Shown piece by piece: positions 1 to 64,000 of a stretch of DNA of 64,000 bases. The first letter of the stretch is position 1. Every line of letters begins with the position of its first letter. The notes under the pieces are model-generated. The model did no database searches and was not told the origin of the DNA. It saw only the letters and a program-made list of their open reading frames with translations. Origin of the DNA: Scenedesmus sp. PABB004 (lineage: Eukaryota). The stretch lies in contig JABVCE010000012.1 in the NCBI GenBank assembly GCA_014905635.1, positions 806,001 to 870,000 of the forward strand. Reading direction: 5' to 3'. The position numbers and the translations under genes are program-made.

Positions 1-1004
1 ACGCCTGCGGCGGCGCGCCCGCGGCGGGCTCCACGGCGGCCGCGGCGTCGGCGGCGCGGCTGCGGGCGGCGGTGCGGCACGTGATGGTGCTGCCGATGGT
101 GCTGTGCGACGGCGCGGTGCGGCGGCCCGACCTGGTGCTGAGCATGTGAGCGCGCCCGGGCGCAGGCGGGCGGGCGCGGGTGCAGCGGCGCAGGGGCGCC
201 CCGGCCTGGCCCGGCCGCCCGCCCGCCCGCCTGACGCCGCCCGCCCGCCGCCGCGGCCGCCGCCCGCGACTGCGCCTGCCCCCGCGCGCCAGGTGCCTGC
301 TCAACGTGGAGACCGGCGAGCAGCTGACCGGCGCGGAGCAGCTGGAGCGGCACGCCGCGATCCTCCCGCAGCTGCAGCTCGGACAGGCGCAGCGCCGGCG
401 CATCGCCGCCAGCCAGCGCGTTTACAGCGAGCTGCGCGCCCCGATCGTGTCGGAGCTGCGCAGGCTGCAGGGCGAGCACGCGCCGGCGTCGCCGCGCTCC
501 GCCGCGCCCGCCGGCGCGCCGCCCGCGCCGGACGGCTGCGGCGGCGGCGCGGCGTCGGGCGGCAGCAGCGAGAGCGCGCGCAGCGGCGGCGCGGGCGGCG
601 CCGCCGCCGCCGACGGCGACGCGGGCATGCCCCGCCCCTTCGCGCACCGCGGCCAGCTGCACGCGGCGGCGTGGCGGCAGCGCCGCATCCGGCTGCTGCT
701 GCACAAGGAGGCGATGCTGCGGTTTGTGCAGGCGATGTTTGTGTTTGGCTGTCTGACGTGGCGCCAGCTCGCCGCGCTGCTCGTGCTCAACGCACCCTAC
801 ATGCCGAGCGGGCAGCTGATCGCGGTCATACTGGCGGAGCAGGTCGCCGCGGCGCAGGCGCGCGACGACGCCGTCGCGGAGGTCGCGCTGCGCAACGAGC
901 TGCTGCGCCCCCAGGCCGACGCGCCGCCGCTGCAGCTGCTGCGCAACGGCGGCGTCAGCAAGCGGCCGCACGCCGCGCCGGCGGCACGCCGCCGCGGCGC
1001 CTGA
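1..1004 (+). CDS. 3' part of an uncharacterised protein gene (starts before the window; one intron at about 146-292)
   Basis: Coding-like exons (VRHVMVLPMVLCDG...; CLLNVETGEQLTGAEQLERHAAILPQLQL...LLHKEAMLRFVQAMFVFGCLTWRQLAALLV) joined by a GTGAG...CAG intron; TGA at 1002-1004. Confidence 0.6.
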
Positions 1005-2157
1005 GCGGCGCGGCGGCTGCGCAGGCCTCTTTGCACCGCGCCGGCGGGCAGCACCGCGTGCACTGCGTGCTTTTCAAAGTTTTCAGAGTTGTGCTGCGTG
1101 CTCTCTGAGCATTGCGTGTTCAACGGCGCGAACGCTGCCGTCATTGATTGCGCGCCCACTCGGTGGTGGGTGCGCCAGAGGCACTGTTGGCAGCACTGTG
1201 TTGGCGGTGGCGTCTTGTGGCACAGGCGCGCGGCGCGCCAGCACCACCAACCCAGCACCAATCGACCATCATCCATCCACCGGCGGCCGGCAGCGCGTTT
1301 TGAACCCTGAGCCTCTGTGAGCGCGGGGGACCGATCGGTGTGATGCCCGCTGCAGCGGCGCATCCATGGTGCGAGGTCGATCTCTTGAGTGAGGATGATC
1401 CGGAATCGTTGGTTGAGGGTGGAGGAGACCCCTCCTCCAAATCGCGGTTGCGCACGTGGTGTGGACTGGCCTGGCGTGGCGAGGAGTCTGTCGTGGGCAT
1501 TGACTGTGTGTGTGGTGTGCGTCGGGCGGCTGCGGCCAACAATTGTTTGGCTGCGAACTGAGCTGAGCTGCCGACTGGGCCGCGCGGGCCCCCGCCCGGC
1601 GCCGGGCGGGGCGCCGGCGGAAGGCTGCAGAGGAAGGCGGCGCCGCCTGGGTGGGCCGCACGGGCCTGCGCTGCTGCTGGCCAGGGCGCGCGGCCAGAGC
1701 GCGGCGCGCCACGGCGGGGACAGCGGGCGCTGTGCGCGGTGCCGGCGAGGGGTGCGAGGGTTGCGAAGCGCTGCGGCGCCGCGATGGGAAGGTCACCAGT
1801 GCAATACGTTTACTTCAGTTCTTGGGGGCACGCGGAGTTGCCCCGAGCAGCTCCGTCACCGGCGGTGGTCTCAGAGAGAGCCCGAACTGCATAAAAGATG
1901 CATGAAAACAGCCACCGATGCCAAGGGAAGCTGGTTGGGTGCGAGCCAGGGGCAGAAGTTGAGGAGGGTCTCAGATCGCAGACCGCAGCACAGCTCAGCA
2001 GTACAATGTGACGTGTCAGCCCCGCACCTCGCCTCGGTCGTCAGAACGCGCAAACGCGCGCGCCCGGCACGACGCGGCGTTGCGACCGCTGCCGGTCAGG
2101 GCGCCCCCCCCACCAGGGCGGGCCGGCGCAGGGGCCGCCCGGCCTCGCGCGAGCCGC

Positions 2158-3547
2158 CTAGTAGTGGACGCGGCCGGGCAGCTTGCTGAAGTCCTCCCAC
2201 ACCGGGATGGCCTCCTCGCGCATGTACTCAATGGCGGGCAGCGTCCTCTCCCCGGGCTTCTTCGAGAACTCCCTGCGCGCGCGGCGGGCGCGGCGGCGGG
2301 CGGCGCAGCGCAGGGTTGGGCCGGGGGCTCCAGGGTCGCGGCGGGCGCCGCGCGCGCGGCGAGGGCGCGGTGCCGGGCTGCAGCGCCAGCTGGCGCCCAC
2401 GTCCCGCCGCCCGGCGTGCACGTGTCACCGCGCCCCACCTGTAAAAGTCCTCGTCCTCGAAGCGGCCGTACTTCTTGACGTCCGCGATGGTCGTGGCGTA
2501 GAACACAGTCGTGATGCGCGCCCAGTAGCACGCGCCCATGCACCTGCCGCACGCGGGGGCGGGCGCGCGGGGCGGGTGAGGCGGAGCGCGGCAGCGCGCG
2601 GGGCGCGCGGGGCGCGCGGGGCGCGGCGCGCGCGGCCGGCGGCAAGGGCAGGGCAGCGCACGCGCGTGCGCAGCGCGGTGACGGGTGCGCGGGCTCACAT
2701 GGGGCAGGGCTCGCTGCTGGTGTAGAGGACGCAGTCCTTGAGCAGGGGCGTGCCCAGGCGGTTGGCCGCGTCGCGGATGGCGGCGATCTCGCCGTGCCTG
2801 CGGGGCAGGGGGCGGGCGTGGGCGTGGGCGGCGGGGGGGGGGGGGGGGGGGGGCGTGCGTGCGTGCGTGCGTGTGTATGTGTTGGGGGTGGGGTGAGAAG
2901 GGCAGCGCAAGGAGCGAGCGCAACTCAACGAGCGAGCGCTGACCGGGCCGCCGCGCAGGGGCGGGCGCGCGCGTGCTCGCGCGCGCGGCGCGCTCACCAG
3001 GTGGGGTCGTTGTGGGCGATGACGTTGTTGTAGCCCTCGCCCACGATCTTGCCGTCCTTCACGATCACGCAGCCGAAGCAGCCGCCTGCCGGGCGCGCGC
3101 GCGCGGGGCGGTCAGCGTCGCCGCGCGCCGGTCAGCGCGCCGGTCAGCGACGGGCGGTGGCACGGGCGGCGCACGCACGCGGGCCGCAGCGCCGCCTCAC
3201 CCGACTGCTTCTCCACGCCGGCCTTGCGGGAGAGGTAGATGGCGCGCTCCATGAAGGAGGGGTGCGGGTGCTTGATGCCTGCAGCAGCAGCAGGCGGGCG
3301 TCGTCAGCGGGCCGAGGAGCGGGCGCCGCGGCACGCCCGAGAGCTGCCGGCATGCCAGGCGCGCGAATGCGCTGCCCAGCGCGGCGCCAGGGCGCGGGGT
3401 CGCGGAGGGCCCGCTGCGCCAGCCGGCGCGCGCAGCCCGCAGCTCACAGTCGGCGTCGGAGGGCACCGTGCTCATCTTGGACGGGTGCGTGAAGCGGTCC
3501 TCGGTGTGGGCCGCCATCGGGTCGGAGGGGAAGGAGCGCTCCGCCAT
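2158..3547 (-). CDS. Guanine/guanosine deaminase (cytidine-deaminase-like Zn family), copy 1, 6 exons
   Basis: Spliced product contains FMERAIYLS...[40 protein letters not shown]...LYTSSEPCPMCMGACYWARI, with the HxE and PCxxC Zn motifs. Confidence 0.9.
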
Positions 3548-3656
3548 GTCGAGCGTCTGGGCTGGCAGCGCGGGCCTGATCGGGCTGTGCGGGTGCTCGT
3601 GAGGTCAGCGCAGGTCGAGGGAGCTGAGAGGGGCGGTGCGGCGTCGCGGCGCCGGC

Positions 3657-3662
3657 TATATA
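3657..3662 (-). promoter_or_regulatory. Putative TATA box for deaminase copy 1
   Basis: TATATA about 110 bp upstream of the minus-strand ATG, in otherwise very GC-rich DNA. Confidence 0.45.
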
Positions 3663-4256
3663 GGCCAAATCGGGAAGAAGATCGCCAGGCGCAAGACCGG
3701 GTGACTCGCGCACGCAGCACCGCTACAGCTGTCCGTGCAGGCGGATCAGATGTGGAGCAGCTTTTCAAATTCAAGGGCGTGCTCGCGGTGCCTGCGGGCA
3801 GCGCGAGCGCGGCCACACCCCGCGCGGCAACCAAACGAGTGCGACGATGACTGGAGCCGCGGTTTGGGTTCAACGGCTGCCCCAGGACTGAGCGAGGTGT
3901 CCCGGAACTCGCCGCGCTGGCCCGCGAGCCCCCGGACAGCGCGCCGATACCGGGCCAGCGCGCACAGGTTCTGCCGCCCGCCCCGCCCCAGCCAGGCCTC
4001 GCGGCGCTCGATCGCGGTCCGGAACAGCTGGCTACGCTCTCGATCAACACTCTCACACAGCCCAGGAGTCAGGGGTTACCTTTGGGCGCGGCCTGGCCCA
4101 GTCACTCCCGACGCTCGCGCTTCCGCGGGCGCTGCGCTCTTATGCGGCCGCCGCGCAGCCGCTGCCCCACTCGCAGCAGCTGACCTGTCTCTGCGCCGAC
4201 CTCACGAGCACCCGCGCAGCCCGATCAGGCCCGCGCTGCCAGCCCAGACGCTCGAC

Positions 4257-5643
4257 ATGGCGGAGCGCTCCTTCCCCTCCGACCCGATGGCGGCCCACAC
4301 CGAGGACCGCTTCACGCACCCGTCCAAGATGAGCACGGTGCCCTCCGACGCCGACTGTGAGCTGCGGGCTGCGCGCGCCGGCTGGCGCAGCGGGCCCTCC
4401 GCGACCCCGCGCCCTGGCGCCGCGCTGGGCAGCGCATTCGCGCGCCTGGCATGCCGGCAGCTCTCGGGCGTGCCGCGGCGCCCGCTCCTCGGCCCGCTGA
4501 CGACGCCCGCCTGCTGCTGCTGCAGGCATCAAGCACCCGCACCCCTCCTTCATGGAGCGCGCCATCTACCTCTCCCGCAAGGCCGGCGTGGAGAAGCAGT
4601 CGGGTGAGGCGGCGCTGCGGCCCGCGTGCGTGCGCCGCCCGTGCCACCGCCCGTCGCTGACCGGCGCGCTGACCGCCGCGCGGCGACGCTGACCGCCCCG
4701 CGCGCGCGCGCCGGCAGCAGGCGGCTGCTTCGGCTGCGTGATCGTGAAGGACGGCAAGATCGTGGGCGAGGGCTACAACAACGTCATCGCCCACAACGAC
4801 CCCACCTGGTGAGCGCGCCGCGCGCGCGAGCACGCGCGCGCCCGCCCCTGCGCGGCGGCCCGGTCAGCGCTCGCTCGTTGAGTTGCGCTCGCTCCTTGCG
4901 CTGCCCTTCTCACCCCACCCCAACACATACACACGCACGCACGCACGCACGCCAACCCCCCCCCCCCCCCCCCCCGCCGCCCACGCCCACGCCCGCCCCC
5001 TGCCCCGCAGGCACGGCGAGATCGCCGCCATCCGCGACGCGGCCAACCGCCTGGGCACGCCCCTGCTCAAGGACTGCGTCCTCTACACCAGCAGCGAGCC
5101 CTGCCCCATGTGAGCCCGCGCACCCGTCACCGCGCTGCGCACGCGCGTGCGCTGCCCTGCCCTTGCCGCCGGCCGCGCGCGCCGCGCCCCCGCGCGCCCC
5201 GCGCGCCGCCGCGCTCCGCCTCACCCGCCCCGCGCGTCCGCCCCCGCGTGCGGCAGGTGCATGGGCGCGTGCTACTGGGCGCGCATCACGACTGTGTTCT
5301 ACGCCACGACCATCGCGGACGTCAAGAAGTACGGCCGCTTCGAGGACGAGGACTTTTACAGGTACGGACGCGTCGACGCGTGCACGCCGGGCGGCGGGAC
5401 GTGGGCGCCAGCTGGCGCTGCAGCCCGGCACCGCGCCCTCGCCGCGCGCGCGGCGCCCGCCGCGACCCTGGAGCCCCCGGCCCAACCCTGCGCTGCGCCG
5501 CCCGCCGCCGCGCCCGCCGCGCGCGCAGGGAGTTCTCGAAGAAGCCCGGGGAGAGGACGCTGCCCGCCATTGAGTACATGCGCGAGGAGGCCATCCCGGT
5601 GTGGGAGGACTTCAGCAAGCTGCCCGGCCGCGTCCACTACTAG
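4257..5643 (+). CDS. Guanine/guanosine deaminase, copy 2, 6 exons
   Basis: ATG 4257, TAG 5641-5643; five GT-AG introns join in frame to give the same protein as copy 1. Confidence 0.9.
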
Positions 5644-6583
5644 GCGGCTCGCGCGAGGCCGGGCGGCCCCTGCGCCGGCCCGCCCTGGTGGCGGGGCGCC
5701 CTGACCGGCAGCGGTCGCAACGCCGCGTCGTGCCGGGCGCGCGCGTTTGCGCGTTCTGACGACCGAGCTGACGTGACACGTCGCATTGCTGACTGTGCGG
5801 AGATTTTGACACACCCTCCTCGACCCGTGCGTTATGCCACCGCCTCACCCAACCTACCAGCGACGCTTGGCAGGGCTGTGCGCATGCATCTGTTGTTTGT
5901 GCAGCTTGGGGACGATAAGACACCGCCGGTGACCTGACTGCAGGCGACTCTGCGCGCGCGTGCCGCGGGAATTCAGTTCGAACCGAGGTAACCTGTTGCA
6001 CCGGGGACCTGCCCAGCTCGGTTTGCACCCCTCGCCGGCACCGCACAGCGCCCGCTGGCCCGCGCCGCGCGCCGGCCGGCGCCTCGGCCAGCCGCAGCGC
6101 TCCGCCGCGCAGCCCGCCCGCCAGCTCCCGGCGCCGCTGCCCGGCGGCTCGCCCAGGCCCGCCCGCCAGCTCGCGCTGCCCGGCACCGCTCCCGCCGCCG
6201 GGCGCCGCGCCGGCGGCCCTCCGGCTCCGCCGCCGTGCGCTTCTGGGCCGCGCCGAGCCCTGGCGCTGCTGCCCGCCAGCCGTGGCTCACCCACGCGCAG
6301 GCCTCCGCCACGGCGAGGCGGCGCGCACGCATGCACGCTCAGGGGCGCGCCAGCACAGCAGTGAGCCTTGGCCTCGAGCTGCCCCGCGCGCTGCTCGCGC
6401 CATCGCCCCGCGCGCGCGTCGCCGCGGCGTCTGTGAGGCCGTAGCAGCCACCCGGCGGGCCCGCAGCTGCGCGCGCCCGCTGCTGCCGCTGCTGCTGAGG
6501 CATCGGCTTCGGCCCCGCTTCCCCCTGCCCGCGGGAGGCCCCTGGGCCGCGCCTGACCGGCCGGGACGGGGCTGCCGGGCACT

Positions 6584-8769
6584 ATGGAGCCCTCGGACAT
6601 GGAGCTGGAGCTGGAGCACGACGCCGACTCGCAGCGCGGCGGCGACAAGGCGCCACCGGGCGAGGCGCACCACCCGCGCGCGCTCTTCAACCGCGCGCCC
6701 ACGCCCCAGGACCTGCTGGAGCTGTCGGCGCGGTGCGGCGGCGGCCGGGAGGGCAGCCGCCCCGCGGCGGGCGGGCGCGCGGACTCTGAAAGCAACGGCG
6801 GCGCCGCCGCGTGCCGTGCAGGGTCTACAAGTCGTCCCGCAAGCTCTACAACGAGGCTGACAGCCAGGGCATGCGCGTGTACCACGACGAGCTCATCGCG
6901 GGTGCGCGCCGGCGGCGCGCGCCAGGCCGCCGGCCGCGCCGCGCCCTTTGGGGCGGGGCCACAGCCCCGAGCCGACCGCCCCGCCCGCCGGCCGCGCCGC
7001 CCGCCGGCGCCGCGCGCAGGCGACGTGCGGCTCGTGATGCTCGTGCCGGCCTGGTTCCCCAAGGCCCACGCGCCGTTTGAGTGGGGCCGCCTGGCCGGCG
7101 GCGGCGGGGCGGTGAGCGTCGCGTTTGTGCTGCGCGGCACGGTGACCGACCTGGTCGGCAACACGCGCGCCAACGCGCAGCTGCTCTTCAGCAAGCTCCT
7201 CGGCGACGACCAGCACCTCCCCGACGTCGCCGCCGACGCGACCAAGGTCGTCCAGGCCTGGCTGCGCGAGCTGCTGCTGCGGCACCCCGCGCTCGACGCG
7301 GGGCCTGGGCGCCGCGCTGCGGGCGGCGAGGCCGGCGCCGCGCCGCCGGGCGGCGCCGCGGGCGGCGAGGCGGCGCAGCCGCGGCTGCACCTCGACGTTC
7401 ACGTCACGGGGCACAGCCTCGGCGCGATGCTGGCCGTGGTCGCGACGGTCGAGAGCGCGCCGTTTGCGGCCGCGCACGGCTGCGCCTGGCACTGCACCAG
7501 CTTCGAGAGCCCGGGTGCGCGCGCCGCCCGGCACCGCGCGCTGCGCAGCGCAGCGCCACGCCGCTCCGCGCCGCGCAGCCGCCGCGCAGCCGCGCGCTCA
7601 GCCACCCGGCGCCCGCCGCGCGCGCAGGCCTGCCCGAGCTGTACCACCGCGCCGCGGCGCGCTGGCCGGCGTCGCACTGGGCGGAGACCATCACCACCTA
7701 CAACGCCGCGCCAAACCCGATCAACATGCTGCACCACCACCTCGGCCGCGTCGTCCACGTCGTCGTGCCTGGGAGCAGGCACGCGCCGCGCCGCGCCGCG
7801 GCAGCGCGGGCGCCAGCCGCGGCGCCCGCCGCGGCGCACCGCCGAGCCCGCCCGCCCGCGCGCGCGCGCGCAGACGTGGAGCCACGTCGCCAAGTGCGTG
7901 GGCGCCGACGTCGCGCGCATCACGGCGTGGGCCATCGTCGGCGGCATGGCGCTGGCGGGCCTGCGCTCGCTGCGCGGCGCCGACGGCGCAGCGGCGGCCG
8001 CCGCGCAGCGCGCGCAGCAGGAGGCGGAGGAGACCTGCGCCGTGCCCGGCCTGCGCGGCCCCGGCGGGGGCGTGCTGCTGCCGACGGTGATCGAGCGCGT
8101 CGCTTCGTCGTCGTCGGGCGGCGGCGCCCTCCCCGGCGCCGCGGCGCCCGGCGGCGCGGCGGCGGGCAGCGCGGCGGCTGACGTGCTGACCGTGGCCTCC
8201 ACCGCCGCCGGCGGCGGGCGCACCCTCGCGAGCGTCGGCCCGAGCGTCGCCGGCGCGGGCATGGCCGCCGCGGCCGCGGCGGCGGCCCCGCCCGGCGCCG
8301 CGTCGGCGCCGGGCCTCGCCGCCGCGGTCGGCGCCGCGGCGGCCGCGGGCGAGGCGGTCACGAGCGCGGGCGCGTCGCACGCGGCGCGCTACCTGCTGCG
8401 GCGCAGCGGGCTCGGCGCGCTCTCGGGCATGGTCGGCGGCTGGCTCTTTGGCCGCGGCGGGCTGTGGGGCGCCATGGAGTGCCTCGCCGGCGTGCTGGGC
8501 GTTGAGGTGGAGGAGCTCTGCGCGCAGCACGCGCTCGGGCCGATGCGGCGGTGCTTCGACCCGCACACGGGGCAGCTCAAGCCGCGCTTCCGCCGCGACA
8601 TGGCCTCCTGGCCCTCCCTCGGCCACCGGTGCGGCGCCGCCGCGCGCCGACGGGGGCGGGGGGGGGGGGGGGGGGGGGCGGCACGCGCGCGCACGCGCGC
8701 GCGCGCTCGCCCCAGCCCTGCCTAGGTCGCCGCGCGGCGCGGCGCCGACCCCGCCGCGCCACGCAAACC

Positions 8770-8815
<46 letters not shown>

Positions 8816-9928
8816 GCGCGCAGTCACCGTGTGGTGCTCACGGCGGCGCAGCAGCTGGCCAAGTGGTCGCTGCCGAGCCTCATCTGCCGGGACAACGTGG
8901 GCGTGGCAAACATGATGAGCCGTGAGCACCGCCGGGGCGGGGGCCGCGCGACACCCCGGCGCGCGCCACGCTCCCGACCCCGCCGCGCGACGCCTCACCC
9001 CGCCGCCGCGGCGCAGGCACCGCGATGGTCGAGGCGCGCTGCGCGCGGCTGGCGGGGTGGGCGCGCGCGCGCCGGGCGCGCGGCCGCCGCCCTGCCGCCC
9101 TGCCGCCGCCCTGCCGCCGCCCTGCCGCCCTGCCGCCGCCGCGCACCGACGCCCGCCCCCGCCCCCGCCCCCGCCCCCGCCCCCGCCCCCGCCCCCGCCC
9201 GCCCCCGCCCCCGCCCCCCCGCCCCCGCCCCGCCCCCCCGCCCCGCGCCGCCGCGTGGCAGGTACGTCGTGGCAGACACCGGCGAGGCCGACGCGGCGGC
9301 CGCGGAGCTGGACGCTGCGGCTGGCGCGGCGGACGTGGCGGCCGTGCAGCTGCCGCCGGCGCTGCGCGCCGCCGCGGGCGCGGGCGCCGCGGCCGACCAG
9401 GACCAGGCGGGCGCGCGCGCGCCGCGCGGCGCTGACGCGCTGCGCCAGCGGCGGCCGCTCGGAGCGGCGCCGGCGCCCGCGGGGCTGGCCGTGGGGCTGC
9501 CGAGCCAGCGGAGCGGGCTGCACCGCAAGCTGCTGCGGCCCCACGACCAGCAGCAGCAGCAGCAGCTGGAGGAGCTGGAGCAGCAGCAGCTGCTGGAGGC
9601 TGCCCAGATGGAGGCGGGGCTGCTCGCACTGGCGGGCCGGGCGCTCGCCGGGCCTGGCGGCGCCGGCGGCGGCGGCGGCAGCTCCGCGGCAGCGGCGCGC
9701 GGCGGCGCCGCGTGCGAGGGCCTCGGCGGCCTCGGCGACGACGGCACGTGGCTGCTGGTCGAGGAGGGCGCCTGGCCCGGGCGCCGCGGCACGCTGCCCG
9801 ACGCGCGGCCGGCGGTGCTGCCGGTCGTACGGCTGATCTGCGACGACGACGGCGCCGACGCCGACGCGGACGCCGCGCGCGAGGGCGCCGCGCGCGGGCG
9901 CGGGCGCGCGCGGCTCGCGTTCAACTGA
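6584..9928 (+). CDS. Class 3 lipase-like alpha/beta hydrolase with a long Ala/Gly-rich C-terminus (multi-exon)
   Basis: VAFVLRGT, HLDVHVTGHSLGAMLA (GxSxG nucleophile elbow), CTSFESPG and ITTYNAAPNPIN; the 3' end is less certain. Confidence 0.75.
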
Positions 9929-10662
9929 GAACGGCGGCGCGGTCGGTGCGTCGGTTGGGGCTTGCCGGCTTGAAACTTGCTCTGCTTGGACAACTGAGAA
10001 CGGCCACGCGGAAGTCGGCCGGCCGGGCGGTCGGCGCTCCCCAGCGGCGCCGTCGTGCGCGTCGTGCGCGGTGGCCCGCCCTGCGGCGAGTGCTCCGCCG
10101 AGCCATTCCACCCCCGCCGCCGCCGGCCGCCGCGCCGCTCAGCCGTGTGTGCCGAAGCGCGCCGCCGATGCGCCGCTGCTGCCGCCCCCGCATCGCGCGC
10201 CCCAGCCGCGCTCGGCCTGGTCCCGGGTCGCCTCCGTGCCCGCGCGTGCCCGCGAAGCGTCATCGGCTTGGCGCAGCGAGGAGCAGCGGAGCGAGCAGGT
10301 GGGCGCGGTGCTGCTTGAATGATGGGGGGGCCTGCTGCCCCGCGTGGCGCGCCGGCGCTGGCGACGATCCGCGCTGCTGTGGCACCTCCGCCCCAGCATT
10401 CTCCCGGCCGACAAGAGCTGCCCAGCAGCCGCGGCGGCGCCCGCGCGTCGCGCCGCGCCGCTGCTGCGCCACCCCCGCGCCGCCGCCCGCGCCGCTGCCG
10501 GCGCCCGCAGCGGCCTGCCGAGCGGTCCGCAGGCCGGCCACCCGGCGTGATCGACGGTCCCCGCCCTCGGCGGCGCCGCGCCGCCAGCGGCGGCTGAGCG
10601 CGCGCGCGCGCGCCCAGGCGCGCCGCGCGCCGGTTGGCGGCCGGGGTTGCAACCCAGCCGCG

Positions 10663-12178
10663 ATGGCCAGCACGGGGCCGTTTGCGGTCGGCGAGAAGGT
10701 CCTGGTCCCGCACACGGAGAAGTTCTACGAGGCCAAGGTCCTCAAGGCGCAGCGCCGCGAGGACGGGCTGTGGTACTACTACCTGCACTACGCAGGTGCG
10801 GCGGTTGATGCTGCTGGTGCTGCTGCTGCGGCTGCTGCTGCTGCGGGTGCTGCTGCTGCTGCTGCGGCTGCTGCTGCTGTTGAAGCTGCTGAGGCGGCGG
10901 CGGCGGCGGGGGGGGGGGGGGGGCTGAGCGCCGAGCGCGCACCGCCCCGGCGCGGCGCGCGCGGCAGGCTGGAACAAGAAGTGGGACGAGTGGGTCGAGG
11001 AGACGGGCCTGCGCCGCGCGTCGAGCGGCGGCGCCGCCGCCGGCGCGGCGCCGCCGTCCGCGCACGCCGCCGCGCTGGGGCCGGCCGGCGCGGCCGCGGC
11101 GGCAGCCGCCGCGGCCGCGGCCGCGGCCGCCGCGGGCGGCGCGCCGCCGCCGCTGCCGCCGCCCAAGCCCAAGGCGCCCAAGGCCGCCGCCGGCGGCAGC
11201 GCCGGCGCGCCGGCCGCCGCGGGGCGCAAGCGCCCCGCCGACGGCCCGCCCGGCGGCGCGCCGCCCGACGCGCCCGCGGGCGCGCTGGAGCTGGAGCTGC
11301 CCGCGGCGCTGAAGAAGCAGCTGCTGGACCAGTACGACGCGGTCAACGACGACGGCAAGCTGCTCCCGCTGCCGCGCCGGCCCAACGTCGCGCAGGTGCG
11401 CGCCCGCGCGCGGGCGCCGCGGCGCGCGCGGGCCGCCGCCGCCGCGCCGCGCCGCGCCCGGCCTGCGCGCGGCGTCTTGACCCGCGCGCCGACCCGCGTC
11501 GCGCCGCGCCGCATCGCCGTCGCGGCGCCGCAGGTGCTGGCCAGCTACGCCGCGTACGCGCGCGACAAGCACGGCGGCGCCGCGGCGGCGGAGGAGGACC
11601 TGTGCATGGGCCTGCAGGCGCGCGCGCGCACTGGGGGGGGGGGGCGCAGTCGCTGCACGGCGCGGCTGCGTGCCGCACGGCGCTGCTGCGTGTCGCGACC
11701 CGCCGCCCGCCCCCCGCCCCCGCCCCCGGCCCCCGCCCCGTGCCGCGGTGCCCCGCAGGTCTACTTTGACAAGGCCTGCTACCAGTGCCTGCTCTACCGC
11801 GCGGAGCGCCCCCAGGCGGAGCGGGTGCGCGCGGCGCGACCGCCGCCGGCGCAGACACGCCTGCGCGCGCGCCGGGCGCCGCCGGGCGCCGCCGGCCACG
11901 GCGGGCAGCTGACGCGTGCGCGCGCCGCCGCGGCCGCCCGCGTCGCGCGCGCGCAGGCGCTGAGCGCGGGCGCCGCGCCGAGCGCGGTGTTTGGCGCGGA
12001 GCACCTGCTGCGGCTGTTTGTGAAGCTCCCGGAGCTGCTCCCCGAGACGGGCGCGCCGGCGGAGGAGGTCGCGCTGCTCATGCGGCGCTGCGAGGACCTG
12101 CTGACCTACCTGCAGCACCAGGCGGCCCGGCTCTTCACGCCCGTGTCCGAGTACGGCGGCGCGGGCGCGCAGCACTAG
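10663..12178 (+). CDS. MRG1: MRG family protein (MRG15/Eaf3-like; chromo-barrel plus MRG domain)
   Basis: FAVGEKVLVPHTEKFYEAKV...YYLHYAGWNKKWDEWV; GLQVYFDKACYQCLLYRAER; PSAVFGAEHLLRLFVKLPELL. Confidence 0.92.
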
Positions 12179-12212
12179 CGCGCGCGGGGGGCCGTCGAGC
12201 CGCGCGCGCACG

Positions 12213-12243
<31 letters not shown>

Positions 12244-12340
12244 CGTTGAGGCTGAACGGTTGGGCCGCGGGCTGCGATTCGGGCCGGCGGCCGCGCCAGC
12301 CGGCGGCCGCGCCGCCCTCCCGGCGGCGGGGATGCAGCAG

Positions 12341-12345
12341 TGTAA
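12341..12345 (+). promoter_or_regulatory. Chlorophyte-type polyadenylation signal TGTAA (MRG 3' UTR)
   Basis: TGTAA about 160 nt after the stop; the same motif occurs downstream of other genes at 15398, 15427 (minus), 23184, 47988 and 62869. Confidence 0.55.
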
Positions 12346-13747
12346 TTGGAGCCCGCTGCGTGACCGACGGCCGCGCGCGCCAGCGCCCAGCGCCCAGCCA
12401 GCGCCCAGCCAGCCACCGGCCGCCGCGGCGCTCCCTGGTCGCCGCGCGCCCCGCTCCCGACGGGAGCCTCCCGTGGGCCCGCGCTGCTGCTGCGCGCACA
12501 GCGCGGCGCGGCGGCGCGCGCGCCGGCGCTCCGGCACGAGGTCCGCGGTGCAGGAGCGGCGTGGTGCGCTCCCCAGGGGCGCCGCAGTGCGCCGCAGTGC
12601 GCGCCGCGGCGCCGCGCGCGCCCGCCGCCCGCGGCGTCAGCAGCGGCAGCAGCGGCGGCCGGCGCCCCGCGGTGGCGCGCGCGCGCGAGCGCCGACGGAG
12701 CGCGCCGCGCGCGGCGGCGGTCCGGCTGGGGCCCTCCCCGGTGCCGCCCGGGCGCTCTGGCGCGCGCCGCGGCGCCGGCGCTGCCGCCGCGGCGGTTGCG
12801 CGGGGCGGTTGACCGCAGCGTCACTCACGGCAACCGAACCGCAGTTTGAGCGCGCGCGGCGACAGCTCTGGTGGGGCCGGCCCAGGGGGCCCCCGGGGGG
12901 TCATGCACACCAAAATCGGGGTCGGCGGCGCCGCGCAGCGCGCGCCGGGGGCCGCCGCCGCCGCGCGCGCCGCGCGCGTGCGCCGCGCGCCGCGGGACGC
13001 CGCTCGCGCGGGCCCGCCGGGCCGCGATCGCGGCGCCGCCGGCGCGCAGGCCCCGCCCCGCGCTGGGACGGATTTTTCGGGCGTCGCACCGCCGGCCGCG
13101 GCGGGCCGCGCGCCGCGCGCGGCCGGGCCGCGCCGGCCGCGCGCTGCTGCCGCTGCCGCGCCGCGCCGGCCGCGCCGCGGCCCGGCCGCGTGCCGGACGG
13201 TCGAGAGGCCAGGGTAGGAGCGTGAAGCAGGCCCCGCCAGCGCGCCGCGGGGCCCTGCGGCGCCGGGCGGCGGGGCGGCGGGCGCGGGCGCCCGCCGCGC
13301 CGCGCCGCCGTGGTGCCGGGCGGCGCCGGGGCGCCCCGCCGCGCTGCGCTGTGGGGTCCTCGGAGTCTGCTCCGGCCATCCCGGGGCGCCCCGCGCGCTC
13401 GGGGTCCCGGGGGGCGCGCGAGGGGCGCCGCGCGGGCATCCCCGCCCTGCCCCGGCGGCCTGCTGGCCCGGCGCGCGCCGCGGGGCGCGCTGGGGGTGGA
13501 CCCCGCTCGCCGCGTCCTCCCCGGCGGGCGCCGGTGGCTTTTGGCTGCGTATTTTTCGACTTCCGCGCTCGAGACCCTAAACCTGGGGGGGCGCATTGTT
13601 GCGGGCCGTTTCCCCGCCCTCATAGCCCCCCGCGCGCCCGCCCCCGCCCACCACCGGCACCCCCGCGCCCCGCCGCCCCGCCACCGCCGCCCCCGCCGCC
13701 TCCCGGCGCGCGCCCAGCCGTCAGTCCGCTCGCGAGCAATCGCCACC

Positions 13748-14787
13748 ATGTCTGGCAAGGGCGCCAAGGGCCTGTCGGGCAAGGGTGCCAAGGGCACCAT
13801 GGGGGACAAGAAGGGCGACAAGAAGAAGCCCACCTCCCGCTCCGCGCGCGCGGGGCTGCAGTTCCCCGTGGGTCGTATCCACCGCCTGCTCAAGGTGCGC
13901 GCCGCCCCGCCCGCCCGCCCGCGCCGCCCCCGGGCCCGTCCGGGCCCGCCCCGACCCGCGCTGGCCGCCCGCGGCGCAGAACCGTGTGACGGCCAATGGC
14001 CGCGTCGGCGCCACGGCCGCGGTGTACACTGCCGCCATCCTGGGTGCGCCTGCGGACCGCGGGCGCCCCGCCGGGCGCCCGCGCGGGGCGCGCCGGCCGC
14101 GGCGCGCGCCGTGGGGGGCCCGTTGTTGACATGCGCCCCGCCCCGCCCCGCGCGGCGCGATGCGCAGAGTACCTCACCGCCGAGGTGCTGGAGCTGGCGG
14201 GCAACGCCTCCAAGGACCTCAAGGTCCGCCGCCCGCGCCCTGCCGCGCCGCGCTGGCGCGCGGGGGCGCGGCGCCCGCTTGCCCATCGCCGCGCCCGGCG
14301 CCGCGCCTCACCCGCCCGCGCCCGCCCGCCCCTGGTCCGCGCCCCAGGTGAAGCGCATCACGCCTCGCCACTTGCAGCTGGCCATTCGCGGTGACGAGGA
14401 GCTGGACACGCTCATCAAGGTGCGGAGCGGCCCCGCCTCAACAACGAGCCCCGTGCACCGCCGCACCCGGCCGCCCGCGCCGCCCCGGCCGCACGCGAGC
14501 CTGCGGCGCCCCGGGACCGCCCGCGCCCGCCCCCCGCGGCGCCGCGGCGGCCCCGCGGGCGCGGGCGGGCGGGCGCTGCTTGACCGCGCGCGCGCGGCGC
14601 GGCCGCCGCGCGCCGGCCGCGCGCGGGCCGCCGCCGCCCCGCCCGGCGCCGCCCGGGCACTTTCACACCCCGCGCCGCGCCCCCGCGCCGTGCCGCCGCC
14701 GCCGCCCCGCAGGCGACCATCGCCGGCGGTGGTGTCATCCCGCACATCCACAAGAGCCTCATCAACAAGGGCACCAAGAAGGAGTGA
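13748..14787 (+). CDS. H2A.Z: Histone H2A.Z variant (4 introns)
   Basis: SRSARAGLQFPVGRIHRLLK/NRVTANGRVGATAAVYTAAILE/YLTAEVLELAGNASKDLK/VKRITPRHLQLAIRGDEELDTLIK/ATIAGGGVIPHIHKSLINK. Confidence 0.98.
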
Positions 14788-15509
14788 GCGGCGCACGCCG
14801 CCCGGCCCGCCCCGGACCCCGCCCGGCGTGCCCCGCCGGCCTGACCCTGACGACGACGACAACGACGCGGTGCTGACCGACCCCGACGACGACCGACGCG
14901 CGCGCCCCCGTGCGCGCGCGTGCTTGTGTGGCCTTGTGTGGCCCGCCCGGCGACGGGCGGGCGTGTGCGTGCGCTGCCGCGCCCCGCAGCAGCGGCCCCC
15001 GCGGCGGCGGGGTGCCCGCTGCTGCCGCGCGCGCGGGCGGCGGGCGGGGGCCGGCGCGCTGGGGCGCCGCGCCCGCGCGCCGTCCGCGCGCGCATGACCC
15101 CTAGCATTTACCCCCGCCTGCGTGTGACGCACCGGGCGGGCGACAAGGCATGATGCCCCTTCTCTCCCTGCTGTACCAGTACGCGGGCGCGCCGTTGCCG
15201 ACTGCGCGACAGTTGCCGCGCGCGTGCTGCTGCCGCGGGGCGCCAGTGATTGCCCGGCCGCCGACTGCGGCGGGCGCCGCTGCCACGCGTGCGGGGTGCG
15301 GCGCCCGCCGGGCGCGCCGGGCGCGCGTTTGTGACAACCCCGGTGGGCACGCCCGCGGCCCGCTTGTGCATAGCCCCGAAAAGCCGCGGGGGCCGCGTGT
15401 AAACGTCTCCCCGCGCGCCGACCGCGTTACAGCTTCAGTTTCAGCGCGCAACGCGGCGACAGCTCGCCCGGCAGCGCCGGCGTGGCCGCCGCCCCCGCGC
15501 GTCACTCGG

Positions 15510-16270
15510 CTACTCCGGTCCCTGCTGCTGCTGCCCCTGCTGCTGCTGGCCGCCGCCGCTGTGGCGCATCGGGCACTGCGCCTGGCTGCAGCTCGCCGGC
15601 TCGTACACGCCTCCGCACGCCTCGCACAGCCCGAGCTCGCGCCGCTGCTGCCGCGCGACAAACACGTCCACGTACTGCGCGCCAAAGTAGAACGCGGCCA
15701 TCAGGCCCTGCGCCGCCGGCCGCGTGGCGCGGGGCGCGGCGCTGAGCGCGGCTGGCCAAGCGCCCGCGGCGCCGCACGGCCGCTGGCGTCGCACGCCGCA
15801 CGGCCGCGCGCCCGCGCGCCGCACCCCAAACGCCAGGCCTGCAATCTGGTCCAGCGTCCACACCGGCGGCGCGTCGACGGGGCCCGCGCGGCGCTGCGGC
15901 GCACGCAGCGCGCGGGCGGCGGGCGCGGCGCGGCGCGCCTCCGCGTCAGCGGAGGGCAGGCAGGCCGTGCGCGTGGCCGGGGCGCTGCGGGGCTCGGGCC
16001 AGCGCACCTTGAGCAGCTCCCCCCGCGCCGGCGCCGAGTGCGGGCGCGCCAGCCGCTGCTGCTGCGCCGCCGCTGCCGCGGGCCTGCGGCGCGCGAAGGC
16101 GGGTCGGGGCCTGCCGCGGCGCGGCGCATTCGCATGTTGAGTCGTCCGTCCACCCACCTGGCGGCCGAGCCGGCGCGCTGCGCTGCGCCCGGCGCGGGGA
16201 GCGCTCGGCACCGGCCTGCCGCGCCGCGCCCGCCCCCGAGGGCGCTGCTGGGGGCCGCCGCGCAGCGCAT
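15510..16270 (-). CDS. Small, probably plastid-targeted membrane protein with a C-terminal Cys cluster (3 introns)
   Basis: In-frame splicing gives an Ala/Arg-rich N-terminus, then VWTLDQIAGLAFGGLMAAFYFGAQYVDVFVA, then GLCEACGGVYEPASCSQAQCP; TGTAA on the minus strand about 80 nt downstream. Confidence 0.7.
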
Positions 16271-16546
16271 GGCTGCGCGTGAGCTGCCAAGCTGCGCGAG
16301 GGGAGCACCGGCCTGGGTGGTGCTGCGCGCGCCGCTGCGCCGCCGCCGCTGCAGCTGCCGCTGCTGCTGCCGCGCTCTCCCCGCGCGGGCGGCGCGGCGC
16401 AAATTCGGTGGAGCGTTTTCTCTCCTGAGCCAGCACAACGCCGCCGCCGCCGCCGCCATGGCGCCACGCGCTCGGGCGGCGGCACAGCGCTGCGCCCCGC
16501 GCACCCGCCCCGCCAGCTCCACGGCCGCTGGCCGCGGCCGCCCCTC

Positions 16547-18088
16547 TCACAGCAGCTCCTCCTCCTCCTCCTGCTCCGCGCTCTTGTCGGGGTCGCGGCC
16601 GCCCATGACGGCGCTGACCGCGCGCGCGTGCGCCGCGAGGTCGCCGGCGGGCAGGCGCACCGCGAGCCGGGCGACCTGGTTGTCCAGCGCCTTGAAGCAC
16701 TGCTTGCCCTTGTGGGGGCACGCGACACGGCGGCAGCGGCGCGGGGGCGCGCGCTTGGGTGCCGCGGCCTCGCCGCGAGGGGCGTCGCCCGCGCCGGGCG
16801 GCCGCCGCGCACCTGCACCACGCCGCGCACGCGCTCCGCGTCGCCGGCCGCGTACGCGAGGAAGAGCGCGTCCGCGGCAAACGCCTCCTCGCTCTTGCTG
16901 AACGCCTCGACGCCCAGCACGTCCTGGAAGACCTGCGGGCGGGCGGGCGGGCGGGTGGCGCGCGGGGCGTGGGCGCGGCACGCCAGCGCGCGGGCGGGGG
17001 CGCGGCAACGCTGCGCGCGGCGTGCCGGGCGCGGGCGAGGAGCGGTGGCGCGGCGGCGGGGCGCGCGCCGCGGCGCGGGCGCGGCCGCGCCTGCCAGGCC
17101 TGCCGCGGCTCGCCCGCGTGCAGCCAGACCACGATCGCCCCGAGGTAGGCCTTCGCCTGGCTGCCGCGCGCGCCCGCCGTGTCGCACGCCTGCGCCAGCG
17201 GCGGCCGCGCGCCGCGTCGTGGCCGCCGCGGCGCCCCCGCCTCGCGCCGCGCCGCGCGCCCGCGCCCCGCGGCGCGCGCCGCCGCCGCCGCACCTCGCCG
17301 AAGCGCATGAGTAGCCCCACCGCGTCCTGCCACGCGCACCGCCGCGCCGCGAGCGCGATGGCCTGTCGGAAGACGTCGCCCGCCTGGCCCGCCTTGGCGT
17401 CGCCCTCGTACAGCTCCAGCGCCTCGCCGTACAGCGCCGCCGCGTCGCCCGGCGCCGCGGCCTCGAGCGCCTTGGCGCCGCGCGCGAGCGCGTCGGCGGC
17501 TGCATGCGGCGCGCGACGCAGGCGGCGGGCGCGGCGGCGTCAAGCGGCGGCCAGCGCGCCGCGTGCGCCAGCCGCCAGCCGCCCCGCCAGCTGCCAGCTT
17601 GCCGCGCCGGCTGCCCGCGCCCAGCCCACCTGCGCCGATGCGGCCCGCCTGCGCAAAGAACTGGCCCGCCTGGCGGTAGAAGTCCGCCATGGCCTCGTGC
17701 TGCCCCAGCGACGCGCTGAGCGCGCCGCACGTCTCCAGGTGCTTGGCGGCGTGCCAGACGCTGCCGATCTTCTCCTGGGACTGCGCGGCCTTCTCAAAGG
17801 CGGCGCGCGCCTTCTCCAGCTGCCCCACTTGCTGCGCGCGCGGCGCGCGGGCGCGGCGGCGGGCGGCGGCGGTTGCGCGCGGCGCCCGGGCCGCCGCCGA
17901 GCTGGCGCGCACCCCGCTGGCGTGCCTCCCACCTTGTACAGCGTGCCGGCTTGCTCAAACAGCGGCGCCGCGGCCTCCCAGTCGGGCTTCAGCCGGAACT
18001 CGAGCAGCGAGGCCTGCCAGAAGCGGCCGGCCTTCTGCATGAGCTTGTCCGCCTGCAGCTGCTTGGCGCCCATGTCGGCGGACGCCAT
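16547..18088 (-). CDS. Gamma-soluble NSF attachment protein (gamma-SNAP)
   Basis: ADKLMQKAGRFWQASLLEFRLKPDWEAAAPLFEQAG; WHAAKHLE; QAKAYLGAIVVWLH; acidic C-terminus EEEEELL. Confidence 0.88.
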
Positions 18089-18385
18089 GGCCGCCCCCGG
18101 CCGGCCTGGCGCGGGCCGGCGAGCTGTCGGCGCTGCGCGGCGCTGCGAAGAGGACGCGGCGCTGCTGTCGTCGGCGCGCGGGCGCAGTCGGCGGCGGGCT
18201 GCGCGGGCAGGAGGAGGATGTTGGCGCGTGTGTGGCGGGAAGCAGGCATCGCGGGCTGCGGCAGGGGGCGCGCGGGCATAGCGCGGTTGCACGCCGCGCC
18301 TGCACCCTGCACCCCGCGCCGCCAGGGCTGGCCCGCCCCGCCTTAGTGTACACTGCGCAGCCGCCGCCGCGCGCCGGCGCGCCGC

Positions 18386-19292
18386 TCAGGGCGTGACGAC
18401 CTGCACGAGCCGCCAGTCGGCGTCGGGCGCCGTCACGTCCTCCCAGCCGCCGCCGCCGGCCTCGAACAGCGCCGCGCTCGCGGTGCCAAGGCGCACCGCC
18501 TGGCGCGCAAACGCCGACGCGGCCTCCTCCCAGCCCTTGTTGTGCCCGACGCACATCACGCAGAACGTCTTGGCGTCGCACGCGACCGCGCGGATCGTCT
18601 CCTCGAGGTGGTGCTTCGTCTGGCCGTCGAGCGCGGCGACGGTGTACAGGCTGCCCAGGTAGTGCGCGTCCACGGCGCCCAGCGGCGGCGCCGCCTCGGC
18701 CATCGCGTCGAGCGTCTGCTTCGTGCGCCTGGAGTTGCTCGCAATGATGAGGTCGGGCACCCACCCCAGCTCGCACAGGCGGCGCGCGATCGTGCTCGCC
18801 TCGCGCCGGCCCTGCGCGGCGCGCGCAGCGGTTGCGCGGGCGCGTCGCGGCGGCGTCGCGGCGGCGCCACGGCGGCGGGCGCGCAGGGAGCTCGCGGGCG
18901 TGGCCACGCGCGTGGCCGCGCGCGCGCCTGCATGCTGATGGGGCGCTCGTAGTCGCGCAGGTTGCTCGACGCCTCGCTGTCCGCGTGGCGCAGCAGGATC
19001 ATGCGCCGCCGCGCGCCGCCGCCGCCGCCGCCGCCGCCCCCGGGCGCGGGCCGTCCGCGGCGGTGGCGGGGGTCGCCGCGCTCGCGGCGACGGCCGTCGC
19101 CGCGAGCGCCGCGCCGCGCGGCGCGCGCCGCCGCTGCTGCGGCGGCGCCGGCTGCTGCCCCAGCTCCCGCTGCGGCCCCGGCTCCGGCTGCTGCTGCGCG
19201 GGGCGCTGGGCCGTCTGCGCCGCGCGCGCCACCGGCTGCCGAGCGCCACCGCCGCCGGGCGCGCGCGCGGCGCGCGGCGCCGCCGCCCGCAT
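18386..19292 (-). CDS. SixA-like histidine phosphatase (phosphoglycerate mutase superfamily) with a transit-peptide-like N-terminus; apparent 1-nt frameshift at about 19040
   Basis: MILLRHADS...DYERPISMQ/GRREA...PDLIIASNSRRTKQT...VMCVGHNKGWEEAAS. Confidence 0.85.
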
Positions 19293-19909
19293 CGCTGTCC
19301 TCCGCCGCGCCGCCGCCGCGCGCCCGGTCGGGCGGGCGTTCCCGGATGGGCGGCAGGCGATCTCTCTCTAGCGCTGGGAGCGGGCGCTGGGCGCGCTGGG
19401 GGCGGGGCTGGGCCCAGGGGGCCGGGGCGAGAGGGATGGGAGCAGCAGTCCGCGGCTGCTGTGCAGCAGCAGGGCGGGCGAGCCCTGGTCGCGAGCGGAT
19501 CGATGCCGTGGGCGCAGACTGCACCGCCGGCGGGCGAGAGCGGCACGCGCTGAGCGCCGCGGGCTCAGAGCTTGTGCCTCGGGCCGCCCGGTCAGCCCCG
19601 GCGATCCGCGTGCTGGTCACCAGTCTGCTACGACACGAGCGCCCCAGCCCAAAGCCTCACCCGCAGCGCGAGCGCCCGCCTGGCTGCATCGCTTAGCCCG
19701 GCGCGCGAGAGCGGCGCCTTGTGAAGGCGAGGCGGGACCCGGACGGGAGCCTGCTGCGCCCTCCCGACCGGCAGGGCCGGCCAGCGCTGCGGTGCGCCGC
19801 TGGTGCGGCAGCAGCAGCATCTGCTGAGTTGGCGTGGAGAGACGATGTGAACGGCGCCCTCCCGCTGCTCCAGGGCGCCAGGGTGGCGCCCTAGGCCGCC
19901 GCGGGCGCC

Positions 19910-22840
19910 ATGCTGCGCTGCGCGGGCGGCGCAGCGGGCCTCGCGGCCGCGCTCCGCGCCGCCGCCGCTGCTGCCGCGGGCGGGCGCTGCCTGGGCGCGG
20001 GCGGCGGCGCGGCTGAGGCGGCACGGCGGCCGGCGGGGCGCCGTGGCGGCGCCGCGGCGGGCGACGGCCCGCCGGCGCCCGGCCCGTGGGCGTGGGGCGC
20101 GCTGCCCCCGCTCGCGCGCTGCCTGTCCGGCAGCCCGCCGTGGCGCGGCCCGCCGCGGCACGGCGCGCCGCCGCAGCAGCAGGCACAGCAGCAGCAGCAG
20201 GGCGCGGCGCAGCAGCAGCCGGCGCAGCAGCAGCTGGCGCACCCGGCGCAGCGCCCCCGCAGCGGCGGCGGCGGGGACGGCAGCCGGGCACAGCCGCCCG
20301 GCGCCGGCCCCGGAGGCAGCCCTGGCAGCGCCGGCGTGCGCGGGCGGAGCAGCAGCAGCAGCAGCAGCAGCGGCGGCAGCAGCAGCAGCAGCGGCGGCGC
20401 CGCCGGCGGGCGGGGCGGCAGCGGCAGCGGCAGCGCCGGCCGCAACGGCAGCAGCGGCAGCAGCGGCGGCGGCGTCAGCGCTGCCGCCGTCGCGGCGTCG
20501 CTGGGCGGCGGCGGCGGCGGGCTGTACCGCATCGTGCAGTACAACCGCGGCAACCAGATAACGCTCAGCGTCGGCGGCCACGCGCCGGGCGGCTACACGC
20601 TGCAGCGCCGCCGCGAGGCCGCGAGCTCGGCCGACTTTGTCGCGACGCGCGGCGGCGGCGGCGGCGACGCGCCCGACGCTGGCGGCGGCCGCGGCGCGGG
20701 GCGCTTCGGCGCCGCGCCGCCGCGCGCGGGCCTGCTCGCGTCGCTGCTCGCGCGGCCCGCGCGGCGCGCGCGCAAGGCGCTGCAGGCGACCTTCCTGCCC
20801 GCCGGCTACCCGGGCAGCGTGGGGTCCAACTACCTGTCGTACACCCTCTGGCAGGCGGCGACCAACTTTGCGACGACCGCCAACGGCGTGCTCGCGAGCA
20901 CCTTCCTGCTCTACAGCGTCGGCCTCGGCGCGGGCGCGATCCCGACCGCGGGCGCGCTCAACTGGGTGCTCAAGGACGGCCTCGGCCAGATGGGCACGCT
21001 GCTGTTCGGCAAGGCGATCGCGCACAACTTTGACATCCACAGCAAGACGTGGTACTTCATGTCGTTCGTGCTGCTCTCCACCGCGACGGGTGCGGCGGCG
21101 GCGCGCGCGCGCGGGCTCGTGCTGCGGGCGGCACTTGTGCTGCGGGCGGCGGCCTCGCGGGAGCGTCGCGGGGCGTGCTGAGCGGCGGCGGCGGCCGCGC
21201 GCAGGGCTGGAGATCGCGACCATCCTGGTGCCGCAGTGGTTCCTCGTGCTGGGCAGCTGCGCCAACATGGTCAAGGGCCTGAGCTGGATGGCCGGCGGCT
21301 CCACGCGCTCCGTGTTCAACCTCAGCTTCGTGCGCGACAACAACATCGCGGGTGCGCGGGCCGCGCCAGCGGCGGCGGCGCGGCCAGCGGCAGCGCGGCC
21401 AGCAGCGGCAGCGGGCGGCGGCGGCAGTGGGCGGCAGTGGCGCCCGCGCGCCCCGCGCGCCCGGCCCCGCGCGCCCGACCCCGCGCCGCGCGCCCCGCCG
21501 CCGCCGCTTGCGCGCGCGCGCGCAGACATCACGGCCAAGAACACGAGCCAGTACATCTTTGCCAGCCTCTTTGGCACCGCCGCGGGCGTGAGCGTGTGCG
21601 CGTACGTGGGGCAGAGCCCCGGCGCCGCGCTCGCCTGCTTCGCCGCGCTCGCCGGCGGCAGCATGTACGCCGCGCACCGCACGGTCAAGGCCATCCCGCT
21701 GCCGACGCTCAACTCGACGCGCCTGCAGCTGCTCGCCGCGCGGTGCGCGCTGGTCGCGGCGCGGCGCGGCGCGGCGCACGAGCGCACGCGCGCCAACCGC
21801 CGACGCACGCGCGCCGCGCTGGCGCGCCCCGTGACCAGCGCCCCCTGACCGCCGCCGCCCGCGCGGCCGCCGCTGCGCCGCCACCTGCCCAGGTACCTCA
21901 AGTGCATCCGCGCGAGCTCGCTGCTCGGCTACGGCAGCGGCGCGGCGCAGGGGTACGCCAACAGCTACCAGCGCCAGTACGGGGTGCCGGAGGAGGAGGA
22001 CGACACGTGCGAGCTGCAGCTGCCCAGCCCGCTCGACCTCGCCGCGCAGGTGGGGGGAGGGGCAGGAAGGGGCCTGCAGCCCGCGCTGCCGCACGGGCGC
22101 GCGCCCGCGCGGCCTGCGCAGGACCCGCCGAGCCGCTTGCGCCGCGCGTTCCGCGTCGGCGCGCGCAGGACCCGCCGCTGCCGTGGCTGACCGCGGACCG
22201 GCGCATCCTCAACCCCGCCATCCACGTGGGCAGCCAGCTCGACAAGCTCGTCCAGGGTGCGCCCCCGCCCCCGCGCGCCCCGCCCCGCCCGGACCGCGCC
22301 GGCTCGGGCGGCCGCTCGCCGCCGCGCGCTCTCAGCCGTCCTCCGCGCCCGCCGCGCGCCGCCCCGCGCACGCGCGCGCTTACAGGCCGGCCGGCGCTGC
22401 TGGTCGTCGTGCTGGCCACGTTCCGCTACAGCCGCTACCTGCTCGTACCCGACCGCAACGCCATCCACATGGTGCTGCACGCCGAGGCCGCGCCGCGCGA
22501 CATGGTGCAGGCTTACCTGCAGGCACGACCCCGCCCACGCCGCACGCCACTGCCGCGCCGCCGCCGCGCGCGCCGCACCCGCGCCCGCCCTCACCGCCCC
22601 CACCTGCCCCCTCCCGTGCCCTCCCTCTCCCGCCCGCGCCAGGCGTGCATCCTGCGCAAGTGCCTCAAGGCGGGCGTGCCGCTCTCGACCGCCAACCTAC
22701 CCGAGCTGCGCATAATCCTGCACGACACGCTGCTCGCGGCGGAGAACCTCACGCCGCCCTTCATGCGCGCGCTGGCGCGGCAGGGCTGGCAGACCGAGAA
22801 GATCGTGGTCGAGGCGCACCGCCGCCGCGCGCGCTGGTGA
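19910..22840 (+). CDS. RUS (root UV-B sensitive)/DUF647 family protein
   Basis: FLPAGYPGSVGSNYLSYTLWQ...LLYSVGLGAGAIPTAGALNWVLKDGLGQMG; NIADITAKNTSQ; PLPTLNSTRL; FMRALARQGWQTEK. Confidence 0.9.
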
Positions 22841-23331
22841 CTGGCGTGTGTGCGTGTGCGGGTGACGGCGCGGCGCGTGTGCGGCCCGCACACGCCGGTG
22901 CTCGGTGCGACGGGGCAGGGGGCGGGGGGGGGGGGGAGAAGAGTGCGAGCTGGCGGGTGGGAGGTGGGATGGGTGAGGGGAGCGGGGCTTTGCGCGACGC
23001 GCGCCGCGCGCGCCCGCGCTGTACAACAGTGCTGCCACACAGCATGAGCTCCCGGCGCATGGCCGGCGCCGCCCGCTGCGGCCGGCCCAATTTTCCCGCG
23101 CCCCTGCTGTCCGCGTTGTGCGGTCGTCGACGTGCGTGTGGGGGAGGCGTCATCCAGCGACGCGGGGTTTTTGACCGCGCGCGTGTAAAGCCCGTGAGCC
23201 CCGGCAGAGCGTCAGTGAGCAGGGCACGGCGCAGGCTCGATCAAGCGAAGCCCGCGACAAGTCTTCGCCCGCCGCTGCCGCCGGTGCCGCCGCCGGCCGG
23301 CGCTCGCTCGCGTTGCGTTGCGTCGGGGGCC

Positions 23332-24578
23332 ATGACGCACCCAGCAGCGTGCTTATTGAGACGCGGCGGCGCTGCTCCGCAGCAGCAGCAGCAGCAGCCG
23401 CTGGCGCGTGCCGCGGCGGCGCGTGCCGCAGCGCCTCCGCTGCGCGCGCAGCAGCAGCTTTTCGCTCGCCCGCGACCCCGTCCGCGCTGCCGAGCCGCTG
23501 GAGAGGGCGGGGCGGCTGACGGCAACGCCGCAGCGCCCGGCCAGCCCGCGGCGGCGGCGCTGCCGGGCGCGCGGCAGCAGCAGGCGCCGCTGCCGGGCGA
23601 GCAGCAGGCGCAGCAGGCGCAGCAGCAGGCGCAGCAGGCGCAGGCCGCGCCCACCGACAGGTGGGCGGCGCAGCTGGCGGTCGGGCACACGCTGTCGAGC
23701 CTCTACTCCAACGAGGAGGAGGTCGCCGCTGCGATCCCGCAGCTCGACCACGCCGCGCGGCGCCGCGCGCGCGAGCTGCGGGAGATGGTCGAGGCCGGCG
23801 CCAAGCAGGGCGTGTCGCGCGAGGTGCGGGGCCGCCCCCGCATGCGCCGCGCTGCGCGCACCGCCGCGCGGCGCCCAGCCCCGGCGCGCGCTGCCCGCCG
23901 CAGGCGATCGAGTCGGCCCTGGCCAAGCTGTCGACGCTCGTGCCCGGCCTGGAGCCCAACCTGGATCAGATGCGGGCGAGCGACTGGGTGCGCGGCGGCG
24001 CGCCGCGCGGCTCGCCGTGCGCGGCGCTGTGCGCTGTGCGGCGCGCCGCCACCGACGCGCGCGCCCCGCGCCCGCGCTGCTGCCGCCGAGCACAGGCCAA
24101 GGTGCTGCGCGACGTCGACCGCGTGGTGGCTGTCGCGATTGCGATCAGGGCGGCGTTCCCGCGCGCCGACGTGGGCGCGCTGCTACGCCGCTCGCCGAAG
24201 GTGCTGCTTCGGCCGGCCGAGGCGGTCGCGGCGGACGCGCGCGAGGTGCGCGGCGCGGCACCGGCGGCGGCTGCGGCGCGGCCCGCGCGCCGCGGCGGCG
24301 CGGCCCGCGCGTGGCGGCGCGCGACGCCGCGCGCCGCGGCGCCGCAGGTCAGGGCCATGCTGTCGCGGCTGGACGACCCGGACGCGGTGCTTGACGCCGT
24401 GCCGGCGCTTCTCAGCCCCGCCGCGCTGGCGAGCAGCCTCGCCGCGCTCGCGGCGGCGTTCCCCGCCCAGGACGTGTGGGAGCTGCTCGCGAAAAACCCG
24501 GCGCTGCTCGCCAGCCTCGGCGGCGAGGTCACCACGGACGCGGACCCCGAAGTCGGTGAGATGACGACGGCGGGCTGA
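23332..24578 (+). CDS. Uncharacterised, probably organelle-targeted helical-repeat protein (mTERF-like motifs)
   Basis: Four exons joined by GT-AG; two repeats AAFPRADVGALLRRSPKVLL and AAFPAQDVWELLAKNPALL. Confidence 0.7.
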
Positions 24579-25027
24579 GGTGGGACGCAGACGCAGGACG
24601 GGGGACCAGCGCGGTCGGGACGCGCGCCGCTGTGTGCCGCGCACGCTGCCTCCTGAGCGCGCGCCCTCCGCCCCCTGCCGGCCGGCCACCATCACCAGGG
24701 GAGGACGTGAACAGCAACTTCTGACGCCCATGTCTGGCGGCGGCTGGCAAACACCCGCGGCGGGCGAGGCCGGCGGGCGTCGTTGGGGTGCAGCGGCGGC
24801 GGCGCGCGTTCAAAACGACCCTGCGCCCCCCCTTGCCAGCCGCTCGCGCGCTCGCCTCCCGCATCGCGTGCCGCGTCATCGCAGCGGTCGCCTGGTCAGG
24901 GCAGCCGCGCAAACAGCCCGCATCGCAACAGCACCCCCGCCCGCCACACGCGCCTGGGACGCGAGGGGCGCCATGGCCGCGCACACGGCCGTATCTCACT
25001 AATTGGCGCCGCTGACGCTCGCCCGCC

Positions 25028-28000
25028 ATGGCTTCCGGCTACGAGCGGCCACGCAAGAAGCTGGGGTGGCTGAGCGCCAAGCTGGGCTCCCTCGTCGGCC
25101 CCAAGCACCGGCCGTGCGCCGGGGGCGAGGACTGGGGCGCCCCGGGCCTGGGCGTCGCAGCGCCGGGCGGCGGCTGCTCGCCGCTCGACGCGCACAACCC
25201 GGCGCGACGCCGCACGCTGCTGCTCGGCGACGCCGCGGCGGCCAAGCCCGGCCGGCCCGCGCGGGGCGACTGCGGCCAGGTCGCGCCGGTGTCGGATCAG
25301 GCCAGCGCCGCCGCGAGGTGCGCGGCTCCGGGGGGCCACGTGCCCGGTGCGCCGCGCGCCGCCCGCCGGCCGCTGACCGCGCGCGCGCGCGCGCCGGCGC
25401 CCGCCGCAGGATCGAGGACGTGCCGCTGTCGAGCTTTGCGAGCGAGCAGCTGGGCAGCGAGGCGAGCCTGTCCGAGTCGGTGCTCGCGGCGACGGCGCAC
25501 ATGGCCGCGCTGCGGCGCCTGCTGGTGGGGCACATCAGCGAGACGCACGGCGCGAGCGCCGGCGGCGGCGGCGCGCTGGTGGGGCCCGACCTGCTGGCGG
25601 CGGCGGCGGCGGCGGCGGCGACGGGAGCGCAGCAGCTGGGCCGCGAGCAGCGACGAGGCGGCGCCATCGCGAGTGAGTGCGGCGGCTGCGGCGGCGGCAC
25701 CCGCGGGCTCCGCGCAGCAGCGCCTCAACCCCCGCCCCGCCCCGCCCGCAGGCGGCGCGGCGTCGCTGCGCGCGAGCGTGAGCAGCCGGCTGCCGGACGG
25801 CGACGCGGGTGCCGTCGGCGCCGACGCGGCCGCCGCGGCGCTGCTGGCGGACCAGATGCAGCTGCAGGACCTCGTGCACACGCTGATTGCCGACCACCGC
25901 GCGAGCCTGCTCGAGCGCCGCCGCCTGCAGCAGCAGCTCGCGGCCGCGCAGGCAGCGCTCGCGGAGGAGCGGCTGGACAAGGACCGCGTCGCGGCGCTGG
26001 CCGAGCTGCGGTGCGGCGCGGCAGCGGCGGGCGCGGCCGCGGCGGCTGGCAGCGCCGCCGAGCCGACCCGGCCGCCGCCCCGCGCAGGTCCGAGGAGGCG
26101 AGCGCGGCGCGCGCCGACCTCGCCGCCGCGTCGGCCACCGTGCAGCAGCTCCACGCCGTGCGCGCCATCAGCAGCCGGCGCATCGAGGTGCCGCCGGGCG
26201 CGGCAGGCAGCGTGGCCGCGCCCGGCGCCGAGCTGGGCGACGACCCGGGCAGCATCATCAGCCCCACCGTGACGCCTGCCAAGCCGCCGCCGCGCGCGGA
26301 CGCGGAGGAGCTGGCGCAGCAGAGCAGCTGGCAGGACCTGCGCGCCGTCATCGGCCCAGCGCCCAGCTCGGCAGCAGCGCCCGGCGGCGCCGCGCGGCAG
26401 CCCGGGCCTGCGGCCAGCGGCAGGGCGGCGGGCGCCGCGTTTGGCCGGGCGATCAGCGGCCGGCTGGCCGGGGCGCGCAAGGCAGCGAGCGGCGCTAGGG
26501 CGGGGGCGCAGCCGCGCAGCGCCGTCGCGGCTGCTGTGGCCAGTGGCCAGCGCACCACGCGGCAGCGGCGCCTGCTGGGCGAGCCGCTGCCGGGCGGCGG
26601 CGGCGCGCCGAGCAGCGGGCGGGCCAGCGGGGCCGGCCAGGCGCTGCCCGCCGAGGCGGCCTGCGACGCCTCTGTGCACGTGCAGCTGCTGGAGCAGGCG
26701 CCGCCGTCCGGGGCGGTCCCTGCGTGCCCCGCCGAGGGCGCCAAGCAGCCGGCGGGAGTGCCTTCAGCCGCAGCCAAGCTGGCGGGCAAGCAGGCGGCGT
26801 CACTGGAGCGGCTGCTGCTCCAGCGGCTGACGATGGGTGGCCAGGCCGGGGGGCAGCGCGCGCTGAGCAGCAGCATGGACACAGACGGCTCCGCGCTCGC
26901 CATCAACTGGGCGGACGCGGACGCCGCCGCCGCCGCCGCCGCAGCGGGACTCACCGCGGCGCAGCTGCAGCAGCTGCTGCAGCGGCCGTGGGCGCACGGG
27001 CGCGACGGGACCGTTGACATGGCCGCAGCAGCGGCTGCGCTGTCCCAGCAGGACTCTGATGGCCGCGAAGGGGGCAGCGAGGGCTCCGAGGCCGGCGACT
27101 ACGACGCGGAGAGCAGTGGCAGCGGCAGCGGCAGCGAAGAAGGCGGCCGCGGCAGCGACGAAGGCAGCAGCAGCAGCAGCGGCGCCGACGGCAGCGGCGC
27201 CGGCAGCAGCAGCGGCGGCAGCAGCGACGCAGAAGGCAGCGACGAGGAGGGCGGCGACGTGCTGCTGGGCCAGCCGCACATCCCGGGCGGGGGCGTGAGC
27301 GCGGGCGCGGCGGGCCGCCAGTGGGCGCGGCAGCAGCCGTCGCACGCGCATGCGGGCGGCGCCGTGTGCAGCAGCAACGGCAGCAGCTGGCCGGGCATGC
27401 GGGCGTCGCTGCTGGCGCCGCAGCCGGGCGGCGGCGCGCCGGCCAAGCCGGCCTCGCCCGCGCGGCCGCGGCCGTCTGCGCGCCTGCGCAGCCGCGCGGC
27501 GCCGGTGCAGCTGTCGGCGTCGCTGGACAACGCGGAGTCGCTGTCGGTCAACACCGCGGCGGGGCGTGCCAGCCAGCGCAGCAGCGTCACGGGCGCGGCA
27601 ACGTGCCCGCACGGCTGCGCCGACGGGGCCGCGTGCGCGTGCTGCGCGCACCTCGCGGCGGAGGCGGCCGAGGCCGCCGCCGCGACGAGCGGCCGGCGCG
27701 AGGAGCAGGAGCAGCGGCGGCACGCGCCGGCGGCGGCGGGCGGCGAGCTGGTGCTGCAGGCGTCGGCCGAGAACCTGGGCGCCGCGATGTGCAGGCGCAA
27801 GCTGGGCCTGCCGGCCGCGCAGCTGCCCCCAGGCTCGGCGCGGCAGCGGCCGCCCGTGCCGGCGGAGCCGCCGCTCGGCAGGCGCGTGCGCAGCCAGGGT
27901 GGCGTGGCCGGCGGCGTCTGGGAGGAGCGCAGCGACGCGGGCTCGGAGGCGTCGGACCTCGCGGGCGGCGGCGGCAGCGTCGCGTCGGCGGCCACGGCCA

Positions 28001-28780
28001 CCACCAACATGAGCAGCCTGGCGGCGGTCGACCTCACCGCCCCGCGCGCCCAGGCTCGGCCGCGGCCGGCCGGCGTGCCGCGGCTCGCGCTGGCGGGCGG
28101 CGCCGACGCGGCGGCGCGCGGTCAGCAGCAGCAGGCCGGCGGCGGCCGGGGGCTGCTGGGGGCGCCGGATGATGTCGCGCCGCTGATCGCGCAGCCTGGC
28201 AGCAGCCGCGCGCGGCCCCCGGGCAGCGGCACGCCGCGCGGCGGCGGCGCGCCGGCCGGCCTCGCCGTCGAGCGCGGCGGCGGCAGCTTCACGCTTGGCG
28301 CGGCGCGGCTGGGCAGCTTCACGGGCGGCCAGCCCCCGCTCACGGCGCGGCCCTCGACGGCGGGCGCGGCGCCCGGCGGCGGCGCCGGCGCGCCCGGGGG
28401 CTACTGGGGGTCCAGCGCTGGCTCCTGCCCACCGAGCGGCGAGCCCAGCCGGCAGCCGACGCCCACCGACCTGCACGGCGCGCGCGCCCGCGCCGGCGGG
28501 CCGGGGCCCCGAGCCGCCGCTGCCCGCCCGGCCCGGCGGCACGCCGCGCGGCGCCGTCGCCGCAGGGCCGGCGGGCCCGCCGCCGCACGGCGGCGGCGCC
28601 GCAGCCGTTGCCGGCCCCGCGGCCGCCGGCCCGCGGCGGCGGCGGCGGCGGCGACGGGGCCGGCCTGCGCGGCGTCGGTGCGGCCCGCCCACCTCTACAA
28701 GAGCGTGAGCACGGTGTATGCGATGTACAGCCCGCTCACGTCGGGGCTCCGCGGCATGGCCGCGCACGCGGGCCGCCCGA

Positions 28781-28821
<41 letters not shown>

Positions 28822-30445
28822 GCCGCCGCGCCGCTGCCTGCCGCGGCGGGCCTCCTCGGCGGCGCGCCCGCGCTCGTGCCCGCGGGCGCGGCGGCGGGCG
28901 TCGTCCGCGACGCGAGCACGCCCGGCGCCGAGTGGCACTGGCAGGCGCTGCTCGGCACCGTGCCGGAGGAGGAGGGCGTGCTCTGGGGCGACGTGCGGCT
29001 GTCGGTTGAGCAGTCGGCCGCGCTCGCGGCCGACCCCAGCGCCTCGGCCGTGATCTACCAGAGCCTCTCCGACGCGGCGGCGGCGGCCGCCGCGGCCGCC
29101 GCCGCGGCCGCGGCCGAGGCGGCCGAGGCCGGCGGCGCCGCGCCGCCGCCAGGGCTCGCCCTCGTCGCGTCGTCGGACCGCGTCTACTATTTTTTCGAGG
29201 ACGGCGGCGTCCCGCCCGCGATCACGCTGCATGGCGACGGCGGCGGCGGCGGCGCGGGCCTGCCGTCGCTGGAGGAGCTGCGCGCGGCGGTGGCCGCCGA
29301 GGCTACCGCCGCCGCGGCCGCGGCGGGCGGCGGGCCGGGGGCGCAGCTGGCGCTGGAGCCGCCGCCGACGGCGCAGCAGCAGCAGCAGTCGCCGCAGCAG
29401 CCGGAGCGCGACGTGGTGGAGCGGGGGCCGGTCATGCACCCCGCCGCCGTGTCGCCGGCCGCGGCGCAGCGGCGCAGCCAGGTGCGCGTGGCGCTGCCGG
29501 CCGCAGCGGCCGCCGCGGCGGCGACGCTGTCGTCCGCCGCCTTCTCGCCGGGCGGACTGGCGACGCAGCTGGGCCCGCTCACGGCGTCGTCCCCCACGCG
29601 GCGCAGCCTGGCCGGCAGCCTGGCAGCCGCGCCGCCGGGGGCCTGGCAGCGACGGCGGCGCCGCGCAGAAGCTCGCTGCCGTCAGACCCAGAATCAGGAG
29701 CGCCGGCGGCAGCGCGCAGCAGCAGCAGCAGCAGCAGGAGCCGCAGCCAGCAGCGCGCGTCGCAAGCCAGGGGCAGCCTGCAGATTGGGGCCATGGGCTC
29801 GCCCGTTGCAACGAGCAGCGGCCAGCCGCTCGGCGGCAGCTCGACGCCGCCGCGCGGCAGCGGCGCCAGTGGCACCAGCCGCCGCCGCCGCAGCCAGAGT
29901 CGCGGCCGCAGCAGCAGCCGCACGGCGCCAGCGAGGCGGCGGCCCGCGCCAGCCGCTCGAGCAGCGGCGCCGGCGCGAGCCGCGCCAGCGGCGGCAGCCG
30001 CCGCGGCTCCGCGGCTGCGCGGGTGGCGGCGGCGGCTGCGTCGCCGGGCGCCGGCCCGGGCGGCGGCCTCGGCGGCCAGCCCGGCGCTGCCGCGGCGCTG
30101 GAGGCGGCCGAGCAGCTGCTGGTGACGAGCTACCACAACCCCCTGGTGGCCCTCGAGGCGGCAGGCTTTGGCGCGGACGACAGCGACGCACTGCTGCGCG
30201 CGGGCCTCGCGCCCGGCCTGAGCGCGGCGGCGGGCGCGCCCGGCGGCGGCGGGGCCGCGCGCGACGAGGGCGCGCCGGGCGGCGTCGCCGCGGAGGCCGT
30301 GCCCGCGCACGTCACGCCGCTCGGCAAGGAGCGCTCGCGTGGCGACGGCGGCGGCGAGGTGGAGGGCGAGAGCAGCGCGGGCGGGCAGCTGCACTGGAAC
30401 CCGCTGTACATCGCAGACGGCCGCGGGTTGCTGGCCAGCTACTGA
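25028..30445 (+). CDS. Large low-complexity protein with an N-terminal coiled coil; apparent frameshifts at about 28490-28690 and 29640
   Basis: Long coding-like frames (LLADQMQLQDLVHTLIADHRASLLERRRLQQQL; SDRVYYFFEDG; LHWNPLYIADGRGLLASY-stop) and 5' GT-AG introns. Confidence 0.65.
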
Positions 30446-30980
30446 GGCGCCTCGCCGCAGCGCGTGCGCGGGCGGCCCCTGGCGGCGGCGTTCACATGGC
30501 GCGTTGCACGCGCGCGCCGGCGAGTTAACTGCTCCTGTCCGCGCGCCGCGCCAGCTCTCCCGCGGCCGCCAACAGCCCGGGCCGGCCCAAAAATGCGACT
30601 CAGTCGAGAGGCTCAGTGGTTGTGGGTGATGGTGCTACACACTCGAGTGACGAGGGGGATGCCTGGGGCAGGTCAATTGGTACAGCCGGCGCCGCTCGAT
30701 GGTGATGTACAACACGTGCCCTCGGTCACACGCACGCAGGCGAGCCGCCCGCCGCCAGGCCACCGCAGCGGCGACCCTTTCAAACGCGGGCGGGCACGCG
30801 CGCGCGCCGGCCGTTGCCGGGCCGCGCCGCCGCGCCGCCGGCCGCTCTCTATCTATCGTACAGCCGCCCCGCGCCCGGCCGCGCGCGCGGCGGTGTTTGT
30901 GTGGTACATCATACAGCTGCCCCCCCCCCCCCCCCTGGCCAGCTGGCCTGCAGGTGGGCGGTGCGCTCACGCTGCGCCGC

Positions 30981-31490
30981 TCACTTCATGCCCGACACCA
31001 GCGCCTCGGCGAGCGCGGCGAGGCGGAGCAGCTGCCAGACGACGACCGCCGCGACGACCGCGTCGTGCGCGGCGGCCCAGCCGCGCCACGCGAGGTTGCG
31101 GGAGTAGCGCTGCTCCAGCTTCCAGGTGTAATACTCGACCTGGCGGCGGCGGCCGCGGCGGCGGCGGCGAGGTGGTGGGGCGCCGCCGGGCGGCGCGCGG
31201 CGCCCGCTGCCCCGACCGGCAGCCGCCGCCGGGCGCACCATTTGGTGGTAGCGCGGGCTGCGCGGAGAGGAAGGGGTTGGGCGCAGGCAGAGGCGGCGTG
31301 AGGCGCGAGGGCCGGCCGCGCGCACGGCAGCAGCAGCAGCAGCGGCGCCAGCGGGCAGCGGGCCGCACCTGCGCCGGTAGGGCTTGCACAGGGAGACCGC
31401 CATGCCCCTGGCGCCGCAGGCCAGGACCTCCTTGCCCAGCGCCGGCAGGTGCACGAGCACCGGCAGGCCGAGCCCCGGCAGCAGCGGCAT
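30981..31490 (-). CDS. Possible small hypothetical protein
   Basis: Coding-like segments MPLLPGLGLPVLVHLPALGKEVL and VEYYTWKLEQRYSRNLAWRGW...; splicing phase unresolved. Confidence 0.35.
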   Translation of the reverse strand: MPLLPGLGLPVLVHLPALGKEVLACGARGMAVSLCKPYRRRCGPLPAGAAAAAAAVRAAGPRASRRLCLRPTPSSPRSPRYHQMVRPAAAAGRGSGRRAPPGGAPPPRRRRRGRRRQVEYYTWKLEQRYSRNLAWRGWAAAHDAVVAAVVVWQLLRLAALAEALVSGMK

Positions 31491-31811
31491 CGCAGCAGCA
31501 GGCCGCGCTGCCTGCTGCCTAGTGGCAGGCCGCTGCTGCTGCCTCGTGGTGGCAGGCCGCGGTGCCTGCTGCCTGGTGGTGGTCACCCACGCTGTGGCGG
31601 CGCAGCGGCGCGGCGGCTGGGCGGGCAGCGAGCGCGACCGTCGTCAAAACTCAAACCCCGCCAGCAGCTGGGCCGCCGCTGCTCCCGCCGGTCCCCCCGC
31701 TCCGCCCGCACAGCGCCCGCGCACGTGCCAGCTCCGCGAGCGAGCGGCGAGCGGCCGGCGGCGGCGGCGCCGCGCGCAGCAGCAGCGCGCGCTGTGCACG
31801 CAGCGGCGGCG

Positions 31812-32148
31812 ATGGACGACGACGGCGGCGAGCTCTGCGAGTGCCCCGTCTGCGGCCTGTTCCTGCCCTGCGCTGAAATCGAGGCGCACGCGGGCGGCCA
31901 CTTTGGCGCGAGCCAGCCGGCGGCGGCGTCGGCGGCGGAGCAGCAGCAGGCGCGGGCGCGCGAGCCGCCGGACGACTGCGTGCTGCTCGATGACGACGGC
32001 GACGCGGTGGCCTGCCCCTACGGCTGCGGCGCGCTGGTGGCGCTGGCCGACCTCGACAGCCACGAGGAGGCGCACCGGTCCGCGGCGGCCGCGGCGCGGC
32101 GCAGCGCGGCGCCGGCCGCGCGCACGCACGCCCAGCGCCCTGCCTTCG

Positions 32149-32181
<33 letters not shown>

Positions 32182-35100
32182 CCCGCAGGCTGCAGGAGAT
32201 GGAGGCGCAGCACGCGAGCGCGGCGCAGGCGGCGCTGCAGCAGGAGCACGAGGAGCTGCAAAAGCAGTTTGGCTTCTCGGACAAGGTGAGGCGCCAGCGA
32301 CCAGCTGAGGCAGCAGCGGACACGGGCTCAACCGCGCCTGCGGCGGCTGCAACCGCCCCACAACCGCCCGCGCAACCGCCGCCGCAGCGGCCCGGCAAGT
32401 GTTGTGCCTGCGGCGAGGAGGGCCACTGGGCGGTCGAGTGCCCCCGCAGCACGGCGGTGGCCGCCGTCAGGTGCCGGCGGCGCCTCGCGAGCGCGCCGGC
32501 CGCCCGTGCCCCTCACGCGCTCGCCTCACGCAGCTACCCGCGCGCAGGGGCCGCGCGCCGCTGAGCACGGAGCCGGAGCAGCTGGCCGTGGCGCAGGCGC
32601 CCGACCCGCACCCCGAAGTGCACGGCGTCGACGTCGTGCCGCTGCTGGCGGCGTGCTTCGCCGCGCAGCCCAAGGCCCACAGCACCGTGCTGCTCTCGGG
32701 CGAGCGCGCGCTGCGGGGCGCGCCGCGGGCGGCGCGCAGCGCACGCGCGGGCACCCAGCGCCGCACCGCCGCCGCCCGCCCGCTGCGCGCCAGGCTCCGT
32801 CGGCTTCCACAGCGGCAGCGGCGCGCCCGACATCGGCTGGGGGTGCGGCTTTCGCAACATCCAGATGCAGGCGCGCCGCCCGGGCGCCGCGCGGCGCGGC
32901 TGCGGCTGGGCCCCGCCGGCCGCCCCTGCCTGGCGCGCCGCGGCCGACCCGGCGCGCCGCTGCTGCCCAGGCGTCCCACCTGCTCATGGCGGGCGGCGCG
33001 GCGTACCGCGAGGCGCTGTTCGGCGGCTGCGGCTTCGTGCCAGACGTCGGTGCGGCCGCGACGCGCGCGCCGCGCGCGCTGTGCGGTAGCGGTCTCAGCG
33101 GCGGCGGCGCCGCCAACGCCCGCGCCGCCCGCGCTGCAGCGTCGCTGCAGGCGTGGCTCGAGGCGGCGTGGGCGGCCGGCTACGACCCCGGCGGCGCGGC
33201 GATGTTTGGGCGGAGCGTGCAGGGCTCGCGCAAGTGGATCGGCGCGACCGAGGCGGCGGCGCTGCTCCGCTCCTTTGGCTGCCGCGCCCTGCTCACTGAG
33301 TTCCATGGTGCGCGCGGCGGCGGCGGCAGCGGCGCGGCCGTTCTTTTTTTCGTGTTTTTTGGGGGGGGGGGGCTCTCCAAGGTGTTGCTGCGTTTATGTT
33401 CGTTTCGCGTCGCCGCGCGCCGGCGCGCGGGGCCGCCCCCTGCGCCGCACGCGCCCCGCCGCGCCGCGCTCGCTAGCCCGCCGCGGGGCGGTAGGCGTAG
33501 ATCATGTGGAGGTTGCAGGCTCTGAACCGCGGCTCCTGCGTGACGTCCACGGCAAAGCCCTTGCCGCGCAGCAGCGCGCACGTGCGGCCCACGCGGCCGT
33601 CGATGTCGTGCACCTGCGCGCTGACCTGCCGGATCTGCGGCGGCGGCGCGCGGCGAGCGGCGGCGTGAGCGTGAGCGCGCCGAGCCGGCAGCGCGCAGCC
33701 GCGCGCCCGCGTCGTGCGCGCGCGCGCGCCTTGGGCCAGTCGCGGTCGTCCACGCCCGCCAGCACGTCCCACTCGGCGCGCTCGACGTTGATTTTGAGGA
33801 GCCCCACCTCCCTGCGCGGCCGCGGGGCCGCGGGGCCGGTCGGCCGGCCCGGGCGGGCGCGGACGCCGCGCTCCGCCGCCCGCCCGCGGCGCACGGCGGG
33901 CGGCGCGGCGCGCGGCGCGCACTTGATTCCGTGCTCCGCGATCAGCTCCGACACGGTGACCATGCGGCACACCAGCGACTCCGCGGGGCGCAGCAGCAGC
34001 GCGCGGAACGCGAGCGAGTGGATGCACCGGTAGAGGGACGGCGAGCAGCTGTGGGGGGCGCGCGCCGCCGGCGCGTGCGTGCGTGCGTCGGCAGGGGTTC
34101 AGGCGCGCCGGGGCGCCGCCGCCGCCGCGGCTGCCGCGCGCCGCGCCGTGCGCCGCACCGCGCGAGCGCCTTGCCCACGTCCTCCAGCCGCGAGAAGCTC
34201 TGCGGCCGGTGCAGCACCAGGCTGCGGGGCGGCGCGGCGCGGTCAGCGCGCCGTCCTGCGAGCGCGCCCTGCGAGCGCGCCCTGCGAGCGCTTCCTGCAA
34301 GCGTGCGCGGCGCGCCTGAACGTCGCCGCCGCCGCGTCTGCGTCGTCGGGGTACATCGTGCTCATCGCGGTCAGGCGCGGGTAGTACACAAACGCACGCG
34401 CCGGCCGGCTGCCCGCGTCGCCCACGCCTGCGCGCGCGCGCGCGGTGAGCCCTGCGACGTGGCGCGCGGCGGCGGCGGCGGCGGCGGCGGCCGCGGCGGC
34501 GGCCGCGCCGCGCACCCGCGCGCACGGGCACGATGCGCGCGACCTTGAGCCCGCGCGCCGCCGCCCACGCGGCGTAGCGCGCGGCGTTGGCCTCGAGCGC
34601 GTCGCAGACGTCGGGGATGGGCTCGATCGCGTACACCGTCCCCGCCTCGCCGACGACGGGCGCAGCCATGCGGGCAAAGCTGCCGACGTTGGCCCCGCAG
34701 TCGAGCACGACGTCGCCTGCGGCGCGGTTGCGGTTGCGGTTTCGGCTGCTGCAGGCGAGCTCAGCGCAGCTGCCCGCGACCCGGGCCAGCTGGTGCCAGG
34801 GCCGCCGGCCGCCGCCGCTGCCGGCGCCGGCCGGCGGTTGGCGTGCCGCGCTGCCGCCGCCGCCGCCTCGCCTGGCCGCAGCGCAATCGCGCCCTGGTCA
34901 AAGTAGATCTGGTTGTCGCGGTTGGACACCGCCTCGGCCGCGGCGTCGGCGTGGCTGACGGCCAGCAGCTCCAGGCCCGGCAGCGCGGCATCGCTGAACG
35001 CTCGCAGCCGCGGCGGCGGCCGCGGCTTGCCGCCCATGCCGGCCTCAAGCACGTACGACGACTCCGGAGTGCTTACACGCTCGCCGCTGGACCGCACGGG

Positions 35101-37864
35101 CGCGCCGGCGCAACCTCGCTCCGCCGCTGCCGCCGCGCTCTGTTCAAACGCGCTCGCTGAGACGACTCCTCGACAACGTGTGGCATGCACAGCCAACGAT
35201 GTTGATATGTGTGGCATGCACGGCCGACTCCCGCCGCTGCTGCTCAAAGCCGCACGCGCGGCGTGAACCACAAAACTGCCAAAACCGCGCCGCCCCGCCG
35301 GCGCCGTCCGCGCGCCGCGCGCGATCTTGTACACCGCCGGCGCCGCGTGCGCCTCGCGCGCAATCACTTGTACACCGCCAGCACGCCCGCGCGCGCCTCC
35401 CAGTCCTGCGTCGCGCGCGTCCACACCGCGAGGCCGCCGCTGCGGCCGCGGCCGACCACGATGTCCCGGTCCACGTAGGCGTAGAGGAAGAAAGGGAGCT
35501 TCTTGGCCTCGCTGCGGCGCAGCGCACGGCAGCGTTCAGGCAGGCAGGCAGGCGGCGGCGCGCAGCGAGAGCGGCACGCAGGCCGCGCGCGCCGCGGCGC
35601 GCACGCGGGGTCCATGTCGGCGACGGCCTTGGGCTCCTTCTTGATCGGCCAGCTGAACCGCCACGGCCCGAGGCGCACGTTCATGGCCACGACGTCGAAG
35701 CTCAGCTGCCGGCCGCGCACCGCGTAGGGCCCGTTGAACGTGAGCGACGCGAGCGGGCCGAGGAAGACGCCGTTCTCAAAGTCGGCGCGGGCGGCGTCAA
35801 ACTTCTGCGCGGGCAAGCACGCGCAGCGCGGTCGACAAGCGCAGCGCGGTCAGCAAGCGCAGCGCGGTCAGCAGGCAGGCGCTCGGCGCGCGGGCGGCGG
35901 GGGCGGCCGCGGCGGGCGCGGCGGCCGGCGCCCCGCTGCTCGCCTGGCAGGCGGCGATGGGGAAGTACAGGCCGCCCTTGCTCGGCTGCTGCTTCTTGGC
36001 CGCCGCGACCTGCTTCTCGTTCGCCGTGAAGACGAGGCGCCAGTGCGTGCCCGGCGCCGCCAGCAGCTCCTGCCAGCCGTCGGCCTGCGCGGGCGGGCGC
36101 GGGCACGGGCGCGGCGTGGCGCTCGGCGCTCGGCGGCGCTGCCGCCCGCAACCGCTCGCCCAACCGCCCGCACCGGCAGCTTCTGGGCCTCCAGCTCCAG
36201 CATCGCGCTGAGAACCGCCGGCGGCGGCACGCTGCCGGGCTTGGCCGCCGCCGCCTTGAGCGCGGCGACCGCCCCAGCGTCCGCGGCCACAGCAGCAGCG
36301 CCTGCGCGGCGCGGCGCGGCGCGGCGCGGCTCGGCGGCTGCCCGCGGCGGCGTGCGCGCAGCGCGGACGCTCGGACGCGAGCTCCTGGCGCGCCTGGGAG
36401 CGCGCACCTGCTGCCACGCGCGTCCGCTGGGGCCGGCGCGGCGACCAGGAGATGGCCGACGCCGCACAGCGCCTGCGGTGGCGCAGCGTGCCCGCTCAGC
36501 GCACCACCAGCGACTCTCTGCAGCCGCAGCCGCAGCGTGGGGGGCGTCGGCCGCGCACCTGTGCTGGCCCGCGGCCAGGGGCCGCTGCGCTGTTGCGCCG
36601 GCGGCGAGCATGGCGGCGGGCTGCGGGGCGCGTGTTGGGCTGGGGGGAGGGGAGCAGGGAGCCTGACTGGCCCTGGCCTGGCTGAGGGCCGCTTGAAGGG
36701 CGTGCGCGGCGCCCGAGCTGCCACGGCCCCGCCCTGAACCCCGCGCGCCGCCGCCGCCGCAACGCAGGTGTCGCCGCGCCCGTCACTGTCGACGCGCGCG
36801 GCGCGACCATCCACGAGGGCGTGGAGTGCAACGTCTGCGGCGCCTGCCCCATCGTCGGGCTGCGGCACAAGTCGTACCAGACGCCCGACTACGACGTCTG
36901 CGGCGCCTGCCGCGCCAGCCCCGCGGCGGCGCCGCACGCGCCGTTCCGGTCTATTGGCGAGCGTGGGCGCGGCGGCGCCGGCAGCGGCGCGGGCAGCAGC
37001 GCAGCCGCAGCGGGGCGCGCCGGCGGTGGCGGCAGCTGCGCAGATGCGGCGCCGGGGGCGAGCCCCGGCGCCAAGAAGCAGGCGCAGTCCAGCATCCGGG
37101 CCTGGCTCGGCGTCCCGGACGGCGGCCGCGGCGCCGCCGGCGGCCGCGGTGGCGCGGCCGGCTCCGGCGGGCGCGGCAGCCTCACCGTCCGCGCGCAGCA
37201 GCTGAAGGATGCGGAGCGCCACCGGCCGCTGGCCGAGTGGGTGTGGGCGTACTTCAGCCAGGGCGGCCGGGATGCCGCCGACGCCGCCAACGCCGCCGCC
37301 GCCGACCCCGGCGCCGGCGCCGCCGCCGACGCGCCGCTGGCGAGCCCGCCGAAGCAGCCGCGGCGCGAGAGCCCCGTCGTGCTCACCGGTCGGCCGCCGC
37401 TGTACCTCCAGCACGAGGGCCACAGCCGCACCGTGGTCGGCATCGAGCGCACGCTGCCGCCCGGCGGCCGCGGTGCCGGCGCCGGCGCCGGCGTCGGCGG
37501 CAGCGGCAGCGGCGGGGCCGAGTACAGCCTGATCGTCCTGGACCCCGGCCTGCCCGCCAGCGAGGTGCTCGGCGCGCTCAGGTGCGCCGCGGCAGGGGGT
37601 GGGCGGGACACGCGGCAGCGCCGCGCCGCCGGCCGCCGCCCGGGCCCACGCGCGCGCGCGGCGGCGCCGCCGCCGCCGCCGCCGCCGCCGCGCCGCCGCG
37701 CCGCCAGGAGCGTCAACGGCTGGCAGCGGCGCGTCAAGCGCGGCATGCACAGCCTCGCGCGCCAGGCCGAGTTCCAGGTCGTCGCCGTCGCGCCGGGCGT
37801 GGTGCCGCCGGGCGCGGCGCGTGAGGCGCTGAAGCAGATGCGGGCCGAGGACATCTACAAGTGA
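31812..37864 (+). CDS. ZUP1: ZUP1/ZUFSP-like peptidase C78 (deubiquitinase family) with Zn fingers; contains a 3.46-kb intron at 33308-36767
   Basis: DIGWGCGFRNIQMQ (catalytic Cys), LQAWLEAAWAAGYDPGG, KWIGATEAAALLRSFG; after the long intron HRPLAEWVWAYF, PPLYLQHEGHSRTVVGIE (His) and LIVLDPG (Asp). Confidence 0.9.
33473..35037 (-). CDS. FkbM-family SAM-dependent methyltransferase, nested in the ZUP1-like intron
   Basis: PGDVVLDCGANVGSFA, VYAIEPIP, FVYYPRLTAMSTMYP, VGLLKINVERAEWDVLAGVDDRDWPK, IRQVSAQVHD. Confidence 0.88.
35364..36611 (-). CDS. PAP/fibrillin-like (lipocalin-fold) protein with a transit-peptide-like N-terminus, nested in the ZUP1-like intron
   Basis: VLSAMLELEAQK, HWRLVFTA, ENGVFLGPLASLTFNGP, PFFLYAYVDRDIVVGRGRSGGLAVW; four in-frame introns. 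Confidence 0.75.
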
Positions 37865-38040
37865 GGCGCGGGCGCCTCGTGAGGCACCTCACGGCGCGGC
37901 GCGGGCGTGCGAGCGAGCGGGAGCGCGCGAGCCAGCGAGTGAGCGGCAGCGGGCGAGTGCGCCCGGCGAGCGTGCGAGTGGCGGGCGCGAGCGGCGGCAA
38001 GCGGCGGCTGCGAGGTTCCAGGCAACCGCACGCAGTTGAA

Positions 38041-38110
38041 TGGCTCCAGAGCCGGCGCAACAAGGCTCCCTGGCCGCGCTGCCCCGCGGTGGCGGCACAA
38101 GCCCGCGCGC
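38041..38110 (+). pseudogene. Degenerate fragment of the first exon of the adjacent GH5 gene
   Basis: tggctccagagccggcgcaacaaggc-tccctggccgcgctgc-cccgcggtggcggc aligns, with two deletions, to about 38803-38892; both encode WLQSRRNKA. Confidence 0.6.
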
Positions 38111-38700
38111 GCGCGTACCGGGCGTGCGTTGACCGGCGGCGGCTGCGCTGGAGCTGAGTGCGACCGCTCAGGCCGGGCGCGCCGTGCACGCCCTTGCTCC
38201 GCCCGCCGGCAGCGGCGCGGCAACCGGTCGTCGCAGCGCTGCAGCTCAGGACCGAGCTGGCAGCCGCGCGCAGCGGTCGCCTGCACTGCACGCACGGCCA
38301 GAGAGCTCCTGGCGCGGCCGGTCAGGGGGCTGCGGCTCGGGCGAGCGCGCCCCGGGCAGAGCAGCACCAAAGGCAGCACCCGGCTGGTGAGACGCGCGCG
38401 CGCGCCGGCGCGCAGGCTCCCTGTGCGAGCCCTGGGTCAGGCGCGTCTGCCCCGGGCTGCGCGACGCGCGGCGAGGGCGCGGGGCGGCGGTTGAGCTGCA
38501 CCACCCGCGCCCGGTGACCGCCCCGCCCGCCTCGGCGCGACCACTCTCGGCGCGCCACGGCCCCTCGCTCGCCTCCAGCGGTGCGCCCGTACCTCCACGC
38601 CGGCCTGCGCAGCCAGGAGCGCCGCGCCGCGCGCGCAGCAGGCTCGCGGATCGTTGGCCAGCCCTCGCCGCGCCACGCCTTGAGCCCGGGGGGCGTCCCA

Positions 38701-40245
38701 ATGAGCCAGGCGGACCTCCAGGTGGTGGTGGACGCGGCGGAGCCGGACCTCAAGGCCCCCGCAACGGCCGCCCCGGGCAAGGCCAGCAGCAAGCTCCCCA
38801 GCTGGCTGCAGAGCAGGCGGAACAAGGCCATCGCTGGCTCCCTGGCCGCCCTGCTGCTGGTGCCCGCCATCGTGGCGCCCGCGGTGGTGGCCAGCCAGAA
38901 GCGGGCGGCCAGCCAGTCCCGCCGCAGCAGCAGCCTGGCCGGCTCGGATCTGGACGGTGTGTCCTTCGTCGGCGCCGACGGCGCGCTCGCCACCGACACC
39001 GCGCTCAAGGTGCCGGAGCGGTCGTTCAACAAGACCGCTCCGCGCGTCGCCAAGCGCGCTGAGGTGGTCCCCGAGACCTGGACGCCCTTCGTAAAGATCA
39101 ACGACGGCCAGGTGCGCGCGTGGGAGCCGCCGCGGGGCGAACGGGCGCGCCGGCGCGCGCAGGGGCGGCGATGGCGCCCGCGCATGCCCCGTTCTGCAGC
39201 GAGGCGGGGGCGGCGCAGGCGCGCCGGGGCGCTGCCCGGCAGCTGCGCTGAGGCTAAGCGGTCGCTCCGGGCACGGCCGCGAGGGGCGGGGCGCCGGGTC
39301 ACCTGCGCGGCGTCACCCCGGCGGCGAGGCGCCGGAGCGCTGCCCGCCGAGCCCGCCGCCGCGCGGTCGCCGCCGCAGTTCGACGAGCACTGCCGCCCGC
39401 TGTACCCCGTGGGCTTCAACGCCTTTGAGCTGACCACGCTCGCAGCGAGTGAGCGGCGGGCGCGGCACGCGCGGCGGGCGCAGACGCGGCGCCTGCAGCG
39501 GGCGCGGCAGCAGCGGGCGCGGCAGCAGCGGGCGCAGCTGCAGCGCCTGCAGCCGTGGCAGCAGCAGCCGTGGCAGCAGCAGCGGTGCCAGCAGCACCAG
39601 CGCCCGCAGCAGCCGCCCCTCGCTGCGCCCGCTGACGTGCCCCCCACCCCCATTTCCGCGCGTGCCGCAGCGGGGCGCAAGGATGACGTGGACACCGTCT
39701 TCAAGAACGCCGCCAGCATGGGCATGACCGCCGCACGCACGTGGGCGCACAGCATCAGCGAGCGCTTCCCCTTCCAGGTGCGGCGGACGCCGCGCCCCGC
39801 GCGCGAGGCGGCCGCGCCCAGCAGCGCGGCGCGCCGCGCGCGCGCGCGCGCGCCCCGTGGCCGCGCCCAGGAGCCCCGCGCTGCGCGCGCCCACCGCTGA
39901 CCGCCGCACCCACCTCCGCCGCACCGCGCCGCCGCAGACCGCGCCCGGCAAGTACGACGAGACGGGGCTGGAGGCGCTGGACTATGTGATTGACAGCGCG
40001 CGCCGCCACGGCATCCGGCTGATCCTGTCGTTCATTGACAACTGGAAGTACTACAACGGCGTGGACCAGTACGTCGACTGGTGCGGCCCCGGGCGCACGA
40101 TGCCGCTGCCCAAGGACGCCGGCGGCGACACCGACACGCTGGTGCGCGCGCGCGCGCGCGCGCGCGCGGCGGCCGCGCCGCCCGCCGGGCCCTCCGCCGC
40201 GCCGCGCCGCCGTGCAGCGCGTGGCCGACCCCGCCCCGCTGCTCG

Positions 40246-40298
<53 letters not shown>

Positions 40299-42198
40299 TC
40301 TCTCTCTCTTGCTCTCCCTCCCTCTCTCCCTCTCTCTCTCCCCCTCCCTCCCCCAGGCGCGCACCAAGGAGCAGAACGAGTACGAGACGGTGCGCCACTC
40401 CACGTTCTTCCGCGACGAGGCGTGCAAGAAGCTCTACAAGGACAACGTCGACTTCATCGTCAACCGCAAGAACTCCATCAACGGGTGCGCGACGCCTCCG
40501 CCGCAGCTGCGTCCGCCGCACCTGCGTTCGCCGCGCAGCGCAGCGGCCCCGCGGCCCGGCGCCGCGTGGCCCGGCCCGGCTGTGCCCGCGCCGGCGCGCC
40601 GACCGCGCTCCCCCCCCTGCCGCCGCTGCGCCAGGCTCAAGTACAAGGCCGACCCGACCATCCTCGCGTGGAACCTCATCAACGAGCCGCGCTGCGAGAC
40701 GTGGCGCCCCGAGAACGCCGACTGCCCCGCGCTGCTGTCGGGGTGGTTCAGGGAGATGGCGGAGTATGTGCGCAGCCAGGACCCCAACCACCTCGTCTCC
40801 TCGGGTGCGCGCGGGCGCAGCGGCAGTGACAGTGCACGCGGCGGGGCGCGGCAGCCGGCGGCGGCGGCCCCGCGGCGGCGGCGCCGCGGCGGCCCGCTTC
40901 CGGGCGCCGCCCGGCCAGCCCGGCGCGCCCGCTCACCGCGCCGCGCCGCGCGCCCGCCGCACCCGCCCGGCGCCGCGCGCGCCACAGGCTCGGAGGGCTT
41001 CTTCGGCGCGGGCGACGCCAACCAGGGCAAGAACCCGCGCGACTGGGCGGCGCAGACGGGGCAGAACTTTGTGGACGACAACCGGCACATGGACTTTGCG
41101 GTCACGCACGCGTGGCCCGACAACTGGGAGATGTGAGCGCCCCCGCGCCGCGCGGCAGCGGCTGGCGCACGGGCGCGCCGCGCGGCGGGCGCTGGGCGGC
41201 GGTCGGCGACGGGCGCGCGCGCGGCGCCGGCCCCGCGCCTCACTCCGCCGCCACGCCGCGCGCCGCAGCCCCGACGACCAGCAGGGCGGCTTCCTGCGCG
41301 AGTGGCTGAACAGCCACCTCGAGGCGGCGGACAGCATCGGCAAGCCGCTGCTGTTTGAGGAGTTTGGGAAGAAGCTGGACAACGCCGACGCGGGGTCGAT
41401 CCGGGAGCTGCGCGACCCCGTGTACGCCGCGTCCTTTGCGGCGGTGCAGAGCGCGGTCGAGGAGAACAAGCCCCTGCTCGGCAGCCTCTACTGGAAGTGG
41501 GCCGTGCCGGGCCTGCCCAAGGGTGCGCGTGAACGCGCGCGCGCGCGCGCCGCCGCCCGCCCGCCGCGCGCGCCCGCCCGCCCGCCCCCTCCACCCACCC
41601 ACCCACCCGCACGCACACCCGCCCGCGCCTGGCAGGCCCGTACGACGTGGAGCTGGACGACTCGACCATGGACGTCATCCGCAGCCACGCCGGCATCATG
41701 CACCGCCTCGTAAACGCCATCCCGCCCCGCCCCGGCTGCGTGCTGCCCGCGTCGCCCGACAAGGTCCTCGGCGCATGGTTCGCCTCCAGCAGGTGCGCGC
41801 CGCCGCCGCGCCCGCGCCCGCGCCCCCGCGCCCGCGCAGGCCGCTCTCTTTCTCTCCGCCTGCGCGCCCGCCGCCGCCGCCGCCGCCGCGCCGCGCCGCG
41901 CCGCTCACGCTCTCCGCCCCGCGCCCGCCGCCGCCCGCGCGCCGCGCGACCGCGCGCAGCGCCGGACGCCAAGAGCGGGCGCGGGTGCGTGAACGCGCCG
42001 GAGGTGTCGCTCGCCTATTATTCCCTCTTCGGCCCCGCTGGCGTGCCGACCGCGACGCCCAAGGAGCTGGGGCTGAGCAGCGCGTCGGTCGCGTACGCCA
42101 AGGCGCTGCACGAGGGCCAGGTCTACGTGTTCCCGACCAAGGCCGACTGCTGCCGCGCGGGCGGGCTCGGCGCGTACCCCGGCGGCTGCACGATCTAG
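38701..42198 (+). CDS. GH5 endo-beta-1,4-mannanase-like protein, copy A (N-terminal membrane anchor)
   Basis: GFNAFEL, ARTWAHS, LILSFIDNWKYYNGVDQYVDW, TILAWNLINEPRC (acid/base Glu), THAWPDNW, KPLLFEEFGKK (nucleophile Glu). Confidence 0.92.
40250..40345. repeat. (CT)n microsatellite in an intron
   Basis: Long tctctc tract just before the 3' splice site. Confidence 0.9.
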
Positions 42199-42240
42199 GC
42201 TAGGGCTCGGCGCGTACCCCGGCGGCTGCACGATCTAGGC
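42163..42240 (+). repeat. 38-bp exact direct repeat spanning the GH5-A stop codon
   Basis: gggctcggcgcgtaccccggcggctgcacgatctaggc at 42163-42200 and 42203-42240, separated by TA. Confidence 0.95.
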
Positions 42241-43848
42241 GGCTGGCGGCGGCGCCGGCGCGGGGAGCGCGGCGGCGGCGCGGGGAGCGCGGCGGCGCGG
42301 CGCGGGGAGCGCGGCGGCGCGGCGCGGCGCGGCGGCGCGGCGCGGCGGCGCGGCGCGGCGCGGCCCGGCGCTGCAGGCCGCAGCGCGCGGGCGGCGCGCG
42401 CCGGCTGCTTGGGTGGGGCGGGTTTGGGGCGCCTGCGGGGAGGGGCGGTCCGCGTGGTGGTGTGGTGCATTCCTTGCCGCCAGCCCGCCAGCGCCTGCGC
42501 GCTGGCGGGCGCCCGCCGCCGTGCGCGCGCGCAGCGTGTGTCGGCGCGGCGCCGGCCCGCACGCTGGGCGGCGCCGCGCGTGGCCCTAGCCGTTCTGCAG
42601 ACGGCGCGTGTGGGTGTGTGTGTGGCCGGCCCGTGACAACCCGGGGGCCCGCACTGTTGTGCACAGTGTGCAGCAGCGCTCAGAAACTGTGCCAACCTTG
42701 CTCAACGCATGCGCTCGCCAGGTGATAGGGGCGGGGGCGACAGGCAAGGGGCCAGGGGCAGGACACCGGGCGGGGCGGCGGCGCGGGGGAGAGGGGGTTC
42801 AGGCCAGGCACTCCCCCACTGTACAGATGCATGCCAGAGCGCGAGACTGCAGTGCCGCCGCGCGCCCTGTGCCGGGCGGCGGCGATGATGACGTGTAGTG
42901 TGTGCAGGCCCCCAGGGCGCGCCGCGCCTGGGCCGTAGGACTCTCTCCGCGCGCCTGCCTGTGCAGGCGCCGGCAGCGGCGCGCGCGCGGCGTGCGTGCC
43001 TTGACCCGGGCCCCCGGCGCGGGGGCGGCCGGCGGCGGCGGTGGGTGGGCGGCGCCCAGCAGCCCACCCACATAGCGCGCCGCCGCCGGCAGATATCGCC
43101 CTCGCGCCGCGGGTCGAGGTCGGGTCAAGGCACCCTCGCGGCGCTCGCAGGACACACAGCCGCGCGCAACGCATGCCCGCATGCGCTGCGATGCGACCTG
43201 GTAACCCCGTGCTCGTGGCGTGCTTGCGGCTTGCGGCGCGCGTGCGGACGGGCGCCGGCCGCCGCAGCGCGCGCCGGCGCGGACCGCCGCTGCCGCCGCC
43301 GCCCAGCGTCGGGCCCAGCGTCGGTGGAGCAATCCCACGTGCGGCAGCAGTGCAGGAGCCGTGCTGGGCGCGGGCGCGCGAGCTGCTGCGCGAGGCCAGC
43401 CTGGCGAGCGCACCAGCAGCTCCCCCGCCGCGTGCAGAGTGCGCGGGCGGCCACGGGCAGCGCTCCACACCCTATGTTCAGCAAAGACCGTGCCGAGGCG
43501 ACGCCTGGCGCGCCCGCGCCCGCACACTGCGACGGTTGCGCGCTGGCCGCCCCCCGCGCTGCCGCCCCGGGCGCTCCGCGCCATCGGCGCCCCCGCGCGC
43601 GCCGCCCGGCCCACTGTCGCGTCGCGAGCGAGTCGCCAGTAGAGCCAGCGCAGGCCCCCGCCGCCCGCCACACACCCGCCAGCCGCGGCAGTTGTTTGCC
43701 CCGCCTGCGCCGTCGCCGGTGCCCGCGCGCGCCCGCCCGCCCGGCGGAGGCTCTCCCGCGGCGTCGCGTAGCTCCCCGCGGAGCGGCGCGAGGCGCGGAG
43801 GCGCACACACCGGGGGCAGCCCCAGCCAGCGCCGGCGCCCCGGCCGCC

Positions 43849-46332
43849 ATGGCCGCGCAGGACGTCGAGGGCGGGCCGCAGAAGCCGGCGCAGAAGCCGG
43901 CGTCGCCCCCGCGGCCGCCCAGCCCGCACGTCCCGCGGCTCTTCGCGGTGCTGGCCATCGTGCTGCTGCTGGCCATCCCCATCGCGGTGCCCATCGCGGT
44001 CATGAAGGCCACCGGCACCTCGGGGCGGCGCTGGGTGGAGCTCTCCGACGCCATCGAGGGCCCGCCGCCCGTGGAGGCGGTGGCCAACGAGGAGGTCACC
44101 CGGGAGGAGGTGAAGGAGTCGTTCCTCAAGGTCAACGGCAAGAACGTGAGCCCCCACCGCCCACGCCGCGCCGCGCCGGGGCGCGCCGCGCGCGCGCCGA
44201 CCGCAGCGCCCGGGCGCAGCATGCGCGCGCGCAGCGGGCGGTGCGCCGGGGCGCCCTGCGGCGCGCCCGCGCGGCGCCCCGGCGGGCCCGGAGCCTGACC
44301 AGCGCGATGCGACCGGCCGCGCCGCCCGGGGGCGCGCGCACGGCCCGGCGCGACCGCCGCGCGGCGGCGGCCAACCGCTGAGCGCTCGCGCGCGCCGCCG
44401 CCGCGCTCGCGCGCGCAGTTTGAGCGCTTCTGCCGGCCCTACTACACGGCCGGCTTCAACGCCTACGAGCTGGTGGAGGCGGCCATGGTGTCGCGGCGCG
44501 CGGAGACCGTCGGTGCGCACCGCGGCGCGGCGCGCTCGCAGCAGCAGCGCAGCCCGCGGGCGGGCGCGGTCGGCGGCGCACTCTGTGGCGGAGCAGCCGG
44601 AGCGCCAGCTGGTGGGGCAGTCGGCAGCGGCGGCCAGAGCGCCGGCTGGCGGGGCAGTCGGCGGCGGCGGCGGCTGGGGCGGCAGCAGAAGCAGCCAGCG
44701 CCGCCGCAGCAGCGGCAGCGGCAGCAGCGGCAGCAGCAGCAGGCAGCGGCAACAGCAGCAGCAGCAGGCAGGGGCAGGCCTTCGCGCGCGCGCGCGGCCC
44801 GCCCACGCCTGCCTCGCCCTTGCCGCCGCGCAGGCGACCGCTCCGGCGCGCAGATCATCGACGACACGCTGCGCCAGGCCGCGGCGCGCGGCATCAACAC
44901 CGTGCGCATGTGGGCGCACACCACCACCTCGCTCTACCCCTTCCAGGTGCGGCGCGGCGCCCCGCGGCAGCCGCGGCAGCGGGCTCTCTGCAGCAGGGCG
45001 CTGCAGCGGGGCTCCGCAGATGGCAGGCGGGGCTCCCGCCGGCCCGCGCGCGGCCCGCGGCGTGGCTGCCGCGCCTCACCCCGCCCCCGACCCCGCCGCC
45101 GCCGCGACGCCCGCGCGTGCGCGCGCGCGCCAGGTGTCGCCGGGCAAGTATGACGAGCGCGGCCTCAAGTCGCTCGACTTTGTGCTCGAGGTGGCGCGCA
45201 AGTACGGCCTCCAGGTGCGACCCGCCCGCCCCGGACGGCCGCCGCGCCCGCCGCTGCGCCTCTGCAGCCGCGCCGCGCCTCTGCGGCCGCGCGCGGGACG
45301 CCCGCTCACGCGCGCCCGCGCCCCGCCTGCCCTCCCTCCCTTAGGTGGTGCTGTCGTTCATCGACAACTGGAAGTACTACAACGGCGTGGACCAGTACGT
45401 CGACTGGTCGGGCACCGCGCCCAACCGCACCATGGCCTCGCCCTTCAAGGACCTCGTCGGCGACCCGACCGCCGCCATCTACGGCACCGGTGCGCGACGC
45501 CCGCGCCGCCCCGCACCCACGCCGTGCCGCGCCGCCGCCGCTGCGCGCTGCGCGCCGCGCCCTCCCTCCCACGCGCCCCCGCCCCTCCCACCCACACCTG
45601 CTGCCCTGTCCGCCGCATGCCTCCCCCCCCCCCCGCACAGGCCAGGAGGGCGAGGACCTCAAGCGCTACGAGACGGAGCGCCACGCGCTCTTTTTCAGCG
45701 ACCCCGACGCGCGCCGCATCTACAAGAACCACGTTGCCTTCCTCATCAACCGCAACAACTCCATCAACGGGTGCGCACACACACCGCGCGTCGCGCCTGG
45801 GCCTGGGCCGGCCTGGGCTGGGCTGGGCTGGCCCGGCCGCCGCCTGGGCTGGGCTGGGCTGGCCGCGGCCTGGCCGCCGCCGCTGCGCGCTGGCCGGGCC
45901 GCCGCGCGCCAGCCTCGCGCCTCCCGCCTCCCGCCTCACGCCTCCCGCTCTCTGCCCCGCCCTCGCCCGCCCCGCCCGCCCCGCCGCCTCCCGCCAGGCG
46001 CGTGTACCGCGACGACCCCACGATCATCGCGTGGAACCTCATCAACGAGCCGCGCTGCGAGTCGTGGCTCGCGGCCAACAAGGACTGCAACAAGCGCTTC
46101 CAGGCGTGGCTGAGCGAGATGTCGACCCACGTGCGCAGCCTCGACCCGAACCACCTCATCACGATCGGCTCGGAGGGCTTTTACGGCGACTCGACGCCGC
46201 AGCTCATGCAGTACAACCCCCAGGTGCGCGGGGGCTGCGGAGACCGGCGCTGGCGGCCCAACCTCGCCGTGGCGGAGGGGCTGCCGCCTGGGGGGCTGGC
46301 GGGCTCGCCGCGCGCGCACGGTGTCGTGACCC

Positions 46333-46366
<34 letters not shown>

Positions 46367-47276
46367 TGCGCCGCAGGCGTGGGCGCGCGAGCTGGGTCAG
46401 GACTTTGTGGCCAACACCAACCTGCCCAACATCGACTTTGGCACCGTGCACGCATGGCCCGACAACTGGATGCTCCCCCAGGTGCGGCGCGCCCCCGCGG
46501 CACGCGCGCGCGCCGCGCACTCGCTGCGCTGCGCTGTGCGGTGCGCCTGCCGCCGCCGCCACCGCGCGCCCGCGCTCACACCCTCGTCTGCCCCCCGCGC
46601 TCGCGCGCGCGCGCGCGCGCGTGCCGCCGTGCGCGTGCAGGACAAGATCCCCGCGTTCCTGGACAAGTGGGTTCAGAGCCACATGACGGTCGGGTCCAAC
46701 CTCAGCGCGGGCGCCAAGCCGATTATGTTTGAGGAGTTTGGCAAGAAGCTCGACGCCGACCAGCAGACCGAGTGGATGATCGAGCAGCTGCGCGACCCGA
46801 TCTTCCAGTCGACGTACGCGAGCGTGGAGAAGGCGATCGACGCGGGGCAGCCGATCGCGGGGAGCATGTTCTGGAAGCTCGCGATCCCGGTGTTTGACGG
46901 CCAGGAGGCGCGCGGGCCGTACGGCGTCGACGACGGCGACTCGACCATGAAGGTCATCCAGGACCACGCCGAGTACATGAAGCGCAAGATGAACGGCGTG
47001 CCGCCGCGCCCCGAGTGCGGCCTCGGCGCGTGGTTTGGCACGCTCGACCAGACGAGCGGCGAGCGCAACTGCGCCGACGTGCCCGCCGCCGCGACGGCGT
47101 ACTACACGCCAAAGGCCAACAGCGACGCGATCGGGGCGAAGCTCGCGGAGGACCTCAAGGCCGGCAAGGCGCTCGTGTTCCCCACCAAGGCCGCGTGCTG
47201 CAAGCCCGGCACCGGCGCGTTCCCCGAGGGCTGTTCCGCTCCGAGCCGGCGCCTGCGCCGCGCCGCGCTGCTGTGA
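43849..47276 (+). CDS. GH5 endo-beta-1,4-mannanase-like protein, copy B (N-terminal membrane anchor)
   Basis: LFAVLAIVLLLAIPIAVPIAV transmembrane segment; VRMWAHT; SFIDNWKYYNGVDQY; IIAWNLINEPRC; KPIMFEEFGKK. Confidence 0.92.
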
Positions 47277-48266
47277 GCGGCACGCGCGGGGCGCGGGGCG
47301 GGGGGCGCGCGCGCGGCTGCAGCTGCAGCCGCGCGCGCGCGGGGCGGCGCGCGCGGGCGCGCGCCCGGGCCTGAACTGGCTGGGGCGGCGCCGCGCGCCC
47401 GCGCTGCGGGCGCCGAGAGAGCGGGCGGGCGCCGCGCCGGCGCGGGCTGCCTGAGTAGGCGTTAGGCGCGACGGCGCGGCGCGTCCCGAGCGCTCGCGAC
47501 GCTGCGAGGCTGCCTAGGCAGGCGTGTGTCTGTACAGAGCTTCCCGGCTGAAGTGATGCGGATCACTCTCTGATCTGTGCAGGGACGCGCGGGCGGCCCC
47601 TGCGCCGCCCGGGGCGCATTGCAGAGCGACCGAGCTCTGGGGCGCCCGAGGACCGCGGCGGCGCGCGCGCGCCGCACGTGCGCGCGCGCCCCGCGCGCTC
47701 TCTGCACATGGGGCGCGGGGGGCTGGTGCACACGCGGGCCGGGGTCGGGGGCCTGCACCACCACCACCACCAACGGATGCCACGACCACATAACGGCGGC
47801 GCCAGCAACAAGCCAGCGGCGCCGCGCTGCACGGCGGGCAGCGGCGAGCATACGCGCGGCGGCAGCCGCGGCGGCTCGGCGCGCGCCGCGCGCACAGCGC
47901 GCGCGCCGCGCACAGACCCTGCGTTGTTGCTGGCGCCCGCTGCGGCGGCGTGAGAGAGCGGCGGCGGGCAACGGCTAGAGACGCTGCTGTAACACAGCGA
48001 GCACGCGCGCGCTGGGCAAGCAGTCGACCGGACAGCGGTTTTTCGGCCAGACCCCGGCGACACGGCCGTCGCAAACCCGGCTTGCGCTCCTCCGCCCGCC
48101 ACTCCCAGGCCGCCCGCAAGCGGCACACCGGAGCGCGCTGCGCGGCGCCCTCCGCGCGCGGCCCCGCCCGCCGCCGCCGCAGCAGCAGCACCAGCACCAG
48201 CGGCCGCCTCCCCGCGCTTGCCGGGCCCGCCACCACCCCGGCGCTCGCCGGCGGGGGGCGTGGCCC

Positions 48267-49832
48267 ATGCACGGCACGGAGGGGGGGCCGGAGTGCCCCA
48301 AGAAGAGCCGCAAGCCGTACACGCTCACCAAGGTGCGCGAGTCGTGGACCAACGACGAGCACGAGCGCTTCACCAAGGCGCTGAAGCTCTACAACCGCGA
48401 CTGGAAGAAGATCGAGAGCTACGTGGGCACCAAAACGGTCGTGCAGGTTGGGGGCGATGCCCGCAATTGCCGCGCCCGCCCGCGCCCACCGCGCGCCGGC
48501 GTGCCCCGTGCGCCCGCCCAGCGACCTCCTGTCCGCGCACCCACCCGCAGATCCGGAGCCATGCGCAGAAGTACTTCCAGAAGGTCGCCAAGAGCGGCGG
48601 CACCGACGCCATCCCGCCGCCGCGCCCCAAGCGCCGCGCCAGCGACCCCCCGGGCGCCTCCCAGGCCAGCTCCGCCTTCCCCGAGTCCAAGCACGCGCGC
48701 CTGGCGGACGCGAGCCAGCTGACGCGCGCGACGAGCGCGCGCGAGGCGGACAGTGACGACGGGGCGCAGCCGCTGCAGGGCAAGCACGACGCCGGCACCG
48801 CGTCGCTGCGCTCCGTCGACGCACTCAACGCCAGCGCGCAGGTGGGCGGCGGGGCCAGCTCGCGCGCGCGCGCCCGGCGCGCGGGTGCAGCGCCGCGCGG
48901 CCGGCGGCGGCGCGCGCACACGCCCGCCGCTGCTGCGCCGCCGCCCGCGCCGCGCAGCTGGAGAGCTCGCGCGCCATCGTGTCGAGCCAGGGCCTGCAGA
49001 AGGTCTATCTCTTCCTAGCCTCCCTGTTCAGCACGGCGCCGGCCAACCACGCGGCGATGCTGCAGGGCCTCAGCGTGAGCCGCCGGCGCGCTCGCCTGCC
49101 GAGGCGCGCCGCGCCCGCCGCCGCCGCCGCCGAGCGCCGCGCGCCGCCGCCGCCGCTGCCGCCGCCCGCACGCCCGCGCAGCCGCGCGACCGGCAGATGG
49201 TGGTGCGCCTGCTGGCGGTGATGCAGGAGGAGCTGCCGCAGCACGCGGCCGCGGCGGCGGCTGCCGCTGCGCACACCGCGACGGCAACGACCACGGACAC
49301 CACCGGCGGCGGCGCGGCGGCGACCGTCACGGGCACCGCGGCCACGGTCACCGCCGCTGACACGACCGGCACGGCAGCGGCGGCGGTGGCCGCGGCGGCG
49401 GCCGAGGCGGGCGCGGCGGCAGCAGACGCAGCAGACGCAGACGCGGACGCAGACGCGGACGCAGACGCAGACGCGGCGCCAGCAGACGCGGGCGCGGCGC
49501 CGGCAGACGTGGCCGCGGCAGAAGATGGTGCGGGCGCGGTGCCAGCAGCTGCAGACGCAGCAGCAGGCGCGGACGCCGCGGCGGCGGCGCCATCGCCCGC
49601 CGACGGCGCCGGCGACGGGCAGCAGCAGGGCGCTGGCGAGGCGCCCGCCTCGGGCCCTGCCGCGGCCGACGCCCCGCGGCAGGAGCCCAGCGCGGACGCA
49701 GCGGGTGCCAGCTCGGACGCCGGGGCCGCGGGCAGCCCGCCGGCGAAGGCTGGGCCAGCCGAGCAGCCGCCCGCGGCGCCGGCTGGCTCCGCCGCCGACG
49801 AGGCGCTGGCGGGCGGCGGCAGCGATGGCTAG
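48267..49832 (+). CDS. SHAQKYF-class MYB transcription factor, REVEILLE/LCL-like
   Basis: KKSRKPYTLTKVRESWTNDEHERFTKALKLYNRDWKKIESYVGTKTVVQ/IRSHAQKYFQKV...PPPRPKRR; LCL-like KVYLFLASLF. Confidence 0.92.
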
Positions 49833-50349
49833 GACAGCCGCGGAGGGCGAGCAGCAGCAGCAACAGTGTACAGCAGCGGGGGAACGCAATTGCGAGAGCG
49901 GCGGGCGGTGGGCTTGCTTTGTCTGGCGGGCCATCTCAGCACTGCGCTTGCTGGGAGAGCTGAGCGGCGGAGCGGAGCGAGCGGGCCTGAGGGAGACGCG
50001 CACGTGCGCGCAGCGCGCGATTTTACGCGCTGAACTTCACACCTGGACCGAACCGCCGCCGCTCCGCCTGCGCGGGCACGCGCCTCGCTGATCGCAGCCA
50101 CACACCACAGCATGCGCAAACCAGCCTCCACCCAGACCAACCTCGGGCGCCGGCAACATCCGGCGGGCACAAACCCATTGACCGCGAACAATCGACCGCC
50201 TGCTTGTCAGTCCCGCCCCGCCTCCCTCCCTCATGTCATGTGCATGTCTCAGCGCGCAGCAGTGACCCCAGGCCTTGTGTACAACAAAAGCTTCGCGCGC
50301 GCCCCCGCTGTTGCTCCGGCCAGCTCCGCGCCGCGCGCCGTGCTGTGCC

Positions 50350-53186
50350 TCACTTTTTGTCGTCGTCGTCGTCGTCGACGTCGGCGTTGCGGTTGGCCGC
50401 GGGCACGACCCGGATGAGCACGAGCGTCGCCGCCGCGCTCACGGCCGCCGCGACGGTGAGGAGGATTCCGGGCGAGACCATGATGCGCCCCGTCGCCGCC
50501 ACGAGCGCGGTGACGACGGTCGGGCTGATGCCGCCTGCGCGCGCGCGGCGGCGGCGGCGCGCGGCGGCGGCGGTCGGCGGCGGCACGCGCCGGCCGCGCG
50601 CGGGCCGCGCGCGCGCGTCGGCCGAGGCTCGCTGCGCGGCGCGGCGCGGCGCGGCGCGCACCGAGCCAGCTCATCGCGATGTTGTGCCCCAGGTTGAACC
50701 CCGTCGCCCGCACGGAGGCGGGGTAGAAGCTCGAGCACGTCGCTGCGGCGCGGCGGCGGCAGAAGCGGCACGCGCGTGGGCGGGGGCGCGCAGCCTTGCT
50801 GGGCGCGCGGCCCCGCTGGGCGCGCCGGGGGGCCGAGCGCGGCACGCGCCCCGCGGCGGCCCCTGCGCGCTGCGCGCCGCGCACCAGGGATGAGGCCGAG
50901 CACCCAGCCGAGCATCATCATAAGCATTGCGTGCAGCAGCCACGCGCCCGCGACGCGCGCGCGCGCAAAGCCGAGGAACGCCGGCAGCGTGACGCCCGCA
51001 GCGGCGACCATGACGGCAAAGCACGACCACAGGCGCGGCATGCCGCGGTCGGCCGCCCAGCCCGCGGTGAGCTGCATGACCGCGACCAGCATGAGGTTGC
51101 ACACGAGCATGCCCTGCGACACCAGCTCCGGCATGCTGACCGGCGGCTTGCGCAGCGCGCCGGGCAGCCAGCTCGCGAGCGTCCAAAAGCCGATGGACAC
51201 CCACGCCTCGAACAGCACCTGCAGCAGCAGCACGCCGCCGTGCTTGCGCAGCAGGCGCGCGATGGGCACGTAGTGACCCGCCGCCGGGGGGAGGCCCTCG
51301 ATCGACACCGCCGCGTCGGCGCCGCCCGGCGGCGCTGGCGGCGGCGGCGGCGGTAGCGCGGCCTTGGCCGCGCCCGGGGCCGCCGGCGCGGGGCCCGCGG
51401 CGACGCAGCCGTCGCGCGGGCGCTCCTCTGGCGCCGCCGCCGCCGCCGGGCTGGCTGGGTGCCCCGCCTCGACGTCGGCCGAGTGCCGCCGCCAGCCGCG
51501 CGGGCTGGCCGCGCCGCCGCCGCTCGCCGCCGACGCGCGCCGGCTGCTCGCGCGGCTGCCGAGCGACGAGCGGCGCGAGGCGAGGCGCTCCAGGTTGTGG
51601 TGGATTGTCGCCGCGCGGTTGGCCACAAACTCGTGGGGCTCGGGCATGTGCAGCCGCAGCGCAAACGCGGTCGCCGCGCTCACGCTCGACAGCAGGAAAG
51701 GGATGCGCCAGCCAAACAGCAGCATTTGGGCTGCGTCAGCGCGGGGCGCGGGGGCGGCGCGGGCCGGCGGCGTGGGGCGGCGCGCGTCAACGGCGCGGCG
51801 GGCGCGGGTCAGCGCGCGCGGCGGCGCGGCCAGCGCGGCGGGCTCCATGCGCGCGCGGCGGGCGCGACTCGCGCGCGCGGCGGGCTCCTAGCGCGCCCGG
51901 CGCGCGGCGGCGGCGCACCGTCGTTGAAGATCGCTTCGACCACCATGACCACGACCACGCCGAGCGCGCAGCCAAACATGCTGCTCACAAAGCCGATCGA
52001 CCCGACCATGGCCTTGCGCGCGGGCGGGGCGATCTCGTGCAGGTAGACCTGCCGGCGGCGGCGGCGGCGGCGGCGCAGCCAGCGCCCAGCGGCGCGCGCG
52101 CTCAGCGCATGGTGCAGGCTGGCAGCACGCGCGGCGGCGCGCGGCGGCGGCAGGCGGCAGGCGGCAGGCGCGCACCATCGCCGAGCCAAACTCGCCCCCG
52201 ACGGCGAGGCCCTGCACGAGGCGCAGCACGGCGAGCAGCGCCGGCGCGGCGATGCCGACCTGGGCAAAGGTGGGCAGGCAGCCGATGAGCACGGTGGGCA
52301 CGGCCATGAGCGCCACGCTCAGCAGCAGCGTGATGCGCCGCCCGCGCGTGTCGCCGATGTGGCCTGGCGCCGCGGCGGCGGGGAGCGGGCGGGGAGCGGG
52401 CCGGGAGCGGCGGCGGCGGCGGCGGCGGTCAGCGCCGCGCGCGCTGCTGCTGCGCACGGCGCCTGCGGCTGCGGCTGCCGCTGCTGCGGCTGCCGTCGCG
52501 CGGCGGCGGGCGGCGCGCGGCGCACCAAACAGGATCGACCCCAGCGGCCGGCTGATGAAGCCGACCGCGTACACGCCCCAGAAGGAGAGCTGCTGCACCG
52601 CCAGGTCATTGCTGGGGAAGAAGACCTGCGGACGGCGGCGGCGGCGGCCCGGGCGGCGACGATGAGGGACGGCGGGCGCGCGCGTGTGGCGGGCCCCGCA
52701 GCGCCGCGCCGCCCCGCCGGGGCCGTCGCACGGCGCGGCCGCGCGCGCCTTGGTGAGGTAGGACGACGCGGTGGCGTACACGAAGAAGTCATACCTGCGT
52801 AGCGGCGGGAGGAGGCGGCCGGTGAGCCGCCGCGCCCGCCGCTGCGTTGCGCCGAGCACGCCCCCGTCTGCCGTGCCTGTGCCCCCCGCGGCGCCGCCCG
52901 CGCAGCACTGCCCGCGCGGCGCGCACCACTCAAGCAACGTGCCGCACGCGATGGCGATGACGAGCACCACGAACCTGCGGGCGGGTGGGGGCGAGCTTTG
53001 TGCACCGCCGCCGGCGTTCGCGGCGCGGCAGCAGCGGAAGCCCTGCGTGCCGCCTGGTGCCGCCGCGCTGCGGCGCCGAGCGGCGCGTCCCACGGGCCCG
53101 CGGGCCCGGCAGCAGTCTCGGGCGGGCATTAACAGGCCCGCACGGCGCCCGGTTGGCGCGCACGGCGGCCGCTGAGCTGTGCGCAT
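50350..53186 (-). CDS. MFS transporter, ProP/MHS (metabolite:H+ symporter) family; start uncertain (53129 or 53186)
   Basis: GTLLEW/YDFFVYA, FISRPLGSILFG/HIGDTRGRR, LIGCLPTFAQVGIAAPALLAVLRLVQGLAVGGEFG, GWRIPFL, FYPASVRATG. Confidence 0.9.
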
Positions 53187-53711
53187 GCCCCCGCCGCTCA
53201 CTGTCGGTCCGTCAGCTCCGCCCCGTAGCGGTGGCGGTGGTGACGTCGCGCTGCCAGCCCCATGGTGGCGCCGCGCGGCGCACGGGCGGCGTGCGTGCGG
53301 CGAGCAGGAGCCGGGCAGAGCGAGAGCTTCGTGTGGGGCGGCTTGCAGCGGGAGCAGCGCTTCGCCGCTGCGGTCGTGCGATCGGGACCGCGGCGGCCGT
53401 GCGGGCGGGGCCGGGAGCTTGCCCCGGCGGCGCCGCTGGGTGTGACGTGCGGGGTGTGAGCCGTCGCGTTTTGCTGCGCCGTTCGGCGCGCCGGCAGCCG
53501 CCGCCGCTCTGGGCGCGCAGCGCCGGCCGCGGGCGGCAGCGGCGGGTCGCACGGCAGCCACCGGCCGGCGCCGCCCTGCCCGGGGGCCGCCGCGGGCGGT
53601 CAACGCGCTACAGCTGTGCCGCGCTGCTGCTCGAGCCGAGCGCGCCGCGCTCGCCGCCGCCGGCCAGTTGCCGAGTTGCTCCCGTCCCACCGCGCGCAGA
53701 GGGAAGCGAGC

Positions 53712-54709
53712 ATGGAGGTCAAGGCAGGCCCCACGGCGCGCCCGCGCTCGCCCGCCACGCCCGAGCGGCGCAGCGCGGCGCGCCCCCGCTCCGCCAGCCC
53801 GCGCAAGCGGCCCGCCTGGGTCGTCGCCAACTGGAAGCACCGCGTCCCCGAGCGCCCCGCCTCGCCGGGGCCGGGCGGCGCCGGCGCCGGCGCCGGCGAC
53901 AGCGGCGAGCGCGCGGCGGTCGCGGCGGCGGCGGCGCGCGAGCGCCGCGCGGCGGCGGGCGCGGCGGGTGAGGCAGCAGACCGGTACCATGGCGCGGCGC
54001 GGCGCGCGGGGCGGCGCCGCGGCACGCTGTCGGCGCAGCTCACGCGCGCCGGCCCTCTGCCGCGTCCCAGAGCTAGACCACCTGCACGACACCATCGCGC
54101 GCGTGCTGGCGCGCTGCGCCGAGGTGCAGCGCCGCCTGGGCGGCGCCGCGGCCGCGCGCGGCGCCTCCAGCGCCGGCGGCGCGCGCCGCGGCGCGGCGCG
54201 CGCCCCACCTTCCTCACCGCGCGCTCGGCGCTGCTCTTCGAGCCGGGTCCGGGCGGCGGCGGCGGCGAGCTCGCGGCGCAGCCGTGGGCGGGCGCGGTGG
54301 ACCTGAACCCCGGCATGAGCCTGCCCGCGGGTGAGGCGGGACGCGGCGGGTGCAGCACGCGAAGAGGCCTCGCGCGCGCCGGGCGGCACAGCTGCTCACC
54401 GCGGCCCGCCGCCGCGGTGCAGGCAGCCCCGCGCGCGCGGCGGCGACGTGCCGCGCCGCGCCCAGCGAGCTGCCGGCGCTGCTGGCGCGCATGCACGGCG
54501 TCGCGGACGAGCTGCGCGGCGTCGGCGGCGCGGGCGCGAGCGGCGAGCCGGGTGGTAGCCTGAGCGGCCTGAGCCACCGCGAGGCGCTGCAGGCCAGCAC
54601 CCAGGCGGCGCGCGGCGCGCTGCACAGCGCGCTGCGGCGCGGCGCGCTGGCGGCGCCCCGCGAGCAGGGGCCGGGCGCGCTGCTGGCGTCGTGGGAGTGG
54701 TACGACTGA
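53712..54709 (+). CDS. Uncharacterised small protein (apparent frameshift at about 54180-54210)
   Basis: Coding-like exons KRPAWVVANWKHRVP / ELDHLHDTIARVLARCAEV / ELPALLARMHGVADEL...SWEWYD-stop, with GT-AG introns. Confidence 0.55.
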
Positions 54710-54828
54710 GCGCGTCGGCGGCAGGGCAACTCCTAGTCACAACGCGCGCGGCAGCAACGGCGGCCGCGCTCGCAGCCGCGTCTTGCGGCCGGGCTGCAGC
54801 AAGTCCCGCTCGACCCCCCCCCCCCGCC

Positions 54829-57800
54829 TCACACCACGGCGGCGCGCCGGTGGGCCTCGATCCTGCCCGCGCCGCCGTGCGCCGCGTCGGCGCCGGACTC
54901 GAGCGCGTCGGCCCCCGCGTTGAGCGCGTCGCCCGCCGCGTCCAGCCCGCCGGCAGCGGCGCCCGCGGCAGCGTCGGCTGCGGCGCCCGCGCCGCGCCGC
55001 GCCGCGCCGCCCGCGGCCTGCGCGCGCTCGGCCGCACCGTGCACCGCGCCCGCCAGCGCCTGGCCGCCCTCCCTCGCCGCCGCGTGCGCGACCGCCGCGC
55101 CCGTGGCGGCCAGGTCGGCGGCCAGCTCCCCGCCGCCCTCGACCGCCTGCGCCGCGCGGTGGGCCGCGCCCGCCACCCCATCCCTGGCGGCGGCCGCGGC
55201 CTGCTGCACGCGGCCGACCGCGCCGCCAGCCGCATCGCGCAGCGGCTCGTCCGCGTCCGCCGTGCGGCTGGCCGCGCGCAGCGCCTCGTCCTTGGCGGCG
55301 GCGGCGGCGTCAAAGGTCACCCCCACCACCGGCAGGCCGAGATGCGCGTGGCCGCTGCCGCCGCCGCGCGGCGGCTGCCGGCCGCGCTCGTGGTGCGCGG
55401 CCGCCAGGCGGTCAGCGGTGCCGTGCGCCGCGGCGCCGGCGGCCGCGAGCGCGTCGGCGCCGGCGTCGAGCGCGTCGCCCGCGGCGTCAAACCCCGCGGC
55501 CGCCGCACCCGCGCCGGCCGCCAGGGCTAGCCCACCCACGCCGGCGGCGGCGTCGTGCAGGCCCGCCGCGCCCGCCGCCACGCCGTGCGCCACGTCACCG
55601 ACGGCGTGCGCGGCGCCCGCCGCCGCGCCCGCCGCGGTCGCCTGCACCGCGTGCGCCGCGCCTGTGGCGGTGTCGTGCACGGCCTGCGCGGCCTGCTGGC
55701 CCTTCGCCACGACCGCGCCGGCGGCCGCGGCGGCGGTGCCAGCCGCCTCGGCCGCGAGGTGCCGGCTGTGCCGCGCCGCGCCGGCCATCGCCTGCGCGGC
55801 CGCCTCTGCCGCCTCTTCAAAGCCGTCTGCCGCCGTGCGCACGGCCGCCTCGGCGGCGTGCCTGGCGGCCGCCGCGGCGCCCTTGACCGCGCCAGCGGTG
55901 CCCGCCGCTGCGTCAGTCGCGGCCTGGTGTGCTGCCGCCGCGGCGTGCTTCACACCCGCCTCGGCCGCGGCGGCCGCGTTCTGGCCCCCGCGACGGCCGC
56001 CAACGCGGCGCCCGCGGCCGCCTCGCGCGCGGCCGCCGCCTGCTCCGCGACCGCGCCGCCTGCCACCGCCGCCCGCGCGGCTGCGCCCTCCGCCAGCTCC
56101 CGCGTGCCCTCCGCTGCATGCTGGAAGGGCGCCGCGGCCGCCCCGGCCGCCTTGCGCGCCGCCGCCGCCGCAGCGTCGGGCACCGCCTCGGCCGCATGCG
56201 CCAGCTCCGACGCCGCGGCGGCGAGCTTGGCGAAGAGCGCGTTGCTCGCCGCGCCGCCGAGCGCGCCGGCGGCCTCGACGCCGCCGGCCGCGCCCTCGAG
56301 CGCATGCCGCAGCGCGGCCTCGGCCTCCTCCAGCAGCGCCGCGCTGTGCTGCTGCAGCGCATGGGCGGCCGCCACCTTGTGCAGCACGACGGTGGCCTTG
56401 TCGCCGCGCAGCTGGGCGAGCTCGGCCTGGAGCGCCGGCGGCGCACGCGCGCCGCCCGCCCGGCCGCAGGCGGCGGCGGGGGCAGCCGTGGCCTCCTGCT
56501 CCTGGTCCGCCTGCAGCGCCTCGCCCACCGTCGTGACGCGCGGCCCACCGCAGGCCGCCGGCGGCGGCGCGGCCTCGCGGCGGGCCCGGGGCAGCAGGTG
56601 CCGGGCAGCCGGCAGCACGCGCAGCGGCGCCAGCACCGCGTGGCCAAGGCTGGAGCCTGCGTGCGTGGCAGCAGGGCGTGGGCCGGCGGGTGAGGCCCAG
56701 GCAGGGCGAGGCGCGGGCGGCGCCGGCCGGCGGGGCGCCCCGCACGCCCGCGCCGCGCGCCCACACCCGCGTGCGCCAGGCCGCTCGCGGCGGCGGCGAC
56801 CACGGTCGCCATCGCCTCGCTCGCGCTCTGCGGCGGCGCGTCCAGCCCCAGCTCGGCCAGGGCGCTCGCGTTCAGCCGCACCTCGCCGCGCGGCGCCGGG
56901 TAGCTCGCCCCCGCCCACGCGGCCGCCAGGCGCTGCCGCACGGGCGCGGCGGCGGCCAGGCGGCGCGCGCGCCGCGCCGGCTGCGCCGCCAGCACGCGCT
57001 CGCGCTGCGCCTCGCCCGCGCCGCGCAGGCGGCCGAGCACGCCCTGCGCGGCGCCGGCGACGTGGGCGGGCGCCTGGGCCGCCGCGCTGGAGGCGAGGTC
57101 GGCCAGCTCCTCCGCCGCCAGGTGCAGCACGCCGTGGGGCGCGGCCGGCGCGTCGGCCGGCGCGCGCGCGGGGGCCGCGGCGGCGCCGTGCCCGCGCGCC
57201 GCCTCCCAGGCGCGCTCCTGCTCCTGCACCTCGCCCGCCCAGTCGCGCGCCTGCTGCGCCGCCTGCTGCACGGGCTCCGGCAGCATCTCTGCGGCGCGCG
57301 CGGCCGCCCCCTGCGCCGCGGCCAGCACCGGCGCGGCGGGGCCCGCCTGCTGCTCATGCCGGGGGCGCGCCTGCCCTGCGAGCTGCTGCGCCGACTTGAC
57401 GGCGCCGCCGGCCGCCCCGCGGCCGCCTGGTCGATGAAGCTGGCCGCGCCCTCCACGGCGCTCGCCGCGCGCTGGCCCACGCCCTGCGCCGCCCCGTGCG
57501 CAGCCGCGCCCGCGGCGGCGGCGGCCGCCGCCGTGTCCGCCGCGGCGTCCCTGACCGTGTCGCCGGCGGCCGCGGCCGCGCGCTGGCCCGCCTCGGCCGC
57601 CGCCTCGCCGGCGCGGCCCACTGCGGCGGCCGCCTCGCGCTGCGCGCCGCGCCACCACGCGTGGGGCGGGAAGCCCCACCAGGCGGACGCGGGGGAGCTG
57701 CCTGCGCCCGGGCCCGTGCGCGCCGGCTCGGCGGCCGAGGTCACGAGGCTCGCGGCGCCGTGCGGTGCCGCCACCTGCAGCGGCTCCTCCAGCAGCGGCG

Positions 57801-58878
57801 GCGGCGCGGCGCTGTCAGCGGCGCCACGCGCGGCCCCGCCGGGCTCCTCCTGCCCGCCCGGCACTGCCCCGGCGCGCTCATCACCCTGCCCCTCGCGCGG
57901 CAGGCCGGCGCGGCCGTGCCCGCCGCGCGCCGCGGCCGCCGCGCCGTGCGCTGCGCCCGCCGCGCCGTGCAGCGCGTCGGCGCCGGCGCCCAGCGCGTCG
58001 CCGCCGGCGTCCAGCCCCGCGGCGGCCGCGCCCTCGGCGGCGTCGGCGGCCGCGGCCGCGGCGTGCTCGGCCGCGTGCCGCACGGCGCGCGCGCCGCTCG
58101 CCCCCGCGGGCGCCGCCATGTGCGCCAGGCGGCGCGCCGCCTGCAGGATGCGCCGCCAGAGGTGCACCGCGGCCCCGCGAGGCGCCGCCTCGCCGCCGGC
58201 GGCGCCGGCGGCCGCCGGGTCGCCGCCGCCAAGCCGCTCCAGGCAGGCCAGCGCCTGCGCGACCGCGGCGTCGGCGTCGGCGCCGCCCGGCGCCTGGGCG
58301 TCGCCCAGCACTTCCAGCACGTCGCAGGCCACGCCGCCGCCGGCGCCGCTGCCGGCCGGCAGCAGCTGGTGCAGGTGCGCCGCGACAACGCGCAGCGACG
58401 CCACGCTGCTCTCGCGCGGCCCGTCGGCGCCGCCGCCCCGCGCCGCGCGCGGCGCGCCCGGCAGGCCGCCGGCCGCCCAGTCGCGCAGCCGCGCCTCGGC
58501 CGCGCCCAGCGCGCGCAGCGCGGAGCGGAAGCCCTCCGCCTCGGCAGGCGGCAGCCCCAGCCCCAGCACCGCCTCGTGCGCCGACTCGATCAGGTGCGCC
58601 AGCGCCGCGTGGGCCTCGTGCAGCGCGGCCGCCGCGGCGCCCGGGTCGGCCGCGAGCGCGCGCGCCGCGCCGGCGGCCGGCGGCGGCGCGGCGGCGGCGG
58701 CGGCGGCGGCGCCGCCGTCGTCCCACACGCGCGGGTCCAACGGGCCGCCTGCGAGGCGCTGCGCCCAGCCGCCGCCGCCCGAGGCGGCGACGGCGCCGCC
58801 GCGCGGCGCCGCGACCAGGGCCAGCGCGACCGCGAGCGCCAGCGCGGCCGTGGCGGCGGCGTGGGCGGCGCGCGCCAT
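54829..58878 (-). CDS. Large Ala-rich, LEA-like repeat protein with an N-terminal signal peptide; apparent frameshifts at about 57416 and 55987
   Basis: MARAAHAAATAALALAVALALVAAP; three repeats of G[LF]DA[AG]GDALxAGADAL; one intron at about 56659-56766. Confidence 0.6.
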
Positions 58879-59228
58879 GGTCGAGGGCTGCGCGCGCGGT
58901 CGGCGGCGCGCGACGCGACGCGCGCGAGTGCGGCGGCGAGCGAGAGGGCGGCGCCGGCGCGTGCGTGTGCTGCTGCCGCACGCACGACGGCTGACTGTTC
59001 GCGCCCGGGCGTGAGCGCGCTCGGCCGGGCAACTCGGGGGGCGCGCGCTGTCACCTGCCACAGCCCGCGCCACCGCTGCGCCTCGCCTCGCCCGCAGCAC
59101 CGGAGCGTCGGGCCAGAGCGATCGAGCGAGGCGCGCTGGCAGCACGCCGCGTTCTCGACCGGGAGCCCGCCATCTGCTGCCGTGCTGCTGTCAAGCGCCC
59201 GCCAGCCCCCGGCCGAGGCAGGCCCGCC

Positions 59229-62176
59229 ATGGAGGTGGACGCTCCCGCCCCCGAGGCTCCGCCGGCGCCGGCGGGCGGCGGGGGCGAGGCGATCGACGTG
59301 GAGGTGCGGGCGCGGCGCTGCGCGCCGCTGCTGCTGCGCCGGGCGGGCGGCTGCGCCGCATCCCCCGAGCCCCGGGCCGCGCCGCGCCGCGGCGCAGGCG
59401 TACGTGAGCAACTACTCCAGCCACACCAAGATCGACCGCCTGCTCTTCATCGCCGAGCGCCACGCCGGGCGGCCGCTCGAGCTCGAGGCGCTGCGGCTCG
59501 CCGCGGACGAGGTCAAGCAGGTGCGTGCGGCGGGCGCCGCCGCGCCGCGGGCGGGGGCAGCACCTGCGGGCGGGTGGCGACGCGTCCACGCGCGGCCGGC
59601 GGCGCGCCCGTGGGGGCGCGCGGCGACCGGCAGCGGCACGCGCCGCGCCACGCTCACGCCGCGCCCGCGCGCCCGCCGCCGGCCGGGCGCAGTCGCTGCG
59701 CGAGACGTTTGCGACGGCGCGGTACGAGGAGGTGACCGCGCGCATCGCCGGCCGGCTCGGCCCCGCGTACGAGCTCGACAGGCGCGCGGGCGCGCGGCGC
59801 GGGAGTGCCGCGGCAGCGCGCATTTGGCGCCCCGCGCGGCGTGCGGCGGCCGGACGGCGCGCGCGCGCCCCGCCCGCGCGTGCACACGCCACGAACGCCC
59901 ACGCCGCCGCGCAGGCAGCTGGTCGACGCGGTCGAGGCGGCCGCGGCGGCGCGGCAGGAGCGGCTCGAGTCGGCGCTGCACGGGCACAAGACCAACCTGA
60001 TTAAGGAGAGCATCCGCCTGGGGCACAACGACCTGGGAGACTTCCTGTACAACCGGGGCGACCTGCAGGTACGCGGGCGGAGGGGCGGGGCGGGCTGGGC
60101 GGGCGAGGGCAGGCGAGGGCGGGCGGGCGTGCTGGTGCGGGCGGTGGGCGGGATGGGAGAGCAGCGGGAGGGGGCGGGAGCGGGCGCGGCGGCTGCTCGC
60201 GCGCACGCCCACGCGCAGCGGCCCGCGCGCGGCGCGCGGCCGCTGCAGGGCGCGTTCAAGTCGTACGTGCGCACGCGCGACTACTGCACCACGCCGAAGC
60301 ACATCACATCGATGTGCCTCAACGCGCTGCGCTGCGGCGTGGAGCTGGGCAACTTCATGCACGTCACCAACTACGCGGCAAAGGCCGAGGCCACGCCCGG
60401 CGCAAAGGTGGGGCGCGGCGCGGCGCGTTGTGGGGCGGGACGGCGGCGCGGCGGCGGGGGTTGGGCGGCCGCGGCGCGGGGTGTGGGAGCGCGGCGCGGC
60501 AGTGCGCGCCTGCCGCTGCCCGCGCCCGCGCCCGCGCCCACGCCCGCGCGCCGCCCGCGCGCTCCACAGGCCGACCCGGTGACGGGCGCGAAGCTCAAGG
60601 CCGCGACGGGGCTGGCCGCGCTCGACGGCCGGCGCTACAAGGCCGCGGCGCGCGCGTTTGTGGAGGTCTCGCCCGAGCTCGGCAGCAGCTACAGCGACGT
60701 GCGCGCCGCGGCGCGGCGGCCGGCGCCCGGCGCTGCGCTGCGCGCCGCCGCAGCTCGCGCGCCGACACGGCGCCGCACGCCGACGCGGCACCGCGCCCGC
60801 CGCCGCGGCCCGCCCGCCCGCGCGGCGCGCCGCAGGTCATCTCGGCGCAGGACGTCGCGCTGTACGGCGGGCTGACCGCGCTCGCGACGTTTGACCGCAG
60901 CGAGCTGCGCGCGCAGGCGCGGCCGCGGCGCCGCGCGGGGCGCGCGCGCGCAGCGCAGCCGCGGGGAGGCCTGCCGCGCGGGGGCCGCCGGCGCGCGCGC
61001 GCGGCGTCGGCGCGGCGGCGGGGCGCCGCCCCGCCGCGCGCGGCCGCGCCCTAAACCCTGGGGGGCCCCGCGGCGCCGCGCTAAACCCTGCCAGGTCATC
61101 AACAACATCGGCTTCCGCGAGTTCATGGAGCTCTACCCCGAGGTGCGCGTGGGTGTGGGTGTGTGTGGGTGTGTGTGGGTGTGTGTGGGTGTTATTTTTG
61201 TTGTTGTTTGGTTGGTGGACCGGGGCGAGCGTGTGCGCAGCCGCTGCGCGCCGCCGCCGGAAGGACGCCCGCAACGCCGCCCCTCCCCCTCCCCTCCCCC
61301 ACACATGCACACACAAGAAAGCACCACCCACCCACCCACCCACCCACCCACACACCCACCCACCATACACCCCTCCGCGCCCCCAGGTGCGTGACGTGGT
61401 GCACGACTTCTACAACTCCCGCTACGCCCGCGTGTTTGGCGGCCTCGACGCGCTGCGCCCCGCGCTCGCGGCCGACCTGCACCTCCACGACCACGCCGCG
61501 GCGCTGCTCGCCGCCGTGCGCACCAAGGCGCGCGCGGCGCGCGCGGCGCGCCGCGCCGCGCCGCGCCGCGCGGCGGTGGCTGGGCGCAGCACCCAGCCCG
61601 AGCCTCCGGCCGCGCGCCCCGCCGCCGCGCGCGCCGCAGGCGCTGGTGCAGTACTGCGCGCCGTTCAGCGCCGTCGACCTTCCGCGCATGGCCGCCGCGT
61701 TCAGCAGCGGCGTGGGGTGAGGCGGCGCGCGGCGCGCTGCCACGCGGCGGCCGGCCGGCCGGCCCACGCGCTCCCGCCACGCTGCGCCGCCGCAGCGCGC
61801 TGGAGAAGGAGCTGGCGGGGCTCATCCTGGAGGGGCAGGTCGCGGGGCGCATCGACAGCCAGGCCAAGGTGCTGCACGCGCGGTGAGCGGCGGCGCGAGC
61901 GCGCGCCGCGTGCCGACGGCGGCGGAGGAGGCGCGGGGCGCGGCGCGGCGGTCGCCCGCCGCGCGCGCCGTCTCACCCCACCGCGCGCGCCGCGCCGCGC
62001 CGCAGGCACGCCGACATCCGCGCGGCCACGTTTGCCAAGGTGCTGTCGGTGGCCGAGGCGTATGTGCGCGAGAGCAAGGCGCTGCTGCTGCGCGCGAGCC
62101 TGCTGAAGCACGACGTCGTGCAGCGCGGCGCCGGCGGCGGCGCGGCCGTGGCGGCGGCGGCGGCGGCAGCGGCCCG

Positions 62177-62218
<42 letters not shown>

Positions 62219-62353
62219 AGCGGGCCGGGCAAGCGCGGCGACGGGCACGGCGCGCGTCGCGCGGAGCGCGCGGCGCGCTTCGGCGGCGGCGGGCACGGCG
62301 GCTTTGGCGAGCGCGCGCTCGGGCGGCACCACCACGCCGACATGCACGACTGA
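59229..62353 (+). CDS. CSN1: COP9 signalosome subunit 1 (FUS6/GPS1); C-terminal frame ambiguous (stop at 62353 or 62363)
   Basis: YVSNYSSHTKIDRLLFIAE; KTNLIKESIRLGHNDLGDFLYNRGDLQ/GAFKSYVRTRDYCTT; VISAQDVALYGGLTALATFDRSEL; PCI domain LILEGQVAGRIDSQAKVLHA. Confidence 0.95.
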
Positions 62354-63110
62354 CACGACCTAATCCGCGGCGCGGGCGCGCGGCGCCGTGTGCAGTTGGG
62401 GGCCTGTGCTGCGCGCCGGCGCTCGCAGTGACGCCCAGGCCCCGGTCTGCGGCCGCCGCCGGCGAAGCGATCGCGGGCAGACAACGACGCGCGACCCGCG
62501 GTGACTGACTATACCAAAGTGATGGGGTCCGTGTTTGCGCCGTAGGCGCTTGTTCACCCCTGGTAACGCCCTTCTTCCCGCGACCCGCGGTGACGCCGCC
62601 GCTCTCGCCGCGCCCTCGCGCCGCGTGGTGTGGGCTGCGTGCGACGGCCTGTGCGTCCCCTGCCGTATGTGCGCACCTCTGAGGCCGTCGCTGGCGCCCG
62701 GGAGCGCCTGGCGTGGAGTGATGAAGGGCGTCGTGAACTCGCGCGCGGGATGTCGGCGCCGCCGCAGCAGCAGCAGCAGCCGGCGCCATCACGGCCGCAG
62801 CTCACAAGAGATCTACCTTCGTGTTGCACCTGTTGCGACGCGCGAATGGCTCCCGGGGAGCCAATTCTTGTAACAATGTTCTTCACGGCCTCCAGCCGTC
62901 CACCGGCCACCGCCGCGCGAGCGCACCCCGCCTATTCCGACTCGATAGCCCGCCACTAGTCCGACTCGCGAGGCCTGGGCCCGCGGCTCCCGCGCGTAGC
63001 ACACCTCCCGGCGGCCGCTCCCGGCAGGCCGACAGCGCGCAAAGCGGCCGCGCCCGCTGCACGCACCGCGCGCCGAGCTCACCCGTGACCGCCTAGAACG
63101 CGGCCCGGCC

Positions 63111-64000
63111 ATGCGCGCCCGCGCGGCAGCGCTGCAGTGGGCGGTGTGGGCCGTCGCCGCCGTTCTCTTCGCCGCCGGCGGCGCCGACGCCTGCCGCTGC
63201 ACCAGCTACGACGTTGCTAGCGTGGAGGAGTGGCTCTGCGCGCCCTGCGACCTGGGCGCGACGGACACGGCCACGCCCGACGCGGCGTGCGTGACCGCCG
63301 GCGCGGAGTGGCGCACCGCGTCCTGCATGCTCAAGTACCGCTGGGACCAGCTCGTGGCCGCCCAGGGCTTCAACTCGAGCGTGGACTACATCCAGATCGG
63401 CGCCGACGACCGCGCGGTCAAGGTGCGCGCTGCTGCGCCGTGCTGTGCGCTGAGCGCGCGCCCGCGCGCGCCGACGCCCCCGGCCGGCGCGCGACGCCGC
63501 CGCCCCCGCGCGACGCCGCCGCCCCCGCGCGCCCGCGTGCGCCGCAGCTGTACAAGGACAACGTCAAGTGCCTTTGCGCGGCGTACGGGCTCAACGGCAC
63601 CGCGGTCACGCTCACGCAGCCCGCCGTGACGATGGCCGCAAAGTGCGAGCCGGCGTGCCGCAGCCGCGGCGCGGCGTCGGCGCCGCACGCTTCAGCGCTG
63701 CCGGGCCTGGCGCGGCAACGCCGCGCGCGCCGCGCCGCCGGCGCGCCCCACAGGAACCCCAAGGCCGGCTGCCCCGCCAAGGGCAACCGCGGCGCTGACG
63801 ACGCCTGCGAGCTCGGCACGTGGCGCGTCGGCGGCGCCGGCAACCTGACCGGGCTGACTGCCTGCGGCTGCACCGACTGCTGGGGCCGCTGCGACATGAC
63901 GACCACCGGCACCTGCCCCACGTCCAGCTGCATGGCCAACATGCTCGGCACGGAGGAGAACAACTGCCCCAACAGCGCCAACGTGAGCGGGGGCGCCGCT
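63111..64000 (+). CDS. Secreted cysteine-rich protein (runs off the window end)
   Basis: Signal peptide MRARAAALQWAVWAVAAVLFAAGGADA; Cys-rich exons joined by GT-AG; N-x-S/T sites (NSS, NGT, NLT). Confidence 0.7.

Follow-up and report, generated by a model that had tools for sequence, protein, structure and literature searches.

The window analysed here, a stretch of 64,000 nt from Scenedesmus sp. PABB004, has a GC content of approximately 74-85% all along, which is consistent with the 78.5% reported for the genome of this organism. A gene of nine exons, whose predicted product resembles ZUFSP/ZUP1 deubiquitinases, was modelled on the plus strand from coordinates, reading frames and homology. 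Two further genes, referred to as gene A and gene B, are located on the minus strand in the space between exons 7 and 8 of this host gene. This antisense pair had been placed in an intron of a ZUP1-like catalytic domain by the initial annotation, and it was recovered there between 33308 and 36767. The features of the locus are as follows.

31812..37864, plus strand: ZUFSP/ZUP1-like host gene, 9 exons, 630 aa (model)
31812-32077, 32189-32285, 32388-32470, 32548-32699, 32794-32870, 32971-33049 and 33140-33307, plus strand: host exons 1 to 7 (31812..33307), encoding a pair of putative Cys/His fingers of the UBZ-like type together with a CCHC knuckle and the C78 N lobe
32794-32870, plus strand: host exon 5, with the catalytic-Cys motif GWGCG
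33308..36767, plus strand: host intron 7, 3,460 nt, phase 1, with the donor GTGCGCGC and an acceptor consisting of a C-rich tract and CAG
33344..33372, no strand assigned: tract of T7, T6 and G12, 37-65 nt past the exon-7 donor, in surroundings of about 80% GC
35037..33473, minus strand: gene B, FkbM-family methyltransferase-like, 7 exons, 303 aa
35037-34872, 34716-34516, 34427-34316, 34221-34159, 34048-33923, 33811-33730 and 33634-33473 (stop), minus strand: exons of gene B
35073..35077, minus strand: TGTAA in the interval separating gene A from gene B, 36 nt ahead of the gene B start codon; a candidate poly(A) signal for gene A
36611..35364, minus strand: gene A, fibrillin/plastid-lipid-associated-protein-like, 6 exons, 244 aa
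36611-36559, 36472-36408, 36301-36174, 36084-35944, 35804-35605 and 35511-35364 (stop), minus strand: exons of gene A
36768-37581, plus strand: host exon 8, with a ZZ zinc finger, a linker of low complexity and the C78 C lobe carrying QHEGHSRT and LDPG
37708-37864, plus strand: host exon 9, with the C-terminal helix region (WQRRVKRG...) and the stop codon, corresponding to columns 1001-1073 of the family alignment A1

The spliced host model is open through all nine exons, and its junctions are either canonical or of the GC-AG type. The initial annotation had suggested comparing the spliced protein with Peptidase_C78 (PF07910), and comparison of the exons one by one with this Pfam profile yielded three collinear pieces, which cover profile positions 16-34 in exon 5 (26.1 bits), 58-102 in exon 7 (37.3 bits) and 104-151 in exon 8 (24.7 bits). 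Scored separately in this way, only the exon-7 piece lies above the cut-off of 29.1 by itself; homologues that share the architecture of the host reach 107-123 bits. Since the profile proceeds from position 102 to position 104 over the gap, it continues across intron 7. Beside the peptidase pieces, a zf-CCHC match (E 3.3e-05) was detected in exon 3 and a ZZ finger (E 3.6e-11) in exon 8. Exon 1 possesses two C-x2-C...H-x-H patterns, for which zf-WRNIP1_ubi was the best Pfam match (E 0.0044; 18 bits, under the cut-off of 26.4).

The profile built from alignment A1 matched ZUFSP chains with E values of 1.8e-34 (human, 6EI1 and 6FGE) and 2e-25 (Tribolium, 7OJE), and it also matched Mug105 of S. 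pombe (E 3.9e-09). None of the UFM1 protease (UFSP) chains was matched at E <= 0.01, and UFSP1 (2Z84) reached only E 0.98. By these comparisons, the host protein is closer to ZUFSP than to the UFM1 proteases UFSP1/2. When aligned to the human ZUFSP chain 6EI1_A, exon 7 covers residues 162-215, ending with ...VDFH, and exon 8 resumes at residues 224-240, 244-269 (His motif) and 276-290 (Asp motif), of which the stretches 224-240 and 276-290 are sub-threshold individually. In this alignment HEGHSRT corresponds to QHQGHSRT and LDPG to ILDPG. The Cys, His and Asp motifs presumably contain the triad residues of the human enzyme. The motifs of the host were assigned on the basis of the triad Cys-371/His-505/Asp-526 of TcZUP, as given in part of PMC8776766.

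All 15 invariant columns of A1 in exon 8 are retained, and the motifs of the N lobe are retained, too. As judged from these alignments, the gap interrupts the catalytic domain, with the Cys-bearing part (GWGCG in exon 5) on one side and the His/Asp-bearing part (QHEGHSRT and LDPG in exon 8) on the other, just as had been described initially, and neither half alone amounts to a complete enzyme chain. Exon 8 contains no in-frame Met codon, and an in-frame stop is present 28 codons 5' of its acceptor; it thus needs an upstream exon and cannot initiate translation alone. The host gene is predicted to encode a cysteine deubiquitinase of the ZUFSP/ZUP1 class, in which a ZZ finger is inserted into the plant-type loop of the C78 domain. 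A tblastn search of the window with the three gene models and their homologues found only the modelled exons and no other ZUFSP-like sequence, paralogue or relic of the three genes, and among the 72 ORFs flanking the host gene no Pfam match was obtained at E <= 1e-4.

Exon 7 ends with ...TEFH and a single G at 33307, which is followed by GTGCGCGC. The acceptor ...CAACGCAG has its G at position 36767, so that 36768 is the first base of exon 8. Across the junction, G and GT restore a Gly codon with phase 1 on both sides, which bears out the proposed donor at 33308 (G|GTGCGC) and acceptor at 36767 in the correct phase. Among the 18 other donors of the three genes, 3 begin with the same 8 nt as this donor. 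The hexamer CTGAAC, noted earlier about 30 nt upstream of the acceptor, occupies 36734-36739, at a distance of 29 nt from the acceptor; as a meaningful branch site it was rejected, because the pattern is too rare in the other introns for significance. The remaining 18 introns of the three genes measure 77-155 nt, compared to 3,460 nt for intron 7, an increase of about thirty-fold over the neighbouring introns. The earlier estimate of 80-300 nt for the other introns was approximately correct and, if anything, understated the contrast.

The two inner genes (33473-36611) are located wholly within the intron (33308-36767) and occupy 3,139 of its 3,460 nt (91%). From exon 7 to the stop codon of the FkbM-like gene the distance is 165 nt, and from the ATG of the fibrillin-like gene to exon 8 it is 156 nt. 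The spliced frames of both genes are open from ATG to stop, and orthologues match them end to end; with seven and six exons, they are the two intact multi-exon minus-strand genes that had been noted in the gap. The tract of T7, T6 and G12 probably indicates where the minus-strand FkbM-like mRNA has its 3' end region. A search for repeats flanking the block of the two genes revealed nothing beyond GC-rich low-complexity matches. A match of 28 out of 30 positions between 33308-33337 and 36963-36992 was considered as a flanking repeat and is best read as chance.

The layout can also be described as four compact genes in a row, namely the N half pointing to the right, gene B and gene A pointing to the left, and the C half pointing to the right. 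Read like this, the first two converge on a spacer of 165 nt, and the last two diverge from a spacer of 156 nt. In a nested host gene, the polymerase would need to pass two antisense genes, and no deposited model joins the two halves; like the four-gene layout, these points speak against a nested host.

Regarding gene B, Methyltransf_21 (PF05050) was detected on exon 2 (E 1.5e-04, 22.3 bits, positions 1-47) and on exon 6 (E 0.012, 16.2 bits, positions 114-136). The deposited protein P0151, which contains exons of gene B, reaches 33.4 bits with this profile at a cut-off of 22.7. By profile similarity, gene B is FkbM-family methyltransferase-like. Gene A showed 71% identity over 228 aa to the Tetradesmus obliquus protein P0155 (242 aa), extending through the last residue. 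Its relatives are stand-alone proteins of 231-246 aa, which carry the source name plastid lipid-associated protein/fibrillin. Two of them were compared with PAP_fibrillin (PF04755; cut-off 22), and P0158 was above the cut-off with 25.6 bits and P0155 just under it with 20.2 bits. The exons of gene A themselves gave no Pfam match, and PAP_fibrillin was not found at E <= 0.01 on P0151, which holds most of gene A. The label 'fibrillin-like' that gene A had received is a fair one, as suggested by its orthologues, even if its own exons lack a Pfam match. TGTAA serves as poly(A) signal in green algae. Only two copies occur on both strands of the region 30000-40000, and one of them is the candidate signal at 35073..35077.

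In the public record, P0151 is a protein of 526 aa annotated at NCBI as 'fkbM' of Scenedesmus sp. PABB004, and it is 100% identical to exon 5 of gene A. When placed on the exons of the window, five of its eight blocks are 100% identical, and the other three (78-98%) span introns or overrun exon ends. The deposited protein begins within gene A, skips the stop codon of gene A, continues into gene B and keeps one intron of gene B. Since the relatives of gene A are stand-alone proteins, this fusion is an artefact. No deposited protein identical to exon 8 was found at lengths of 149-475 or 476-2000 aa, and the public record seems to contain no model of the C half or of the whole enzyme. The initial annotation had expected that gene predictors would probably split this locus. 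A failure was indeed observed, although in a different form, because P0151 fuses the inner genes and no model of exon 8 was found.

Relatives of the host were searched with exon 8 using HMMER among 1.84 billion representatives, and 715 proteins were obtained at E <= 0.001. The relatives that were compared are no better than approximately 55% identical to exon 8. Five proteins (P0135, P0112, P0040, P0100 and P0012) are full-length single chains across the junction and show the domain order of the host, i.e. CCHC, the N-terminal part of C78, ZZ (one or two fingers) and the C-terminal part of C78. P0040 is the Edaphochlamys debaryana protein HYH03_013102 with 807 aa. The top matches P0001-P0006 and P0009, several of which are short and have their N terminus immediately ahead of the ZZ finger, were considered as genes encoding only a C half. 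This was rejected, since the short top matches read into flanking introns and appear to be ORF calls on unspliced contigs, not split genes.

Furthermore, 80 metagenome loci encoding relatives were compared, and in 67 of them the N-lobe motif WIG occurs together with the C-lobe motif HSR. In these 67 loci the distance from WIG to HSR is 201-1842 nt (median 604), compared to 4,186 nt in the window, and none of them has a comparable gap or a homologue of an inner gene. Of the 13 loci listed, 5 (L023, L025, L026, L034 and L038) have a GT donor that interrupts the frame at this very codon and phase (DF-x-G|GT), and the following coding block starts 300-470 nt on in each of the five. The shared codon and phase of the donor, together with the nearby next block, indicate that intron 7 is old and normally short, with a length of 300-400 nt in other algae.

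A homologue of an inner gene occurs in only 1 of the 80 loci, L019, a contig of 4.1 kb with 54% GC. Its FkbM orthologue matches residues 22-299 of gene B in five blocks with 26-65% identity (51-65% in four of them). This orthologue and the ZUFSP gene occupy opposite strands in tail-to-tail orientation, and the stop codon of the orthologue is located about 400 nt past the last ZUFSP exon; the contig is too short to include intron 7 of its ZUFSP gene or a neighbouring fibrillin-like gene. This layout suggests that the ZUFSP and FkbM genes were already convergent neighbours in the common ancestor. When the six-frame ORFs of the window were compared with the 80 loci, no match was obtained outside 31800-37900.

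Taken together, the locus probably represents a single functional host gene in which two guest genes are nested, and the host transcript would be spliced from 33307 to 36768. The structural reading of the initial annotation is supported by homologues that are continuous over the junction, by the shared position and phase of the intron and by the absence of a Met codon in exon 8.

A first alternative is that a rearrangement cut the deubiquitinase gene, that no mRNA joins the halves, and that these are young pseudogenes or non-functional fragments, which have not yet decayed. The resemblance of the layout to four separate compact genes and the absence of a deposited model joining the halves would fit this explanation. 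However, all nine exons are open with all splice junctions intact, the invariant residues of the family are all retained in both halves, and donor and acceptor are found at the ancestral position and phase. In addition, the window contains no second ZUFSP-like sequence, and the database search found no other protein of this organism with a sequence like that of exon 8. A single member of the ZUFSP family is reported for plants in part of PMC8776766, which also counts against a broken gene. We regard this explanation as unlikely.

It is also conceivable that the halves are transcribed and translated separately and assemble non-covalently into an active protease. The C half would then have its own first exon, for example one on the plus strand with an ATG at 36610 and a GT at 36632 in phase 1, and one divergent promoter region of 156 nt would serve both this half and the fibrillin-like gene. 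In fact, the break occurs exactly where the 'plant-specific insertion' loop of AtZUP starts, and the ATG mini-exon, 136 nt upstream of the acceptor, is compatible in phase. All motifs are retained in both halves, which would fit this explanation, too. According to Hermanns et al. (PMC8776766), AtZUP that is nicked in the plant-specific loop (residues 219-275; catalytic Cys 130) remains folded and active in vitro. The positions of Cys 130 and of the insertion 219-275 agree with the spacing from the Cys to DFH in 6EI1_A. Because AtZUP is active when nicked and its loop begins at the site of intron 7, a two-chain enzyme is biochemically conceivable. However, the donor of the mini-exon (GTGTTG) is unlike all 13 modelled GT donors, its ATG at 36610 is the reverse reading of CATG at the start of gene A, and according to a rough estimate the mini-exon is likely to be a chance occurrence. 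Moreover, the split form was not found among the homologues, where the short proteins P0001-P0006 appear to be exon-sized ORF calls. A naturally split enzyme therefore appears quite improbable.

A misplacement of the 3.1-kb two-gene block during assembly, with a short intron in reality, is very improbable: the homopolymers T7, T6 and G12 adjoin the left junction and the FkbM gene lies outside the host gene in L019, but the block is flanked only by GC-rich low-complexity matches, the deposited P0151 follows the same exon order, and the assembly as described in part of PMC12571836 (39.8 Mb, 78.5% GC, 1.3% repeats, 77 contigs, N50 1.3 Mb, 7,092 genes) points to long reads, its contig count and N50 making a misassembly of 3 kb unlikely.

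If the host is one functional gene with nested guests, an old and short intron 7 may have received the neighbouring two-gene minus-strand block through a local rearrangement in this lineage. The simplest route would be a local swap, by which the guest block was brought into intron 7 or, equivalently, exons 8 and 9 to the far side of the block; by either route, the orientations would be the same before and after the swap. A route by duplication and loss left no trace in the window. The host pre-mRNA would run across both guests in antisense orientation, and splicing from 33307 to 36768 would then join the Cys-bearing and the His/Asp-bearing lobes. Transcriptional interference between host and guests, or the mutually exclusive expression that the initial annotation also proposed, may occur in such a layout. 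As far as the direction can be deduced from the compared sequences, the nesting looks like a derived state that arose by local rearrangement into an old intron. An ancestral intron and a guest from the neighbourhood argue for local rearrangement and against retroposition, and the same follows from the introns that the guests keep.

The locus offers a clean case of probable gene nesting, with well-defined limits, in an algal genome that is very compact and extremely rich in GC. Its host intron is demonstrably ancestral, and for at least one of the guests an origin next to the host gene can be traced. It also reveals a concrete error in public annotation, with the guests fused as one 'fkbM' protein and the host seemingly without a full model. 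The locus bears on how a green alga handles transcription of a host gene through two antisense genes, and the ZZ finger within the catalytic domain of chlorophyte ZUFSP may be of interest to deubiquitinase researchers.

Nested intronic host and guest genes are a well-known arrangement in animals and plants, and the locus described here is probably a further example of it and no new kind of system. A literature search for nested genes in green algae showed no paper on this subject among the matches listed, even if such a paper may exist. As in the nested genes of animals and plants, complete guests on the opposite strand are located in one host intron that is far longer than its neighbours. Unlike in typical nested genes, two tandem multi-exon guests fill 91% of the intron, and this occurs in a compact genome (39.8 Mb, 78.5% GC; part of PMC12571836), where the other introns are about 100 nt long. 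In contrast to genes nested by retroposition, the guests apparently came from the neighbourhood of the host, as suggested by L019.

At the protein level, human ZUP1/ZUFSP (6EI1, 6FGE) and Tribolium TcZUP (7OJE) are the best solved relatives of the host. It can be aligned with the solved ZUFSP chains over the motifs for Cys, His and Asp as well as over two blocks, WIG...DFH and WxW-YF. N-terminal UBZ-like zinc fingers are present in human and Tribolium ZUP1, and the putative UBZ-like fingers of the host would correspond to them. Unlike human ZUFSP, the host possesses a CCHC knuckle. It also has an insertion of approximately 140 aa that contains a ZZ finger, at a site occupied in the human chain by 8 residues (215 to 224). 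AtZUP of Arabidopsis (At5g24680) is a ZUFSP of the plant lineage with an insertion loop at the same place of the catalytic domain, and the part of PMC8776766 that describes it reports no nested genes. The loop of AtZUP is described there as unstructured and inhibitory, whereas in the host and other chlorophytes the loop contains a ZZ finger. The algal proteins P0040, P0100, P0112 and P0135 exhibit the same domain order as the host, but they are modelled as single uninterrupted proteins.

The two minus-strand genes lodged in the predicted intron 7 (33308-36767) of the ZUFSP/ZUP1-like deubiquitinase gene, one encoding a fibrillin-like protein and the other an FkbM-like methyltransferase, lie very close to each other:

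35037-35364, minus strand, intergenic gap of 326 nt between the stop codon of the fibrillin-like gene and the ATG of the FkbM-like gene

The predicted mRNAs of the two genes must overlap or be co-transcribed, and in the public annotation both genes are merged into a single 526-aa 'fkbM' protein. A TGTAA motif is located 36 nt upstream of the ATG of the FkbM-like gene (minus strand). Shortly 3' of the donor of host exon 7, runs of T7, T6 and G12 (33344-33372) are conspicuous amid a GC content of approximately 80%. They possibly represent the region where the FkbM-like mRNA of the opposite strand is polyadenylated, or possibly homopolymer noise of long reads.

The three genes also share an unusual splice donor. 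In 6 of the 19 introns modelled across the host and both guest genes, GC occurs instead of GT (GCGAG or GCGCGC):

32700 and 32871, plus strand, GC donors of modelled host introns
35943, 34871, 34315 and 33729, minus strand, GC donors of modelled guest introns

This share is far above the approximately 1% that is usual in eukaryotes. Homology supports the predicted reading frames, and four of the six are likewise used in the deposited protein model of this strain (P0151).

Among the 80 metagenome loci encoding relatives of the host protein, a homologue of either guest was found in only one (L019), a 4.1-kb contig from an alga with a GC content of 54%. Here, the ZUFSP gene (455-1236, plus strand) and an FkbM-like gene (1640-3572, minus strand) are convergent neighbours, separated by approximately 400 nt.

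A CATG palindrome within 36609-36632 provides an ATG on each strand, namely the start of the fibrillin-like gene (minus) and an ATG at 36610 (plus). A phase-1 GT at 36632 (plus) would permit a 136-nt intron up to the exon-8 acceptor. As judged from sequence, ATG 36610 and GT 36632 are a conceivable but weak candidate for a separate first exon of the C-terminal half of the host (exons 8-9). The start of intron 7 (33308-33337) is identical to a stretch of exon 8 (36963-36992) at 28 of 30 positions (family D12), which is probably due to chance, because both segments are GGC-rich and of low complexity.

Exon 8 encodes a zinc-finger domain:

36806-36940, plus strand, ZZ zinc finger

It interrupts the Peptidase_C78 catalytic domain (profile positions about 102 and 104 on either side). 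A ZZ finger within this domain also occurs in the chlorophyte homologues P0040, P0100, P0112, P0135 and P0012, the last with two copies. The finger's position corresponds to that of the 'plant-specific insertion' in the Arabidopsis ZUFSP-family member AtZUP, which is described as unstructured and inhibitory (PMC8776766). No mention of a ZZ finger was found in the examined passages of that paper.
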